A stretch of 64,000 nt of DNA from an uncultured virus (IMG/VR IMGVR_UViG_3300042814_000160). Its lineage: Duplodnaviria > Heunggongvirae > Uroviricota > Caudoviricetes. The notes below the pieces were generated by a model. It worked only from the letters and a program-made list of their open reading frames with translations. It ran no database searches and was not told the DNA's origin. Positions 1 through 64,000 of the stretch are shown one piece after another. The stretch lies in IMG/VR virus record IMGVR_UViG_3300042814_000160; one strand, given 5' to 3'. The translations under genes were made by a program, and so were the position numbers. Positions within the stretch are counted from its first letter, which is position 1, and every line of letters begins with the position of its first letter.

Positions 1-670
1 CCGCGCAGGTGATCCGCATCGGGTACTTCGCCGCGGGGAGCTGGGTGCCCGCCGCGTCATGGGTGACCTTCTGGACGTCCTTCTGGTAGACGCGCTTGCC
101 GCAGCCCTGCTGCTTGCCGCCCGTGGGGGTGCCCTGGGCGTCGACCGCGTCGATCGGGCCGGTGGAGCCGTCCTCCAGCAGGAAGTACGCATCGCGGCCG
201 TCGTTGCAGTTCCACGACCACTCGATGTCGCCGATGAAGGACGCCTTCTTCGCGGACGCCTCCAGGAGGGCCTTCACGTACGCCTGGTTGGTGCGCGGGG
301 TCGGCATCGGGATGCCCAGCCCCTTCATCACCAGGTAGTCCATGTCGGACGCGACCGGGGCGTCATCGCCGCGACCACGCTTGCGGGGGACGTTGCTGAT
401 CGACGTCTGGTACGGGGTGCCGTTCTCCGCCCCGGTCGGCGACTGGGTGATGACCAGCGGCGCGTTGGCGTCGAACTTCACCTTGACGCGTTCGCCGTAA
501 TCGTTGGAGGCGACCTTCTCGAAATTCTCCAGCGTGAGGGGCGAGAGGTCGAACCGATACGCGCCCGGCTGCGGCGGATCGGGGTAGCTGCCCCCCTGCT
601 CGGGGAGGTTGGCGGTGTCCACGCCATCGTTCAGCGGCTTGGACCCGAAGTCGGACAATTTGAGGCTCAT
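1..670 (-). CDS. Partial ORF running off the window edge; probable ssDNA-binding protein of the recombination module
   Basis: ATG at 670 with AGGAG upstream; open frame MSLKLSDFGSKPLNDGVDTANLPEQGGSYPDPPQPGAYRF...; lies directly downstream of the Sak4-like ATPase. Not in the ORF track because its stop is outside the window. Function inferred from synteny. Confidence 0.5.
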   Translation of the reverse strand, partial: MSLKLSDFGSKPLNDGVDTANLPEQGGSYPDPPQPGAYRFDLSPLTLENFEKVASNDYGERVKVKFDANAPLVITQSPTGAENGTPYQTSISNVPRKRGRGDDAPVASDMDYLVMKGLGIPMPTPRTNQAYVKALLEASAKKASFIGDIEWSWNCNDGRDAYFLLEDGSTGPIDAVDAQGTPTGGKQQGCGKRVYQKDVQKVTHDAAGTQLPAAKYPMRITCA

Positions 671-734
671 AGCGACACTTCTCCTGCGCGGGGCTCCCCC
701 ACGCGTTGACGTACCCAACTAGGACACACGAGAA

Positions 735-2444
735 CTACGCGCCGGGGGCGACCACCGGCTTCCGCCCGGGCGGCGGGGGCAACCGCACAGCCTGCGGCGG
801 GCGTCCCGGCGGGGGTGCGGCGACCTGTTGGGGTGCGGCACGCCCGACGGGGGGCTTCGGGGCCTGGGCGGCCGGACGGGCCACCACAGGGGCGGGTGTC
901 GGGGCCGGCGCGGCGGGTTCCGGCTCCGGGACGGCCGCAGGGGCCTCCGGGGTTGCCGGGTCGGCCGCGCCAGCGACCTCGTCCACCCCCGGCTCCGGGG
1001 CCTCGCCCTCTACCGCGGGGACCCCTACCGGATCCTCGACGGCTGCAGGCTCGACCACCGGAGCGGGACTGACGTGTGGGGGCTGGGGAGTCCCCACCGG
1101 TTTCGGCGCGGGCTTGGCGGCCGCACGCGCCACCGCCGGGCGCGCGATCGCCTTGGGGCCTGCCGCTGGCGCCGGCGTAGCCACGGGGGAAGCGACGGCT
1201 GGACGACCCACGGGTGCGGACGCGACAGACGCCTTCCCCGTCGATGACGCTAGGACGTCATCGCCAACCACCACTTCCCCCTCGACCACGTCCACCGCGT
1301 GGGGGTACCGCAGCCGGTACTCCGCCTCGGTGTTCTGCATCGCCACCTCGCGGGAGCGGTAGAAATGCCCCAGCGAGAATTCCTTGAACGCGTTCACGCC
1401 GTCGCCGGAATCCTCGTCCTCCAGGAACGCCGGGAGCTGGCCCGGGTAGCTGCGGACCCGGCACAGGTGGTATACCCCGCCCGCATCCACATACGGCTGG
1501 AGGTACAACCGACGGTACTTCTTCCCCTCGTTGGTGGTGACCACGGCGGTTTCCATCGTGTCGCCGAACCACTGCGGCGCCACCGCCGTCTTGGCCTGAC
1601 CGGCGAGGAGCGGGCCGCGAATCTGGAGCTGGGAGTCGTCGCTGCCTTCGGCGGTGAGCGCGGTCATGATCGCCGGGATCTTCAGCCCCGGGACACCCCC
1701 GGCGGCCAGCGCGAGGGCCTCGGCGCGGTTCTGCACGAACCCGACCTGGGCGCGGTTGTTCTGGCCCCAGGCCATGCCGCCGGACACGATCGTCCCGCCC
1801 AGCGCGCCCTTCTCGCCGCCGATTTCATTCTTGCCCGACCGCTCGGCGAGGTCGTCCAGCATCCACGAGCACATCGAGGAGAGGCCATCGAGGAGGAGCG
1901 CGCCGACCTTCTCGAACCCCTTGGTCCGCTCGGTCGTGACCACCGTGGTGATCGTCTGGAGCGACTGCGGCACCCGGCACGTCGGGCAGGTCGCCGGCTT
2001 GAATTGCTGCAGGTGGGTGAGGGTCGCCATCGGGTGACCGTTGCTACAGACGATCCCGATCCGGGTGGTCATCGGCGCGACCAACTCCACGCCCGGGGCG
2101 GCCTCACCAGTGGAGGGATGGATACGCTTGGGCCACCAGCCCATGCACGCGCGCTGGCAGGTCTCGAACGCCAGCCCGGTGGTCGAGCGGGTCCGCATCC
2201 GCCAGAGGCGCACGACGCCCAACCGCACCAGGGCCTGCATCTGCATGGGGAACCCGCCGCCATCCGACAGCGCGTACTGCGAGATGAGTCCGTAGGTTTC
2301 GTACACGTACTCCGCCGCCGTGGCGAGGAGGGAGGACTTGCCGCTCCCGGAGGGCCCCATGATCAGGGTCGCGGAGTTCAGCACGCCCGAGGGGTTCGCG
2401 GTCGAGAGGTCGTTGAGATTGATGCCGTTCACGTCGATGGTCAT
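735..2444 (-). CDS. Sak4/AAA_24-like P-loop ATPase (single-strand annealing) with Zn-binding insertion and long Pro/Ala-rich tail
   Basis: Walker A GPSGSGKS, Walker B LLLDGLS, CSNGH...CPTC insertion; between nuclease and SSB-like gene. Confidence 0.7.
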   Translation of the reverse strand: MTIDVNGINLNDLSTANPSGVLNSATLIMGPSGSGKSSLLATAAEYVYETYGLISQYALSDGGGFPMQMQALVRLGVVRLWRMRTRSTTGLAFETCQRACMGWWPKRIHPSTGEAAPGVELVAPMTTRIGIVCSNGHPMATLTHLQQFKPATCPTCRVPQSLQTITTVVTTERTKGFEKVGALLLDGLSSMCSWMLDDLAERSGKNEIGGEKGALGGTIVSGGMAWGQNNRAQVGFVQNRAEALALAAGGVPGLKIPAIMTALTAEGSDDSQLQIRGPLLAGQAKTAVAPQWFGDTMETAVVTTNEGKKYRRLYLQPYVDAGGVYHLCRVRSYPGQLPAFLEDEDSGDGVNAFKEFSLGHFYRSREVAMQNTEAEYRLRYPHAVDVVEGEVVVGDDVLASSTGKASVASAPVGRPAVASPVATPAPAAGPKAIARPAVARAAAKPAPKPVGTPQPPHVSPAPVVEPAAVEDPVGVPAVEGEAPEPGVDEVAGAADPATPEAPAAVPEPEPAAPAPTPAPVVARPAAQAPKPPVGRAAPQQVAAPPPGRPPQAVRLPPPPGRKPVVAPGA

Positions 2445-2659
2445 ACCCAGGTCACTCCTCGGTTCAGCTTCTGTAAATCGTCCTGTTCAAACGGAATCTT
2501 GTGTGTCGCGTCGAAGCGGGCCACCTTGGTGCGGCGCGCGGCCTGGCACCCTGCGAGGTCCAGGCAGGTGAACTCCTGACTCAGTCCGAACCACATCCGC
2601 CAGCGGCCGCACCGCCGGCACTCGTGGCCGAGGAGGAAACGGAAGAGGGCGAGGAGCAT
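2441..2659 (-). CDS. Small hypothetical protein (CxxC)
   Basis: Start and stop overlap both neighbours. Confidence 0.5.
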   Translation of the reverse strand: MLLALFRFLLGHECRRCGRWRMWFGLSQEFTCLDLAGCQAARRTKVARFDATHKIPFEQDDLQKLNRGVTWV

Positions 2660-3039
2660 CAGTCCATCTCCAGCGCCTGCGCCCAGGCCACAATCACCGT
2701 GAGCGCGAGGTCATCGGGGGTGCGGGTCGCCTGCGCGGCGTAGTACCCCAGCGCGTTCACCAGCGTCCGGCGCGCGGTGGGGGACAGGGTCAGGGCCATC
2801 TCGCGCACCCCACCCAGCCCGTCGACACTCACCGCGGCCGAGAGGTCATCGTCGGTGACGACCCCGGTCCGCACCCGCGCCGCGTCCAGCGCCCGGTCGT
2901 TCTGGGCCTGGGTCCCCGCGCCGCAACTCGGGCACCCGTCCTCGAATCTCGACACCTGCTCGGTCCCGCACTTGGGACACGTCCACTTGAACGGCCCCTG
3001 CTTGGCCCCGCGATAGATCCCGCCCGTCACTTCACCCAT
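2659..3039 (-). CDS. Zn-ribbon hypothetical protein
   Basis: CPKCG...CPSCG; start moved to MGEVTGG, overlapping the upstream stop. Confidence 0.6.
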   Translation of the reverse strand: MGEVTGGIYRGAKQGPFKWTCPKCGTEQVSRFEDGCPSCGAGTQAQNDRALDAARVRTGVVTDDDLSAAVSVDGLGGVREMALTLSPTARRTLVNALGYYAAQATRTPDDLALTVIVAWAQALEMD

Positions 3040-4498
3040 GATCGCCCTCGTCCAGGACATCCTCGCCGGCGCCGGTCTCGGGCAGGATCAACCCGCGCGC
3101 GATCGCCTGGGCCAACTCGGGCGCGTGGTGCGGCCGCCGGGGGATATACCCCAGCAACCCCTCGGGGTCCTGCCACCCACCCACGCGGTCGCAAATCGGG
3201 AGGAACTCGCACTTCTCGCCGTAGTAGCTTTTGCACTCCTCGCCGCGCGACATGGGGACGAGGCGGTCCAACTCGGCCTGGAACTCCGGAGACGCCCACG
3301 CGAACCCCTGGTTGGCCACCTCGTAGAGGGCCCACAGCACGCCCTTCCAGCGATGTTCCTCGGGCCCGAGTTGGCGGAGGTACTGCTCCAGCTTCCAATC
3401 CTCGCGGTAGATCGGCCCGATGGTCCGGGTCATCGCGGCGAGGCGCTCGACCCCCATCCACTGGGTCCAGTAGTGGAGCGGCGAGAGGGCCCCGTTCTCC
3501 TGCCAGAGGGACGCGGGGAGTTCCCAAATCCCGGTCCGCTCGTACTCCTTGGGGACCTTCTTGTTCTTCTGCAGGACGTCGTCCCACTGGAATTGCCCAC
3601 CCCACTTGACCGACCAGTCCTCGCCGTAGAGGGGCGGGTTGGCCTGCCGCCGGCCCCCATACACGAGGTTCGACTGCTGGTACTTGGGGCCGGACGCCTT
3701 CTTCTCCTCGGGGTTCCACTCGGACTTGCGCGGACCCTTGATCAGCCCGTGCACATACACCTCGTCGATGCGGATGTTCTTGCGCGACTCGGTGCCGAGG
3801 ACCCCGGCGGCGAGTTGAATCCGGTACGCCCACCCCTCTTCCCACCCCTTGTTCGCGTCGGCGGTAGTCTTGATTTCATGGTAGGAGTACCGGTTCGCTA
3901 CCGTGCGATGGCGGCCGATGATGTCGGCCCGGGTCATCCAGCCGATCCCATCGCACCCCTTGGCGTCGTGGTCCTCGGCCATGCCCTGGAGGTCGCCCAG
4001 GCCGCAGGTACACCCCACGACCGAGACTTCCTCCATCTCCAGCGACTCGACCGACCACTCGGCGAGGAACGCCGGCAGGGTCACCCGCACGAAGGCCCAG
4101 ACCAGCCCCTCCAGGAGCGAGAGCTGCTCCATCGTGCGGAGGTGCAGGTCATTGGCGTCGAGGATATTGGACAGCCCCCGGGTCTCGACCACTTGGTTGT
4201 AGGACGCGATGGACCCTTCGAGGATCGCGTGGACGGTTTTGTCGTCCGGGATGAGCTGTTCCACGTGAAACGGGGTCTTGGCCTGAACCAACGCGTCCTC
4301 GCGGAATTTCACGCCCAGGAGAATCTGGGCAATCGGGTCGTGGATCCGGGTCCCCGTCAGCGTCGGGATCGACTGCGCCTTCCGGGACCACCCATACCCG
4401 CCCGGGCCGGCGTGGTAGTTCAGATACCGCGCCCGGCGGCAATGGTTGGTGCCCGTTTCCGAGCGCGACCGATCCACGAGCCAGAGGGTGAGGGCCAT
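3032..4498 (-). CDS. Cas4-like / RecB-family PD-(D/E)xK exonuclease with probable 4Fe-4S cluster
   Basis: N-terminal C(RRARYL), RADII...HEIKT, downstream QLAAG, C-terminal C-x7-C-x5-C. Confidence 0.8.
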   Translation of the reverse strand: MALTLWLVDRSRSETGTNHCRRARYLNYHAGPGGYGWSRKAQSIPTLTGTRIHDPIAQILLGVKFREDALVQAKTPFHVEQLIPDDKTVHAILEGSIASYNQVVETRGLSNILDANDLHLRTMEQLSLLEGLVWAFVRVTLPAFLAEWSVESLEMEEVSVVGCTCGLGDLQGMAEDHDAKGCDGIGWMTRADIIGRHRTVANRYSYHEIKTTADANKGWEEGWAYRIQLAAGVLGTESRKNIRIDEVYVHGLIKGPRKSEWNPEEKKASGPKYQQSNLVYGGRRQANPPLYGEDWSVKWGGQFQWDDVLQKNKKVPKEYERTGIWELPASLWQENGALSPLHYWTQWMGVERLAAMTRTIGPIYREDWKLEQYLRQLGPEEHRWKGVLWALYEVANQGFAWASPEFQAELDRLVPMSRGEECKSYYGEKCEFLPICDRVGGWQDPEGLLGYIPRRPHHAPELAQAIARGLILPETGAGEDVLDEGDHG

Positions 4499-4504
4499 CG
4501 GGTC

Positions 4505-4801
4505 CTACTGGGCCTCGCCGGCCGCGAACTCACTGATGAAGGTCTGGAGGCGCGAGAGGAACCGCTCCACGGCCACCTGGTCCTTCAACTCCAGCGTCCA
4601 CGAGCCGTTGGGGATCGCGTAGTAGGTGGCGGACTTGCTCTCCCGAGGCAGCAACACCTGCGGGGTGAGGCGCAGCCGCGGGCCGTGCCCCTTGCTGGTC
4701 GCGTAGTCCACCGCCTGGGTGATCACATCCGCTGTTTCGTGGGGGCCGCCCAGGAGGGTCGCTCCAGGCGCCGCGTCGACCGGGTCGTTCACGTTGTCCA
4801 T
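4505..4801 (-). CDS. Hypothetical protein, first gene of the leftward recombination operon
   Basis: ATG at 4801 lies 7 nt after a -10 box. Confidence 0.6.
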   Translation of the reverse strand: MDNVNDPVDAAPGATLLGGPHETADVITQAVDYATSKGHGPRLRLTPQVLLPRESKSATYYAIPNGSWTLELKDQVAVERFLSRLQTFISEFAAGEAQ

Positions 4802-4808
4802 AGCCAGA

Positions 4809-4922
4809 ATCCTACTCGCGGCCACTGGAATTGTCAAGTGGGTAAATCACGGTGTTTGACAACTCAACCACAGCGCCGCTCATGTGAGGGTGGATTATGG
4901 GTGTCCGCTCGGTAATTGTCAA
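4809..4922 (-). promoter_or_regulatory. Two tandem leftward sigma70-type promoters
   Basis: TTGACA(4837-4832)-17-TAGGAT(4814-4809) and TTGACA(4922-4917)-17-CATAAT. Confidence 0.75.
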
Positions 4923-4977
4923 TCCACAAGATGTAGTGGCTTGTGGTCAACCCCGACGTATGCGACACTCCGGCCCC

Positions 4978-6000
4978 ATGTCCACCGTGTTGGCCGACCC
5001 CCTCCCGAATATCCTCACGGTGGGCAGTCTGAACCTGCTGGCCGGGGCGAGTGGGATCGGCAAAACGGCCCTGATTGCCGGGTTGGCGCGCGCGTTCCGG
5101 GACGGGGGGACCATTTTTGGCCACGCGGTGACGGCCCCGCCGGCCGTGGGGTATGTCACGGCTGACCGGCCCTGGAGCGGCACCCAGCACTGGTTCAGCC
5201 AAGTCGGGTTTGGCGATATCCGCCACTACTCCCTGGTGGACGACCACTCGGTCGACCTGAAACTCTGGCGCCGCAAGGACAAACGCACGGCGTTTTTCGG
5301 GATGTGCGTCGACCAGCTCGACCTCCCACGGGGGTCCCTCCTCATCGTCGACCCCATCGCGTTGTTCCTCGGGGGGAACCTCATCGACTACGACGCGGTG
5401 GCGTTCGCGTGTATCGAGTTGCATCGCTACCTCCAGGACCACGAGTACTGCTGTATTGGCGTCTGTCACGCGGCCAAGCAGAAGTCGAGTGAGAACGAGA
5501 AGTACGCCCGGCTGCAGGACCGGATTAACGGGTCGGGCGCGTTGTTGGGGTACACGGGGACGCAAATGTACCTCGCGCCGCCCGAGGAGACGGGGGAGAG
5601 CACCTATACCTTCGTGTGGAACCCCCATTGCGCGCCGGCGGAGTTGTTCTCGTTGTCCAAGGGTCCGCGCGGGCTGTTCGACTTGTCCCAGGCGGCCACG
5701 GCCAACCTCACCGGGACCACCGCGGTGACGATCACGAAGGCGCCCGACACCGGGCCGCCGGCGCTCCGCCCCGACGAATACGAGGAACTCCAGGCGGTGT
5801 ACGCGAAGTTTCTGCCCGGGGAGAGCCTCAGCGTCCACACGGTGGTGAGCGCCATCCCCCACTCGCGCGCGACGGTGTACCGCCGGCTCAAGCGGCTGGT
5901 GGAGCTGGGCTACCTCGTGAACGACGCGAAGGGGCTGTGGGTGAGGCCCCAGGACGGCCCGGAGGGGATTCGGGTCGTCGAGGGGCAGCAGGTGGGTTAG
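4978..6000 (+). CDS. RepA/AAA_25-family helicase with C-terminal winged HTH
   Basis: Walker A GASGIGKT, Walker B LLIVDP, CHAAK, GSGAL; C-terminal SRATVYRRLKRLVELGYL. Confidence 0.8.
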   Translation: MSTVLADPLPNILTVGSLNLLAGASGIGKTALIAGLARAFRDGGTIFGHAVTAPPAVGYVTADRPWSGTQHWFSQVGFGDIRHYSLVDDHSVDLKLWRRKDKRTAFFGMCVDQLDLPRGSLLIVDPIALFLGGNLIDYDAVAFACIELHRYLQDHEYCCIGVCHAAKQKSSENEKYARLQDRINGSGALLGYTGTQMYLAPPEETGESTYTFVWNPHCAPAELFSLSKGPRGLFDLSQAATANLTGTTAVTITKAPDTGPPALRPDEYEELQAVYAKFLPGESLSVHTVVSAIPHSRATVYRRLKRLVELGYLVNDAKGLWVRPQDGPEGIRVVEGQQVG

Positions 6001-6653
6001 CGGGGGAGTGTCCACCCCAGGTCGTGCAGGGCCTGGCGGAGGGTGTCCCGCTCCTGCTCCAGCCGCGCGAGGGTGGCGGACTGCTCGGCCAGCTCCTGCT
6101 CCCGTGCGGCCGTTTTCAGCCCTTCCGCCTCGCAGCATTTCACGAGATTAGCGACTGCGGCCCGGAAGTCGTCACGGTCCTGCTGTAGCGCGGCCAGCTT
6201 GGCGTCCTTCTCGGCCAGCGCCAAATGCAGCCTCACCACTTCGTTGTCGGCCAGTGTGATTCGCTGATTCAGGTCGGCGTCGTTTTGCGCCCACCATTTG
6301 CAGCGTTCGTCGTCCGCGTTGCGTTGCACGACCAGCGCCGTGATGCGGTCGATCAACAGCAGGCCATCGCGCGGGCTGCCTTCTAGGGCCTTTTCGATGG
6401 CGGCCAGTTCAGCCGTCGCCTCATTCCACACACGCTCCATTTGCTTGGCGAACGACGCGGCGTATTCCAACTGGGCGTCCTTCTCGGCGGAGAGACGGCG
6501 CTCACGGTCGAGTTCCTCAAATAGCCGTCCACCGGCTTTCACCACGGCTTCTGTCTGTTCACTGTCCAGTAGCACGCGGGCAATCGCCTGCTCCTCGCGC
6601 AGTTCCATCGGCAGCGGGGCCAGCGTCTCGTCTGGGCGGTCAGTCGGGGTCAT
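5997..6653 (-). CDS. Coiled-coil hypothetical protein
   Basis: Heptad-rich; ATG 6653 overlaps upstream stop (TGATG). Confidence 0.6.
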   Translation of the reverse strand: MTPTDRPDETLAPLPMELREEQAIARVLLDSEQTEAVVKAGGRLFEELDRERRLSAEKDAQLEYAASFAKQMERVWNEATAELAAIEKALEGSPRDGLLLIDRITALVVQRNADDERCKWWAQNDADLNQRITLADNEVVRLHLALAEKDAKLAALQQDRDDFRAAVANLVKCCEAEGLKTAAREQELAEQSATLARLEQERDTLRQALHDLGWTLPR

Positions 6654-6859
6654 CAGTTCACTCCATGTTCTTCGACGAGTTCGCGCCCGTCGAAGGCCAT
6701 ATGAAGGACGCGGCGATGGTGGGTCGGGGTCTCGGGATAGGTGCGAGGCTGGCACTCGCATTTCCGCAGCGGCTCAAACCGATGCGGGGCGGTGTCGTCA
6801 ATCGGCACCGTATGCAGCGTGTCGTCGTGCCACACGTTGTACCAGCGGTCAGGGGTCAT
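6653..6859 (-). CDS. Small His/Cys hypothetical protein, paralog of 7648-7860
   Basis: TLHTVPIDDT...CxC...H...DGRELVE.HGVN shared with 7648-7860. Confidence 0.65.
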   Translation of the reverse strand: MTPDRWYNVWHDDTLHTVPIDDTAPHRFEPLRKCECQPRTYPETPTHHRRVLHMAFDGRELVEEHGVN

Positions 6860-6981
6860 CTCAGTCTCCACAAGAACACTTCAGCGGTGTAGAGCACGAG
6901 CAACACAACGATGAGGGCGACGACCCACGGCGCGAAGGCATCGGCAATATTCAGAATCCACTTGCGGCGTTCAGGGGTCAT
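6856..6981 (-). CDS. 41-aa membrane peptide
   Basis: MTPERRKWILNIADAFAPWVVALIVVLLVLYTAEVFLWRLR; ATGA overlaps on both sides. Confidence 0.55.
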   Translation of the reverse strand: MTPERRKWILNIADAFAPWVVALIVVLLVLYTAEVFLWRLR

Positions 6982-7421
6982 GGGGCCTCCGTGGGCTTCA
7001 AGTAAGCGCGGATTTCCAGCATCGCGTCCCGCCGCGAGTGAACGCCCGAACGCGCCACCGCAAAGTCGATATGCGCGACGGCTTCGTCAACCTGCCTGAC
7101 GAGGGACGCGGCGAACTCCAGCATGGCCGACTTGCGGCGATAACGCTCTGCGGACTTAGGGTGCTCTGCCTCAATAAACGCGGCGTAGGACGCAAGCGAT
7201 TCTGCCGCTTCTTCCAACTCCTCCACCGTGAACGTCGGCGCGGGCGTCGTGGGGGTGTCCTGACTCATCGGCGCCGGCCGCGCCATGTTCTTGTGGTGCG
7301 TCATCCCCACCCCGCAGGTGGCGCACACCCCGTTCGCGTTGCAGACAAACGTCTCGCACGAAGCCGCGCGGAGGTGGAGGAGTTGTTCGGGAGTCATTCG
7401 TCCCAATCCATCGGTCGTCAC
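6978..7421 (-). CDS. Hypothetical protein
   Basis: Coupled by 4-nt overlaps in the early operon. Confidence 0.55.
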   Translation of the reverse strand: MTTDGLGRMTPEQLLHLRAASCETFVCNANGVCATCGVGMTHHKNMARPAPMSQDTPTTPAPTFTVEELEEAAESLASYAAFIEAEHPKSAERYRRKSAMLEFAASLVRQVDEAVAHIDFAVARSGVHSRRDAMLEIRAYLKPTEAP

Positions 7422-7651
7422 GACGGCTCGACCTCACTGGCCGGGTCGTTGAACACCACCGCCTTGATCGCCCACATCGCGGTTTCCTCGTTCTTGGTAA
7501 TCGCGGTGGACAGGTGCCGGCTGGGTGGGCACAGCTCCTTGAGGGTGGACTCGACCTGGCTGAACAATTCGCGCAGCCGAGTGATCTTGGCGAGGCCCTC
7601 CGCGGACGGCTTGTGGTAGGCGTAGGGCTTGTCAATGTGGGGCATGATCAA
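7418..7651 (-). CDS. Acb2/Tad1-like helical hairpin protein (putative immune-signal sponge)
   Basis: YH.P...LR...CPPSRHLSTAITKNEETAMWAIKAV resembles the SRExSLAxTKLEEAxMW pattern. Confidence 0.65.
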   Translation of the reverse strand: MIMPHIDKPYAYHKPSAEGLAKITRLRELFSQVESTLKELCPPSRHLSTAITKNEETAMWAIKAVVFNDPASEVEPS

Positions 7652-7860
7652 TTCACTCCATGGCGCTCGACGAGTTCACGCCCGTCGTGCGCGTTGTGGA
7701 CAATGTACCGGCGGGTCGTTGACGTCGCCGGATGGATCGTCGGGGCGCACCAGCACCGGGCCCGCCCGTGTAGATAATGCGTGCGCGTGTCGTCTATCGG
7801 CACGGTGTGCAGGGTGCGGCCGTGCCATTCGTTCGCCCAGCGGGGGCCAGCGGGGGTCAC
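7648..7860 (-). CDS. Small His/Cys hypothetical protein, paralog of 6653-6859
   Basis: Shared motifs; GTG start overlaps upstream stop. Confidence 0.65.
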   Translation of the reverse strand: MTPAGPRWANEWHGRTLHTVPIDDTRTHYLHGRARCWCAPTIHPATSTTRRYIVHNAHDGRELVERHGVN

Positions 7861-7985
7861 AGGGTCCACGGGTCCGTCCGATCCTCCTCGACCGGCGGCG
7901 CCACCGTCGGCGGCCGCTTCACCCGCCGCAACACGCCCCCGACCACCAGCACGGACACGAGCAGCGCGATCCACGTCCCGGTCAT
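7857..7985 (-). CDS. 42-aa membrane peptide
   Basis: MTGTWIALLVSVLVVGGVLRRVKRPP...; overlaps both neighbours. Confidence 0.5.
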   Translation of the reverse strand: MTGTWIALLVSVLVVGGVLRRVKRPPTVAPPVEEDRTDPWTL

Positions 7986-8320
7986 CGCCGCTCCAGCGCC
8001 GTCGGCGGGGCGGGCTCACACACGCCCGAGGGGGCCTGGGTGATCGCCACCCCTTCGTTCCCGTAGCGGACGACCACAAAGCACGCCCGGGTCACCGGGT
8101 CCTGCCAGCGTTGGACCGTCGGGTCGCCCCAGCCCGGGCCCCGGTCCTCGCCCACCCGCCACAGCCGCGCGGGGGCCTGGGCCTCGACCACGGGGTCGGT
8201 GCCGATCGTGGCGACCATCGCCTGCGCCAGCGCGAGAACCAGCATCACCCCGCCGGTGATCCCCACCCCGACCAACGTCCCCCAGATCCCGATCGTTACC
8301 ACCCGCCTGAACCGTGCCAT
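7982..8320 (-). CDS. Membrane-anchored hypothetical protein
   Basis: N-terminal hydrophobic helix; follows promoter at 8374-8345. Confidence 0.6.
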   Translation of the reverse strand: MARFRRVVTIGIWGTLVGVGITGGVMLVLALAQAMVATIGTDPVVEAQAPARLWRVGEDRGPGWGDPTVQRWQDPVTRACFVVVRYGNEGVAITQAPSGVCEPAPPTALERR

Positions 8321-8344
8321 CCCGTCCCCCTTGTCACAGCCGCC

Positions 8345-8374
8345 AGTCTACGCGGCCCGGTCACTGAATTGCAA
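8345..8374 (-). promoter_or_regulatory. Leftward promoter
   Basis: TTGCAA-18-TAGACT. Confidence 0.6.
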
Positions 8375-8472
8375 CATCTCACACGCACCGCAACAACCTA
8401 CTCCCCAGGAGTACCACCTCTGGACCTCTCCACTTTCGCCCCCTCCCCAGGAAACACCCGGCTCAGGGTGTG

Positions 8473-8627
8473 GTGAGACGGGGCTTTCGCCCAGGGTTAT
8501 ATCTTATTTATAGGTACCCGTACCTTCGCCTCGTGAGACGACGTGAGACGACCGATTGTCTCAATGGGGAATGCCCTAAAAGTGGTGAGATAGGCGATTC
8601 CATACGCTGTCTCAAGGGCTCGTCTCA
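8473..8627. repeat. Iteron-like TGAGAC cluster with AT-rich core; candidate replication origin
   Basis: GTGAGAC at 8473, 8533, 8543; GTGAGAT at 8585; GTCTCA at 8558, 8609, 8622; TTATATCTTATTTATA at 8497-8512. Confidence 0.6.
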
Positions 8628-8719
8628 GTCTGTAACCTCCTGAGCCATAAGGGGTTAGGGGAATCTCGACGTTTTTTCGGACCCCCCGATAGGGTTTTCC
8701 CGTCACCCCCCTCAAATCG

Positions 8720-9139
8720 CTACCCCTTCGCCGGGTGTCGGGTGGCATACTCCCCCAGAATCTGGAGAAACGCCTCCCGGGCCTGGGCCTCCCGATCGCG
8801 GTTGCTGTCGTCCTTCTCGCGGTCGCCGGCATTGCACAGGTCCATCGTCAGGTCGGCATCGAGGCCCAGCGCGTCCCCGCTCCGCAGGCCGTCCAGCAGG
8901 GACGGCAGGGTCCCAAAGCGGTGGAGGTACACCAGCCCCACCGGGTCCGTGAACGGGGGCACCAGCCAGCTCCCCGGGTTGGCCACGTGCAGGCGGATGA
9001 TCTTCGTGAAGGGGTAGAGGTCCTTCTGGTGCTGGGGGACCTCGGGCGCCAACTCCCACAGGGCCGCCTTGAACGCCGCCAGGAACCCGTCCAACGTGCG
9101 AACCCCCAGGGGGCCGCCTCTCTGCATTGTTTTAGCCAC
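8720..9139 (-). CDS. Hypothetical protein
   Basis: Globular-looking ORF; start uncertain (9163, 9139 or 9127). Confidence 0.55.
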   Translation of the reverse strand: MAKTMQRGGPLGVRTLDGFLAAFKAALWELAPEVPQHQKDLYPFTKIIRLHVANPGSWLVPPFTDPVGLVYLHRFGTLPSLLDGLRSGDALGLDADLTMDLCNAGDREKDDSNRDREAQAREAFLQILGEYATRHPAKG

Positions 9140-9608
9140 GCGTATCTCCTCGGGGCGCCACAACCGCCCCTGCTACCGTCTCGTCGTCCTCGTGGAGCGG
9201 GCACACCTGGCCCGCCTCGCACACACACACCCGATTGATCGGGTCTTTCGCCCGCGCCGGCCGGGTCGAGGCCCAGGCCAGGTCCAGCCGCAACTGCGCC
9301 GCCTCCTCGACGGTGGGGATATGGTCGGCGGGCCTGGCCCCCCCGGTGGAGCGCCCCACCGCCACCAGCAACACGCCCACGTACCACTGCCGCGCGCAGC
9401 GTCGACAGGTCCACGTGGAGGTGAGATCCTCGTACTTGGCGGACCGCGCACCCCGGGGGGTGGTCGACACGCGCCCGGTGGCGGTTGATATCGAGGCCAC
9501 CGCCCCGCACGCCGGGCACGCCGCGTCAAACGCCCGCACATGCCCATAGGCGCGGAACCAGGGCGGGGGCAGGGTCACCGCGCGCGCGGGGGGTGGGGAT
9601 TTAGGCAC
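9132..9608 (-). CDS. Cys-rich hypothetical protein
   Basis: CPAC, CRRC, CVC...CPLH. Confidence 0.55.
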   Translation of the reverse strand: MPKSPPPARAVTLPPPWFRAYGHVRAFDAACPACGAVASISTATGRVSTTPRGARSAKYEDLTSTWTCRRCARQWYVGVLLVAVGRSTGGARPADHIPTVEEAAQLRLDLAWASTRPARAKDPINRVCVCEAGQVCPLHEDDETVAGAVVAPRGDTRG

Positions 9609-10149
9609 GCGCCCGCCTCGCCCCCTCGGCCGCCCACGTGACGTCGCGCCACGAGACCCGCTGCCCGGGGGTCAGGGCGTCCCACGCGACAAACACGGAC
9701 TCAGACGCCCCGTCCTCGTTCACACCCCGGGTGACCACCGCCACCGGGACCCCGATCGGGGCCAGGGTGGTCCGGAAGTACGCCCAGCCCGGGTGCGCCT
9801 CGTCGGGGTAGACGAACATCGCGGGGTGGGTGGCCAGGAACCGCCCCACCGCCGTCCGGGTCGACTGATCCCATTGGAACGGCCACGGGGCCCGGAGCGC
9901 CGGCGCGGGTGGGTCCTCCAGCACCAACCCCGGCGCGGGGGTCTCCTGCAGCACCCCCGCCGCCCACTCCAGCCTCGCCACCGCCGCCGTGACCGCCTCC
10001 TGCCGGGTGACCCCCGTGCCGATCACGCCCCCCACGAGTGTGACCTCCCAGGTGTCCACATCCTGCTGTTCGAGCGCGCGCCAGGGGCGGTGAATGATGG
10101 CCAGCGATCGGCCGTCCGGACTCAGGTAGATTTCAGGTTGTTTCTTCAT
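9601..10149 (-). CDS. Hypothetical protein
   Basis: GGAG before ATG 10149. Confidence 0.55.
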   Translation of the reverse strand: MKKQPEIYLSPDGRSLAIIHRPWRALEQQDVDTWEVTLVGGVIGTGVTRQEAVTAAVARLEWAAGVLQETPAPGLVLEDPPAPALRAPWPFQWDQSTRTAVGRFLATHPAMFVYPDEAHPGWAYFRTTLAPIGVPVAVVTRGVNEDGASESVFVAWDALTPGQRVSWRDVTWAAEGARRARA

Positions 10150-10366
10150 GGCCACTCCAATCTGCGCGGGCTTCCGTGAACCCTGTCTCCCACAACGTCC
10201 GCAAAAATGTCTGACAGACGCGGCGGTTCCCAAATATGCGGATATCCCAGAATGCACTCCCGTCCGGGTGACGTTTACGGCCGTCGTGAAAACTCACCAC
10301 GTACCGCGCCCGCCCGATTCGGTACTGCAGGCGATAGCGTTTTAGGACCTGGTAGCGTTTTGTCAC
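10133..10366 (-). CDS. Small phage hypothetical protein
   Basis: IGRARYVVSFHDGRKRHPDGSAFWDIRIF; GTG start overlaps upstream stop. Confidence 0.6.
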   Translation of the reverse strand: MTKRYQVLKRYRLQYRIGRARYVVSFHDGRKRHPDGSAFWDIRIFGNRRVCQTFLRTLWETGFTEARADWSGHEETT

Positions 10367-10653
10367 GACCAATCCTTTCCGCCGGTCTCGGCAAACCCAT
10401 TGCCCCGCGCGCGCGCCACCGCCTGGTCGTACCGATCGTCGTCCTCGGTCCGCCGCGGGCGATCGGGATCGGGGTCCTCGGGCGCCGGGTCCGCGCGCGG
10501 GCGCCGGCTCGGGGGGTAGGTCAGGCGGCCGTCCACCCAGACCAGCCCGCACCCGGGACACGTCCATTCATGCCGGCGGATCCGCGCGATATCGCCCACG
10601 GGGACACACGCCCCCTTGATCGCCCCGCACCGGCAGTAATCACGGATCGCCAC
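10363..10653 (-). CDS. Cys-containing hypothetical protein
   Basis: Coupled ORF in early operon. Confidence 0.5.
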   Translation of the reverse strand: MAIRDYCRCGAIKGACVPVGDIARIRRHEWTCPGCGLVWVDGRLTYPPSRRPRADPAPEDPDPDRPRRTEDDDRYDQAVARARGNGFAETGGKDWS

Positions 10654-10937
10654 TAGTCACCCCCCTGGACCGTCGACACGGCCACAATGGACGCCTGATC
10701 CCACTCCGCCCGGCTGTAGTCGGCCCACGTGTACAGCCGATCCAGCCCCAGCTCCGCGCGCCGGCTATCGAGCCCGTAACGGCAAAACGGCAGCAACCAC
10801 CCCGGGGACGTGCACCGGCACACCCCGATCGGGGTCCCATCGGCCTGGGGGTAGGTCTCCATCGGCCCCCCGCAGAATCCGCACGTCACCGGCAACGGGC
10901 GGAGGGTCTCGTCTAGCGTGAGCCGATCCCCACTCAC
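10653..10937 (-). CDS. Hypothetical protein
   Basis: CGFCG...CRC; GTGA overlap. Confidence 0.5.
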   Translation of the reverse strand: MSGDRLTLDETLRPLPVTCGFCGGPMETYPQADGTPIGVCRCTSPGWLLPFCRYGLDSRRAELGLDRLYTWADYSRAEWDQASIVAVSTVQGGD

Positions 10938-11194
10938 TGGCCACCCCCGATCACATGCGCGATCGGGGTGATGGCCAGGTGATGCAACGGCAACCCGCAC
11001 GATCGGAAATTGGCGCGGATCCGCCGCTGGACCGTGGCCAGGGTGATCGTCGATCGGACATAGAACGACCCGATCACGGTCCGCGGGGGACTGACGGGCT
11101 CCCCCGGGTATTTCAGGGTGTAGGTATAGGTAAACGTCGCCAGGTTCGCGGTACTGGTGTACAACGGCCGGCCGTGTCGCTTAGATCGTGTCAT
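10934..11194 (-). CDS. Hypothetical protein
   Basis: GGGGGAG RBS, overlaps neighbours. Confidence 0.5.
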   Translation of the reverse strand: MTRSKRHGRPLYTSTANLATFTYTYTLKYPGEPVSPPRTVIGSFYVRSTITLATVQRRIRANFRSCGLPLHHLAITPIAHVIGGGQ

Positions 11195-11975
11195 GGTCTC
11201 CCCCTGAGAGCCCGGGCAAGTACCCGGCGCGATCGGCCACTCCCGCGGCCTTTTTCCAACTGGACCCGTGCACGGTAATCAGCACGTCCGGCCGGCGCCG
11301 GGGGGTATGCCCGGGTCCGAGCCCGTTACAGAGTCCACAGTGATAGCAATCGGTTTTGTGGCCACTCTCGGCCGACTTCGGGCAGACAATCTCACCCGGG
11401 GCCGGCGCCTGGTCGACACTGGACCGGAGCCGGAACGTCCGGTACCCCAGCGCGCGCGCGGCGGTGGCGTCCGCTTCGGACTCCACACTGGCCATACACA
11501 GATCCGCCCACGTGGGATCCACGTACCGCCACTGATGGGTGTACCCCGTCCACCGTGGCGCCCGGCGGACCAAATCCTGCAGGACCCCAATCGGGACGGC
11601 CGCCGGATCGCCATAGGCGCCCAATCGAACCGGGGCGGAGATCCGCGCGGGCAAGGATCCCACGGGCGCGTACTTGCCGGCGGACCACGTCCGCCACACC
11701 TGGCCGAGTACCTTAGGATTCACATAGCACCCCCCGCCCCCATCGGCCGAATTGGGCCGGAGGGGACAGGTCCCGCATACGCTGACATCCGTCCCCGCGT
11801 GGATCGCTTCGACGGGGTGGCGGTTCGCCTGCAGGATCCACAATTGGGCCATGGGGCCCGTGCCGGGGTTATCGCTCGGGCGGTGGACCCCGGTCAGGAT
11901 GGCCACGATCCGCGCGCGGGTGAGCGTCGAGGGTCCGTCATAGACCACATACCCCAGGGGGTACCTGTTATTCAT
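11181..11975 (-). CDS. Cys-rich, radical-SAM-like (GP88-like) phage protein
   Basis: CGTCPLR...CYV, RLGAYGDPAAVP, GYTHQW, MASVE, C-terminal CP...CYHCGLC. Confidence 0.6.
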   Translation of the reverse strand: MNNRYPLGYVVYDGPSTLTRARIVAILTGVHRPSDNPGTGPMAQLWILQANRHPVEAIHAGTDVSVCGTCPLRPNSADGGGGCYVNPKVLGQVWRTWSAGKYAPVGSLPARISAPVRLGAYGDPAAVPIGVLQDLVRRAPRWTGYTHQWRYVDPTWADLCMASVESEADATAARALGYRTFRLRSSVDQAPAPGEIVCPKSAESGHKTDCYHCGLCNGLGPGHTPRRRPDVLITVHGSSWKKAAGVADRAGYLPGLSGGDHDTI

Positions 11976-12177
11976 GGCGGACCCCCTCGCGGATCGCCCA
12001 ATCCCACAATTCCGGATCGTTCAAGACCCACAAGCGGATCTCACCATCCGTGATCGGGCGCCCGGGGGTGTACACCTGGGGGAGTCGGCGCCGGATGATC
12101 GGGACAATCCCGGGGCGGTGCCGTTCAATGAAGAATTCCACGGTCCCGAATAGCGGCGGGGTGGTGTCGTGTGCCAT
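11968..12177 (-). CDS. Small hypothetical protein, leaderless
   Basis: ATG 6 nt after TAGATT -10 box. Confidence 0.6.
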   Translation of the reverse strand: MAHDTTPPLFGTVEFFIERHRPGIVPIIRRRLPQVYTPGRPITDGEIRLWVLNDPELWDWAIREGVRHE

Positions 12178-12183
12178 GGGCCC

Positions 12184-12252
12184 AATCTACACCCCCACCT
12201 CTACACTTGTCAATAGCCTAAGTTTGACAATCCACACCCCATCGTCTATATT
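12184..12252. promoter_or_regulatory. Back-to-back divergent promoters (TGTCAA-N10-TTGACA)
   Basis: Rightward TTGACA(12224)-17-TATATT; leftward TTGACA(12213-12208)-18-TAGATT. Confidence 0.8.
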
Positions 12253-12274
12253 GTGGGTGGAGGTTCTACCCCCT

Positions 12275-12724
12275 ATGCCTAAGACATCCCGCCCCGTGTT
12301 TACCCCCGATCAATTCACCCCCTATGACGATCCGCGCTGGGGGTCCGCCGTCGACAAAGCACGCTACGCGAATCACTTCGTGCGCTTTGTCCTGGGTGGC
12401 TTTCGGTCCACCCAATTCCCGCGCTGGTTCTACGTCCAGACGTCGTTTATGTGGGGCCATATCGCGGAGTACTCCCGCGACGGGTTTTACGCGACCTGGT
12501 TGGCCGATACCCCATCGCGCGCGCGTTTCCTGACTCGGTGTGTCCGGGGTGGGGGGTATGGATCACCCACACACACCTACGTGGACGTCGAACGCGCGAT
12601 CGCGTCCTGGGTCCGCGATAGCGGGGTACTCGAGACCACGATCCGCGCGGCGGTGGCTGAAGTCGAACGGACCGAGCGCGCGAACCTCGCCCGACTGCAG
12701 GCGAAGTACCCCACCCCCGACTAA
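12275..12724 (+). CDS. Phage early hypothetical protein
   Basis: GGAGG RBS, strong promoter; DKARYANHFVRFV...GHIAEY..DGFY. Confidence 0.7.
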   Translation: MPKTSRPVFTPDQFTPYDDPRWGSAVDKARYANHFVRFVLGGFRSTQFPRWFYVQTSFMWGHIAEYSRDGFYATWLADTPSRARFLTRCVRGGGYGSPTHTYVDVERAIASWVRDSGVLETTIRAAVAEVERTERANLARLQAKYPTPD

Positions 12725-12821
12725 CACCCCGATCCACCCCGGGGGGTGGTCGACCTGGCCACCCCCTGACCCCCCACCCCACCCCCGCCGGCGCGCCGAC
12801 TGACCCCCTCGCCTAGTCGCC

Positions 12822-12867
12822 TGTCAATTCCTGGCTATTGACAATCGACCACCCACACCCCCATAAT
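12822..12867 (+). promoter_or_regulatory. Promoter with TGTCAA-N10-TTGACA
   Basis: TTGACA(12838)-18-CATAAT; leader GGGTGGAGGTTCTA shared with the 12275 gene. Confidence 0.75.
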
Positions 12868-12888
12868 CCTGGGTGGAGGTTCTAACCT

Positions 12889-13203
12889 ATGTCACCCGAT
12901 ACCGATACCCCCTCGACCCCGTCCGTCCCCACCCCCGCCGACCTGGCCGCGCTGGACCTGTCCGGCCTGGCCCGATTGATCCGCCGATCCTGGGTGGACC
13001 CCAAAACGAAACAATCGCGGGTGTACTTCGCGGCCGCCCCGTACCTGTCCGCGCTGGCGTCCATGTCCACCCCCGCCGACTTCTACGGGGCGGACCCCGG
13101 GCGATCGATCGTGCTGTACTTCCTGGGGAATGCCAAAACCTGGCGGGGTCCCATGGCGGCCGCGATCAAATCGGAATTGAAACGCCGGATCGGGGTCAAA
13201 TAA
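12889..13203 (+). CDS. Phage early hypothetical protein
   Basis: GGAGG RBS; VYFAAAPYL...YFLGNAKTWRG. Confidence 0.7.
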   Translation: MSPDTDTPSTPSVPTPADLAALDLSGLARLIRRSWVDPKTKQSRVYFAAAPYLSALASMSTPADFYGADPGRSIVLYFLGNAKTWRGPMAAAIKSELKRRIGVK

Positions 13204-13424
13204 TGGACCCCCACGCGAACCTCGCCGAACAATCCACGATCCTCGCCTATGGCCCCGTCCTGGCCCGGGCCCAGCGCGCGCGTTTGTCGGAACTCCGCCG
13301 AGCTCTGCAGGGGTGGATCGCCCGGGGTGGATCCGCCCCCGACTGGTCCGCCTATCCTGCGACGTCGAAAGCGTACCGCCGGTGGGTGTCGACGTCCGCA
13401 CGTTTTCAGGATCTCGCCCGGTAA
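13203..13424 (+). CDS. Small hypothetical protein
   Basis: TAATG coupling; MDPHANLAEQ... Confidence 0.6.
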   Translation: MDPHANLAEQSTILAYGPVLARAQRARLSELRRALQGWIARGGSAPDWSAYPATSKAYRRWVSTSARFQDLAR

Positions 13425-13452
13425 CCTCGACGGACCCCACGCGTACACACCA

Positions 13453-13487
13453 CGGGGGTGGTTAGGTTCGACACCTAGCCACCCCCG
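13453..13487. terminator. Hairpin between convergent genes (probable bidirectional terminator)
   Basis: CGGGGGTGGTTAGGT-tcgac-ACCTAGCCACCCCCG. Confidence 0.6.
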
Positions 13488-13524
13488 GTTTACGTACCCC
13501 TGACCCTAACCCCTGACCCTCAGA

Positions 13525-13785
13525 TCACCACGTAAACGACGGACCCCCGCCGAGTGTGGCCGGACGGACCACCGCGCGCTGTTTGGGGTCCGGGGTGTTA
13601 TGGCCCGGGAGTACCAACGTATTCCACGACACCGACACCGGGGGGTACTCGGCCAGTAACCCCCGGACCCCCTCCGCCGTGATCGGGTACGTGGTGTTAG
13701 TCGCGAGGAACGTGATCACAAACGGACGATCCACCACCCCGATCGGCCGGCGGTGGCGGGGGGTCCGCGCGCGGGGTCCGCTCAT
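13525..13785 (-). CDS. Hypothetical protein
   Basis: ATGA overlap with upstream gene. Confidence 0.5.
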   Translation of the reverse strand: MSGPRARTPRHRRPIGVVDRPFVITFLATNTTYPITAEGVRGLLAEYPPVSVSWNTLVLPGHNTPDPKQRAVVRPATLGGGPSFTW

Positions 13786-14084
13786 CGTCCACCCCCCTCG
13801 CAGTACACCGATCGCCACACCCCCCACCCCGTATTCCACCGCGACACGTCACAATCGAGATCCACCTCGACCGGCCGGCGGTACACCTCCGCGAACGCGT
13901 CCGCCATGATCATATTGGCGTCTAGTACCTCCTGACTCGCGCAATACGGTTTACCCCGGTACTCCTCGCGGTTCTTCTGGACCACCGCGCGGTACTCGGC
14001 CGCGGTTAACACTTCCTGCAGGCGCCGATCAAACGCGTCCGCCAATTGCCGATCCATCCTGACCTGTAGCGGGGTGGCTTTCAT
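13782..14084 (-). CDS. Phage hypothetical protein
   Basis: CASQEVLDANMIMADAF; ATGA overlap. Confidence 0.6.
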   Translation of the reverse strand: MKATPLQVRMDRQLADAFDRRLQEVLTAAEYRAVVQKNREEYRGKPYCASQEVLDANMIMADAFAEVYRRPVEVDLDCDVSRWNTGWGVWRSVYCEGGGR

Positions 14085-14392
14085 CGTCCACCCCCGTACG
14101 CGCCCGGACGATTGATCGCGCAGTGGATCGCCACCGCCACCCCCCCGGGGTCCGTATCGACGTCTGCGTCTGTGATGATCGTCTGACCATAGGCGCCACA
14201 CTCGATCGCCCCCTGATCGGCATAGACATCGATCGCCCATGGCCCGTTGGCCACCCCCGCACAAAACACGGCGGGGTGGTGGTCAGGGTGCCGCATGGAC
14301 AAAAAACCGGGATAGTCGACGTCAACGACCCATCCGTACCGCCGTAGAAAGTTTGCCGTGGTGTGGAGTCGTGAACCGTGAATCGTGGCCAT
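14081..14392 (-). CDS. Hypothetical protein
   Basis: GAGGT RBS downstream of the leftward promoter. Confidence 0.55.
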   Translation of the reverse strand: MATIHGSRLHTTANFLRRYGWVVDVDYPGFLSMRHPDHHPAVFCAGVANGPWAIDVYADQGAIECGAYGQTIITDADVDTDPGGVAVAIHCAINRPGAYGGGR

Positions 14393-14412
14393 AGTGGGAT
14401 ACCTCGCCACCC

Positions 14413-14482
14413 ACGGTACAGCCTGACCCCCTCGCCTGTCAATATCCATACATTGACAGATACCCCACCCATCCTGTATCGT
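14413..14482. promoter_or_regulatory. Divergent promoters (TGTCAA-N10-TTGACA)
   Basis: TGTCAA 14437-14442, TTGACA 14453-14458; TAnnnT boxes 18 nt away on each side. Confidence 0.65.
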
Positions 14483-14502
14483 CCGTGGTGGAGGTAACAC
14501 CC

Positions 14503-14739
14503 ATGGCCTACTTAGGCGACGACGGAACGCTTGATACCGTGATTGTGTGTGACACGTGCGGCACTGAGCACCGGTTCACGTTTGACCCCGTCGACGATGA
14601 CGAGCGATCGAATGGTCCTGACCCCGGCGCGTATGACGCGTTCGTGGCCGAGTGTATCGAGCAGGTCGACGACGACTGCCAGACCTGCATGGACGACGAA
14701 GCAGGCATGCGGGACCACCCCGGGGGTCAGGACGCGTAA
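14503..14739 (+). CDS. Small acidic Cys-containing protein
   Basis: GGAGGT RBS; CDTC...CQTC. Confidence 0.6.
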   Translation: MAYLGDDGTLDTVIVCDTCGTEHRFTFDPVDDDERSNGPDPGAYDAFVAECIEQVDDDCQTCMDDEAGMRDHPGGQDA

Positions 14740-14787
14740 CGTCCACCCCCACCACCCTAGACTCTCCACCCCTTGAGGTATCGACCC

Positions 14788-14925
14788 ATGCGACACTGGC
14801 TCTCGGCGGACCCCACCCGGCACACCCCCACCCCGTCAACACGGACGGATGATGTCCTCGCCGGGGTGGCCCTTGGGGTGTTCACCACCACCCTGCTGGT
14901 CCTTGCGGCACTGCTGACCCCCTGA
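14788..14925 (+). CDS. 45-aa membrane peptide
   Basis: GAGGT RBS; C-terminal hydrophobic stretch. Confidence 0.45.
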   Translation: MRHWLSADPTRHTPTPSTRTDDVLAGVALGVFTTTLLVLAALLTP

Positions 14926-15014
14926 CCCCTGCTATCGAGGGGGTGGCCACCCCTGACCCTCGCCGGAGCTGGCCACCCCCACCCCCTCGCCTGACCTGCT
15001 ACGCGTCCCCCTGA

Positions 15015-15055
15015 CCCTCGCCACCCCCTCGCCACCCCCTCGCCACCCCCTCGCC
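15015..15055. repeat. Tandem 11-bp repeat CCCTCGCCACC (about 3.7 copies) in a C-rich non-coding tract
   Basis: Read directly from sequence. Confidence 0.8.
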
Positions 15056-15124
15056 TGACCCCGTCGACGTCCACCCCCTGACCCCCTGACCCCCGTCCAC
15101 CCCGCGCGCGCTGGACCCTCGCCA

Positions 15125-15387
15125 TGGGTGTGTCCAGGTTGACACACCCAGCGCCGGCCACTGTGTCGAGGCGGCCACACACCCCCATATGTAGGGGTGT
15201 CCACCCCCGCCAGGCCCATACCCTGGGGTGTGTCAGAATTGACACAGTGTGGGCGGATTGACACATTGTCCGACGGGGGTGGGGGTGGGGCCCGTGGCCA
15301 TGGCCTGGCTTCACCCAATTTTTTCCCTTCCAATTTTTCCGCCACCCCGGCCCCCTGCCCAACGGCCCCTGTGTCACGGTTGACACA
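15125..15387. promoter_or_regulatory. Cluster of TGTGTC-N6-GACACA palindromes
   Basis: 15125-15150 (10-bp arms), 15162-15179 (1 mismatch), 15229-15246, 15370-15387. Confidence 0.7.
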
Positions 15388-15452
15388 CCACAAACTGTGA
15401 CCAGCCCTGCGTTGGTTGCGTTTCTGGCACCACACGCGATAGATTGCCCCTC

Positions 15453-15713
15453 GTGCCGGAGTTGACCAGCCGTAAACGAAGTCGAACGCGTCGGGACGCC
15501 GAACCGCACCTGCGGGAGTTGGCGCAGCAACTGGATGCGATACGCAAGCAACGGGGCAGGACGTGGCGCTCACTCGCCGTGCCGGCGTCGTTTCGCGCCC
15601 GCGGCCGGGATGGGTCGATGTCGCTGCACCAATTGGTGTATCTGGCGGGGTTATTGGAGCTGGAGGTGTGTGTCCAACTGAAGGGAGGCGCCAATGGCAT
15701 CCCTGCCGAGTGA
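15453..15713 (+). CDS. Small basic, possibly XRE-like HTH regulator
   Basis: LDAIRKQRGRTWRSLA...SLHQLVYLAGLLEL; TTGCGT-18-TAGATT-7-GTG. Confidence 0.5.
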   Translation: MPELTSRKRSRTRRDAEPHLRELAQQLDAIRKQRGRTWRSLAVPASFRARGRDGSMSLHQLVYLAGLLELEVCVQLKGGANGIPAE

Positions 15714-15906
15714 GGAGCGGTGCGAATTCTGCCGCCTGCCCATCCGCCCCGATGACACCCACGGGGACATCACCATGGTGGATGATGGCCACGGGAATCG
15801 CGCGCCCGGGGTGCGGTGTCGGATTGCCCAACTCGCGCCGGACAAGGGGATTGCCATCGGCGCCGAACTCACCGGCCGCCCCGGCTCGACGGTGACGCGT
15901 GTTTAA
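15694..15906 (+). CDS. Hypothetical protein
   Basis: GGAGG RBS. Confidence 0.5.
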   Translation: MASLPSEERCEFCRLPIRPDDTHGDITMVDDGHGNRAPGVRCRIAQLAPDKGIAIGAELTGRPGSTVTRV

Positions 15907-16351
15907 ACCCGGGTGGTGGGCCTCGGCCCGGGCGGTGGTCAAGCTGGTGCGGGTCCACACCCGCATTGCGGATGCCCTCGAACGCCTGGCGGACGCCGCC
16001 GAAGGCCACCCGCGTGAATGGACCCGCGGGGATGTGACCGACGTCGAGGAAGTCGGGCCCCACACCCGCCCCAGTGATACGCGGGAGTATGCCAACGCCT
16101 ACGCCGTGGAGCAGGAGCTGGCCAAAATCCTGGGCCGCACGCCCACCGCCGAGGAAATCACCCACGAACTCGATGGGGAGATGCACGCCGGGGGCGACCC
16201 CAATACGGACCTCGACGCGATCCTCGCCCGGGTCAAGGCGATGACCACCTCCCAAGCGCCGCCCGTGACCCCACCCAAGGCGAAGGGCCCCTCGAAGGAT
16301 CGGTATGTATCGAGTCCCGATCCCTCGCCCGCGCCGTGGACCCTGCCATGA
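15899..16351 (+). CDS. Hypothetical protein
   Basis: Overlapping coupled ORF. Confidence 0.6.
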   Translation: MFKPGWWASARAVVKLVRVHTRIADALERLADAAEGHPREWTRGDVTDVEEVGPHTRPSDTREYANAYAVEQELAKILGRTPTAEEITHELDGEMHAGGDPNTDLDAILARVKAMTTSQAPPVTPPKAKGPSKDRYVSSPDPSPAPWTLP

Positions 16352-17157
16352 GCGAGGACCTCGCCCTCCCCGACGCCCAGGACCGGCCCAAGGTGCCGGC
16401 GGCGTATGACCGCGAGATGGTCGCCGCCGCGATTGACGCCCTCGAAGTGGCCGCTGGGGGACGCCAGGCCCTCATCGCCGCGATGGTGGCCCAACCGGCC
16501 ACGGATCCCGACCTCAACTATGTGATCGGGTTAATCGCCGACCCCCGGCATGACGCGCGACGACTCAGCCAACTCTGCAAAGCCGGCCGGGTCCCCCTGG
16601 GCACGCTCATCGAGGCGTTCAAACGCGGGGTGTACGCCCAGATGACCGTGCAGGTGCTGGGCACGATCGCGCGCGAGACCCCCAAGGTGGTGGAGGATAT
16701 CGTGGCGCGCGCCCAGACCCATTGGGTCACGTGTGGGAGTTGCCAAGGGGTGGGGCACCTGCGCCACCTCAAGGCCGGCCAACCCATCATCGACCTCCTC
16801 ACCAACCAAACCGTGGGGGTCTACCCCGACACGGTCCCGTGCGATCGCTGCGCCACCACCGGCCAGGTGGAGGAGCCGGGCGACTTGGACCGCCAAAAAA
16901 TGGTCCTGACCCTCGCGGGGCTGGGGCCCAAGCCTTCGGGCCCGGGGGTGGTGGTGGATAACCGCTCGGTCACGATTAACGGGGAGTCCACCGCCGCGCC
17001 CCAAGCCGGGCCCGATTCCTTCGCGTCGATTATTGGGGCGGTGGATCGCATTCTCCGCCGCCCGGCGCGGGTGTTACCCCCCTCCTCCATCGTCGAGGGG
17101 AGCATTGTGGTCGACTCCGCTGGCCCCCCTCTTGCTGACGATCAGGGAAATGGGTAG
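16348..17157 (+). CDS. Possible terminase small subunit with CxxCxGxG-type Zn finger
   Basis: CGSCQGVG...CDRCATTG; helical N-terminus; at the start of the late region. Confidence 0.4.
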   Translation: MSEDLALPDAQDRPKVPAAYDREMVAAAIDALEVAAGGRQALIAAMVAQPATDPDLNYVIGLIADPRHDARRLSQLCKAGRVPLGTLIEAFKRGVYAQMTVQVLGTIARETPKVVEDIVARAQTHWVTCGSCQGVGHLRHLKAGQPIIDLLTNQTVGVYPDTVPCDRCATTGQVEEPGDLDRQKMVLTLAGLGPKPSGPGVVVDNRSVTINGESTAAPQAGPDSFASIIGAVDRILRRPARVLPPSSIVEGSIVVDSAGPPLADDQGNG

Positions 17158-17193
17158 ACTCCCGGCCATTATGGGTCGTCGAGCCCCCTCCCC

Positions 17194-17466
17194 ATGCCCG
17201 CGCTGTTCACCCCCGGGAATCTGAGTGGAGCGGAACTCATGATCTGGGCGCCGTTGATTCTGTCGGCGATCGTCCAACTCGTGGGGATTGCCTTCTTCGC
17301 GGGCAAACACGCCCAGTTCAAGGTGGAAGTCCTCCGCCGGCTCGATGTGCTGGAGGAAACGGTCCAGGACATGGGCACGACGATGACCAACGTGCAGATT
17401 GCGGTGAGTGCCTTCCGCCAATGGGTGGGCGGCCCGCCAACCCCGCCGCGCCGGAATTGGGAGTAG
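17194..17466 (+). CDS. Holin-like membrane protein
   Basis: One TM helix plus coiled coil, directly before the endolysin. Confidence 0.5.
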   Translation: MPALFTPGNLSGAELMIWAPLILSAIVQLVGIAFFAGKHAQFKVEVLRRLDVLEETVQDMGTTMTNVQIAVSAFRQWVGGPPTPPRRNWE

Positions 17467-17469
17467 GGG

Positions 17470-17892
17470 ATGGCCACCCTGGGGTATGTCCAGCTCGGCG
17501 CCGGGATCGCGTGGACCAAGGTGCTGGGCCACCCACAAATTGCCCCCGCCGGGTTCCGGATTCTGAGCGCGCTCGACCAGGCGGCCGCCGCGCGCGGGAC
17601 GGTCCTGACCCTGACGTGTACCAACACCGGCCACGACCCGACCGACCCCCACTCGCGGGGGTGCGCCTATGACATCCGCACGATTGACCAGGATATCGTC
17701 ACCCTCGCGCTGGTGGTGGAGGACCTCGTGCGGACCCTCGGGCCGGCGTTCACGATCCTCTACGAGGTCCAGGAACCCCCCGCGATGAAGCTCCCCCTGG
17801 TCCTCGACGCGCGCCTCTATGTGAACGCCCACGCCACCGGACCGCACCTGCACATCCAACCCAAGCGAGGCACCGAATGGCCGCCTGCGTAG
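17470..17892 (+). CDS. Endolysin, peptidase M15-like Zn peptidase
   Basis: H-x6-D (HSRGCAYD) and HLH. Confidence 0.75.
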   Translation: MATLGYVQLGAGIAWTKVLGHPQIAPAGFRILSALDQAAAARGTVLTLTCTNTGHDPTDPHSRGCAYDIRTIDQDIVTLALVVEDLVRTLGPAFTILYEVQEPPAMKLPLVLDARLYVNAHATGPHLHIQPKRGTEWPPA

Positions 17893-17921
17893 ACGCGGTG
17901 GCGGGGCGGATCGATGGCCCC

Positions 17922-18158
17922 ATGCCCACCTTCGACCTCACCTACTTCGTCGAGGTCCAGCGCCGCGGGGTGTGGGTGCCGCATCCCCAAACGGCCTATT
18001 CCCGGGCGGAACTCGCGGGCTATCTCGCCGACCTCAAACGCCGCTACCGCCATGTCCGCACCCGCGTCCAAGGGTGGTGGTGCGCGCCGTGGGATCGCGC
18101 CGCCCAGCGGACGGTGTCCACCCTCGCCACCTACCGCGACGGGCGCCGAGTACGCTAG
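17922..18158 (+). CDS. Hypothetical protein
   Basis: Fills gap in the late operon. Confidence 0.4.
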   Translation: MPTFDLTYFVEVQRRGVWVPHPQTAYSRAELAGYLADLKRRYRHVRTRVQGWWCAPWDRAAQRTVSTLATYRDGRRVR

Positions 18159-18188
18159 GCTGTGGCCGTTTAGCCACAGGAGCCCCCC

Positions 18189-18710
18189 ATGGTGACCTCG
18201 ACCCGATCCGATGTGCGCGCGGCGCTGGCGCTGGCGACCCTCTTCTTCCTGATGTTCGCCACCCCCGTGCTGGCCCAGGCCGTCCTGGCTACCTCGGCCG
18301 ACACCCCGACCGATATCGACGCCCTGTCGCATTCGAGCGCGGGGACGGTGTCGCTCGTGTGGGCGTTCTTCTCCTCGGCCTCGCTGGAGTGGATCAAGCG
18401 CAACAAGCACCTGACGCTGTTCACGACCGAGACGACCCGGGTCGCCCAGCGCGTGATTGGCGTGGTGCTGTCCATCTTCGCGGCCGCCGGGGTGCACGCC
18501 TCGTTCAACTCCGAGTTGGGCGTGCTCACCGTGACGGGGTTGGTCTGGGCCACCGCGTGGGGCGCCCTGAGCGACACCCTCCGTCAGTGGGTGCTGCAGG
18601 AATTGGTGTACCGTACGGCGGTCAAACCCTATGGGATGCCGGTCCCGGCGGTGGTGGTCCCCCCGGGCCCCCTCGCCCCGAACGCCGCCGGCCCCGTCAC
18701 CAAGGAGTAA
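18189..18710 (+). CDS. Multi-pass membrane protein with signal-peptide-like N-terminus (lysis-related?)
   Basis: AGGAG RBS; VLA|QA; several hydrophobic segments. Confidence 0.6.
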   Translation: MVTSTRSDVRAALALATLFFLMFATPVLAQAVLATSADTPTDIDALSHSSAGTVSLVWAFFSSASLEWIKRNKHLTLFTTETTRVAQRVIGVVLSIFAAAGVHASFNSELGVLTVTGLVWATAWGALSDTLRQWVLQELVYRTAVKPYGMPVPAVVVPPGPLAPNAAGPVTKE

Positions 18711-18712
18711 CT

Positions 18713-19093
18713 ATGGGATTCCCCTGGCGCAAAGTGTTGAGTGTGGGATCGGGTGTGGGCGGGATCTTCATCCCCGGGCTGGCTTCGGCCATCGCCACGG
18801 TGGAGGGGAATCTGTCTGGGCTCAAGGGTCCGGACAAGCAGAAGGCCGCGATTGCGATCGCCACCGCGGCGGTGACCACCCTCGAAGGGACCCTCGGCCT
18901 CGACGTGTTGAGCGATCCCCTCGTCATGCAGGCCACCAAGGACTTCGTCAACGCGTCGGTGGCCGTGCAAAACGCCTACGCCATGGTGGACGCGGCCGAA
19001 GCCTCGCTCCGCAAGGTGATCCTCGACGCCCAGGTGAAGGTCCACGCGCGCGCCGTGTCCAAGTCGGCCGAGGCCGGTAAGCTGGGCGAGTAG
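18713..19093 (+). CDS. Holin-like / amphipathic helical protein
   Basis: AAGGAG RBS; MGFPWRKVL...KGPDKQKAA. Confidence 0.55.
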   Translation: MGFPWRKVLSVGSGVGGIFIPGLASAIATVEGNLSGLKGPDKQKAAIAIATAAVTTLEGTLGLDVLSDPLVMQATKDFVNASVAVQNAYAMVDAAEASLRKVILDAQVKVHARAVSKSAEAGKLGE

Positions 19094-19096
19094 CCC

Positions 19097-20398
19097 ATGT
19101 TCTCCCCCCGCGCGGTCGCGGCCGCCGAGGCCCGGGTCTGTGACCAACTCGGCCTGCGCGGGGGGTTGATCCGCCGCCCCATTGACGCGTGCTGGGCGCT
19201 GCGGGAGCATTTGGACAGCCTCCGCGATGAGAGCGGCACCCTCCTCCGCCCCCTGACCCCGGAGGAGAACACCTTCATCCTCCACGAGACCCTCCTCGCC
19301 ACGATCGACTATCGCTACTGGTCGGATCGCTGGGCGACCATCGCCAAGGAGACGCAGGAAGCGGCGCCGATTTCCCCCCGCTGGGCCTCGCAGGAACTTT
19401 TCCTCGCGCGCATGGGGACCGTCGAGGACGACCATGCCGCATCGGGTAACCCCGACGGCGTGTTGATCAACATCCTCAAGGCGCGGCAGTTGGGCATCTC
19501 GACCGAGTGCGAGGTGATCCTCGCCCACCGCGTCACGACCCAGCCGACCGTGCGCGGCCTGGTCGCGGCCGACTCCCCCGAGCAGTCCGAATACCTGTTG
19601 TCCATGGCCGAATTCGTCATCGAGTCCCTCCCCTGGTGGCTGAAGGTCAAGGCGGTCCCGCCCACGGTGAAGGGGAAGATCCTCACCTTCCAGACCAACG
19701 CGTCCATTCGCGTCGGCGCGGGCAAGTCCATGCGCGGCGGGTTGGCCGACAAGGGCAAGTCCAAGGGGCAACTGGGCCGCGGGAAAACCTGGACCACGGT
19801 GCATCTCTCGGAAATCTCCACCTGGGAACGCCCCGAGCAGATCGAGGATTCCCTCATGCCCGGCGTGCCCCGCCGCGGCCACGTGTTCGTCGCACGGGAA
19901 TCGACCGCCAAGGGCCGCTTCGACTACTGGCACCGCGAGTGGAACAAGGCCCGCGATGGCGTGGGGCGCTACACGAATATCTTCATCCCGTGGTACATCG
20001 AGCCGGACAAATACTGGCTCCCCGCACCCGAAGGGTGGGAGCCCTCCCCCTCCACGAAACAGCACGCCGAGGCGGTGGAGCTGGACTCCCCCAAGTGGTG
20101 CCTCGGGGCGACCCATCGGTTGTCGAGGGAGAAACTCTACTTCTATGAAGCCACGCGCGTGTCGTTCGAGAGCGACGGCGAACTCTACAAATTCTTCGAG
20201 GAGTACCCCGCCACGCCCGAGGAGGCGTTTCAACACGCGGGGCGCTCGATTTTCCCGGCCGCCGTCCTGGAGGCGCTCAAAGGGCAGGAACGTCCGCCCG
20301 TGTCGATTTGCGCGGTCGAACCCTTGAAGGATATTGCCCAACTCCGCGATTGGGAACGCCAAGTGGAATCGGCCAAAGCGCGCGCGGTGGGGGCCTAG
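19097..20398 (+). CDS. terL: Terminase large subunit, ATPase half
   Basis: KARQLGIST, VHLSE, ESTAKG, FIPWY, EYPATPEEAF. Confidence 0.9.
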   Translation: MFSPRAVAAAEARVCDQLGLRGGLIRRPIDACWALREHLDSLRDESGTLLRPLTPEENTFILHETLLATIDYRYWSDRWATIAKETQEAAPISPRWASQELFLARMGTVEDDHAASGNPDGVLINILKARQLGISTECEVILAHRVTTQPTVRGLVAADSPEQSEYLLSMAEFVIESLPWWLKVKAVPPTVKGKILTFQTNASIRVGAGKSMRGGLADKGKSKGQLGRGKTWTTVHLSEISTWERPEQIEDSLMPGVPRRGHVFVARESTAKGRFDYWHREWNKARDGVGRYTNIFIPWYIEPDKYWLPAPEGWEPSPSTKQHAEAVELDSPKWCLGATHRLSREKLYFYEATRVSFESDGELYKFFEEYPATPEEAFQHAGRSIFPAAVLEALKGQERPPVSICAVEPLKDIAQLRDWERQVESAKARAVGA

Positions 20399-21361
20399 AT
20401 GGTCGCCGACAACGACCTCCTCCTCCCCGCCGGGCATGGGTTCCGGGCGCTCAACGCGCGCGAGTTGCGCGAACGCGATCACCTGCGTGACCTCCTCCTC
20501 GTGTGGGAACGCCCGCGCCGCCGGGGCGACCGTCGCTATGTGATGGGCGTGGACGTGGCCGATGGCTTGGGGCTCGATCGCAGCGTCATCGAGGTCGCGC
20601 GGATGGGCACGATCGAGGAGCCGGCCGAGCAGGTCGCCCAATACGTGTCGGACCAAATCTCCCCACCTGGTCTCGCCTACATCGTCCAGGCGATTGGGAA
20701 TTGGTACACCGACCCCGACGGCGTCCCCGCCTGCGCGATGATCGAGTGCAACAACCATGGGCTCTCCACCCAGGACACGCTCCAGCTCCACCTGGGCTAC
20801 ACCCACTTCTACCGCTGGGAATACCTCGACGCCGACACCCCGGAGTCGCGGTTCTCGCGCAAAATTGGCTGGTACACCACCGATCGCACCCGGCCCATCA
20901 TCCTGGACAAGTTCCGCACGGCGCTCTGCACGGTGGACCCCATCACGGGCCTGCGCGACTACGTCACCCACTCCTCGATGCTCCACGAGGAACTGCAGGA
21001 CTTCCAGACGAACGGGGCGTTGTGGGAAGCGGAAGCCGCCGCCGGCGCGCACGACGACTGCATCATGGCCGCGGCGATCGCCCACTACGGGTGTTGGCGC
21101 CTCCAGGCCGGGGAAACCGAGCCCATGGACGACCGGCGGCGCCGCGCGAGTGAACAGCAGGCGCGGCTGGCCGCCGAGGCCGTGCGTCAGGGCCGTGTGT
21201 TGGATAAAGCCGATTGGCGCAACACCCCCACCACCGCCGATGAAATGGCCTCCTACGTGGGGGATGAGCCCGAGGATTTGGATCAGCAACTGTTTGACCC
21301 GCGCCAGCTCCCCGAGCGCGACGTGGCGCGGCTATTGGACAGCCGCTTCGGTCGGGGGTAA
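20399..21361 (+). CDS. terL: Terminase large subunit, RNase H-like nuclease half
   Basis: YVMGVDVADG, IECNNHG, HDDCIMAAAIA; in frame immediately after TAG. Confidence 0.9.
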   Translation: MVADNDLLLPAGHGFRALNARELRERDHLRDLLLVWERPRRRGDRRYVMGVDVADGLGLDRSVIEVARMGTIEEPAEQVAQYVSDQISPPGLAYIVQAIGNWYTDPDGVPACAMIECNNHGLSTQDTLQLHLGYTHFYRWEYLDADTPESRFSRKIGWYTTDRTRPIILDKFRTALCTVDPITGLRDYVTHSSMLHEELQDFQTNGALWEAEAAAGAHDDCIMAAAIAHYGCWRLQAGETEPMDDRRRRASEQQARLAAEAVRQGRVLDKADWRNTPTTADEMASYVGDEPEDLDQQLFDPRQLPERDVARLLDSRFGRG

Positions 21362-21370
21362 GGTACCCCT

Positions 21371-21553
21371 ATGCCCGGTATCCTCTGGCGTGTGCTGATT
21401 GCGGTGTTGGCCGTGTTGATCACCTTCGCGTTGATCCCGCCCGTCGCGCGCGTCATCGGCCTGACGCTCAACGCCGATGTGCTGTTGATCATCAAAATCT
21501 GCGTGGCGGGCCTCGCCGCGTTCTACATCCTCAAGGGGCGGTCGCCCGCCTAG
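21371..21553 (+). CDS. Small two-TM membrane protein
   Basis: Two hydrophobic helices. Confidence 0.6.
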   Translation: MPGILWRVLIAVLAVLITFALIPPVARVIGLTLNADVLLIIKICVAGLAAFYILKGRSPA

Positions 21554-21591
21554 TCCCCCTCGCTGGTCGCGTTTGTGTTACCCTCCCGTCC

Positions 21592-22023
21592 ATGCGCGTG
21601 ACCATCCCGGACGACGTCGCCGACACCTACGCCGCCTACGCCCAGCCTACCGGGCAGGCGCTCGACACGGTCGTGACCCAGCAGCTCAAGCGGTTCGCCC
21701 GCCTGGCCCCGTCCAAGCGCGCGATCGTGCTGGGCGCCGCGGCGATCGAGACCCTCGAAGCGCGGTTGGGCGGGTTGCCCCTCCAGGATGATCAGGACCT
21801 CGTGGCTCGGGTCGCGCGCCTCGCCGGGGTGGCCTTCATGGGGCTCGACCTGCGCCTCTCGCCGGGCCAGCTCGACGAGCTGGTCACGCGCGCCGAGCGC
21901 CAAGGGAAATCCGTCGATCAGGTCATCCTCGATATCTGGGCGGTATTGGTCAACGAGTTCTTCTACGCGGGCGGGGGTGGCGAGGCGGTCGTCCCGGTGG
22001 GCGGGAAAGCGTCAGCCGCCTAA
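21592..22023 (+). CDS. Hypothetical protein, possibly ribbon-helix-helix-like
   Basis: MRVTIPDDVAD... and LRLSPGQLDEL...A..QGKS segments. Confidence 0.55.
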   Translation: MRVTIPDDVADTYAAYAQPTGQALDTVVTQQLKRFARLAPSKRAIVLGAAAIETLEARLGGLPLQDDQDLVARVARLAGVAFMGLDLRLSPGQLDELVTRAERQGKSVDQVILDIWAVLVNEFFYAGGGGEAVVPVGGKASAA

Positions 22024-22026
22024 CCC

Positions 22027-22506
22027 ATGCCCCTCCATGATTTTTTCTGTGCGCCGTGCCGGGTGGTGATTGTCGACCACTTCGTGCCGGTCCACCTCCG
22101 CGCCAGCGAGGCCCCGCCGTCCTGCCCGAAGTGCGGCGCGGCCGCCTCGTGGTACCCCGCCGTCGGCGCCATCGACGCCAAGGAACCCTTCCAGCAATTC
22201 CACGTCCAGGTCCTCCAGCGTGACGGCACCCACAAGGACGTCACGGTGGGGTCCCTCACGCAGATGCGGAAGTTGGAGCGCGAATCCGAACAGGCCCATC
22301 GCAACGGCGAAGGTCAGCCCATGCGCTTCCGGATGTGGTCGCAGGATCGCTCCAACGGCGACGTCAACACCTTCGGCCCTGACCCCGGCCAGCGTCCCGA
22401 CCCGACGTGGCTGAAAACGCGCGGTCGCGGCTCTCGCGTGACCGATGGCGACCGCGCCTATGGCCCCGGCGTGAACGACTCCAACACCTCCCCCATCCCC
22501 GAATAA
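22027..22506 (+). CDS. FmdB-like Zn-ribbon protein
   Basis: MPLHDFFCAPC...CPKCG. Confidence 0.65.
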   Translation: MPLHDFFCAPCRVVIVDHFVPVHLRASEAPPSCPKCGAAASWYPAVGAIDAKEPFQQFHVQVLQRDGTHKDVTVGSLTQMRKLERESEQAHRNGEGQPMRFRMWSQDRSNGDVNTFGPDPGQRPDPTWLKTRGRGSRVTDGDRAYGPGVNDSNTSPIPE

Positions 22507-22533
22507 CCCGCGAGTAGCGTAAACTCCCTCCCC

Positions 22534-24666
22534 ATGGGCGTGGACTTCACCGACTCCGGGATCGCGGGGCTCCCCCCGATGACCATCGAGACCCTCTCCA
22601 AGGGGGGTGACCCCCGGGTGCTGGGGTGGATCCGCGAGGCGGTCCAGGAGGGCGACCGGATCAACCGCTCCGACCCCTCGTATGACCAGATGGAAGTCGG
22701 CGCGCAATACGTCTCGGGCAACCAGTCCATCGACCCGGCCAACGCGGCGATCAAGTCCCCTACCTACATCCCGGGGCTCCAACTCAACGAGTCCCGCAAA
22801 GCGATGCAGGGGCACGTCTCGGCGCTGACCGACATCAAGCCCCTGTTCGCCTACAAGTCGATGAACCCGGCGTTCGCCCTCCAAGCCGATTTGGTGAACA
22901 AGTTGACCGTCGCGTGGTGGATCACCCGCATGGTCGATATCACCCTCGGCGACGTGGTGAAGTACGCCTGGGCCATGGGCACCGGGGACATGGTGGACGA
23001 CTGGTCCCCCACGGCTTCGCCCACCGGGGATTGCGTCGTGTCCGCGCGCGACCCCCGCGATACCCTCCCGATCCGCCCGGCGACCCACTCCTCCTCGGTT
23101 CAGGACTGGGAAGGGGTGGTGTTCCGCGAGGCGCACACGGTGAACGTGTTGCGGGGGTTGTACCCGACCCTCGCCGGGGGCTTCCGCCCGACCACCGACT
23201 CCCTCCTGAACACCCTCATGGGGCGCTGGAAACAGTACGCCATGCGGTTCGTCTCGCCGGCGGCCGACACCCTCTCGGGGCTCGATATCCCCGCGGCCGC
23301 CTCGCGCGTGCGATCCGGGGAATGCCTCCTCTACAAGACCTACCTGACCGATCGCTCCCGGAACCTGACCCAGAAGGACATCCCCATGGGCACGCCCGGG
23401 GCGACCTGGTCCTACGTGGTCAAGCCGGGTGGGTATCTCTACCCCTATAAACGGCTGATCGTCGCCACGCCCGACATGCTGGTGTATGACGGCCCCAGCC
23501 CCTACTGGCATGGGCAGTTCCCCGTGTCGCGGTTGAAGCTGTGGTCACTCCCGTGGCAGTTCCTGGGCATCCCGGCGCTCAATGACCTCCGCCCGGTGCA
23601 GGACGGGATCAACACCACCGCGCAGGATTTGATGCTCGGGATCCGCAAGTGGATGGACCCGGCGGTGTCGTATGACCGCAGCGCCGTGTCCGAAACCTTC
23701 ATGCGCCTGTTCGACCCGCGCCGCACCGGCCAGAAGGTCAAACTCACCCAGATGGGGGTGGAGCGGGGGTTCAAAATTCACGAGGGCCCCGCGCCGCAGG
23801 TGTTGGCCATCGCGCTCCAGACCCTGATTTACCTGCAGTCGCAATTCGCCGACAAATCCGGCACGCCCAACCTGCAGCAGTTGATGGAACTCCGGCAATT
23901 GCCTGGGGCCGAGACCATCCAACGCTACTGGGAGGCCCTGACCCCCGAGTTGCGCCAGGAGGGCCGCCAGGTCGAGTCCTTCATGCGCGACACGGCCGAG
24001 CGCCTCAAGACCCTGCGCTTCCAGTTCGAGTCGAACGCCAAGCGGGTGGCGATCCTCGGTGACGCCGGCCAGCTCCTCCAGGACTTCGACTTCGAGCCGT
24101 CGGCGATGGTCCCGGCGATGCAGCAGGGCGACCCGGGCTACCAGCCCGATTTGGACGCCTCGCTCCCGCGGCACGAGCGCGCGAAGGCGTTCCACAAAAC
24201 GATTATTTTCACCCTCGCGCCCAACTCCATCCTCTCGATGAACGCCACCGAGGGGAAGATGCTGCGGTTGCAACTCGCGCGCGGGGGGATGTACGACTTC
24301 TGGTCCCTCTGCGAGTCGCTCGAAATCCCCAACGTGGGCGCGCCGCCGGCGATTATGCTCCCGCCCCTCGACCCGGCGAAGGCCAAGGCCGAAATCGAGC
24401 AGATGATGCTCCTGCCGGGCGGCGCCGCCCAGTTGATGGGCAAGTACTCCATCGACCCGATGACCGGGGCCATTCTCGAACAGCGCATCCCCAACACCGT
24501 TACCGAGCGGCTGATCGCCCAGCAACAGTTGGGCCTCGGCATGACCGAATCGCCCGCCGGCCGCAAGGCCAGTGGCCAGGCCCCGCCGCAGATGGAACAG
24601 AAGTCCGACGGCCGCACCACGGTAACCGAATCCAAGCACGAGCCGGGTCCGAACAGCGATCGCTAA
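22534..24666 (+). CDS. Portal protein
   Basis: 710 aa after terL; YDGPSPYWHGQFP, LRPVQDGIN; synteny. Confidence 0.8.
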   Translation: MGVDFTDSGIAGLPPMTIETLSKGGDPRVLGWIREAVQEGDRINRSDPSYDQMEVGAQYVSGNQSIDPANAAIKSPTYIPGLQLNESRKAMQGHVSALTDIKPLFAYKSMNPAFALQADLVNKLTVAWWITRMVDITLGDVVKYAWAMGTGDMVDDWSPTASPTGDCVVSARDPRDTLPIRPATHSSSVQDWEGVVFREAHTVNVLRGLYPTLAGGFRPTTDSLLNTLMGRWKQYAMRFVSPAADTLSGLDIPAAASRVRSGECLLYKTYLTDRSRNLTQKDIPMGTPGATWSYVVKPGGYLYPYKRLIVATPDMLVYDGPSPYWHGQFPVSRLKLWSLPWQFLGIPALNDLRPVQDGINTTAQDLMLGIRKWMDPAVSYDRSAVSETFMRLFDPRRTGQKVKLTQMGVERGFKIHEGPAPQVLAIALQTLIYLQSQFADKSGTPNLQQLMELRQLPGAETIQRYWEALTPELRQEGRQVESFMRDTAERLKTLRFQFESNAKRVAILGDAGQLLQDFDFEPSAMVPAMQQGDPGYQPDLDASLPRHERAKAFHKTIIFTLAPNSILSMNATEGKMLRLQLARGGMYDFWSLCESLEIPNVGAPPAIMLPPLDPAKAKAEIEQMMLLPGGAAQLMGKYSIDPMTGAILEQRIPNTVTERLIAQQQLGLGMTESPAGRKASGQAPPQMEQKSDGRTTVTESKHEPGPNSDR

Positions 24667-24678
24667 CCCCACCCTCGG

Positions 24679-24719
24679 GTGTGTCCAACTTGACACACGC
24701 GGGGGTTCTCCTCCACACT
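24679..24719 (+). promoter_or_regulatory. Head-operon promoter overlapped by TGTGTC-N6-GACACA palindrome
   Basis: GTGTGTC-caactt-GACACAC 24679-24698; TTGACA(24690)-18-CACACT. Confidence 0.65.
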
Positions 24720-24727
24720 CTCGTCCC

Positions 24728-24802
24728 ATGGCGAAGCGCAAGGGTTCCAAGCTGGTCAAGCCGGTGACGAAGGGTCGTCCGATGACCTCGTCCTGCCGGT
24801 AA
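24728..24802 (+). CDS. 24-aa basic peptide
   Basis: MAKRKGSKLVKPVTKGRPMTSSCR, 8 nt after the -10 box. Confidence 0.45.
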   Translation: MAKRKGSKLVKPVTKGRPMTSSCR

Positions 24803-24813
24803 CGAGGTCCCCC

Positions 24814-24981
24814 ATGGCTGTGGGCAAGATGGATCAACCGACGGGTCCCTCCGGGATCCTCTCCTCCTCGCGCCCCCAATCCAAGGCGGGTGGGAAATCG
24901 ACCGTGCCCAGCAAACCCGGGTTCCTCAAGTCCCCGGGCGCGAAGATGCCCGCGGCCTCGAAGCGGATGGGCCGGCGCTAG
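24814..24981 (+). CDS. 55-aa basic peptide
   Basis: GAGGT RBS; TAG abuts next ATG. Confidence 0.55.
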   Translation: MAVGKMDQPTGPSGILSSSRPQSKAGGKSTVPSKPGFLKSPGAKMPAASKRMGRR

Positions 24982-25380
24982 ATGGCCACGATGCCCCCGC
25001 CGGTTGGTGGAATCGGCGGCGCCTCTCCATTGGACGGCCCGCCCCCGAACCCCGCGACCGAAACCGGGATGAACCCCGGCACCCCCATGTCGGCCATGGC
25101 TGGCCAGGGCGCGCTCGACCCGGCGTCCCTGCCCCCCGATGTCCTTTCTGGCATCCTGCAGGCGGGCGAGAAGATGTCCACCATGCTCGATGCGTTGGCC
25201 CAAGCCACTCCGGCCTTTGCCCCGGATTGGGCCGCAGCGAAGAACGCGCTGCTGTCGGCACTGGCGAAGGTCGCCTCGACAGGCGCGCCCCCTGCGTCAC
25301 CGTTTTCCGCCGGCCCCAACTTTCCGGGCGGCGGGACCGATCGCGGGGGGATGCCGCTGGCGTCGGGGGGCCAGAGTTAA
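24982..25380 (+). CDS. Pro/Gly-rich head-module protein
   Basis: Between portal and scaffold. Confidence 0.6.
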   Translation: MATMPPPVGGIGGASPLDGPPPNPATETGMNPGTPMSAMAGQGALDPASLPPDVLSGILQAGEKMSTMLDALAQATPAFAPDWAAAKNALLSALAKVASTGAPPASPFSAGPNFPGGGTDRGGMPLASGGQS

Positions 25381-25395
25381 GTAGGTAGGGACCCC

Positions 25396-26142
25396 ATGGC
25401 TGGACGCACGGAAGCAGGACAGGCTTTCATCAACGAACTCTTGGCGCGCATCCCCGAGGATCGGCGCGGCGCGGTGGCGGAGGCGATGAACGCCGCCCCC
25501 GACGCGATCAACTTCCTCGGCGATGGCGCCCTCCGCCAGTCCGAGTTCTCACGCAAGATGGAACAGGTGCAGAAGGACCACACGGCCCTGACCGCGTGGT
25601 ACGAGGAAAACCAGGCGCTTCTGGAGCGTGGACGGCTTGCCACCACGTCGCCCGTGATCACGCCGGTCACCCCGACCACCCCCGCGACCCCTTCATTCGG
25701 GCAGAAGGACGTCGAAGGCATTCTCAATCAACGCGAGTTGTCGTACGCGCAGGTCACCGCGCAAATGACGACCCTCGCTTCTCGGCATCTCCACGAATTC
25801 GGAGAGGTGCTCGACGTCTCGACCCTGATCAACGACCCCAAGGTGGGGCAGCTCGGGCTCGAAGGGGTGTACCGCGAGAAGTTTGCCCCGCGGTACGCGG
25901 AGAAGGCAGCCAAGGTCCAGTCGGCCGCCATCGAAACCGAGGTCCAGAAGCGTCTGGGGGAGGAGCGGGCCAAGTCGGCCCAGTTCCCCTTCCCGACCGG
26001 ACCCCGCGACCCCATGGACGTCTCGCCGCTCGAAACGCTGGAAGCCGAACAGCAGAAAGCCGAGTCCCCCCGTGGGCCGTCCGTCCAAGAGATGGCGGAC
26101 GCCTACACGGCGGCGGTCTCGAAGCGGTACGGGATCCAGTAA
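25396..26142 (+). CDS. Capsid scaffolding protein (putative)
   Basis: Helical, charged, directly upstream of MCP. Confidence 0.6.
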   Translation: MAGRTEAGQAFINELLARIPEDRRGAVAEAMNAAPDAINFLGDGALRQSEFSRKMEQVQKDHTALTAWYEENQALLERGRLATTSPVITPVTPTTPATPSFGQKDVEGILNQRELSYAQVTAQMTTLASRHLHEFGEVLDVSTLINDPKVGQLGLEGVYREKFAPRYAEKAAKVQSAAIETEVQKRLGEERAKSAQFPFPTGPRDPMDVSPLETLEAEQQKAESPRGPSVQEMADAYTAAVSKRYGIQ

Positions 26143-26174
26143 CCCCGTCCGCCGTCGGTCCGTAGGAGGCCCCA

Positions 26175-27221
26175 GTGGCGATTCAGTTCGACGAAGTCAA
26201 CACGGTTGCGACCAAGCAGATCCAGCCGGGGATCGTTGACAACTACTTCAAGGCGGGCCCCCTCATGGCCTACCTCAAGAAGCGGTTCAACCGGAAGTGG
26301 ACGGGTCCACTCATCCAGGAGAACTACGAATACAAGGCGATGACCGGCGGCGCCTACAAGAAGGGCACCGCGTTCAACACGCTCCGCGCCCAGACGCGCT
26401 CCGGGATCATCTTCACCCCGCGCTACTACGAGGTGAACATCACGGAGTTCCTGGAGGACCTCGAAGTCGAGATGGCGGGTCCCACGGCGATGTTCTCCGT
26501 CCTCAAGGCGGACATGGCCAACGCCGCGCTGACGATGTCGGCCATGCTCGAAATCGACCTCTTCCGCAACGGCCAGAACGTCGGGGGCAACGACCGTACG
26601 GCCCACCTCAACGGCCTGGAAGAGGCCCTGACCAACGGGGTGGACACCACGTGGACGGGCGCGACCTTCCCCTCCTACGGTGGACAGACCCGCACGGACG
26701 TCAGCCCCGCGCTGAACTCCCCGACGGGCCTCATCGCGGCCTCGGTCACCACGACGTCGTTCCGGATGCTGGAGCACTCGTTCCAGTCGTGCTGCATCGG
26801 CGCCGAGCGGCCCAAGCTGGGCCTCACGACCCTGCGCGAGATGGGCTTCATCGCCGAGACCTTCACGCCCCAGCAGAAGATCGACGTGCTGGACCCGGAA
26901 ATCAACTGGCCGGGCATGAAGTTCAACACGGCGACGATCGTCCAGTCGAACTACTGCCCCGGGCAGGACGGCGTGAACGACGCCCAGCTCGGCAACTACA
27001 ACAACAGCTCGGAAACCTTCTGGTGGCTGAACCCCGGCCCCACGGGTGATGACGCCTACATGCGCCTCTACATCGCGCAGTCGCCGAAGTTCGCGTTCGG
27101 CTTCACGGGCTTCAAGGGCGCGCGTGACGACAACCAGGTGAGCGGCCAGGTGCTGTTCGCCGGCAACTTCGTGGACCGGGCCCCGCGGCTGTCGCGCGGC
27201 CTCTACGGCCTCACCAAGTAA
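26175..27221 (+). CDS. Major capsid protein
   Basis: AGGAGG RBS, strongly biased codons, 348 aa, IVDNYFK..PL, LNGLEEAL; synteny. Confidence 0.85.
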   Translation: MAIQFDEVNTVATKQIQPGIVDNYFKAGPLMAYLKKRFNRKWTGPLIQENYEYKAMTGGAYKKGTAFNTLRAQTRSGIIFTPRYYEVNITEFLEDLEVEMAGPTAMFSVLKADMANAALTMSAMLEIDLFRNGQNVGGNDRTAHLNGLEEALTNGVDTTWTGATFPSYGGQTRTDVSPALNSPTGLIAASVTTTSFRMLEHSFQSCCIGAERPKLGLTTLREMGFIAETFTPQQKIDVLDPEINWPGMKFNTATIVQSNYCPGQDGVNDAQLGNYNNSSETFWWLNPGPTGDDAYMRLYIAQSPKFAFGFTGFKGARDDNQVSGQVLFAGNFVDRAPRLSRGLYGLTK

Positions 27222-27258
27222 GCCCACGCGGTTAGCACACTAGGATCAGGAGGATCGC

Positions 27259-27780
27259 GTGCCGAACAACATCGACCAACAGACCCCGTATCTCCAGTCG
27301 GGGAACCCGCGCACCGAGAACCGGCTCCCCGATAACTACTCGGCGGGCCAGCTCGGGTCGCGTTTCACGTTCGTGGACACGACGGTGTCCCCCAACCGCG
27401 CGAAGGGCTACCAGTTGGTGCAGGCGGATTCCGTCCTGTCCACGGCGACCTTCGAGGGCGCGGTCGCGTGGTGGGTCAACCGGGCGGCTTACACCGTCAC
27501 GACGGACCCGGCCAACCGGGGCCAGATCGCCGGCGTGTTCCAGACGATCGTCACCGCGGGGTACATCTGCTGCGTCCAGCAGAGCGGTCCCTCGACGGTG
27601 AAGGTCACCACGGGCACCCCAGCGGTCACGGGCAACTTTGCCGTGCCGTCGGCCACCGCCGCGACCGCGGATGCCATCGCGCTCGGCACCGCGGCCACGC
27701 ACCCGATTCTGGGCCTGTTCCAGAGCGTGGCGACCGACAACTTCGCCACGGTCGAGCTGCAGGTTCCGGGTCAGCCCTAA
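27259..27780 (+). CDS. Capsid decoration/cement protein (putative)
   Basis: AGGAGG RBS; follows MCP; followed by hairpin. Confidence 0.6.
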   Translation: MPNNIDQQTPYLQSGNPRTENRLPDNYSAGQLGSRFTFVDTTVSPNRAKGYQLVQADSVLSTATFEGAVAWWVNRAAYTVTTDPANRGQIAGVFQTIVTAGYICCVQQSGPSTVKVTTGTPAVTGNFAVPSATAATADAIALGTAATHPILGLFQSVATDNFATVELQVPGQP

Positions 27781-27787
27781 CGAGGTC

Positions 27788-27817
27788 GGGGCTGGGGGGA
27801 TGGACCCCTCGGCCCCG
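27788..27817 (+). terminator. GC-rich hairpin after capsid genes
   Basis: GGGGCTGGGGG...CCCCTCGGCCCC. Confidence 0.45.
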
Positions 27818-27849
27818 TCCCTCTCCACCGTTTTCAGGAGACGCGTACC

Positions 27850-28149
27850 ATGACGCTCGACCTCTCCGTCGCGCCGGCGGATCTCGGCGCTACCGTCCGT
27901 CGCCAGGTGGTGACCTACACGGGCCCCGTGTTGTACGCCACCGGCGGCGATGCGGTCACCCCGAACGATGTGCGAATGGGCAAAATCTTCGCCGTCCTCG
28001 GGCTGACGATCACCAACGGCACCCTCACCTACATCGGCTGGTTTGACGCGGAGAACCTCAAGATCATGTGGTTCGACATGGCCGGCGCCCAAGTCGGGGC
28101 CGTCGACCTCTCCACGTTCACCGGTCGGCTCGAATTCGTCGGGGTCTAA
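27850..28149 (+). CDS. Small virion protein (putative)
   Basis: AGGAG RBS; YATGGD motif, beta-rich. Confidence 0.6.
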   Translation: MTLDLSVAPADLGATVRRQVVTYTGPVLYATGGDAVTPNDVRMGKIFAVLGLTITNGTLTYIGWFDAENLKIMWFDMAGAQVGAVDLSTFTGRLEFVGV

Positions 28150-28167
28150 CCACCTGGTCGAGGACGG

Positions 28168-28208
28168 GGCGGTGGTGGGGAATCCTCCCTGCCATCGCCT
28201 GTGTTCTC
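28168..28208 (+). terminator. Hairpin with T-rich tail
   Basis: GGCGGTGGTGGG...CCCTGCCATCGCC-TGTGTTCT. Confidence 0.5.
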
Positions 28209-28223
28209 TGCTACCCTCCTCCC

Positions 28224-29192
28224 ATGACCTGGGGCGACCTCTGTAACACCGTGCGGTTGTCGGTGCCCAACGCGCCGCCCTTCCTCATTCAACGCTGGTT
28301 GAAACGGGTGATGAACGACCTGGCGGACCGCCGCCAGTGGTCGTGGCAGTTGGTCCAGGGGCAACTCACGTGGGGCGACTCGCGGGTGTTCACCGCCACG
28401 GTGACCATTGGCTCGGCCACAGTGACCTCGGCCGCCCAGTTTGTCGCGGGGGATGTGGGGCGCAGCTTCGCCGTCGGGACCTACCCCCTCTACACGATTA
28501 TTGGGTTCACCGACGCGTCCACCGTCACCCTGGACATGCCCTACTACGGCACCACCTCGGGGTCGGTCGATGACGCCAGCATTCTCGACGCCTACGCGGT
28601 GATGCCCGCCAACTTTGAAAACTTCGTGGCCATCCTCGACCCGACTAACCAGCGCATGGTGCCGTGGTGGGGGACGCAAATGGAGATGGACACGATCGAC
28701 CCCGTGCGGATGGCGACCGGAGGCACCCCCCGGTTGTTGTGCAGCGCCTCGCCCAGTGTCGACCCGGCCACCCTCGGCCAAACCCGGTACGAGTACTACC
28801 CCAAACCCAACGCGATTGGCGCGCTCCAGTACTACGCCAAGCTGCTGCCGTTTACCCTCGCGCTCGATGAGGACCTCCCCATCGGCATCGCCGCGCGCGC
28901 GGATATCCTCGAACTCGGCGCGCTCATGCACGCGGCCAAGTGGCCCGGGACCGTCGACCTCAAGAACCCCTATTTCAACATCGGCCTGGCCCAGTCGCTC
29001 CGCGGCGACTACGAATCCGGGTGCCAGCAACTCGACATCCGCGACGACGATCGCTATCAGCAATCCATCGACAACCTCCCGTGGCAGCGGTGGAGCGCCT
29101 GGGGCTGGGCGTACGACACGCACTTCCTCCAGTCGACCGACGCGACCGTCGGGGCCTACTTCGGGTATCTTGGAGCCGGCTGGGGTCGGTGA
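28224..29192 (+). CDS. Head-tail adaptor-like protein with inserted beta domain
   Basis: MTWGDLCNTVR...W.W N-terminus, YYPKPN; leaderless ATG 28224. Confidence 0.6.
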   Translation: MTWGDLCNTVRLSVPNAPPFLIQRWLKRVMNDLADRRQWSWQLVQGQLTWGDSRVFTATVTIGSATVTSAAQFVAGDVGRSFAVGTYPLYTIIGFTDASTVTLDMPYYGTTSGSVDDASILDAYAVMPANFENFVAILDPTNQRMVPWWGTQMEMDTIDPVRMATGGTPRLLCSASPSVDPATLGQTRYEYYPKPNAIGALQYYAKLLPFTLALDEDLPIGIAARADILELGALMHAAKWPGTVDLKNPYFNIGLAQSLRGDYESGCQQLDIRDDDRYQQSIDNLPWQRWSAWGWAYDTHFLQSTDATVGAYFGYLGAGWGR

Positions 29193-29219
29193 TACACTCC
29201 CCCGCCAAGGAGTTTGACC

Positions 29220-29465
29220 ATGTCACAGCGCGGACCTATTTCCACCCCGTACGACGAAGCGGTCTGCCCGACCCCTGGCGGTGAACCGGCCGGCGGCGGC
29301 TCCAGCGGCGGCTTCGACATCGGCCCGGGTTCCGCCAAGGCGGCGCCCAATTCCGTGAGCGGCCTGCCCAACGCGGTCGACACCTTCGACATCACCGGGG
29401 GCGTCCCCGCGCAGGTCGAGATGCCGCCGATTGCGTCCCCCGGGACGTTCAAGCCGGGCAAGTAA
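29220..29465 (+). CDS. Small Pro/Gly-rich hypothetical protein
   Basis: AAGGAG RBS. Confidence 0.55.
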   Translation: MSQRGPISTPYDEAVCPTPGGEPAGGGSSGGFDIGPGSAKAAPNSVSGLPNAVDTFDITGGVPAQVEMPPIASPGTFKPGK

Positions 29466-29498
29466 GCCCCTCGCGGGGGCGTGTAGGAGCCACACACC

Positions 29499-30002
29499 AT
29501 GCAGGTCGGCCAACTGACGATCGCCCGCACCAACCCCAACACCCAGTTCATCGGGGCGTTGGCGCAGAACGCGGCCGACACGGTGAACATGCCCGGGGTG
29601 CCGGCGGGGCAGTCCTCCGCCGACGGCTACCTCGATGGCTCGGTCGCGCCCGGGTCCGCCCGGATGCGGATCCGCTCCCTCACGGTCATCAGCGTCGAGA
29701 ACCTCGCGTGGGAAGTGTGGCTGTGGGCCAAGGATACCTTCGCCACCGGCGCCGGGACCTTCCCGACCGGGCAGGTGTTCCCCCTCGCCAAGTATTCGTT
29801 CCAGGCCGGCGATGCCGTGCGGATCGCCGCCGCGGGCCTCTACTACTACAACCTGAACGGGATTGACCTCCCCTACGAGGACGCGGACGCCTCAGGGGAA
29901 CTCCACCTCATGCTGATCAACCGGTCGGCCGCGGCCAAAACGGCGGGCGCGGGCGGCGCGGTCCAGCTCCAGTTCGCCTGCGAACCGACGCTGGGGTTCT
30001 AA
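29499..30002 (+). CDS. Virion structural protein (putative)
   Basis: AGGAG RBS, beta-rich. Confidence 0.6.
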   Translation: MQVGQLTIARTNPNTQFIGALAQNAADTVNMPGVPAGQSSADGYLDGSVAPGSARMRIRSLTVISVENLAWEVWLWAKDTFATGAGTFPTGQVFPLAKYSFQAGDAVRIAAAGLYYYNLNGIDLPYEDADASGELHLMLINRSAAAKTAGAGGAVQLQFACEPTLGF

Positions 30003-30004
30003 CC

Positions 30005-30289
30005 GTGGCCTGGCTGCGACGGCTGGCGGTCGCGCTCGGGCGGTGGCTGGTGTCGTGGGAGGAAGGGTTGCCCTCGGCGGCCCCCCGGCTCTCCCCCGAG
30101 GCCCAGCTCGTTCGGGACGCCATGCGCGCGTGTGGCCTGAACGCCGACGACGCCACTCTCGATACCGATATCTTGCGGACGGGCAAACTCGGGGAGGTCC
30201 TCCTCCACGCGGTGGAACTCCAGAACCGCGATGAGACCCTCCGCACCGTGGGGGACGTTGAACAACTCCTCCGCCGGAGCCTCCGCTAA
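30005..30289 (+). CDS. Acyl-carrier-protein-like protein lacking the DSL serine
   Basis: VRDAMRACGLNADDATLDTDI...AVE...ETLRTVGDVEQLL. Confidence 0.4.
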   Translation: MAWLRRLAVALGRWLVSWEEGLPSAAPRLSPEAQLVRDAMRACGLNADDATLDTDILRTGKLGEVLLHAVELQNRDETLRTVGDVEQLLRRSLR

Positions 30290-31974
30290 TGCGCCTCTGG
30301 CAATTATTCGAGGTGATCTTCCCCAACGAGGGGGTCCCGGTTGGCGGGAAATCCAACCTCGGGGTGTTTGTCCCCCTGAACGTGGACGCCAGCGGGAACC
30401 TGCTCGTGTCGGTCACCGGCGCCGGGAGCGGCGGGACGTCATCGAGTTTCGGCGCCGCGTTCCCGGGTGCGGGCACGGCCGCTGGGTTCAAGTCGTTTGC
30501 CGGATCCACCATGGAGCCCGGCAATTTGGACGCCTCGGGGAACCTGCTGGTCAACGTCGCCGCGGGCTCCGGGTCCAACCCGGCTGCGGGCGCGACGGGC
30601 TCGGCCGTCCCCTCCAGCGCGGACTACATCGGGCTGAACGTCGGCGGGACCCTCCGTGGCGCGGTCGGCTTCGACCTCGATAGCGGCGCGGGCACCCAGT
30701 ACGGCCTGGGCGTCAACCTTCGCAAGATTGCCAGCGGTGGCTCGGTCGAGGCGGGGACCTCCACCGACCCCCTACGGATTGACCCCACGGGCACGACCAC
30801 CCAACCCATCAGCGCCGTCGCGTTGCCCCTCGCGCCCCTGGCGGCCACGACCACGCTCCAGACCACCGGGAACACCTCGCTCGGGGCGATCGACACCAAT
30901 GCGGGTGCGCAGGCCGACGCGGCGGTCACCGGTGACAACTCCGGGACCCTCTCGTCCAAGCTGCGCGGGATCAACAAAATCCTCGCGGCGGTGTGGGACT
31001 CGGGCAACAACTGGCTCAAGGTCAGTCTCCAGAACACCACGATTGCCGTGACCCAGTCCGGCTCGTGGGTGCTGTCGGCCGGCAGCGCGATCATCGGGAA
31101 AGTCGGCATCGATCAAACGACCCCGGGGACCACGAACAAGGTGTCGATCGGGACCGATGGGGTGGTCACCCTCGCGGCGGGCTCGGCCATCGTCGGCAAG
31201 GTGGGGATCGACCAGACCACCCCCGGCACCACGAACCTCGTCGCGGCCGGGCAGAACGGCACCTGGACCGTCCAGCCCGGCAACACCGCGAACACCACCG
31301 CGTGGAAGGTGGACGGGAGCGCGGTCACCCAGCCGATCAGCGGCACGGTCACCGCCAACGCGGGGACCAACCTCAACACCTCGGCCCTCGCGCTCGAAGC
31401 CTCCCTGGTCAAGTTGCCGGTGGCGCAGGGGTCGACCACCGCCGGCCAGAGCGGTCCACTCGCCCAGGGCGCGGTGACCACGTCGGCCCCGTCCTACACG
31501 ACCGCCCAGACCTCGCCGCTGTCGTTGGATACCAGCGGGAACCTGCGCGCGACCGTCGTCCAGAGCGGTACGTGGACGGTGCAGCCGGGCAATACCCCGA
31601 ACACCTCGCCGTGGCTGGTGACCGTCGGACACGGCAAGACGCTCAAGACCGTCGCGGGGTCCCTCACTGCCGATACCGACATCATCGCGGCGGTGTCGTC
31701 CAAGCGCCTCAAGGTGTACGCCTACGCGTTCTGGACGTTTGCGACCAACGCGGATGTGATCCTCCTGAAGTCGAACGGCGCCGGCGGGACCCTCCTCTGG
31801 AACGTGATCCTCCAAGGCACCTCGTCTCCAGCGACGGGGTCAGGCGCGAACCTCGCGGTGGCGGTTCCCACGTTCCTGTTCGCCACCGTGGCGGGCGAGA
31901 AGCTCACGGTGGACGTGGCCAACGGCGACACCATCTACTACAGCGTCAGCTACTGGGACGACGACGCGACCTAG
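30289..31974 (+). CDS. Thr/Gly/Ser-rich fibre-like virion protein
   Basis: Internal repeats GSAI.GKVGIDQTTPGTTN x2, GTWTVQPGNT x2, LDxSGNL x3. Confidence 0.65.
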   Translation: MRLWQLFEVIFPNEGVPVGGKSNLGVFVPLNVDASGNLLVSVTGAGSGGTSSSFGAAFPGAGTAAGFKSFAGSTMEPGNLDASGNLLVNVAAGSGSNPAAGATGSAVPSSADYIGLNVGGTLRGAVGFDLDSGAGTQYGLGVNLRKIASGGSVEAGTSTDPLRIDPTGTTTQPISAVALPLAPLAATTTLQTTGNTSLGAIDTNAGAQADAAVTGDNSGTLSSKLRGINKILAAVWDSGNNWLKVSLQNTTIAVTQSGSWVLSAGSAIIGKVGIDQTTPGTTNKVSIGTDGVVTLAAGSAIVGKVGIDQTTPGTTNLVAAGQNGTWTVQPGNTANTTAWKVDGSAVTQPISGTVTANAGTNLNTSALALEASLVKLPVAQGSTTAGQSGPLAQGAVTTSAPSYTTAQTSPLSLDTSGNLRATVVQSGTWTVQPGNTPNTSPWLVTVGHGKTLKTVAGSLTADTDIIAAVSSKRLKVYAYAFWTFATNADVILLKSNGAGGTLLWNVILQGTSSPATGSGANLAVAVPTFLFATVAGEKLTVDVANGDTIYYSVSYWDDDAT

Positions 31975-31977
31975 CCC

Positions 31978-33132
31978 ATGGCGCTGCATTCCTTCGGCAC
32001 GACGTTCGGGTGTTCGATCCGGGCCAGCATGGCTCAGATCGCTCCCGGCTTCGATGCGGCGACAGTGTCACCGGGGTCGTGGCGGCTGCTCGTGGGGCTC
32101 CGTCCCAATCACGGTGGGCCGGGCAACTGCATGGTCGCCTACGCGCCGATTGGGGGCGTGAACCACGACTACAAGGTGGGGGTGTTCTTCGACCTGACTG
32201 GGACCGGGTTCAACGGGACGAGTCTGCACGGGTCGCTGCTCTCCCCGTGGGGGACCCTCCCGCATCTGGTCCCCAAAACCGACTGGCCGACCAAGATCAT
32301 CTCCTGCCGCCTGAAGTACTCCACCTGGGACGACGTCGCCCTCACCTGGGCGGCCGACGGCGAGCTCGATCTCCGCATCGACGACGCGGTGGTGTACAGC
32401 GTCACCGGGCAGACACTCACCTTCGGCTCACCGACGTATTTCTTCACGCACGGGCGGCAATGTGCGGTGGCCATGGTCCAGTGCGGGATCTCCGACGGCC
32501 CGTGGTGGACGACCACCGAGGACTACCCCACCTTCGTCGGTGCCCAGCACGTCCCGGTCGGCTCGAACATCAAGTTTTACTTCGACTTCGCCGACATGAC
32601 GATGCCCGCCGGGTGGACCGTGCGGAGTTCGGTAGGGCTCACGGAGTTGCCGCTGTTCCGGCCCGACGGCGGCCTCGACAACACCGCCGCGATGACGACC
32701 GGGACGGCGCCCATGTCCATCTCGAACTGGGACAGCGACAACTACGACTATCTCCCCTTCCAGGGGATGGGGTTCATCGACTCGTTCGAGCCGGTCGTGA
32801 CCACCGGCTCGTTGAGCATCTCCAAGTCCCTGGAGACCCCCGACCCGACCGCCGAGTTTCTGTTCACCTGCGGGCCGGGGCTCGACCCCGCGACCTTCAC
32901 CCTCAAGGGGGGCGAATCCCGCCTCTACAGCGGGGTGGTGCCCGGGAGCGGGTATTTCGTCACCGAGTCCCCGGCGACCGGCTGGGTCCAGACCGGGGTG
33001 GTCATCTCCAACGGGAGCCCCGGGGCGATTGTCGTGGCGGCGGATGTGGTCACGACCGTCGCGTTCAGCAATGCGCTGACCCCGTTTACCCCCAGCGGAT
33101 GCGTCCCCGATTGGCAGAGCCCGGTCGACTAG
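31978..33132 (+). CDS. Virion protein with C-terminal Ig/prealbumin-like segment (putative)
   Basis: GSLSISKS...F.F.....FTLKGGE....Y.VTE....GW. Confidence 0.55.
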   Translation: MALHSFGTTFGCSIRASMAQIAPGFDAATVSPGSWRLLVGLRPNHGGPGNCMVAYAPIGGVNHDYKVGVFFDLTGTGFNGTSLHGSLLSPWGTLPHLVPKTDWPTKIISCRLKYSTWDDVALTWAADGELDLRIDDAVVYSVTGQTLTFGSPTYFFTHGRQCAVAMVQCGISDGPWWTTTEDYPTFVGAQHVPVGSNIKFYFDFADMTMPAGWTVRSSVGLTELPLFRPDGGLDNTAAMTTGTAPMSISNWDSDNYDYLPFQGMGFIDSFEPVVTTGSLSISKSLETPDPTAEFLFTCGPGLDPATFTLKGGESRLYSGVVPGSGYFVTESPATGWVQTGVVISNGSPGAIVVAADVVTTVAFSNALTPFTPSGCVPDWQSPVD

Positions 33133-33159
33133 AGTAGACTCCCGGCTGGTCACAGATTT

Positions 33160-35022
33160 ATGCCACGCCTCAGTCCCTCAGGTGAGCGGGTCGTCTACGG
33201 CATCGACGGGCAGGTGCGGGTGCTGGTCAATGGGGTGACGGTCACCGTCCCGACCCCTCGCGCGGGGGCCTGGTCCTTCCAAGGCGAGACGATCGTGGGC
33301 GGGGGCGGGGTCGACCCCACCACCGGGAAATTCGGCACCCTCCGCTACCACCTCGATACCGGGGTGCTGGACGTCCTCGACACCGCCGCCAACAGCAACT
33401 TCACGGGTTGGGGCGGCGCGTGGCACAGCGGGACCAAACCGATTGAATTGATCGGCCCACCCCCGTTTGGGCTGCCCGGCGCGGTGTTGTACGACAACTC
33501 CGCCGGCGCGGGGTACGGGATGGTCACCCGGCAGGGGTATGCCGTCGCGCGGGTGAACGCGGCCACCTCACCCACCGGGACGGTGTTCTTCGCGCCGGAC
33601 GGGTCCACGGGCCCGGCGACCTGGCCGACGGCGATTGCGCTGGCCGCCAATGACGGCTGGCTCCTCCTACGCTACCCCGATGGCCGGGTGGCGTTCTCCA
33701 CGGATGCCCCCACGGTGCACCGGACCCTCCTTGGTACCCCCGTGGCGCTGGCCGCCGTCGGTCCCGTCGTCTACATCGTCGAGTGGCAGGCGTCGTTTTC
33801 GCGGGTGATCCTCCGCCCGATCGACTCGGTGTTCGGCTGGGTGGTGTCCGCCAGCGGGCACGACTTCTACCCCGATGTGGTGTACGCCACCGACTCACTC
33901 CTCCACGTGGTGTCGTCGTGGGGCGCCGGGGAGCACCCGGGCGAACTCCAGACCTACCTGTTCAACCCGGCCTCCACGGCGGGGCAGGTGGACCTGAGCG
34001 TCCCCTCGACCCCGGCGATGCCGCCCGTGACCGACGTCGCGTGGGTGGGCCGCCCGGCGGCGATGGCCGTGTATTGCTTCGCGGATGTGTCCACGCCCGG
34101 GCATTACACCCTCCCCGTGCGGCCGACCGTGCCCCCGCAGGACCCGGTCGCGGAAACCTCCTACTGGGACGGGACCGATATCCCGGTCGACTGGCTGCTG
34201 GCCCAACCCCTCTGGCGGCCCGTAGGGTTCCCCTGCTACCGCATCCACGGCGAGGGCCTCGATGCCTTCAAGGCCCGCATCACGACCGCCTATCACGTCG
34301 TGACCGCGCACGGGTACCGTCCGGCGCCGGTGTTTGGGCTCCACTCGGGGTGGACCTCTGCCGGCCGCTTCCGTACCGAGGTCGAAGTGGCCGAGGGGAT
34401 TGTCGCCACCTCGCACCTGTCGGACCTCGACGCTACCCCTCTCGCGTGCGCGTTTGCCGCCGGCCGTGGGAACCTCCCCGACGGCCGCCCTGATGTGCTG
34501 CCGTCGGCGTGGGCGTATTTCGACGCGTACATGGCGGGGATTCCCAGCGCCGCCGACTGGCCCACCCCGCCACCTGACCCGGGGCCTGAGCCCCCGATTC
34601 CCCCGGAGCCCCCCATGCCGACGTCACGCAAAGTCTCGATCGCGTCCCGCGTGTTGAACACCCGCTTCGGCGACCCCGATCAGGGGTTCGAGGAACGCCC
34701 GACGATCGACAAGCCGCTCTCGCCCAAGGACCCGTGGCCGATGACCACCGGGCTCATCCAGGGTGACGAGACGTACACCCTCCAGACCTCGCCGTCAGGG
34801 GCGCCGTACCTCCGTTGGCCGAACGGCAACGTCATCGCCATCCGCAAGGACGGCGGGCCGAACAATCTCGGGGGGAACCTCGCCGAAACCCCATGGCCCG
34901 GCGACACCTACGAACCGGGCCGCGACGAGAAGTTGGCCAAGACCGCCCAGGCCAACGTCTACGCCGAAGCGGAGCCGCCGGCCGGACGCGCCGCGGTAGC
35001 GTTCGCGCTGGTGTCCCTTTGA
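33160..35022 (+). CDS. Multidomain late protein; upstream part of a putative +1 frameshift fusion
   Basis: Beta-rich N-terminal domain, Pro linkers; ends CTT TGA C. Confidence 0.7.
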   Translation: MPRLSPSGERVVYGIDGQVRVLVNGVTVTVPTPRAGAWSFQGETIVGGGGVDPTTGKFGTLRYHLDTGVLDVLDTAANSNFTGWGGAWHSGTKPIELIGPPPFGLPGAVLYDNSAGAGYGMVTRQGYAVARVNAATSPTGTVFFAPDGSTGPATWPTAIALAANDGWLLLRYPDGRVAFSTDAPTVHRTLLGTPVALAAVGPVVYIVEWQASFSRVILRPIDSVFGWVVSASGHDFYPDVVYATDSLLHVVSSWGAGEHPGELQTYLFNPASTAGQVDLSVPSTPAMPPVTDVAWVGRPAAMAVYCFADVSTPGHYTLPVRPTVPPQDPVAETSYWDGTDIPVDWLLAQPLWRPVGFPCYRIHGEGLDAFKARITTAYHVVTAHGYRPAPVFGLHSGWTSAGRFRTEVEVAEGIVATSHLSDLDATPLACAFAAGRGNLPDGRPDVLPSAWAYFDAYMAGIPSAADWPTPPPDPGPEPPIPPEPPMPTSRKVSIASRVLNTRFGDPDQGFEERPTIDKPLSPKDPWPMTTGLIQGDETYTLQTSPSGAPYLRWPNGNVIAIRKDGGPNNLGGNLAETPWPGDTYEPGRDEKLAKTAQANVYAEAEPPAGRAAVAFALVSL

Positions 35023-36004
35023 CCCGGATATCCCTGCGCCACCCTCGGGTCCGCTCCGCGCGCTCCTGACCGTCCGCGGGAACTACCCCTATGGACCCAA
35101 GGGTCCCACCCGCCCCGACGGCTCCCGCGACTGGGACGACCTCACCTGTGTCGAGGACAACGCCTTCTTCCTCGACGAACTCGAACACGTCTGGCGCCGG
35201 GATGTCGGTCTCGCCGCGCGCATCCTGACGGAGTCGATCGCCAAGGGGATCAACGCGATCACCGTGGGCCCGGTCTACGCCGGTGGGTACCACGGCTGGT
35301 GGCCGGACACGAATTGGGTCGGGCAGGACCCGTCTACGTTTGCCGACTTCTGCGAGTGGGTGGCGGGGTTTGGCCTCTCCATCACCCTCGTCGTGTTCCC
35401 CGACTGCGGCATCTACTGGCACGGGACCGAAGCCGGGTGGGACTGGGCCGCGATCGACCGTGACCTCAAACCCCTCTACGACCAGGACCGGGTGCGCGCC
35501 GCGGTGTCGCGCGTGCAGTTCGGGTGGGAAATCTGGACCTACGTCGCCGGGATGATCCCCGGCTACGACCGGATGCGCGCGTGGTTCCCCACCCAGGAAC
35601 GCTGCTGGCACAACGGGCCCGAGCACGCCTCGCCCGGCATGGGTACCGAGGAGGAACGCCCCACGTGGCAAACGGCCGCCGACCACGGGATCCACCGCCT
35701 GCTGTTCCAGGGGTTCCCCCTCTCGACCGATCCGGCGACGATCGATCGGCCGCCGCTCGATCAGCTCAAGTACGACCTCTGGGATATGTGGCGGCGGTTC
35801 AACGGGACGGATGGGTCGCCGTGGGGTCCGACACCCATTCTCACCGAGCGCGGCACCCCCCTCGAAGTGGAGTACGCGGAAGCGGCCGCCTACGACATCA
35901 CCAACCACAACGCGCCGGAGTCGATTGGGACCACCCTCGCCGACGCGGCGTTGTCGGTGGCCGGGGCCAGCCGTAACACGACCGATGGTCTGCCGAGCGC
36001 GTAG
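35021..36004 (+). CDS. Glycoside-hydrolase-like (TIM barrel?) domain, probably expressed by +1 frameshift
   Basis: Frame open from 35000 with no ATG/GTG/TTG before 35264; GINAITV, QFGWEI, EYAEA; aromatic-rich. Confidence 0.6.
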   Translation, partial: DPDIPAPPSGPLRALLTVRGNYPYGPKGPTRPDGSRDWDDLTCVEDNAFFLDELEHVWRRDVGLAARILTESIAKGINAITVGPVYAGGYHGWWPDTNWVGQDPSTFADFCEWVAGFGLSITLVVFPDCGIYWHGTEAGWDWAAIDRDLKPLYDQDRVRAAVSRVQFGWEIWTYVAGMIPGYDRMRAWFPTQERCWHNGPEHASPGMGTEEERPTWQTAADHGIHRLLFQGFPLSTDPATIDRPPLDQLKYDLWDMWRRFNGTDGSPWGPTPILTERGTPLEVEYAEAAAYDITNHNAPESIGTTLADAALSVAGASRNTTDGLPSA

Positions 36005-36013
36005 GGGGCACAC

Positions 36014-36331
36014 ATGCCCACCCGGGAGGACGTGGCCCTCGCGGCCTTGGTGCAGTTGATCGCCGCGCGGGTCCCCGGCACCCCGCGGGTGCTGGTGGCG
36101 CTGGCGTTCGAGTTTGGTGATGCGTGGCAGTTGGCGGTGAAACGGGATCAGGAGGAGTTGTACCCGGTGGCGGTGGCGCCGGCGCACGCGGGCGGGCCGG
36201 GCCGGAAACGGTGTATTGACGGGTTTACCAAACACAGTTGGGGAGCAGGTGACACATGCGTACGATGCAGCTATCGGAACAAGGAACTCGCCGGGCGGAT
36301 GCGAAGCTATCGGCGCGCGGTCTTGGAGTGA
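36014..36331 (+). CDS. Hypothetical protein with Cys/His motif
   Basis: AGGGGG RBS; C...H...CxxC. Confidence 0.5.
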   Translation: MPTREDVALAALVQLIAARVPGTPRVLVALAFEFGDAWQLAVKRDQEELYPVAVAPAHAGGPGRKRCIDGFTKHSWGAGDTCVRCSYRNKELAGRMRSYRRAVLE

Positions 36332-36996
36332 TTCTGGGCGGCCTGACCTGGCTGGTGTCGGTCACCGCCGCCTTCGCTCAGAACATCCCACCCACGACCA
36401 CCGGCATCACCGTCGTGGCGCCGTCGTTGAATGGCACCTACATGGGGGTGCTCAACGTCGATGTGGTGATCGTCGCGCCGGCCACCCCGCCGCTCACCGC
36501 CACGCTGCGTCAGGAGGGGGTGTTCGCCCCCCTCGCCACCTCGGCCCTGACCCTCTCGGGCAATGACCACTACATCGCGGTGTTCGCGCTCCCGGCCGTG
36601 GCCAGTCCCACCGGGATGGTCCTGACCGTCACCGACGGCACGCGCGCGGCGCAGCGGCCGTTCATGGTGGGCGTAGGGACGGTGGATCCGCTCCCGCCCC
36701 AGCCCCCCTCGGCCACCTTTACCCAGATCATGGCCCTCCTCGCGGCGATGGCGTCCCAGGCGGACACCAACCAGAAGGTCACACTCGAATCGCTGCAAAA
36801 GGGGTTCGCGCAACTCGCGCCGCTGCCCACCCCCACGGGGATCCCCTGCCGGGTGGCCAGCGCGACGACTGTGTACGCCAACGGACACTGGAAGGTCACC
36901 TTGGACTGCCCGTCGAGCATCGCGCCGGCGCCGCCCGCGAAGGAGTCCACCATCGCCGTGTTCGGGGCCACCAGCGCCGCGATTGTGCGAAAGTAG
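36328..36996 (+). CDS. Signal-peptide-bearing hypothetical protein
   Basis: GTGA overlap; ILGGLTWLVSVTAAFA|QN. Confidence 0.55.
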   Translation: MILGGLTWLVSVTAAFAQNIPPTTTGITVVAPSLNGTYMGVLNVDVVIVAPATPPLTATLRQEGVFAPLATSALTLSGNDHYIAVFALPAVASPTGMVLTVTDGTRAAQRPFMVGVGTVDPLPPQPPSATFTQIMALLAAMASQADTNQKVTLESLQKGFAQLAPLPTPTGIPCRVASATTVYANGHWKVTLDCPSSIAPAPPAKESTIAVFGATSAAIVRK

Positions 36997-36999
36997 CGC

Positions 37000-37641
37000 A
37001 TGGCCGCCGGCGACTTCGTCCAAGTCGGAAATTTCACGACCGGCATCGCCCAGAACCCAACGGTGTCCCTCGCCGGCGTAACGAACGGCAATACGTTGGT
37101 GCTGATCCACGTGAACTACAGCGGCACGGTGAACAGTATTGACGATGACAAGAGCAACACGTGGGGGGTTGCAACCGGGACCAATTTTGCCACGGCCCCG
37201 AACGTCGTCGGAGGTACGGTCACCGCCACCGTTCATTACTCAGCGAGTGTGCAGTACTTGTTGTGCTTGGCGGAATACGAAGGAAATTTGCCGCTGGGCC
37301 TCTACAGCGCCGGGCCGTTCAGTGCCGGACAAACCCCCTTCGATAGTGGAAATATTTCTTCATCGGCTGGGTCCTCCTTGTTGGGATTGCGCGTGTCGTT
37401 CGGCGCAACACTCGCGTCGTGGCATTCTTCCTATACCCATCGCAAAAATGGAAGTGATGGGTTCATTGATGTGAGCTTGTTTGATGCGGTGAACCAAGCG
37501 GCCGGCACGAATTCCTTCTGGTGGTCTGCGACCAATCCAGCGACTTCGACGGGCAACGGAGAAATCTGTGAGTTGACCGTGGGGGGCGGGTCCCCCTCCA
37601 TCTGGCCTGGTCGTCTTGCCATGACGGGTGTCGGGCGCTAG
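37000..37641 (+). CDS. Beta-rich virion/tail protein with lower-GC 3' half
   Basis: GVTNGNTLVL...IDDDKSNTW. Confidence 0.6.
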   Translation: MAAGDFVQVGNFTTGIAQNPTVSLAGVTNGNTLVLIHVNYSGTVNSIDDDKSNTWGVATGTNFATAPNVVGGTVTATVHYSASVQYLLCLAEYEGNLPLGLYSAGPFSAGQTPFDSGNISSSAGSSLLGLRVSFGATLASWHSSYTHRKNGSDGFIDVSLFDAVNQAAGTNSFWWSATNPATSTGNGEICELTVGGGSPSIWPGRLAMTGVGR

Positions 37642-37650
37642 ACTCCCCCC

Positions 37651-39384
37651 ATGCGACGACCCTCCACCACCGTCCTCCTCTTCGCGGTCCTCTTCGCGGC
37701 GATGATGGGGGTGGGCACCACCGCCCAGACCCTCTCGCAACAGGTGCTCCAGCTCCTCGCCCGCAACAACACCTGGACGGGGCTGCAGACGTTCGATCGC
37801 TCGGTGGGGTTGAAGCTGGACCGGGCCTCGGCCCCGCTGGCCTCCCCCACGGACAAGCTGGAGAACCGCGGCGGGAACCTCTATTTCGGCGGCGCGCTCG
37901 TGACGACCAGCGCCTCCAGCGGGACGGTCACCTCGGTCGACATGACCGTCCCGTCGATCCTGAGTGTGTCGGGTAACCCGATCACGTCCAGCGGCACCCT
38001 CGCGGTGTCCCTCGCCACCCAAGGCCAGAACCTCGTGTTCGCCGGGCCCACCTCCGGGACGGGCACCCCCACCTTTCGCGCGCTGGTGGCGGCGGACATC
38101 CCCCCCATCAGTATCGTTACCGGCACGGTCGCGGTGGCCAATGGCGGGACGGGGCTGACCTCGGGCACGAGCGGCGGGGTACTGGCCTTCACCGCCTCGG
38201 GCACCATCGCCTCCTCGGGCGCGCTCACCGCCAACCGATTGGTCCTGGGTGGTGGGGCCGGTGCGGTCCCGACGGTGGCCGCGTCCTTGGGCACCACGGC
38301 GACGGTGTTGCACGGCAACGCCGCCGGTGCGCCGACGTTTGGAGCGGTGGTGCTCACGACCGATGTGTCCGGGATCCTTCCCGTGGCCAACGGCGGCACC
38401 GCCCTCGCGTCCGGGACCTCCGGCGGCGTGCTCTACTACTCGGGCACGGGGACCCTCGCGTCGAGTGGCGCGTTGACGGCCAGCCGGATTGTCCTCGGCG
38501 GCGGCGCCGGGGCCTCCCCGACGGTCCTGGGGTCGCTGGGGACGACGACCACCGTCCTCCATGGCAATGCGGCGGGCGCCCCCACCTTCGGGGCGGTGGA
38601 CCTCGTGGCGGACGTCACGGGCACCCTGGCGGTGGCGAGTGGCGGGACGGCGTTGGCCAGCTACACCCAGGGCGATGTGCTGTACGCCTCGGGCACGACC
38701 ACCCTCGCGGTGCTGGCCAAGAATGCCAGCGCCACCCGCTACCTAGCGAACACGGGGACCTCCAACAACCCGGCGTGGGCGCAGGTGAACCTCGCCAACG
38801 GGGTCACCGGGACCCTCCCGGCGGCCAACGGCGGGACCTCGATCACCGGGACGCCCACCAACGGGCAGCTCCTCATCGGCAACGGGAGTGGCTTCACCCT
38901 CGCGGCGCTCACCGGCACGGCCAACCAGGTCACCGTCACCAACGGCGCGGGGACGATCACCTTGTCCCTGCCGCAGTCGATCGCCACCGCGTCCACCCCC
39001 CAATTCGCCCGGCTCGGGCTGGGCACGGGCGCCGGCGCGACCGCGGTCATCACCACCGCCGGCCAGATCAACACGGGCATCTACGTCCAGTCGAACTGCC
39101 CGACCGCCTCCACCACCGACTGGAACAACGGGATGGTCCAGCAGGTGACCCTGACCGGGGCCCCCTGTACCTTCACCTTCCAGAACCCGATCAGCGGCGC
39201 GTTGGAGTACACGCTGATCCTCATCCAGGACGGCTCGGGGAATCGCACCGCCGCGTGGCCGGGGACGCTCAAGTGGCAGGGCGGCGCGGCGCCAACCCTC
39301 ACCACGACCGCGTCCAAGACGGACATTTGCTTCTTCAAGTGGGATGGCACCAGCTACCTCGGCCGGTGTTCCCTCAACTACTAA
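37651..39384 (+). CDS. Tail fibre-like protein with ANGGT repeats and N-terminal signal peptide
   Basis: Tandem ~83-aa duplication; C-terminal LILIQDGSGNRTAAWP..KWQGGAAPTLT. Confidence 0.75.
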   Translation: MRRPSTTVLLFAVLFAAMMGVGTTAQTLSQQVLQLLARNNTWTGLQTFDRSVGLKLDRASAPLASPTDKLENRGGNLYFGGALVTTSASSGTVTSVDMTVPSILSVSGNPITSSGTLAVSLATQGQNLVFAGPTSGTGTPTFRALVAADIPPISIVTGTVAVANGGTGLTSGTSGGVLAFTASGTIASSGALTANRLVLGGGAGAVPTVAASLGTTATVLHGNAAGAPTFGAVVLTTDVSGILPVANGGTALASGTSGGVLYYSGTGTLASSGALTASRIVLGGGAGASPTVLGSLGTTTTVLHGNAAGAPTFGAVDLVADVTGTLAVASGGTALASYTQGDVLYASGTTTLAVLAKNASATRYLANTGTSNNPAWAQVNLANGVTGTLPAANGGTSITGTPTNGQLLIGNGSGFTLAALTGTANQVTVTNGAGTITLSLPQSIATASTPQFARLGLGTGAGATAVITTAGQINTGIYVQSNCPTASTTDWNNGMVQQVTLTGAPCTFTFQNPISGALEYTLILIQDGSGNRTAAWPGTLKWQGGAAPTLTTTASKTDICFFKWDGTSYLGRCSLNY

Positions 39385-39411
39385 CCCTCACCCTCGCAGG
39401 AGTCCCAGCTC

Positions 39412-39576
39412 ATGCTTCGGAACCTCTCGATTTTCCTCGTGATCCTCGCCATCGGCGCACTCGGCTGGCTGGCCATGGCCGGGGTCGCGCACCTCTACAC
39501 CGACCACCAGAACCTCCATACCCTCGTCACCATCGAGGACGCGCGGCAGCGGGCCGTTACCCAGCCGCCCAAGTAG
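39412..39576 (+). CDS. 54-aa membrane protein
   Basis: AGGAG RBS; MLRNLSIFLVILAIGALGWLAMAG... Confidence 0.6.
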   Translation: MLRNLSIFLVILAIGALGWLAMAGVAHLYTDHQNLHTLVTIEDARQRAVTQPPK

Positions 39577-39592
39577 CGTAGACTCTTCCCCC

Positions 39593-39928
39593 ATGGTGGT
39601 GGCGTACAGCGGCGCGGCCCCGAACGCCGGGGCGACGATGACGGTGCTGCTCTCGGGCACCCCCACCCCGGCGACCATCTACGCCGACGACCTCCTCACC
39701 CCGCTAGCCAATCCGTTCACCGCGGATTTGCTCACCGGGGCGTACCTGTTTTATGCGGATGATGCCCTCGCCTATGACGTCCAGGCGGCGGTCCCCTCCA
39801 CCCCCGACCTGGTGGAGAACCCCGGGGACCCGTTTGTGGTCGCCGGCGGGGTCACCCCCAACCGGGTGATCAGCTTGGTGGTCAACGATAACGGGACCCA
39901 GATCGTCCTCGCGCAGGTGGTGTACTAA
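39593..39928 (+). CDS. Stand-alone tailspike/fibre attachment-like domain
   Basis: GATMTV..SGT..PATIYAD....LANPFTAD...G.Y.FYA. Confidence 0.55.
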   Translation: MVVAYSGAAPNAGATMTVLLSGTPTPATIYADDLLTPLANPFTADLLTGAYLFYADDALAYDVQAAVPSTPDLVENPGDPFVVAGGVTPNRVISLVVNDNGTQIVLAQVVY

Positions 39929-41229
39929 TGCCCAAGCCGTTCACCCTGGCCCTGAACGCGCTGCTCGTCGGCGCGCTCCTCAACCTGACCCTCGACGCGC
40001 AGACCCCCCGGATGGTGGTCCCCGGCGCCGCGACCCTGCCCGCCACCTGCAGCGCGCAGCAGGTGATTTTCCACACGACCGCCCCCATCGGCCTCTACCA
40101 GTGTGTGGCGGCCAACACGTGGAGCCAACTCGCCGAGGCGACCGGGGGCGGCGCGCCGGCCGACGCGGTGTACTGGCTGGGGGCGTCGAATGTCACCCTG
40201 ACCAACGGGAAGAACCTCGGGGCGCTCTCCACCGGGCTGGTGTTGAACACGGCCGGGACGCCCACCGCGTATGGCGGGTCGGCGTGTACCAACCAGTTTG
40301 TCCGGTCGCTCAATGGCAGCGCGGTGGCCACCTGCGCGACGGTCTCGCTCACCGCGGACGTCACCGGGTTGCTCCCCCTCGCCAACGTGGCGAACGCGTC
40401 GGCCGCCTCGGTCCTGCTCGGGCGGGGCAGCGCCGGCGGCGCGGGGGTGTACCAGGAAATCACCCTCGGGGCGAACCTCGAAATCTCGGGCACCGTGCTC
40501 TCGGTCACGGGCGGCGGCGCCGGCGGCAACGTCACCTCCTCGACCGCGATTGGGTCCGAGCCGGGATCGCCCGCGAGTGGGGATGTCGACTTCTACACGA
40601 ACACCCCGCAGTTGGCGCGGTATTCGGGCAGCGCGTGGGTCCCGTGGGGCCCGCTGTTCAAGTTCACCACCCCCTCGGGTTCGTTCTCGTGGGTCAACCA
40701 AGGCTCGGCCACCATTTCCACCACCGGCGGGGGCTACACGCTCGTGGGCGAGGCGGTCGGCAACACCGCCAACCTGAACATCCGGGTCGAGACCGCCCCA
40801 TCCACCCCGTGGACGCGCACCGCCTACTTCGAGCCCATCTTCGTCCAGAAGGGGTTCAACGGCTACGGCATGTGCTTCCGCCAGTCGTCGGACGGCAAGA
40901 TGGCCGTGCTCAACCTCCTCGCCTTCGACGCCGGGCTGACCACCCTCGCCATGGCGTCGAGCAAGTACAGCGGCGCGACCGGCGCGATCACCGTCACCGA
41001 CTACGTCGCGCAGCACGCCCCGAACGTGATCCACTGGGTGCGCTTCGGCGATAACGGGACGAACCGGACCATCGAAATCTCCGCCGACGGGCAGAATTGG
41101 CTCCTGTTTCATTCGGTCGCGCGGACCGACTACATGACGGCTGACCAGGTGGGGTTCTATGTGACCGGCCAGAACGCGGCCACCCCCAACTACGCGCCGA
41201 TTCTCCGGGTCCTGAGCTGGGGCTCCTAA
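39928..41229 (+). CDS. Fibre-like protein with signal peptide and C-terminal beta-sandwich (lectin-like) domain
   Basis: LLVGALLNLTLDA|QT; LPATC...LYQCVAANTW; C-terminal EISADGQNW. Confidence 0.65.
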   Translation: MPKPFTLALNALLVGALLNLTLDAQTPRMVVPGAATLPATCSAQQVIFHTTAPIGLYQCVAANTWSQLAEATGGGAPADAVYWLGASNVTLTNGKNLGALSTGLVLNTAGTPTAYGGSACTNQFVRSLNGSAVATCATVSLTADVTGLLPLANVANASAASVLLGRGSAGGAGVYQEITLGANLEISGTVLSVTGGGAGGNVTSSTAIGSEPGSPASGDVDFYTNTPQLARYSGSAWVPWGPLFKFTTPSGSFSWVNQGSATISTTGGGYTLVGEAVGNTANLNIRVETAPSTPWTRTAYFEPIFVQKGFNGYGMCFRQSSDGKMAVLNLLAFDAGLTTLAMASSKYSGATGAITVTDYVAQHAPNVIHWVRFGDNGTNRTIEISADGQNWLLFHSVARTDYMTADQVGFYVTGQNAATPNYAPILRVLSWGS

Positions 41230-41230
41230 C

Positions 41231-41968
41231 GTGGCCGGGTACCAGTCGATCACCCTCGCCCAGTTGCGGACCCGCCTCCAGGAACTCTGGGAGGGGGTCC
41301 CGTTCTGGACCGCTGCCGAGGCGAACCGCGCGATCAACGAGGCGTTGCGCGAGTGGAATTTCCTGACCGGCCGGTGGGTGGGGACGGTCGTGGTGCCCTG
41401 CACGGCGCTCAACTACGACTACGCGATTCCGAACGCGATCCTCTATCGCACCCGGGTGAGTTGGAATTCCCGCCCGATGTCCGTCTCCTCCCGTCAGGAC
41501 CTCAACTACGGCCGCCCGCATTGGCGCGAGGAGTCCACCGTGAGTGGCGGCGACGTCCCGGCGCGCCCGATGCTGTGGGTACCAGTCTCCTTGCGCCTCA
41601 TCTACATCTGGCCGATGGACGCCGGCGGGCACAACGCGCTGACCGTCGAGGGGGTCGCCACCACCCCGGTGCTCACCGCCGATGGCGACTACGTGGACCT
41701 GGCGGAAGCCGATATCAGCGTGCTCCTCGGGTACGCCCTGCACGTCGCCGCGTTCAAGAAGGGCGGGGGGTGGTTCACCCAATCCGTCGGGTATTTCCGC
41801 ACCTTCCTCATGGCGGCCGGGCAGGAGAACTCGCTGATCACCACCTCCCAGGTGTACCGCCGCTTCATGGGACTGGACCACCGCGACCAGAAGCCCACGA
41901 TTGGCGCGCCGGCGAGTCTCGATCGGATTGTCGAAACCACGATCGAAGCAGCAGGGGGTGGCTCGTGA
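41231..41968 (+). CDS. Adaptor / tail tubular A-like protein
   Basis: ITLAQLRTRL...WTAAEANRAINEALREW; IYIWP. Confidence 0.65.
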   Translation: MAGYQSITLAQLRTRLQELWEGVPFWTAAEANRAINEALREWNFLTGRWVGTVVVPCTALNYDYAIPNAILYRTRVSWNSRPMSVSSRQDLNYGRPHWREESTVSGGDVPARPMLWVPVSLRLIYIWPMDAGGHNALTVEGVATTPVLTADGDYVDLAEADISVLLGYALHVAAFKKGGGWFTQSVGYFRTFLMAAGQENSLITTSQVYRRFMGLDHRDQKPTIGAPASLDRIVETTIEAAGGGS

Positions 41969-42600
41969 TCGACACCGAGGTGATGACCACCATCCAGGAC
42001 GCGCTCCAGGAACCGGCCGACGGCGGGGCGACGTTCCCCTCGGGGTTGTGGACCCAAACCGAAGTCCTCCACCGCATGAACGAGCGCCAGAACCGCTTCC
42101 TCAAGGCCACCCAGGCCCAGGTGGGGGTCGTGTGGCTGGACGTCGCCGCGGGCGTGCGGCGGGTGCAACTCCCCCCGGACTGGCTTACCACCCTCGACGT
42201 GCGCTGGCGCCCGACGGGTGGGGCGTGGACCCTGCTCCTCCGGTCGGACAGCTTCGAGACCGACCACGCGCTCCCCGGCTGGTCGACCAACACCGGCACG
42301 CCCGAGGTGTACATGGACGAGGACGCGCCGCTCTTGCAGGTGCAGATCGCCCCCGCCCCGCCCGTCGCGGGCCAACTGGAGGTCCTCTACATCCCCCAGG
42401 GGGAAGAGATGACCGGCACCGGCGATGTCCTGCTCCAAGTCCCCGACGAGATGGCGGCGGGAGCCGTGAAGTACGGCGCCTTGGCCGACCTGCTCAACAA
42501 GGACGGCCGCGGGAAGTCCCCCGAGCGCGCTGCCTACTGCGAACTCCGCTATCGCCTGGCCGAGCAGGTCGTCGGCCTCCTCCTCGCCGGACGCGCCTAG
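41965..42600 (+). CDS. Second adaptor-like paralog
   Basis: GTG 41965; WTQTEVLHRMNERQ..F, LPPDWL, GTPEVY, IAPAP. Confidence 0.65.
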   Translation: MIDTEVMTTIQDALQEPADGGATFPSGLWTQTEVLHRMNERQNRFLKATQAQVGVVWLDVAAGVRRVQLPPDWLTTLDVRWRPTGGAWTLLLRSDSFETDHALPGWSTNTGTPEVYMDEDAPLLQVQIAPAPPVAGQLEVLYIPQGEEMTGTGDVLLQVPDEMAAGAVKYGALADLLNKDGRGKSPERAAYCELRYRLAEQVVGLLLAGRA

Positions 42601-42618
42601 TCCTGTTAGACTCCCGCC

Positions 42619-45600
42619 ATGCCCGAGCCGAAATCCACCCGGGGGATGGCGGTCACGCCGGCGGACCTCACGGTCCCGTTCGACACGCCCATTGTGCCGT
42701 TCGGCAACGCCGGGCTGAACGTCGCCGCGGCGATTGACGCGGTCAAGTCCGACCAGTTCACCCGGCTGACCAATGTGGTGTTCACCCCCGGGGGCTCCCG
42801 CGAGGTGACCATCCGTCCCGGCCAGGTCGAGTTGGCCAGCTTCGCCGCCTCGCCTGTCCATAGCGCCCATCGGTTCGCCGACCCGTTCAACTCGACCGCC
42901 ACGCGCGTGTGGGGAGTCGGGAGCGAACTCGCGCTGGGGTTGGATGGCGCGGTGTCGAGCGTCGATAGCGGCTACTCGGGCAACCCGCTGGTGCTCGTTC
43001 CGCACCGCCCGACCCTCAGTGGCACCCCGTGGATGTACGTCGCCGACCTCTACAAGATGTCGAAGGTAGCGATCGACGGGACCGTCAAACCCATTGGCCT
43101 CCCGGCGCCGACCCTCGCCCTCACCACCTCGATGGGCGCGGATCAGGAAACGGTCATCGCGCCGTTTGGCGGGGGTGGGGCGACCGCCGGCCCGAATTGG
43201 ACGCCCAACGCCGGGAAGGACTTCTCCAACCCGCCACTCGATACTGGGGTGCCGCTGCCCGGGACGGACGCCACGATTGTGTTGGTGAGTGACCCGGGCG
43301 GCGATGTCCTCGCGGCGGGCAACGGCTGGTGGCAGTTCTGGGGGCTGGCCTACACGTTGGACCTGTCCATGGTCGGGTCGCGCGCCGCCGACGACAACGA
43401 CGTGATGAAGTTGACCATCAAGATTGGCAACCCGGCCGCGTGTGCCGAGGTGCGCCTCTATGTGGTCGTGGACGAGCTGTTCTCGCCGTCGATCCTCCCG
43501 GGGTCCTCGCCCGAGGCCAACCAGGACTTCTACGTCAAGACGTTCCGGCCGGACGACTTCACCCCGTTCATCCAGTCGCAAACCAGCCAGATCATCAACG
43601 CCGAAATCGCCCGGGTGAACACCATCCGCGATAACGCGCTCGACGCGGCCTCAACCGCCGAGGGGTACGCCGCCGCGCGCGACCAGAGTGTCCAGCGCAT
43701 CGACACCCAGTTCCTCGAAACCCAGGACCCCGCGCGCGCCGCGGGCGTGACCGTCGGCGGGTCGACCACCCAGTTTGTGGAACTCGGCACGATTGGCGTC
43801 CCGCTCCGCCGCGGGGACTGGCAACGCTACGGGAACACCGTCGGCCGGGGCTGGGGCACCGTCACCGGGCTGATCGTCTACATCCAGGCCGGACCGACCC
43901 CGGCCGAGGGCACCCAACTCCCCTTTGTCGATGTGTATGGCTGGGCACTCACCGGAGGCTACGGCCCCGACACCATGGACGCGGCGACCCAGTCCTACGA
44001 CTACCGGGCGACCAACTACGATCCGGCGACCGGCGCCGAGTCCAACCCCTCCCCCATCATGGACGGGGTGAATTGGGTCGACGCGCTCCGCCAGGCCGTG
44101 GTCGTGGCCCCAGCCGCCTATGGCGGGGGCGGGATCATCCAGCGCCTGTATCGCCGCGGGGGGACCCTCGTCAACGATTGGTACTACCTCGGGGCCAACG
44201 AGAGTGACGGCGCGGCGTTCACCGATGAGGCCACCGATTTGTCGATCGCGGCCGCCGGGACCCTGGCGATTGACCACTACCAGCCCGTGCCCACGGTGGA
44301 TAACGACGGGAACACGGTGCTGGCCCAACCCGTGGGGTGCCTGTTCGGACCGATGAACGGGCAACTGTTTGCCTTGGGCGACCCCTACCGGCCCGGGTAC
44401 GTCTACGCGTGCATCCCGGGCCAACCGGATCATTGGCCGCCCGACCTCACCAACGAGGTGTGCGCCCCGTCCGAGCAACTGATGGCCGGGTTCATCTATG
44501 GCGGCCAGGCGTTCGCGTTCTCGCGGGAACGGCTGTACGTCCTCTACCAGAACATGACCGGCCCGGGCGGGATCACCTCCACCCCCACCGAGTGTCGGGA
44601 GGGGCTGGCGGGCCGGTGGGCGTACGCGCTGGGGCTGGGGTCGATTTGGTTCTGGTCGCCCGATGGCCCACGCCGCACGAGCGGGTCCGCCGCGGAGTAC
44701 ATCGGCACGGACGTGATGCCCTTGTTCCAAGGCACCACCGTGAACGGCTACCAGCCGGTGGACTTCTCCGCCGAGGCCGCGCTCCGGGTGTGCGTGTTCG
44801 AGCAGGAGGTGTGGTTTCAGTACCAGGACACCCAGGGCGCCGCGAATGTGCTGATCTATCAGGCGCTCTCCCAAACCTGGCGGCACTACGAGTTCGGCTG
44901 GCCCACGGCGGTGATCACCCCCGACCTCGGGAACCCCGTGGACACCCTCCTCATGGGCAGCCGGGACGCCGCCCTCGCCTACACCCACGACGGGACCACC
45001 GACGCGGGGTCCTCGATCGCGTGGCGCGCGCGGACCGGCACGTTTGATGGTGGTCGCCCGCGCGAGGAAAAGCTGTTCGGTGATTTGATCATCGACTTCG
45101 TGGGGTTGGAGGACCCGTTCTCGATCACCCCCTACCTCAACGCCGACACCATCGTGGATGCCTCGGTGACGTTCACCGGTGGGTCGACCCGTGAGCGGGG
45201 GTATCTCGACGCGTTCGGCACCCTGCCCCAGCGCGCGCATTCCATCGCGGCCCACTTCGCCGGGGAGTCCCGCGCGGGCGGCCCGGTGCTCTATTACTGG
45301 GGCGTCAGCGTGGCGCCGCAGCCGGAACTCACCCTCAACCGGGCGACCCAATGGGATGACTTTGGCCACCCCGATGAGTCCTACGTCATGGGGGTCACGC
45401 TCGACTGCGACACCCAGGGGGCGGACCTCACGGTGTTCATCGACGCGGACTTTGGCGGCGTCACCTCGACCCTGGCCACCATCACCGTCAACACCAACGG
45501 CCGGCACAAGCAGAAGTTTTCCTGGCCGGGCCTGCCCGCGCACAAGGTGCGGATCCGCCCCCAGAACGACTGCGGGCCGTGGATTCTCTACCGGGTCGAT

Positions 45601-46611
45601 TGGATCTTCCAGCCCGAGCCCCCGCGGATCGCGCGGTGGGACGCCTTCTTCGAGATGGACTGGGACCAGTACTACACCGGGCTCGATTTGTATTGCGACA
45701 CCGGGGGCCTCACCAAGCTGATCGTGGTGGAGGTGGATGGGACGCCCTTGGTCGACCCGGCCACCGGCCTCGCGTACTGGGCGATCCTGACCGCCGGCCG
45801 CCGGGTGGTCCACCTGACGCTCCCCACCGGCCGCGGGCATGTCCTGCGCTTCTACGCGACCGACGACAACCCGGGGCTCCTCTACACCCACCGCTGGCAC
45901 ACCGATGCGGAGCCGAGCGAACAAGCCAACTGGAACCAGCCGTACACGATCCTCGGCACCCAAGCGGATAAGTGGCTGAAGGGGATCGTGTTCGAGGTGG
46001 ATACCTTCGCGTTGGACAAAACGGTGCGCGTCGAGGCCGACGGGGTCGTGGCGACCACCGTCACCGTGAACGCGGACGGCCGCAAAGTGGTGCAGGTGGC
46101 GATCCCGCAGATACTGGGCCGCGTGTGGCGCTTCATCCCGTCGGACGCCAACCCCTCGCGGTTGTACACCCTCCGCCCCATTTTCGACGAGGAACCCTTC
46201 GCGCTCACCCGCTGGGAAACCCAGGAAGTCGACCACGGGGTCAATGGCTTCTACACGCTGATCGACGCGATGATCACCTTGAAGTCGAACGGGCCCGTGA
46301 CCTTGACCATCACCACGATCATCAATCAGGCGACCGGCGCCGCCGTGACCGACGACTATGTGATTCCCACCACGGGCGGGGTGAAGCGCAAGGTGTGGGT
46401 GCCGTTCCTCGACCGCAAGGGGGTGCTGACCAAGTACCTCTTCACCGGGGACGCGTTCTGGTTGTACCGCGAGGAATCCCAAGTCACCCTCCAGCCGTGG
46501 CAGGGCGGGTCGGCCGTGGTGCGCCAGCCGTTTGGGAATGATGACCTGGACCCCACCCGCGGGATGACCAACGCCACGTTGGCCGCGTCACGGAGCGGTG
46601 GCAGCGCCTAG
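42619..46611 (+). CDS. Tail nozzle / tail tubular B-like protein
   Basis: 1330 aa beta-rich protein after adaptors and before ejection genes. Confidence 0.65.
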   Translation: MPEPKSTRGMAVTPADLTVPFDTPIVPFGNAGLNVAAAIDAVKSDQFTRLTNVVFTPGGSREVTIRPGQVELASFAASPVHSAHRFADPFNSTATRVWGVGSELALGLDGAVSSVDSGYSGNPLVLVPHRPTLSGTPWMYVADLYKMSKVAIDGTVKPIGLPAPTLALTTSMGADQETVIAPFGGGGATAGPNWTPNAGKDFSNPPLDTGVPLPGTDATIVLVSDPGGDVLAAGNGWWQFWGLAYTLDLSMVGSRAADDNDVMKLTIKIGNPAACAEVRLYVVVDELFSPSILPGSSPEANQDFYVKTFRPDDFTPFIQSQTSQIINAEIARVNTIRDNALDAASTAEGYAAARDQSVQRIDTQFLETQDPARAAGVTVGGSTTQFVELGTIGVPLRRGDWQRYGNTVGRGWGTVTGLIVYIQAGPTPAEGTQLPFVDVYGWALTGGYGPDTMDAATQSYDYRATNYDPATGAESNPSPIMDGVNWVDALRQAVVVAPAAYGGGGIIQRLYRRGGTLVNDWYYLGANESDGAAFTDEATDLSIAAAGTLAIDHYQPVPTVDNDGNTVLAQPVGCLFGPMNGQLFALGDPYRPGYVYACIPGQPDHWPPDLTNEVCAPSEQLMAGFIYGGQAFAFSRERLYVLYQNMTGPGGITSTPTECREGLAGRWAYALGLGSIWFWSPDGPRRTSGSAAEYIGTDVMPLFQGTTVNGYQPVDFSAEAALRVCVFEQEVWFQYQDTQGAANVLIYQALSQTWRHYEFGWPTAVITPDLGNPVDTLLMGSRDAALAYTHDGTTDAGSSIAWRARTGTFDGGRPREEKLFGDLIIDFVGLEDPFSITPYLNADTIVDASVTFTGGSTRERGYLDAFGTLPQRAHSIAAHFAGESRAGGPVLYYWGVSVAPQPELTLNRATQWDDFGHPDESYVMGVTLDCDTQGADLTVFIDADFGGVTSTLATITVNTNGRHKQKFSWPGLPAHKVRIRPQNDCGPWILYRVDWIFQPEPPRIARWDAFFEMDWDQYYTGLDLYCDTGGLTKLIVVEVDGTPLVDPATGLAYWAILTAGRRVVHLTLPTGRGHVLRFYATDDNPGLLYTHRWHTDAEPSEQANWNQPYTILGTQADKWLKGIVFEVDTFALDKTVRVEADGVVATTVTVNADGRKVVQVAIPQILGRVWRFIPSDANPSRLYTLRPIFDEEPFALTRWETQEVDHGVNGFYTLIDAMITLKSNGPVTLTITTIINQATGAAVTDDYVIPTTGGVKRKVWVPFLDRKGVLTKYLFTGDAFWLYREESQVTLQPWQGGSAVVRQPFGNDDLDPTRGMTNATLAASRSGGSA

Positions 46612-46614
46612 CCC

Positions 46615-48351
46615 ATGCGGATCTCCACCACCGGGTCCATCGTGTATGGCACCGATCGGGTCGCCATCGACGGCGCGATCCCCGCCGCGCTGAACAGTAT
46701 CCAGGGCGGGCAGGTCTCGTGGTACGACGCCACGACGGTGTTCTGGCGCGAGGACCTCGGCGCCGGCGCGAGTGGCCTGCGCTTCTACGACACCGTCTCG
46801 CACGCGATCACCACCATCGACAACGTCGGGGCCAACGTCGCGTGGGCGGGGCAAGGGCGCTGGGCGGCGTGGTTGGCGGGGGGCCCGAGCCGGGGTGTGC
46901 GGACCTCCTTCGGCGTGGTTACCCCACCGAACGGCATGGGCATGGGCGACGTCGCGGGGGACACCGGCGATATCGTGCTGGTCTCCTCCTACGCGAGTGG
47001 CTCGGGCCTGCGGTGTTATCAAAGCGGCGCGCTCACCCGCACCTTCAACGGGACCCTCAACCAGCCGATCATCCGCACGCGGTACGGGGCGGTCGCGTTT
47101 GGCCAGCCCGCCGGGTGGTACGTGGTGAACATCGCCACGGGGAACACCGTGGGGTACTACCGCCGGACCGACCCGGTGAATTGGATCATCCCCATCTACG
47201 ACGGGACTGACTGGTGGGTGGTGGAGCGGGTGGAGAACTTGTCCATTCGCAAGGTGGACAGCGACCAGGCGTACATCATCGAGCCCAACCCGATTGCGTT
47301 CGCGCCAGACGCCATCCTCCTGTCCGCCGGCGTGGCGCGCATCGCCTACACCATCACTGAGGGCGAGGCGCTCAGTGACCTCGTCGTGGTCAACCTGACG
47401 TTGAACTCCGGCGCGGCGACCCGCGGGGTGGTGAGCGGCGGGACGATCAACTACGCCGCGACGTCGTTCTCGCCGACCACCGTGGGCCTCACCGGTCCGG
47501 CCGGGAACCCCTCGGGTGGGGGTGGCGGCGGCGGTGGCGGGGGTGGGGGTGGCACCCCCCAGAACCCCACGATCATCCCGCGGATTCAGCGCCCGGAGCC
47601 GCCCCCCTCGCGGGCGACCCGGCTCTACCCGCATGTCGACCAAATCAAGGACACCGCGGCGAAGCAGTCCCTGCGGGTGTTGTGGGACCAGCACCACGAT
47701 GTGGTCGACCAGATTCGTACCGTCCAAGCGACCCAAACCCGGCAGGCGACCGCGATCACCCAGGCCCAATCCACCGCCACCGCCGCGCAAACCGCCACCG
47801 CGCAGAACGCCGCCCTCGCCGGGAAGCAGACCAGCGCGTTCCCGGGCGACTCGATTCAAATCTCGGGGGTGGGCACCGGGAGTGGTGGCGCCGGGACCGG
47901 GGGTGGGGGTGGCGATGCGGCGTGGGACCAAGGACAGGGGGGCTCGGGGTTGGCGTCGAGCTACCCCACCGGGCACGCCCCGGCCGGCGCGCCGCTGGAC
48001 CTGGTCACCGTGGGGAGGATCTTGGGTGGGGTCCAGAAGGAATGGTCCGCCCTCCTCGCCCCGGCGGCCAGCGGCCCCGCCCGGGACGCGAACCTCGCCG
48101 AATTCATCGTCCGGCTGATCTGGCACCTCGCCCAGGCCGGGTTCACCGCGGGCAACAACCGCAACCCCTCCGGCGCCACCGGCATCGACAACTTCGTGGC
48201 CCAGGTGGACGGGGTGTTCCGGGGGTATGATATTTTCCCAGCGGCCAACTTCAGCGCCTATGGCTCGTTTTTGAACCAGGCGCAGATTCAGATGTTGCCG
48301 CTCGGTACCAGCGAAACCGGGTACATCCCCAACGCGGGGTTGCCCGACTAG
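46615..48351 (+). CDS. Multidomain tail-associated protein
   Basis: N-terminus resembles that of the 33160 protein; poly-Gly linker; coiled coil. Confidence 0.55.
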   Translation: MRISTTGSIVYGTDRVAIDGAIPAALNSIQGGQVSWYDATTVFWREDLGAGASGLRFYDTVSHAITTIDNVGANVAWAGQGRWAAWLAGGPSRGVRTSFGVVTPPNGMGMGDVAGDTGDIVLVSSYASGSGLRCYQSGALTRTFNGTLNQPIIRTRYGAVAFGQPAGWYVVNIATGNTVGYYRRTDPVNWIIPIYDGTDWWVVERVENLSIRKVDSDQAYIIEPNPIAFAPDAILLSAGVARIAYTITEGEALSDLVVVNLTLNSGAATRGVVSGGTINYAATSFSPTTVGLTGPAGNPSGGGGGGGGGGGGGTPQNPTIIPRIQRPEPPPSRATRLYPHVDQIKDTAAKQSLRVLWDQHHDVVDQIRTVQATQTRQATAITQAQSTATAAQTATAQNAALAGKQTSAFPGDSIQISGVGTGSGGAGTGGGGGDAAWDQGQGGSGLASSYPTGHAPAGAPLDLVTVGRILGGVQKEWSALLAPAASGPARDANLAEFIVRLIWHLAQAGFTAGNNRNPSGATGIDNFVAQVDGVFRGYDIFPAANFSAYGSFLNQAQIQMLPLGTSETGYIPNAGLPD

Positions 48352-48361
48352 GAGTCACCCC

Positions 48362-48784
48362 ATGAGTGTCCCAGCACTCCCGTCCGGTCACGTCTACACC
48401 ACCCGTGTGCTCCCGTCCGAGGAATGGCCAGTCAAGTACGCCCAGGCCCAGCTCCTCCAGTACCCGCAGCTCCCCAACCCCGAGCACACCATGATGATCG
48501 TCGTCGAGGACCCCGATGGGGTGATCGTCGCGTCGTGGTGTGCGATGAACACCGTCCACTTGGAGGGGCTGTACGTCAGCCAGGCGTACCGCCACGTGGC
48601 GGCGGTCGCGCGCGAACTCATGGTGGGGATGGGGGTCGCCCTCCTGAACGTCGGGTGCCGCGAAGCCTTGACCATTGGGCAGGACCCGGCTATCGTCTCC
48701 CTAGCGCAGAAGGCGGGGTTTGTCATCATTCCCGGGACACTCCTCAAGCTGGCTCTGACGCCCCCTGTGGAGGCGCCGTCCTGA
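48362..48784 (+). CDS. GNAT-like protein preceding ejection genes
   Basis: HLEGLYVSQAYR...LAQKAGF. Confidence 0.6.
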   Translation: MSVPALPSGHVYTTRVLPSEEWPVKYAQAQLLQYPQLPNPEHTMMIVVEDPDGVIVASWCAMNTVHLEGLYVSQAYRHVAAVARELMVGMGVALLNVGCREALTIGQDPAIVSLAQKAGFVIIPGTLLKLALTPPVEAPS

Positions 48785-48785
48785 G

Positions 48786-49436
48786 ATGCCTGCTGTCGTC
48801 CCCCTGATCATGATCGGTGGGTCGCTTGTGTCCAGTTACATGGCCAAGCGACAAGCCGACAAGGCCCAGAAGGCCCTGCAGCCGTCCATTGACGCGCAGA
48901 CGGGGATCGCCCAGACGTTCCAGCAGCAGGGGACGCAACTGATTGGCGAGGGGCAGGACCAGCTCCGCGCGCCCACGAATTTCTACCAGCAGCTCCTGAG
49001 CGGCAACAAGGCGGCAGTGTCCCAGGCGGTCGCGCCGGACGTCGCCAATTTGCGCGATGTGTACAGCGGCGCGCACAAGCAGCTCGAACGATCGGGCACC
49101 CAGGGGGCCAGCCGCGATATGGCCTCGGCCGAATTGGGTCGGCAGGAAGCGGGGCAACTCGGCAGCTTCGTGCTGGGCGCGCGCCCCGCCGCGGCCGAAG
49201 CCATGACCGCCATGGGCCAGAACACCCGCGCCGCCGGGGTGGGCATGGGCATGAACGCGGCCAACATCTACGGGTCGCTTCTCACCGGCGCGCGCCAGGA
49301 TCGCGCTTACAACGGCGCCATCTCCCAGCAAATCGGCGAGAACACCGGCGAACTCCTCACCTCCATCTACAAGGCGTGGGGGAGCAAACAGGGCCAGAAG
49401 AACCCGCTCCCGCCCGGTGAGGTCATCCGGTTCTAA
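48786..49436 (+). CDS. DNA ejection (internal virion) protein, small
   Basis: Hydrophobic N-terminus, Gln/Ala/Gly-rich helical body; synteny. Confidence 0.6.
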   Translation: MPAVVPLIMIGGSLVSSYMAKRQADKAQKALQPSIDAQTGIAQTFQQQGTQLIGEGQDQLRAPTNFYQQLLSGNKAAVSQAVAPDVANLRDVYSGAHKQLERSGTQGASRDMASAELGRQEAGQLGSFVLGARPAAAEAMTAMGQNTRAAGVGMGMNAANIYGSLLTGARQDRAYNGAISQQIGENTGELLTSIYKAWGSKQGQKNPLPPGEVIRF

Positions 49437-51340
49437 TGGGCTCCTTTTTCGGCGGTCTCCTTGGCGGCTTCAATCGCGCGGCGGCGATCACCCGGGAGGA
49501 ATCCCGGCGTGAGCAGGACGCGCAGGACGCCCGCGAAAACGAGGCGCTGAAACTCCTCACCGAGCACGGCACGCCCGAGTTGGCGGACGCCGCTGCGTCG
49601 GCCATGTTCCAGAAGGCGCTGGGCGGGAAGGCCCCCAAGCAGGGGTTCATGGCCGGGCTGATGGGCAACCCGCGTGCGATCACCCACCCGGCGGTGCAAA
49701 CGGTCATGGCGCTGATGCGTCAGCCCGAGCAGGTCGGTGGCGGGTTGCCGGTGAGCCGCGGGACGATGTCCGCGCCGACATCTCCGGCCCAGCCCGCGCC
49801 GAGTGGGGCGTCTGCCGCGATGGCGCCGCCGCCAGATGCCGCCGGTGGCGGGGTGAACCCCGGGGCGCTCACGCCTCCGCCCACGCCGCAGTCGCTCCCC
49901 GTGTCGAGCGCGCCGCCGCAGGTGAATATCCAATCGACCCAGCGCACCCCGGGGGTCAGCCGGCCGCGGCAGATTCTGGAGGACCCGGCGGTCAAGGCCC
50001 AACGCCTCGCGACGTCGAAGTGGCGCGGGGAACTCCAAGCCAAGGGCGACATCCTCACCGAGTACGGTGCCACCCCCGACGAGCGCCGCGAGACGATCAT
50101 GCGCGATATCGGCGGCGCGCAGGGCTCCCAACTGGGGTACCGCCCCGTGGGCCGTCCCTACGTCAACGACGCCGGGGAGATGGTCATTACCCTCGTCAAC
50201 GGCGCCGGGCAGACCATGGAGGCCCCCTCGGGTCCGTGGACCAGTGGCTCGGGCGGTGGCGGGGGTGGCAAGCAGCAGGTCACCGGGACCGTCCCGGATG
50301 GCCAGGGCGGCACGCGCCAAGTGAGTGGGTACTTCGACGGCGCCAAGGGGGGGTACTTCGACACGAATGGGATCCCGCTGGTCGGGTTCATCCGGCAGTC
50401 GATCGCCACCGGCGCCGGGATGACGCGCGATTCGCTGGCCCGGGCCACGTTTGGCGGCCGCGCCTACGCCCTGCTCACGCCCGAGGAACAGCAACACGTC
50501 CTGAAGCTGGAGCAGGATTACCTCCGGACGTCCGCGTTCAACCGGGGCACGGGCGCCGGCGAGGCCGCCAACCAGACCAAGCTGAACGCCCCCATCGGCA
50601 TCAACGAAGGCGCGCAGCAGGGGGTGAGCGGCACGACCACCTTGGGCCAGCTCGACGGCGTGGCGATGTTCACGCCCGAGCAGAAGGTCCGGTACGAAGC
50701 GATCAAGGACCTCCGCCCCTCCTTGGAGCGCGTGCGCGACTTGGTGAACGTCGTGTTCCCGGATTCGACCGGGCTCATCGGCGGGATCACCGCGGCCGCC
50801 GTGTTGGCCGGCAAGCGCGCCTCGCGTGACCCCGACCTCGCGCGGCTCGAAGCGTTGGTGGATCAATCCCTCTCCCACGTCGCCAAGTCGATCAGCGCGG
50901 AAACGGGTCGCCTCACCGAGCAGGATGCGGTCCGCGCGCAGACGTCGCTGGCCAACCTCAAGGCGGCGCTCCTGAGCGGGGATACGAAGGAATCCGCCCT
51001 CGCCCGGATCGACGAGACCCTCGACAGCACCGACCGCATCCTGAAGGACCTCCCCAACCCGGCGGCGGCGCTCCGATCCCGTGGGTCGGGTAGCCTCACG
51101 ACGCCACCGCCGGCCCCGGCCGGGGACGCTGGGACGCGCCCGGCTTCCGGCGGTGGTGCGCCACCGGCTCCGGCCGGAGCGCCGTCGGCGGGTGGGGCGG
51201 TGGACCAGACTCTCGCGCCGGATGTGGCCGCCTATGTGGAAACCGTGAAGGTCCCCCCGGGGATGCCGTTCGCGGTGATCGAGGGCGCGGGCAAGGTCAT
51301 CCACAAGTACCCGGACGGCCGCGTGATCGTGATCAAGTAG
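49436..51340 (+). CDS. DNA ejection protein, medium
   Basis: MGSFFGGLLGGF N-terminus; TAATG coupling. Confidence 0.55.
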   Translation: MGSFFGGLLGGFNRAAAITREESRREQDAQDARENEALKLLTEHGTPELADAAASAMFQKALGGKAPKQGFMAGLMGNPRAITHPAVQTVMALMRQPEQVGGGLPVSRGTMSAPTSPAQPAPSGASAAMAPPPDAAGGGVNPGALTPPPTPQSLPVSSAPPQVNIQSTQRTPGVSRPRQILEDPAVKAQRLATSKWRGELQAKGDILTEYGATPDERRETIMRDIGGAQGSQLGYRPVGRPYVNDAGEMVITLVNGAGQTMEAPSGPWTSGSGGGGGGKQQVTGTVPDGQGGTRQVSGYFDGAKGGYFDTNGIPLVGFIRQSIATGAGMTRDSLARATFGGRAYALLTPEEQQHVLKLEQDYLRTSAFNRGTGAGEAANQTKLNAPIGINEGAQQGVSGTTTLGQLDGVAMFTPEQKVRYEAIKDLRPSLERVRDLVNVVFPDSTGLIGGITAAAVLAGKRASRDPDLARLEALVDQSLSHVAKSISAETGRLTEQDAVRAQTSLANLKAALLSGDTKESALARIDETLDSTDRILKDLPNPAAALRSRGSGSLTTPPPAPAGDAGTRPASGGGAPPAPAGAPSAGGAVDQTLAPDVAAYVETVKVPPGMPFAVIEGAGKVIHKYPDGRVIVIK

Positions 51341-51343
51341 CCC

Positions 51344-54121
51344 ATGGCCAGCCAGGGGTTCAGCGTCCGCCTCCCGACGCCCGAAGAGGTCATCACCGCC
51401 AAGCGGAACGGGTCCATCCAGACGCCCAATGGGCAACCCGTGCCCGGGCTGACGGCCCCGCCACGGCCGGTGTCGGCGGACCAGACGGCCACCCCGGCGC
51501 CCGCGGCGGGTGGGTTCCAGCAGCGGATGCCCACGCCCGAGGAAGCGGCGATGGCCAAGAGCCCGCGGCTCGATGACCTGCCGGTACCCCCTTCGTTTGG
51601 GTCGATGCGGCCGCCGCCCACCCCGCCCAACGTGGGGCTGGACCGGTTCGTTCGCCAGCCCACCGAGGGGCTGCTGAACACCATGGACGCCGCGCGGCGG
51701 TCGCCCGGGTTCACCCCGAAGGAAGTCACCGGGGTCTCGCGGGAGATCCTTCCCACGACCGGGTCCATTATCGGAGGCACCCTTGGCGCGCGCGAGGGTC
51801 CGGCCGGGGCCGTAGCCGGGTCGACTATGGGCGCCGGGTTTGGCGACCTCGCGTCGATGGTGGTGGAAACCGCCGTGGGCGCACCCCCCTCGTTGTCCTC
51901 GGTGGCGGATCGGTTCACCTCCTCGACGGCGACCGGCGCCGCCAGCGAAATCGGGGGGCAATTCGCGGGAAAGGTCCTCGGGAAGGTCGCGGCGCCGTTC
52001 GCCAACAAGGTCACCGCGGCCGGACGCCAAGCGGCCGAGTACCTCGGGGGCCACATCACCCCGGCCCAGATGGCCGACTCGCCGTTTCTGGCCACCCTGG
52101 AGAACATCACCAAGAATTCGTTTCTGGGCAGCGGCCGGTACCGCGACTTCATCACCAAGCAGAACGAGATCCTCACCACCAAGGTGGACCAGCTCCTGAA
52201 CCAGTACGGCTCCCGCGCCGGGGTGGAAGAGGCCGGGAAGGTGTACCAGGCGGCCGGTCGGCGGGCCGTGGGGGCCGCCACGCAGGGGGCGGAGGCGCAG
52301 GCGGCTGGACAGCTCGGCCAGGCGCAGTCGGCGCACCAGGCCGCACAGGCGGGGCTGGAGGGGGCCACCCAGAGCGCGCAGACGGCGCGAGGTGACCTCC
52401 TCAAGGAGTACGGCGACCCACGCGGGCCCGAGGCCACGGGGCGCCTCTGGCAGAACCTCCAGCGGGTCGCGCACGAGGGGGCCAAGGAGCACGGCTCGGC
52501 CCTCTACGCCAAGGTGGATGAACTCGCGCAGGGGGTGCAGGTGCCCCTCACGTCGTTGCGCGACTTCGCCGAGCAGGAACTCGCCCGGTATGGCGAACTC
52601 GGCGCCGCGCTCGAAGGGGGCAAGGGGGTCAGCGCCGCGCGCAAGGTGATGGCCACCGGGAAGGACGACGTCGAGGGCGACCTCCTCGCCGGGATCAACG
52701 CGGTCCCCGGCAACGACATGGCCAAGGCCGCCCTGTCCGGGATGCGCCCCGACAACCCCCAGCGGCAGATGCTCCTGGAGTTGATGAGTGGCGCGGGGAT
52801 CGGCGCCGAGGACGGGGTGAGTTTCGAGCAGGCGCACCGGATTCGCTCCACGTTGTCGCAGATGTCCCGGGACGCCGCGCGCACGGGGAATTCCAAGGTC
52901 AAGGGGATCGCCGACCAACTCTCCAAGCGGATCGACGACGCGATGACCGAGGCGGCGGGCGGGACGGATACCCCCCTCTCCCAGGCGTACCGTGAAGCCA
53001 GCGGCGCGTGGAAAACCATGGCCGACACCTACGAGCGGGGGATGCTGGCGCAGGTCGCCCGGCGCGAACCCCGCGTGGTGGTCGACACGATGATCCGCCC
53101 GGGCCGCGTGGCCGATATCGCCAAGGCCAAGGCGGCGGTGGGCGAGGACGGCTGGAAGGCGATCCAATCCGAGCACCTCCACGACCTCCTAACCGGTCCC
53201 GACGGGAACCCCGTGGACGCCAAGACCCTCACCAAGCGGCTGGTGGCCCTCCGTCCGGAAACCATCGAGGCGGTGTACGGCAAGGACGGCTTGGCCAAGT
53301 TGGGCGGCCTGCAGGGGATGCTGGCCACGGTCGCCGAGCGCCAGGCGGGGGTCGAGGCCGCGTCCAAGGGGCTCACCCTCGCCGAGAAGGCCGCGGGGAA
53401 GGCCAAGCCGCCCGATTTGGGGATCCCCCACCTCGACAGCGACCCGCACACGGTGCTGGCGAAGATCATCCAGCCCAACTCCATCGAGGCGGTGGAGCGG
53501 GCCAAGGCCCTCGTGGGGCCCGAGGATTGGGCCAAGGTCCAATCCGCGCACGCCCAGCAGATTCTCCAAGGTGATGGGGACAAGCTAGTCACCGGCGACG
53601 TGTTGATGAACCGGCTGAACAAGCTGTCGCGAGAAACCATGGACGCGACGTATGGGCGATCCGCCGATGGGTTCTACCAACTCGCGCGCGTCATGGAGCA
53701 GTTGGAGAAAAAAGAGGGCATCGGCACCGGCCGGGTGGCGATCCAGCTCACCCAGGGCGGCACCGTCACCGGGCTCATGCTGGGGAAGATGACCAAGGCC
53801 GCCGGCGCGGTCCTGGTCGGCCCGATGATGCTCGGGCGGATCATGGTCAACCCGGTCGCGCGACAGTACTTGACCACCGGCCTGCGGGCGACCGCCGCGG
53901 GCGATTCGGCCACCGCCGGACGGGTGGGGGCGAACCTCCTCGGGTTCCTCGTGCGGGAGGGGTACCTGCAGAGTCGCGGCGCCGCCCCACCCGCCCCTAC
54001 AGACGCGCCGGCGGGACGGGGACCGGGTCCTCGTGCCGGAGGGCCGCCGATGCCGAACCCGGCGCCGGTGCCGGGGGGCCGGACGATGCCCCCACCCGCC
54101 CCACGCGGCGGAGGCGACTAG
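51344..54121 (+). CDS. DNA ejection protein, large
   Basis: 925 aa Ala/Gly-rich helical protein with internal repeats; last late gene. Confidence 0.55.
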   Translation: MASQGFSVRLPTPEEVITAKRNGSIQTPNGQPVPGLTAPPRPVSADQTATPAPAAGGFQQRMPTPEEAAMAKSPRLDDLPVPPSFGSMRPPPTPPNVGLDRFVRQPTEGLLNTMDAARRSPGFTPKEVTGVSREILPTTGSIIGGTLGAREGPAGAVAGSTMGAGFGDLASMVVETAVGAPPSLSSVADRFTSSTATGAASEIGGQFAGKVLGKVAAPFANKVTAAGRQAAEYLGGHITPAQMADSPFLATLENITKNSFLGSGRYRDFITKQNEILTTKVDQLLNQYGSRAGVEEAGKVYQAAGRRAVGAATQGAEAQAAGQLGQAQSAHQAAQAGLEGATQSAQTARGDLLKEYGDPRGPEATGRLWQNLQRVAHEGAKEHGSALYAKVDELAQGVQVPLTSLRDFAEQELARYGELGAALEGGKGVSAARKVMATGKDDVEGDLLAGINAVPGNDMAKAALSGMRPDNPQRQMLLELMSGAGIGAEDGVSFEQAHRIRSTLSQMSRDAARTGNSKVKGIADQLSKRIDDAMTEAAGGTDTPLSQAYREASGAWKTMADTYERGMLAQVARREPRVVVDTMIRPGRVADIAKAKAAVGEDGWKAIQSEHLHDLLTGPDGNPVDAKTLTKRLVALRPETIEAVYGKDGLAKLGGLQGMLATVAERQAGVEAASKGLTLAEKAAGKAKPPDLGIPHLDSDPHTVLAKIIQPNSIEAVERAKALVGPEDWAKVQSAHAQQILQGDGDKLVTGDVLMNRLNKLSRETMDATYGRSADGFYQLARVMEQLEKKEGIGTGRVAIQLTQGGTVTGLMLGKMTKAAGAVLVGPMMLGRIMVNPVARQYLTTGLRATAAGDSATAGRVGANLLGFLVREGYLQSRGAAPPAPTDAPAGRGPGPRAGGPPMPNPAPVPGGRTMPPPAPRGGGD

Positions 54122-54374
54122 ATCCGCTCGGGGACGTAGCCACCAGCGTCGGTTGGCCATCGACCACCGCCAATTTCACATCGGGGATGATCCGCCGGCC
54201 CTGCTTGTACCGCACGGGCAAGAGTGGCACCCACCCGGGGTCGTCACTCGGTGGGGGGTTCGTCACCACCATGTGATACCGCCGCCCCTTGAACGGGCCG
54301 GAGAGGAACGACCGGATGCGGCCGAGGGTGCCATCCGGGAGTTTCTGATCGTCGTGGTCCACAAAGGTGGTCAC
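53997..54374 (-). CDS. Hypothetical protein
   Basis: GTGA overlap with upstream gene; 3' end overlaps the convergent late gene. Confidence 0.4.
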   Translation of the reverse strand: MTTFVDHDDQKLPDGTLGRIRSFLSGPFKGRRYHMVVTNPPPSDDPGWVPLLPVRYKQGRRIIPDVKLAVVDGQPTLVATSPSGSSRLRRVGRVGASSGPPAPAPGSASAALRHEDPVPVPPARL

Positions 54375-54934
54375 AGTAACCGCTCCCACACGGTAAACCA
54401 CCGGGCGCGCGCGTTCCGGCCGGTGCCCACCGCAATGACAAACACTTCCTGCGCGCGCTTCCCGGGGTCGGGCCAGAGGTAATCCAGCACCCCGACTTTG
54501 CCGCCGATCGGGACGACGTCGAGGGCGTTCTTGAGGAGGGCGTTCAGCGGGGGCAACTTGTCCGCCCCGGGGGCGTATTTCGCCGCGTCCTCCTCGGTGT
54601 AGGGTCGGTCGATCAGCACCGCGTGCCAGGCGTACCGCTCCACCGCGTTCAGCTCGGGGAGGAGCACCTCACGCAAGGGGAGCGGCTCTCGGACATCCTG
54701 CAGGAAGTCCGGGGCACACGCCGGGTCGAGGTCGACCGTCTTGTCGTTCACCCCGAACCCCTTGAAGGGGTACTCCCGCACCTTCCCCCCGCACACGTGC
54801 AGGACCGCATCCTCCGCCCCCACGCCCAGCGCGGCGCGCGCCCGGCCCAGGAACCCCGCCGGGTACGCCCCGTAGTACTTCACCTTGGGCCTGGCCAGGA
54901 TCATCACGTCGGTCAGCGGGCGGTAGTCACCCAC
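54371..54934 (-). CDS. Small amino-methyltransferase-like protein with DRPY motif IV
   Basis: YYGAYP, VLHVCGG, TVDLDP..PD..QD, VLIDRPY. Confidence 0.65.
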   Translation of the reverse strand: MGDYRPLTDVMILARPKVKYYGAYPAGFLGRARAALGVGAEDAVLHVCGGKVREYPFKGFGVNDKTVDLDPACAPDFLQDVREPLPLREVLLPELNAVERYAWHAVLIDRPYTEEDAAKYAPGADKLPPLNALLKNALDVVPIGGKVGVLDYLWPDPGKRAQEVFVIAVGTGRNARARWFTVWERLL

Positions 54935-55148
54935 GGTTCAGCCGTTCCTGGTGCGCCTTGGCGATCCCTTCGAGGTCGGCGAGGTCCTCGCCGTGGCGAA
55001 TGACCAGCCGTTCAAGGGTCAGTACGCGCCGTTCGAGTGCGGTGAGCCGCTGGGCCACCGCGTGCTTCCAGGCATTGGCCGCGCGCACGTTCCGCATTGT
55101 CGCGTCCTGGGGATTGCGCTTCTTCGCTCCTACACGTTTGGCTGCCAT
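54927..55148 (-). CDS. Small basic coiled-coil protein
   Basis: GGAGGT RBS. Confidence 0.6.
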   Translation of the reverse strand: MAAKRVGAKKRNPQDATMRNVRAANAWKHAVAQRLTALERRVLTLERLVIRHGEDLADLEGIAKAHQERLNRG

Positions 55149-56233
55149 GTGACCTCCAGATCACGCACATCCTCCTCGTCGACTTCTTCCGCCGGCGAGT
55201 AGGGGGAATCGCCCGGGACTTCCGGGTCGTACACGAAGCTGGGCAGGGCCAACCCGCTCATGTGGCCCCAGTCGGTGCCGATTTTGGCGTCCACCCCGAT
55301 TTGGAGATGGGTCCCCTGGTTCCAGCTTGGATCACACGGGAGCGCCTCCACCGGGCGCTGCATGGCGTACGCCACCCGCTCCACCACGTAGTCGACCAGC
55401 CGGGTCGGCACCTCCATCAGCAGCGAGTCGTGGATGGGGGCCCGGAGCGGCGTCCGCCCGAAGTAAGTGTCCCCCACATAGCACCGGTCGTACAAGGGGT
55501 CCTCGGGATCGAACAGGGGCAGGGAGGCTTCGGTGAGCACCCCGCGCGCGATGGACTGGGGGTAGAACGCGACCACCCGTTTCGCGTCCTCGCCCAACGA
55601 CACCCCGTAGCTGATGTTGTTGATATCGATCACCGGCATCCCGCGCTTCTGCCGCCAGAGTTTCTGCGACAGGGTCAGGCGTTCGTAATGGACCACTGAC
55701 CAGAACCAGTGTTGGTACTGGTAGGGGTGGCCGGACACCGAGCGTGCCTCGGGTTTGTAGGTGTAGGTCCCCGCCCCGCCCAGGTAGTGCTTCTCGTGCG
55801 CGGTGTGGCGCACGGCGGTATGGAATTGGGGCAGCGCCGGGGCAATGTCCTCGTACACCTTGTTAAGGTGCTCGGCTTCCGACAGGGAGCTGAACAGCTT
55901 GAGGTTGTTCATGTACAACCCATGGACGGTCATCCCGTACCCTTTGCCGTGGACCGTGCGTTTGGACTGGTTGTAGGCGGTGGCGACGTCCGGGTCCTCG
56001 GACTTCTTGATCGCCTTGAAATAGCTGGCGAGTTGGTCATCGGGCCAGGTGAGGTCCGCCGGCCGCTTCAGGACATGCGAAGCGAGGTACGCGTGGACGC
56101 CGAGTCCGGCCAGGCGCATGTAGGGGGCATCGCCCATACACCAGCCGAGGAGCTTGGCCTCGATGCCGGCGAAGTCGAACTCCAGCAACTTGGCGGAGGC
56201 CCACACGGCGGGGGCGCTATTCGGCGACGACAT
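55130..56233 (-). CDS. polA: Family A DNA polymerase, C-terminal part (motifs A, B, C)
   Basis: LLEFDFAGIEAKLL, SKRTVHGKGYG, PIHDSLLMEV; GGAGG 6 nt before ATG 56233. Confidence 0.9.
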   Translation of the reverse strand: MSSPNSAPAVWASAKLLEFDFAGIEAKLLGWCMGDAPYMRLAGLGVHAYLASHVLKRPADLTWPDDQLASYFKAIKKSEDPDVATAYNQSKRTVHGKGYGMTVHGLYMNNLKLFSSLSEAEHLNKVYEDIAPALPQFHTAVRHTAHEKHYLGGAGTYTYKPEARSVSGHPYQYQHWFWSVVHYERLTLSQKLWRQKRGMPVIDINNISYGVSLGEDAKRVVAFYPQSIARGVLTEASLPLFDPEDPLYDRCYVGDTYFGRTPLRAPIHDSLLMEVPTRLVDYVVERVAYAMQRPVEALPCDPSWNQGTHLQIGVDAKIGTDWGHMSGLALPSFVYDPEVPGDSPYSPAEEVDEEDVRDLEVTWQPNV

Positions 56234-58289
56234 CTTCATCCTCCCAGCCGCTCCCGGCCTCGACCCACATCCCCCGCGCCACGACGCAATCCCGGAACCC
56301 CGCCGCCAGGGAATCCTTCCCCGACTTGTCGGCCACGACGTTCTGGATGTTGGGGTTCACTTGGCTGGTTCGCATCGTGGACGGCTTGAAGGTGGTTTCC
56401 GGGTGGACGCGATCATCGAGGTCCAGCCGCTTGAACGTCCCCTCGACGTACGTCCCCCGGACCTTGTTCACCGCACGATAGTCCAGGTTCAGCGCGTAGA
56501 AGGGATCACGTTTCGCGTTGAACAACTTGGTCAGGGTCTCCCGATCGACGCTGTCATTCCCGGTCGACTTCGACTTGCCCGGCTTGTCCCCCTTGGCCAG
56601 GACATAGGCCATCATTTGCTTGGGGGAATCGGGGTTGAAGGGCTCCTGCCAGAACCAGCGGGTGACACTCGCCACGTCGGTGAGGATGTCCGGGGTGAGT
56701 TGTTTGTCCTCGCAGCGGTGGGACTTCGCCACCTCCAATTTCCCGCACGCGCGACAGACCTGCACCTCGCGCATGACCAGCTTTTCCACGATGGTCGACG
56801 CGGCGTACACCCCCATCTTCAACGCATCGGGGGCGTCCTTTTTCTTGGTCCCATCGCGCTTGGTGTCCCGCCCCTTGGTGTGGACCGCGCCCTCGGCCGG
56901 CGGCCGGGTCAGGCCCAACTTCGGGGTCAGCGCGCGCACCCCCTCGGGGACATGGACCTGCATGGCGTGCAGCAACTTCGACGCCTCGGTGTCCAGCTTC
57001 CCCTTGAACGCGGTCAGCCGATCCCGGTCGATCGCCAACCCGACCTCGGTCGCCGGCGCGAGCGTCGTGGCGTGCCAGCGGGACATATGCCGCTCGAACA
57101 CGCTCCACCGACCCTGGCTGATCAGGTTCTCGACGATCCCGTCCCCGGTGCGCCGGGTGCGGACCCCGTCCTTGGCGGCATAGGCCACCGGCGCGGTTTT
57201 CGAGAGGTGCTTCCACGGTTCGACCTTGCAGTAGAAGGGGGTGGCGAACCCCAGCCCGGCGGGGAGGTCGCTCTGGAGCGCCTTCCACATCCACATCAAA
57301 TCCCAATTCCGCTGGCGGGCGCCGAGGGCCGGGTCGAGGAGTCCGGCCTTGAGCAGGCGGGGTTCATCGTACCCCTTGAACCAGTAGTACTTCACCCCCC
57401 ACGCCCACAGCATCTCGCTGATGCACCGGAGGTACTCGGGCTCGGCCGGGATGGTGATCCCCTCCTCGGGGTGGTAGGAGAGGTTGATCCGGTTGATCAC
57501 ATAGGAGGCGTCTTTTTCGGTGCCGATCAACGCACCCTCGTTCGCTTGCTTGTCAGGGGTCTCGATGTCCACCGCGAGGGGGTAGGCGAGGGGGTCCTGC
57601 GCGACGGCATCGAGGTACACCTTGACCCACGCGCGGAGCCAATCGAGCGGCGGGTCACACACGAGGGTCTCGGGATCGAGGGTGAACCCGGGGGCCAGCG
57701 CGGCGTCGGCCTGGTTGAGATCATAGGCGACCACGCCCATCAAATTGGTCGCGCCGCGGAGCAGGTGCGCGGGGTGGAAGGTCGGGACGATCCAGAGGTT
57801 CCGGGTAGGATCCCACGTGTAGGTCCCGTGGAAGTCGTCCAGGCTGTAATCACCCCCGCGCACGGGGAACCCGAGCATTCTCCGCAACGCCACGCCGCCC
57901 ATCGGCACCACCACCTTCGGGGGGTCGGACTTCAGCCGATCCTCCAGGTAGGTACACGTGGCGAGGGCCGACTCCGCCCAGGACTGCCCTTGGGTGGTGC
58001 CTCCCGGCGGGACACAGTGAATCGCGTTGTCCAGGCTGTACTGTTCACGCAGCTTGTTCACCAGGCGCATGACGCGCACCAGCATCGAGCCAGAGGCGCC
58101 CACAAACCCTTCCCCCTGAGCGCATTCGTCCCACCCGGGGGCTTCGCCAACCAAGCGCACCTGACCGCGGCCGCTCCCGGGCACAAACCCCGTCCCCGCG
58201 CGCTGGAGGCTGCACCCATCACAGGGGGTACCCACCCCGGGTTTGGGGAACCGGGGGGTCATGCGCGGGCGGCCGGCGGGGGCCTTCAC
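56217..58289 (-). CDS. polA: Family A DNA polymerase, N-terminal part: UDG family-4-like domain, 3'-5' exonuclease, thumb
   Basis: CDGCSL, VGEAPG, FVGASG, TFHPAHLLR; AVDIET, GYD, YAAKD; TMRTSQVNPNIQNV. Start 58289 (GTG) or 58262. Confidence 0.9.
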   Translation of the reverse strand: MKAPAGRPRMTPRFPKPGVGTPCDGCSLQRAGTGFVPGSGRGQVRLVGEAPGWDECAQGEGFVGASGSMLVRVMRLVNKLREQYSLDNAIHCVPPGGTTQGQSWAESALATCTYLEDRLKSDPPKVVVPMGGVALRRMLGFPVRGGDYSLDDFHGTYTWDPTRNLWIVPTFHPAHLLRGATNLMGVVAYDLNQADAALAPGFTLDPETLVCDPPLDWLRAWVKVYLDAVAQDPLAYPLAVDIETPDKQANEGALIGTEKDASYVINRINLSYHPEEGITIPAEPEYLRCISEMLWAWGVKYYWFKGYDEPRLLKAGLLDPALGARQRNWDLMWMWKALQSDLPAGLGFATPFYCKVEPWKHLSKTAPVAYAAKDGVRTRRTGDGIVENLISQGRWSVFERHMSRWHATTLAPATEVGLAIDRDRLTAFKGKLDTEASKLLHAMQVHVPEGVRALTPKLGLTRPPAEGAVHTKGRDTKRDGTKKKDAPDALKMGVYAASTIVEKLVMREVQVCRACGKLEVAKSHRCEDKQLTPDILTDVASVTRWFWQEPFNPDSPKQMMAYVLAKGDKPGKSKSTGNDSVDRETLTKLFNAKRDPFYALNLDYRAVNKVRGTYVEGTFKRLDLDDRVHPETTFKPSTMRTSQVNPNIQNVVADKSGKDSLAAGFRDCVVARGMWVEAGSGWEDEDVVAE

Positions 58290-58651
58290 AGGGTCCCCCG
58301 GAGATGGCCCACGGGGTCCCCATAGCGATCCGCGCGGTTCTCGTCCGGCGCGCCCCACTGGAGGTGCGAGGGGTTCACACAGGAGGGGTTGTCGCACCGG
58401 TGGCGGGCTTCGAGCCCCTGCCGGTCACTCAACGGCACCCCGTCGCTCAGGGAGAGGGCCATGCGGGCCGCCGGGACGATGAGAGACCCCGCGCGCTTGC
58501 CGTCCTCCCCGCGCCACTGGGACACGTAGAAGGCCGGTCGGGCAGGGCGGTGGCGGGACTTGGTGGAGTACGCCCCGGTCCACACCCAGCAGCCGAACAG
58601 GCCGGCGGAGGTGTCCACCTTGGCCCAGAAGCGATCGGCGATGGCGATCAT
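58286..58651 (-). CDS. HNH homing endonuclease
   Basis: RFWAKVD...CWVWTG...RHRCDNPSCVNPSHL. Confidence 0.85.
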   Translation of the reverse strand: MIAIADRFWAKVDTSAGLFGCWVWTGAYSTKSRHRPARPAFYVSQWRGEDGKRAGSLIVPAARMALSLSDGVPLSDRQGLEARHRCDNPSCVNPSHLQWGAPDENRADRYGDPVGHLRGTL

Positions 58652-58935
58652 CCCTTCCGCTCCCACCCCTCGTACCGCCTCGACGCCTTGGGGGCGAAGT
58701 GGCGATCGTTGGCGCGCTCGGCCCCGTCGATGATGTTCCGCACCGCCTGGCGCTGGCCGTCGGTGATCCGCCCCGTCCCCTGGATGGTGCGCGCGATCCC
58801 CTCCAGCGTCACGAACGCATAGCTGTATTGATCGTCCTCGCGGAGCGTGTTGACCCAGTCGAGGTACTCCTTGACCAGCGGGGTCAGGGTCGGTTGGTCG
58901 TTCAGGGGTTCGTCGCTGAAGTCGCTGAGATCCAC
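58648..58935 (-). CDS. Hypothetical protein
   Basis: GGAGGTGA RBS. Confidence 0.6.
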   Translation of the reverse strand: MDLSDFSDEPLNDQPTLTPLVKEYLDWVNTLREDDQYSYAFVTLEGIARTIQGTGRITDGQRQAVRNIIDGAERANDRHFAPKASRRYEGWERKG

Positions 58936-58938
58936 GGA

Positions 58939-59847
58939 TCACCTCCCGAGGCTCCGGGCGACCACCGCCCAGAATTCCTGCACCAACGTGGGCCAATGGA
59001 AGCGCAGCATCGCGGCGGTGCGCTCCGCCTCGGTGACCCGGCGATAGGGTTGGTTGACCAGCGCCAACAACGCCGCGACCGTCTCCTGCGGATCCCCTTC
59101 GGGGATGTACTCCGCCCACGATCCGAACCACTCCCGATAATGCGGCCGGTCGAACAGCACGGGGCGGGACCCACACAAGAGCCCCTCGGCGGCGGGGAAC
59201 TCGAATCCCTCGATCCGGCGGAGCCCACTCACGTACTGACACTGGCCCCACGCCTTCGCCACCTCGCGGTCGGTGAGGCCCACCCGGTGTTCGACCGTGG
59301 CGAACGGCGCGTGGAGCAGGTCCGGCCCGAGGTGAAACTGCCGGGCCCCCTTGCGGAGCACCACCTGGTACCACTCGTCCACCGACTCGGTGGAGGCGAC
59401 GTACCCGGAGGTCCCCACGAGGTATTTGTGCGAACACCCGCAGGGCCGGAAGATGGTTGCGTCGACCCCGAGGGGGGCGTGGTAGATGGTGTCGGTGTAG
59501 ACCAGCGGGGTGCCATCCTCGCGGGCCAAGGCTTCTAGGTCGTAGTAGCTCCACACGGCGGCCGCGCGGCTCCAGAGCGGCCCCCACGAGACGATGTAGG
59601 GGGTTTCGGTCGTGCGGACCATGTACTGGACGATCGCAAACGTGTGGAGGGGGAGGGCCTCGGCGGGCACCCGCTCCCCGTCGCCCAGCATGTGGATCAC
59701 CTGGAAGTCCGCCGGTTGAGACGGCGGCACCGGCTGCACCCAGCTCGGGGCGTAGGCGGCCAGGGCGTGCGCCACCCGGTGGATGGCGATGCCCAACTCG
59801 GGGCGGCAATGGGTGTGGACGCGCAGCGGGGCGGGGGACGCGGACAT
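58939..59847 (-). CDS. Glycosyltransferase, GT-B fold (GT4-like)
   Basis: RIEGFEFPAAEGLLCG (E-x7-E), F.W near C-terminus. Confidence 0.8.
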   Translation of the reverse strand: MSASPAPLRVHTHCRPELGIAIHRVAHALAAYAPSWVQPVPPSQPADFQVIHMLGDGERVPAEALPLHTFAIVQYMVRTTETPYIVSWGPLWSRAAAVWSYYDLEALAREDGTPLVYTDTIYHAPLGVDATIFRPCGCSHKYLVGTSGYVASTESVDEWYQVVLRKGARQFHLGPDLLHAPFATVEHRVGLTDREVAKAWGQCQYVSGLRRIEGFEFPAAEGLLCGSRPVLFDRPHYREWFGSWAEYIPEGDPQETVAALLALVNQPYRRVTEAERTAAMLRFHWPTLVQEFWAVVARSLGR

Positions 59848-59856
59848 GGGACGCTC

Positions 59857-60588
59857 CTACGGGTGGTGGACGACGATGTCGGGGGTGACGTAAATCGAGG
59901 CACCGGGGTCCCCGGTCCACGGGTCGTTGCGGCGGATGCTCTCACACCACCCCGCGAGGGCCTCCCCGGGGGGTGCGTGCTGCTCGGCCAGCCGCAGGGA
60001 GAAGCAGAAGCAGCTCCCGACGCTACTGACCTCGAACGGGTGGGTCGCATCGAAGTCGGCGGTGAAGGGCGGGTGTGGCCCGAACCGTGTGCCATCCAGC
60101 GCGCGGAACCCCCACGTGTCGTAGAAGGCATCCGCCGCCATGACCATGGGCGCGGTGACCACGTAGTTCAGCGCGTGGTACTGGATGGCCGCCCAGCGGT
60201 CGTAGAGGCCCCCGAGGGCGTCTACGGTCCAGACGAGGTCGCTCTCGACGTAGAGGCCCGCCTGGCCCTCCCGGCGCGCCATGCCGCCGAACACCGCATT
60301 CAGCGCCACGGTCACATCGCGCAGGCGTTCCGTCGTCTCCACCGACCCATGGACCGGGCCGCCGTGGTCACAGCGCAGGAGGTCCAGTTCGATCCCCTCG
60401 GCCCAGGCCCACGCCAGCGCCGCCTGCGCCGAGGCCCCACCGTCGTGGGAGTCCCCCTCGACCAGCACCACGGACAACTGGTGCCCCTGTGCGCTGAAGT
60501 GGCGACCCAACGCCCCGACCTGGCGAAAGAACCGGGCGAGATGGTCGGGGGCGGGTTTCCGGATCATCGAGCCCAGCACAATCTTCAT
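59857..60588 (-). CDS. Glycosyltransferase, GT-A fold
   Basis: VVLVEGDSHDG, LYVESDL (DxD-like), APMV...FYDTWGFR, SVGSC. Confidence 0.7.
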   Translation of the reverse strand: MKIVLGSMIRKPAPDHLARFFRQVGALGRHFSAQGHQLSVVLVEGDSHDGGASAQAALAWAWAEGIELDLLRCDHGGPVHGSVETTERLRDVTVALNAVFGGMARREGQAGLYVESDLVWTVDALGGLYDRWAAIQYHALNYVVTAPMVMAADAFYDTWGFRALDGTRFGPHPPFTADFDATHPFEVSSVGSCFCFSLRLAEQHAPPGEALAGWCESIRRNDPWTGDPGASIYVTPDIVVHHP

Positions 60589-61106
60589 CGCACCACTCCG
60601 ATTTTCCGCGCCGGTACCCCAGCCCAGATTTCCCCCGCCGGGACGTCGGTCCGTACGACCGCGCCGGCGCCGACCACCGCGTTTTCCCCGATGGTCACGC
60701 CCGGGAACACAATCGCGCCGGCGAACACGGCCGCGTTCTGGCGGAGGTGGACGAAACTGCGCTCCACCACATTCCCCGGGGCGATCGAGGAGCAGCTCCG
60801 ACCCACCCCCGGGACGTTGGTACCGCTGATCAGCGTCACCCGGCTGGAGCACACCACGCCCGCTTCGAGGATCGTGAACCCGCCCCCCACCCCGAGGTGG
60901 CAAAAGCTGGCCACGTGGACGTGGGCGCCGATCAGCATCCGCCCGGCACATTCGAGCTTGGTGAACCCATCGACCCGGGCGCTGCGATGGACGCGCAGGG
61001 ACTGCGGGTGGAGGACGATCCGCTGGGGGTCCTCCACGAGGGTGTGGTACTCACTCGGGTGGGCGCTGACCCACAGCGCCTCGCGGTACCCTTCGTGGAG
61101 GGTCAC
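60585..61106 (-). CDS. Hexapeptide-repeat (left-handed beta-helix) sugar acetyltransferase
   Basis: PGVTIGENAVVGAGAVV..DVP..EIWAGVPARKI. Confidence 0.9.
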   Translation of the reverse strand: MTLHEGYREALWVSAHPSEYHTLVEDPQRIVLHPQSLRVHRSARVDGFTKLECAGRMLIGAHVHVASFCHLGVGGGFTILEAGVVCSSRVTLISGTNVPGVGRSCSSIAPGNVVERSFVHLRQNAAVFAGAIVFPGVTIGENAVVGAGAVVRTDVPAGEIWAGVPARKIGVVR

Positions 61107-62185
61107 AGCGCCACCGCCCGATGGAGACTCTCGACGACGCGATCACATTCCCCTTGGGTCATTCCGGCGTAGGTCGGGAGGCTCAACCCTTGGTTGGCGA
61201 CGAGGGTGGCGTAGGGGTATTTCGTCGGCCAGTGGTTCTCGTAGTACATCGGCAGGGAGGGGATCACCGGGAAGGTGGGACGCGTGTCGATCCCGTCCGC
61301 ATCCATCGCGGCCATTACCAGATCGCGGTCGACATCGGCGGGGAGCACCACGGTGTACAACCACGCCGCGCTGCCTGGCGGGGAGGGGGCGGCCCCGAGC
61401 ACCCGGCGGTCGGCGATCGCGCCGGCGTAGTAGTGGTGCGCGGCTTGCCAGGAGAGAAGGGTCAAGGAGAGGTCCTTCAACTGGCTGACCCCAATCGCCG
61501 CCGGGATCTCCATGAGCCGGTAGTTGTACCCGACCGCCTCGTGCGCCCAGCGTCCCTTGGCGAGGTTGGTCCCTTGGCCGCGGAGGAGCCGCATCCGATC
61601 GGCGTATTCCTTGACGTCGGTAGCGACCGCGCCCCCCTCGCCCATCGTCACCACCTTGTTGGCGTAGAAGGACCAGGTGGCCAACGTATAGGTGGCCGGG
61701 TCGAGGTCGCCCCCGATGAATTGGGCGGCGTCCACAATGAGCGGGGTCCGGCGCTGGTGCTCCCCGCCGTAGCGGACGGGTAAATGGGGCTTGCACCCGT
61801 AGAGGGGGACGAGGATCTCGGCCCCGATGTACGGGGGGACCTTGGCCCGGTCCATCCCCCAGGTGTCCAGTTCGATATCCACGAACACGGGGCGGAGGCG
61901 CGCGTGCCGGACGGCATTCGCCGTGGCGACGTAGGAGAGGGCGGGCACCGCGACTTCATCCCCCTTGCCGAGGTCGAGGGCCTCCAGCGCGAGGTGGAGC
62001 GCCGCCGTGCCGCTGTTGCACGCGACCACCCAGCGGGTGCCTTGGAGGTTCGCCCACTGCCGCTCGAACTCGGCCACCCACCGCCCTTGGGTCAGGGTGA
62101 CTTCATCGAGACATTGATTGACCAGGCGCTTCCCCCACGGGCTCAGGCAGGGGCGACCCATCGGGATGCGGGGGAGATAACTCAC
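61103..62185 (-). CDS. DegT/DnrJ/EryC1/StrS PLP-dependent NDP-sugar aminotransferase (perosamine-synthase-like)
   Basis: CNSGTAALHLAL, IVDAAQ, SFYANKVVTMGEGG, GYNYRL. Confidence 0.95.
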   Translation of the reverse strand: MSYLPRIPMGRPCLSPWGKRLVNQCLDEVTLTQGRWVAEFERQWANLQGTRWVVACNSGTAALHLALEALDLGKGDEVAVPALSYVATANAVRHARLRPVFVDIELDTWGMDRAKVPPYIGAEILVPLYGCKPHLPVRYGGEHQRRTPLIVDAAQFIGGDLDPATYTLATWSFYANKVVTMGEGGAVATDVKEYADRMRLLRGQGTNLAKGRWAHEAVGYNYRLMEIPAAIGVSQLKDLSLTLLSWQAAHHYYAGAIADRRVLGAAPSPPGSAAWLYTVVLPADVDRDLVMAAMDADGIDTRPTFPVIPSLPMYYENHWPTKYPYATLVANQGLSLPTYAGMTQGECDRVVESLHRAVAL

Positions 62186-62757
62186 AGGGACTCCATGGTG
62201 TACCCGACCTTGAAGTCAGGTGGGGTGTGAAACCGGGGTTGATAATTGGGCCGGTTCTTCTCGGCGGTGAGGACCTGGGAGCGGTCCGTGGCCCACGCGT
62301 CGAGGAGGATCCAATACACCCAGTCCTCGATGCCGGGGTTGACGGACTCGCGGTTGCCGGCGACGTTGAGGATCCCGTACGCGTCGGGGACCGCGAAGTC
62401 GGCCATGAGGTCGGTCCACCACGTTTTGAGGGCCGCGGCGGTCGGGTTGGCGATCCAGTGCTTCCCGAGGGTGCGGGCGATCTGGATGGTCCGCGCGCTC
62501 CCGGTGTGCTTGAGGTCGCCGAAAATCACCACCCCCGAACAGTCGATGACGTTTTGCTCGGTGCGTGCCGTGTAGCGGCTGGAGCGGTGTTCCTGCAGCC
62601 CGTAGCGGGTGCCTAGGAAGGGTTTTGCACCGCGCTCGGTGAGCCAGCCCCGGGGGGCCCACCCACCCGTGGGGATGCCCATGGCGTGGCCGGCGCGGAG
62701 GCCGGCGAGGTCGGCGCCGGTTTGGCCGCCGGAGATGAGTTTGGCCGGTCGAATCAC
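62182..62757 (-). CDS. SLOG-superfamily protein (cpYpsA / putative molybdenum-carrier-like)
   Basis: ISGGQTGADLAGL...GGWAPRGWLTE...RTEQNV...LNVAGNRES. Confidence 0.85.
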   Translation of the reverse strand: MIRPAKLISGGQTGADLAGLRAGHAMGIPTGGWAPRGWLTERGAKPFLGTRYGLQEHRSSRYTARTEQNVIDCSGVVIFGDLKHTGSARTIQIARTLGKHWIANPTAAALKTWWTDLMADFAVPDAYGILNVAGNRESVNPGIEDWVYWILLDAWATDRSQVLTAEKNRPNYQPRFHTPPDFKVGYTMESL

Positions 62758-63197
62758 AGGGTCCTCGCCTTCTTCCGGAGTCGATAGCGTTTGAAGTCGT
62801 CCCGCCGGCAGATGCGGCAGAAGCGTCCGTGCGGTTGTCGTCCGGTATTCTCCGGCGTGTAGGCGTGCCCACGCTTACAGGTGATCTTGCGGGCGTTCTC
62901 CGCGCACACGCCGCCACCGGCGAGGATGTTCTGGCGCATCGTGGCGAGACGTAAGTGAGCCGGGTTCACACACCGCCGAACTCGACAGAGGTGATCGATG
63001 GTCATGCCGGCGGGGATCGCCCCGCGGTACATCACCCACGCGGCGCGATGAGCCAGCCACGTTTTCCCGTCCCAGTAGAACTTGCCGTACCCACCCCCAT
63101 CGGGGGCGTTCGTCAGTCCGGCGGTCCATAACCAGCAGCCCGCTGGCGCGACGTCAATCCGGACGTGGAGTCGATCGATCGCGGGGGTCACAGCCAT
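62754..63197 (-). CDS. HNH homing endonuclease with C-terminal Zn domain
   Basis: CWLWT, AHRAAW, IDHLCRVRRCVNPAHL, CKRGH...CRIC. Confidence 0.9.
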   Translation of the reverse strand: MAVTPAIDRLHVRIDVAPAGCWLWTAGLTNAPDGGGYGKFYWDGKTWLAHRAAWVMYRGAIPAGMTIDHLCRVRRCVNPAHLRLATMRQNILAGGGVCAENARKITCKRGHAYTPENTGRQPHGRFCRICRRDDFKRYRLRKKARTL

Positions 63198-64000
63198 GGG
63201 CGCACTTTAGTATGAACGGTGACTCTTTCACGTAGCCCACCCTCGGAACCTATCAATCTAAGGCCCTCCGGCGTGCGGCACCGGGACAAACTTACGTATA
63301 ACATGCCTGGAGACTTGAAGAACCCTTCCCGCGTGTTGATCTGGACGTTGTCCAACGTCAGCCCCTGGCACTTGTGAACCGTCGAGGCATAGGCCACGCG
63401 AATCGGCAGGTACACCACACTCCCCGCAATCTCCCAAATCGCCCGGCCGTTCTTGTCCCGTTCGATCTTCGCCTGCTGGCCGGTGGCGACCAATTCCTTC
63501 ACGCGTCCGGGTTCCAGCGGGATACGGTTGTACCGCGTGACCCAGTCGATATGCTGGACCTGGCCGTTCCGCTGGAGCTGCACGCACACCTGGGTCCCGT
63601 CCATTTGCACGACGGTGCCCAAGTCCCCATTGGCGTAGATCATCCGGCGGTTCTCGGGGTCGCGCGCGTTGGCGAGGATCATCACCAGCGCCCCTTCCTT
63701 GAGCGCGACGACGTCCGGGATGTTCTTCCAGTCGGTGCGCTGTTTGCCCTCGCGGCCACTGGCAAAGTGGACCTCGCGGGTGTCAATCCCGTCCATGCGG
63801 AGCGCGTTGTACCGGTCCACGGCATCGTTGGTGGCCATGAGGGTACACCCGGGGAAGTCGTGGAGGATCCCCTGTTCGAGCCGGGGCGCGAAGTAGTCCA
63901 CGACCGGGCCACTCACCCCCTGCCGGGCGGCGCCCAAGGCCGCGAGGAACCCCGGGTCGGCCTGGCGGCGCGGGATGGTCAGCTTGTGGATATGGTCGGC
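63188..64000 (-). CDS. Pif1/RecD-like SF1B helicase, C-terminal part (5' truncated)
   Basis: RRQADPGF, LKEGALVMILAN, NGDLG, PIRVAYASTVHKCQGLTLD, LYVSLSRCR. Confidence 0.9.
   Translation of the reverse strand, partial: ADHIHKLTIPRRQADPGFLAALGAARQGVSGPVVDYFAPRLEQGILHDFPGCTLMATNDAVDRYNALRMDGIDTREVHFASGREGKQRTDWKNIPDVVALKEGALVMILANARDPENRRMIYANGDLGTVVQMDGTQVCVQLQRNGQVQHIDWVTRYNRIPLEPGRVKELVATGQQAKIERDKNGRAIWEIAGSVVYLPIRVAYASTVHKCQGLTLDNVQINTREGFFKSPGMLYVSLSRCRTPEGLRLIGSEGGLRERVTVHTKVRPWL

Follow-up and report, generated by a model that had tools for sequence, protein, structure and literature searches.

According to PMC10885494, all the +1 frameshift sites of the RECODE set in which CUU precedes a stop codon belong to prfB. 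Other +1 shifty stops have been described in bacteriophages, where they extend tail proteins with start-less ORFs: in the tsh genes of the Listeria phages PSA, A118 and A500 the site is CCC_UGA (PMC5009743), and in the lactococcal 936 group (MTP-TpeX) a CCC.UAG site fuses a start-less downstream ORF to the tail protein (PMC4759559). The window analysed here, that is the whole stretch of 64,000 nucleotides, comes from an uncultured soil phage and carries at the end of a late gene a candidate site of the prfB type, followed by an enzyme frame lacking a start codon; the features of the locus are the following:

33135-33143, plus strand: TAGACTCCC motif, 17 nt before the 620-aa gene's ATG
33160-35022, plus strand: 620-aa zero-frame ORF (P0001), starting with ATG and ending CTT TGA
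33160-36004, plus strand: predicted trans-frame product of 947 aa, in which CTTT is read as Leu at L620 only (junction ...AFALVSL-DPDIPAPPSG...)
34997-34999, plus strand: TAG, stop of the +1 frame, which is open from 35000
35010-35013, plus strand: GGTG, putatively weak SD-like element 3 nt (TCC) 5' of CTT
35017-35023, plus strand: CTT_TGA_C, proposed site of a +1 shifty stop (Leu codon CTT in the P site, zero-frame TGA, C next)
35021-36004, plus strand: +1-frame ORF of 327 codons plus TAG (36002-36004), a complete GH clan-A-like barrel without a start of its own
35264-35266, plus strand: GTG, earliest canonical start of the +1 frame, at domain residue 89; the 246-aa product of the public calls begins here

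The 620-aa ORF ends GTG (35011) TCC CTT (35017-35019) TGA (35020-35022) C (35023), as the first-pass annotation had read it, with the exact prfB-type heptamer CUU_UGA_C in the zero frame. As a string of letters, CTTTGAC shows no enrichment in the window (1 match vs 3.5 expected, both strands), and its occurrence here is unusual for reading frame and place, not for frequency. CTT is rare (19 of 10,386 codons, or 1.8 per 1000, in 24 plus-strand ORFs); among 67 ORFs selected by GC3, CTT is the last sense codon of a single one and TGA-C the ending of 10, and our arithmetic from these codon and ORF-end counts gives a chance of CTT_TGA_C per gene end of about 3 in 10,000. The TAG at 34997-34999 shuts the +1 frame 7 codons 5' of the site, and any +1 shift must therefore fall within 35000-35022; as read from the sequence, CTT_T is the sole slip-competent position next to a stop among the 7 overlap codons. 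When alternative shift positions were submitted to a profile test of the N-terminal region, their scores were equal (64.5-64.7 bits), so that homology cannot locate the shift point. The weak SD-like element previously pointed out 3 nt before CTT is present, at 4 nt only, and would pair with CACC of the anti-SD and not with the CCUCC core used in prfB; SD sequences are generally few in this phage. No downstream RNA structure stands out at the site (z -0.5), no Rfam match was found there, and the 64,000-nt window contains no tRNA gene that could provide a suppressor or helper tRNA. A degenerate pattern of the junction DNA retrieved one contig from IMG/VR (L010), which was discarded as a chance match, the pattern letters lying in another frame, inside an ORF.

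The site shares with prfB the identical heptamer in the same frame, the UGA followed by C, the short overlap window and a functional domain in the +1 frame without its own start; with a shared mechanism, dependence on the speed of RF2 would be expected here as well (PMC5009743, PMC3711429). The phage locus differs in that it encodes an orphan late protein and a GH-like barrel instead of RF2, so that there is no autoregulatory feedback loop, and in that its zero-frame product is a full 620-aa protein, whereas that of prfB is a 25-residue peptide; moreover, the phage GGUG spans 4 nt, in contrast to the strong SD of prfB (SD-N3-CUU_UGA_C). By analogy, the phage site may work like that of prfB, outside the prfB family. 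With the Listeria and 936-group systems the locus has in common a rare P-site codon adjoining the stop of a late gene (PMC5009743, PMC4759559) and a start-less ORF serving as C-terminal extension, with two products per message, which for the present phage are a prediction (PMC5009743, PMC4759559). Here, however, the slip codon is CUU and not CCC, the extension is a 327-residue putative catalytic barrel, free-standing in the relatives examined, and not an Ig-like or carbohydrate-binding module, and the 620-aa upstream protein carries no identification as tail tube.

The +1 frame had been reported to be open from 35000 to 36004, with no ATG, GTG or TTG before the GTG at 35264, and both the ORF list and a frame scan bear this out; its translation begins RSRWCPF DPDIPAPPSGPLRALLTVRGNYPYG and remains open to the TAG at 36002-36004. 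In a GC3 frame plot the 620-aa ORF yields the coding signal to the +1 frame within ~34970-35060, and the GC3 of the latter is 0.80-0.95 already well 5' of GTG 35264. Homology to the enzyme family begins exactly at the ATC codon 35030 (onset of homology and fold, 35030-35045), which is the sole near-cognate codon ahead of the conserved GPLR motif and, in the alignment with the nearest relative, faces an internal Ile; the +1-frame ORF lacks the family N-terminus (~11 profile positions, the Met among them). The downstream frame must be translated from at least 35030. The other late genes of this phage usually start at the preceding stop: an ATG or GTG lies no more than 20 nt from the upstream stop at 22 of 36 late-gene junctions, TAGCCCATG is found four times among the stop-start junctions, and all the other coupled junctions examined use ATG or GTG, which makes the start-less enzyme junction an exception.

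The "GH-like domain" of the first-pass annotation turned out to be a complete enzyme domain of glycoside-hydrolase type, as judged from homology and from a near-perfect predicted model, the fold of which is a (beta/alpha)8 barrel. In this model E177 (P0002; codon 35528-35530) follows strand 4 (residues 171-175), and E294 (codon 35879-35881) ends strand 7 (residues 289-294); both are invariant across 62 aligned family sequences and constitute the putative catalytic Glu pair, whose positions point to clan A. All the invariant residues of the family (Y97, E177, Q237, E294, D329) are retained. Identity to structures of GH clan A (the 4/7 superfamily; GH5, GH53, GH10, GH51 and similar) is 5-13%; no Pfam or PHROG family matches the barrel in the window protein, nor does any Pfam family match it in the 62 members. 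The modelled barrel fits GH clan A by fold and Glu placement and falls outside any named GH family, and the analysis defines an unnamed family of clan-A-like glycosidases.

Stand-alone homologs measure 310-365 aa, and some members of the family carry additional domains ahead of the barrel (CarboxypepD_reg in 6 of the 62 aligned sequences, Ig-like or fascin/FRG1-like domains in single members), which shows that the family tolerates N-terminal fusions. Fused single-ORF homologs, which the first-pass annotation had suggested looking for, did not emerge from the databases searched: of the 67 hits obtained in 1.84 billion representatives, none that contains the whole domain exceeds 579 aa, and a search among proteins of 586-2000 aa found no such protein either. 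The same annotation had considered that homologs starting near 35264 would speak against the frameshift; they do not start there, but they are independent genes with their own ATG where the DNA is readable, so that the objection holds in part. In each of the three close relatives with readable DNA (L007, L008, L009) the enzyme gene follows one for a small membrane protein and starts with an ATG of its own; when the genes next to it in L007 and L009 were compared with the window by tblastn, nothing corresponding was found (best E 0.024). In L011, a contig from an Acidobacteriota bin, CTG occupies the position of the initiator Met that begins MAKFLD in relatives, and the family is present in 1 of 401 sampled genomes of that phylum, the one being the L011 genome itself. 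The family occurs in soil phage contigs, where its neighbour is a holin in one and a gene for a small membrane protein in three more; GenBank phages gave no match by megablast of the locus or by tblastn of the enzyme or of the family member P0031, while a scan of IMG/VR yielded one 22-residue match (L001) and none for P0004, P0031 or P0084.

The gene that would supply the N-terminal portion of the fusion belongs to the late block of the plus strand, 3' of the major head protein gene (26175-27221) and 5' of a tail fibre gene (37651-39384). Its GC3 is 0.89, the N-terminus of the protein is rich in beta-strands, and a Pro-rich linker spans residues ~465-488. A search of 5.8 billion proteins retrieved only the protein itself; no IMG/VR match was found for it or for its last 200 aa, no Pfam or PHROG family was recognized, and neither the ESM Atlas model (pLDDT 0.43) nor an AlphaFold prediction from the single sequence, with no alignment (pLDDT 35), gave a confident fold. 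As far as its sequence tells, it is an orphan from the late/structural block. The TAGACTCCC motif, which may be a late promoter or a unit boundary, occurs in 6 copies vs 0.33 expected, and every copy precedes late genes, none of the six preceding the glycosidase frame. Homology to a 551-aa gene located 5' of the enzyme in L011 was considered and not accepted (BLASTP E 0.56), the hhalign probability dropping from 85% to 2% after removal of the Pro-rich linker. The junction between the two frames is carried elsewhere only by G001 (identical) and by near-identical short contigs of run X2.

The reading that we favour, with little better than even confidence, is that a programmed +1 shifty-stop frameshift yields both the 620-aa product and a 947-aa fusion: the enzyme frame has no start codon and would most likely be made only as a fusion upon the +1 slip. 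Ribosomes translating the 620-aa late gene would arrive with CUU in the P site and UGA-C in the A site, where the majority would terminate at UGA and free the 620-aa protein; in a minority the peptidyl-tRNA-Leu would slip from CUU to UUU, the next codon read would be GAC, and translation would run via a Pro-rich linker into the 327-residue glycoside-hydrolase barrel. Of the two product sizes originally proposed, 620 aa is exact, whereas the fusion obtained by the one-base step at CTTT measures 947 and not about 946 aa. The ratio of the two products would depend on the speed of RF2 at UGA-C, and the fusion would be the functional form of the enzyme; its likely role is to equip some copies of a late protein, of the virion or of lysis, with an enzyme that cuts polysaccharides or the cell wall. 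In favour of this reading are the exact in-frame heptamer and the rarity of CTT, the missing start at a junction unlike most others of the phage, the sole slip-competent position in the overlap, the agreement of the assemblies, the N-terminal fusions tolerated by the enzyme family and the phage precedents at CCC stops. Counted against a +1 shift are the relatives' own ATG, the lack of a large fusion, the orphan status of the 620-aa gene, the shortness of the SD-like element (4 nt) and the lack of RNA structure. Two other routes into the enzyme frame were rejected: read-through or recoding of UGA, given that beyond the stop the zero frame shows no homology (score -3.4) and a GC3 down at 0.4-0.5, and that TGA ends 23 of 67 ORFs, and transcriptional slippage, because the runs are only 3 nt long.

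Four other explanations of the junction have to be weighed against a programmed shift. A T-run or C-run miscounted in sequencing or assembly, which would conceal a continuous ORF of ~946 aa or an ordinary start, is suggested by the location of the site within CCCTTTGACCC, which comprises two short homopolymers, and by the nature of the evidence, which consists of contigs and not of raw reads. Three assemblies agree, however: the window is 100% identical to the IMG/VR record over 56,849 nt, and a separate Logan contig of the probable source run (depth 19) matches 34630-38000 without a difference or a gap. A second study, of another habitat (run X2), provides a 176-nt contig over 34999-35174, also free of gaps and with 1 mismatch; it extends 18 nt 5' of CTT, below the 31-nt threshold for counting as bridging, and run X2, which comprises short contigs and only 15% of the sampled words, served solely to show that the site has no gap, and not to assign a habitat. 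Runs of 3 bases are not error-prone in short-read data. The check for an indel advised by the first-pass annotation thus found none at the site in contigs, which can hide minority variants, and an error of this kind is very unlikely. Even less credible is that the public gene calls are correct and the protein starts at GTG 35264 with 246 aa: this is the first canonical start, and three gene callers picked it or a start further downstream, but the loss of residues 1-88 would delete the barrel's opening strands and first helix, together with F57 and E60, both invariant in 20 stand-alone homologs (alignment A1) and the latter nearly invariant in A4; in the predicted model the codon lies inside the fold, after these elements, as had been claimed, and it has no SD within 14 nt, while the 88 codons 5' of it show coding GC3 and ~55% identity to relatives.

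More weight is due to the possibility that the two frames are separate genes, the glycosidase being made by termination-reinitiation or from a non-canonical start, most plausibly AUC 35030, 7 nt past UGA. The product would be ~324 aa long, near the size of the stand-alone homologs, homology sets in at that very codon, stop-start coupling is heavily used in this phage, and L011 has CTG at the position of its relatives' initiator Met; we nevertheless regard this as quite unlikely, since there is neither a canonical start nor an SD near the ATC, which matches an internal Ile of the closest relative and no start, the remaining coupled junctions keep to ATG or GTG, and the exact CTT_TGA_C would be left unexplained, as a coincidence of the rarity estimated above. 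Initiation at AUC in E. coli proceeds at ~1% or less of that at AUG. Unlikely, too, is a fixed lesion at the junction: either one base was inserted into a once-continuous ORF, or recombination left a scar at which a stand-alone gene lost its start and first ~10 codons. Such a lesion would leave the enzyme frame silent or expressed via adventitious low-level slippage only. The missing family N-terminus, the ATG of the relatives and the failure of the searches to find a conserved or fused form are in keeping with such an event, and in DNA of 68% GC open frames are long-lived; on the other hand, every invariant family residue is kept, the GC3 of the enzyme frame, 0.88-0.95, resembles that of expressed neighbours, the structure model is near-perfect and a second study shows the same sequence, and the lesion would need to hit a domain boundary, 3 codons 5' of the homology, and at the same time create the best-known +1 site.

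If the shift is real, the phage would possess a CUU_UGA_C site outside release-factor genes, a type absent from the RECODE set as PMC10885494 describes it, and its frameshift would add a whole catalytic domain, not a decoration module. A wider proposal, which we put forward as decidedly doubtful, is that the glycosidase is a movable module that phages hitched repeatedly to the end of large upstream late or lysis genes by +1 (CUU_UGA_C) or possibly -1 (U_UUU_UAG, L011) shifty stops, the phage having adopted the RF2-sensing heptamer of its host; were this true, the dose of the enzyme fusion would reflect how well the infected cell can terminate translation, and with it the cell's translational state, and the locus would be the first in which a virus employs the prfB cassette as a regulatory device, away from release-factor genes. 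Gene callers truncate genes of this kind, the three public calls starting the enzyme at least 88 residues late.

The late block on the plus strand of this phage DNA (68% GC in the window) includes a terminase, a major head protein, an SU10-type adaptor and a tail fibre gene, together with P0001, a late protein of 620 aa; the elements surrounding the stop codon of its gene are the following:

33160–35022, plus strand: P0001 ORF, 620 aa, zero frame, terminating GTG TCC CTT TGA C
34997–34999, plus strand: TAG closing the +1 frame upstream of the site
35264, plus strand: GTG, the earliest ATG/GTG/TTG of the +1 frame and residue 89 of the enzyme encoded there
36002–36004, plus strand: TAG ending the +1 frame, which is open in between

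The first-pass annotation had described an ORF ending in CTT TGA C and a +1 frame open beyond it but devoid of a start before the GTG at 35264, and every one of these details of the site proved correct. The best explanation of this arrangement, which we hold with moderate confidence, is a programmed +1 frameshift fusing P0001 to the downstream enzyme, a GH clan-A-like (β/α)8 barrel; the predicted fusion is 947 aa long.

The downstream frame is a real and complete gene product. The coding GC3 signal moves from the P0001 frame to the +1 frame at about 34970–35060 and stays thereafter at 0.80–0.95, and an exhaustive HMMER search returned 67 proteins at E ≤ 0.001 (27 of them at E ≤ 1e-30); the barrel itself is hit by no Pfam or PHROG model. 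One match is the public call of the enzyme gene itself, truncated, and another is a 1477-aa protein in which only residues 14–51 are matched, in repeats; the others measure 105–579 aa, mostly 270–430 aa. In the alignment with 20 stand-alone members, each has its own initiator residue, followed some 16–22 residues further on by the conserved LRGQFVI..PYGPRPG motif. Initiation at GTG 35264 would cost the protein its first barrel strands and first helix along with the invariant F57 and E60, and therefore the codons from about 35030 must be translated; that translation of 35030–35263 requires a non-standard event is well supported. For two family members from long public contigs, P0021 (40.9 kb) and P0031 (34.1 kb), the calls begin at an internal Met (MDQLD.. 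and MDELD..) and lack approximately the first 55 barrel residues, as does the public call for the window.

As to the position of the event, a +1 shift is confined to the seven codons directly 5' of the TGA stop (34999–35019), among which only CTT_T would let the tRNA re-pair, from CUU to UUU, beside a stop that is decoded slowly. CTT is rare (19 of 10,386 codons in 24 plus-strand ORFs) and is the last codon in one of the 67 ORFs, 10 of which end in TGA-C; by our own arithmetic, the exact CTT_TGA_C is therefore expected at a given gene end about 3 times per 10,000, a rarity that favours the frameshift. As a bare string CTTTGAC is not enriched in the window, which weakens that reading. The SD-like element upstream of CTT is limited to GGTG, which would pair with CACC and not with the CCUCC core; SD sequences are seldom used by this phage, and few late genes have one. 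No downstream RNA structure stands out at the site, and an Rfam search gave no match; like the weak SD-like element and the sparse use of SD sequences, these negatives weaken the frameshift reading.

The matching IMG/VR record is identical to the window across 56,849 nt and is thus not independent. The Logan assembly of the probable source run covers 34630–38000 with no difference or gap, at a word depth of 19, and 34999–35174 is spanned, with one mismatch and no gap, by a 176-nt contig of another study, whose 18 nt upstream of CTT are fewer than the 31 asked of a bridging contig. Both runs were compared as contigs, so that minor variants are invisible, and at this contig level an assembly indel at the junction is unlikely. 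The probable source run also contains a 472-nt contig (depth 5) matching only 68 nt of the window (34956–35023, 7 differences), which stops precisely at the C following TGA and has both flanks unlike the window; it may derive from a relative sharing only the 3' end of the P0001 gene.

On three metagenome contigs (L007, L008 and L009) the encoded enzymes are 52–56% identical to the one described here and each gene has its own ATG, starting 10 nt after a 64-aa gene in L008 and L009, whose product looks, on our own reading, like a two-span membrane protein; in L007 a 99-aa ORF overlaps, and the start is 4 nt beyond it. Farther upstream are an 82-aa gene and another, larger one whose product has a Pro-rich linker. 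Another type is represented by a bacterial protein (L012) with an N-terminal extension preceding the barrel and, on our own reading of its sequence, a lipoprotein-like signal peptide. Domains N-terminal to the barrel include CarboxypepD_reg in 6 of 62 aligned sequences and Ig-like or fascin/FRG1-like domains in single members, indicating that the family tolerates N-terminal fusions; among the proteins searched, none longer than 579 aa contains the whole domain, and the collections searched hold no relative of P0001.

Contig L011, assigned to an Acidobacteriota genome bin, carries a holin (PF23987) about 0.5 kb upstream, followed by a 551-aa gene and then the enzyme gene. Here (3785–3860) the 551-aa gene ends AGT TTT TAG with the enzyme homolog in the -1 frame, a CTG stands at the place of the Met of MAKFLD in two relatives (P0015 and P0028), and in-frame GTGs occur 19 and 55 codons upstream, at 3785 and 3677; this is possibly a second non-standard junction in the family, suggestive but ambiguous. 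Homology between P0001 and the 551-aa gene is not established, the hhalign probability falling from 85% to 2% without the Pro-rich linker.

That close relatives use an ordinary ATG counts against the frameshift. A protein of homolog size could arise by reinitiation at AUC 35030, but in the nearest relative the aligned residue is an internal Ile, and the heptamer would be left unaccounted for. A fixed lesion or recombination scar at the junction would fit the 11 missing N-terminal profile positions; it would, however, have to coincide with both a domain boundary and the best-known +1 site, while both the codon bias and every invariant residue have been kept. Three further readings, UGA read-through, UGA recoding and transcriptional slippage, were rejected.

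A programmed frameshift here would work like that of the release factor 2 gene prfB, sharing its heptamer and its reliance on slow decoding of UGA-C. The site does not itself belong to the prfB family, as its product is not RF2 and no strong SD element is evident; every CUU-stop +1 case in RECODE is a prfB gene (PMC10885494). The nearest functional analogues are phage CCC-stop extensions, whose existence favours a frameshift here; established examples are shifty stops (CCC_UGA) fusing start-less ORFs to late proteins in Listeria phages (PMC5009743) and a CCC.UAG shifty-stop fusion visible on Western blots in lactococcal 936-group phages (PMC4759559). The present case differs from these in its slip codon and in adding a whole enzyme, one that stands alone in those relatives whose DNA could be read. 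Among the papers listed by a literature search, no CUU_UGA case from a phage appeared, which is not proof of absence from print.

Late genes are otherwise chained by stop-start junctions, such as TAATG, GTGA and the following:

19091, 31972, 46609 and 51338: TAGCCCATG, a stop, a Pro codon and a start, all in one frame (4 copies against 0.14 expected)

With this layout both flanking genes always share one frame. Of 36 junctions, 22 have an ATG or GTG no more than 20 nt from the upstream stop; among the three with a gap of >200 nt, only at 35022 is the next gene's frame already open at the preceding stop while 88 codons pass before any start, an exception that favours the frameshift. The large terminase (19097–21361) has a single in-frame TAG (20396–20398) with ATG 20399 directly after, yielding pieces of 433 aa (ATPase part) and 320 aa (nuclease part); with X placed at the stop, the full 754-aa translation gives one continuous TerL match (phrog_2, residues 87–711, E 7.7e-13), and the gene could be split with stop-start coupling or subject to TAG read-through. 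The motif TAGACTCYY occurs in 6 copies against 0.33 expected (14758, 17155, 33135, 37639, 39579 and 42607, plus strand), the last four just upstream of late gene starts, with a copy before P0001 and none before the glycosidase frame; it may serve as a late promoter or mark the boundary of a unit. Stop codons over the 67 ORFs are TAG in 24, TGA in 23 and TAA in 20, the minus-strand (probably early) genes using mostly TGA and the plus-strand late genes mostly TAA or TAG.
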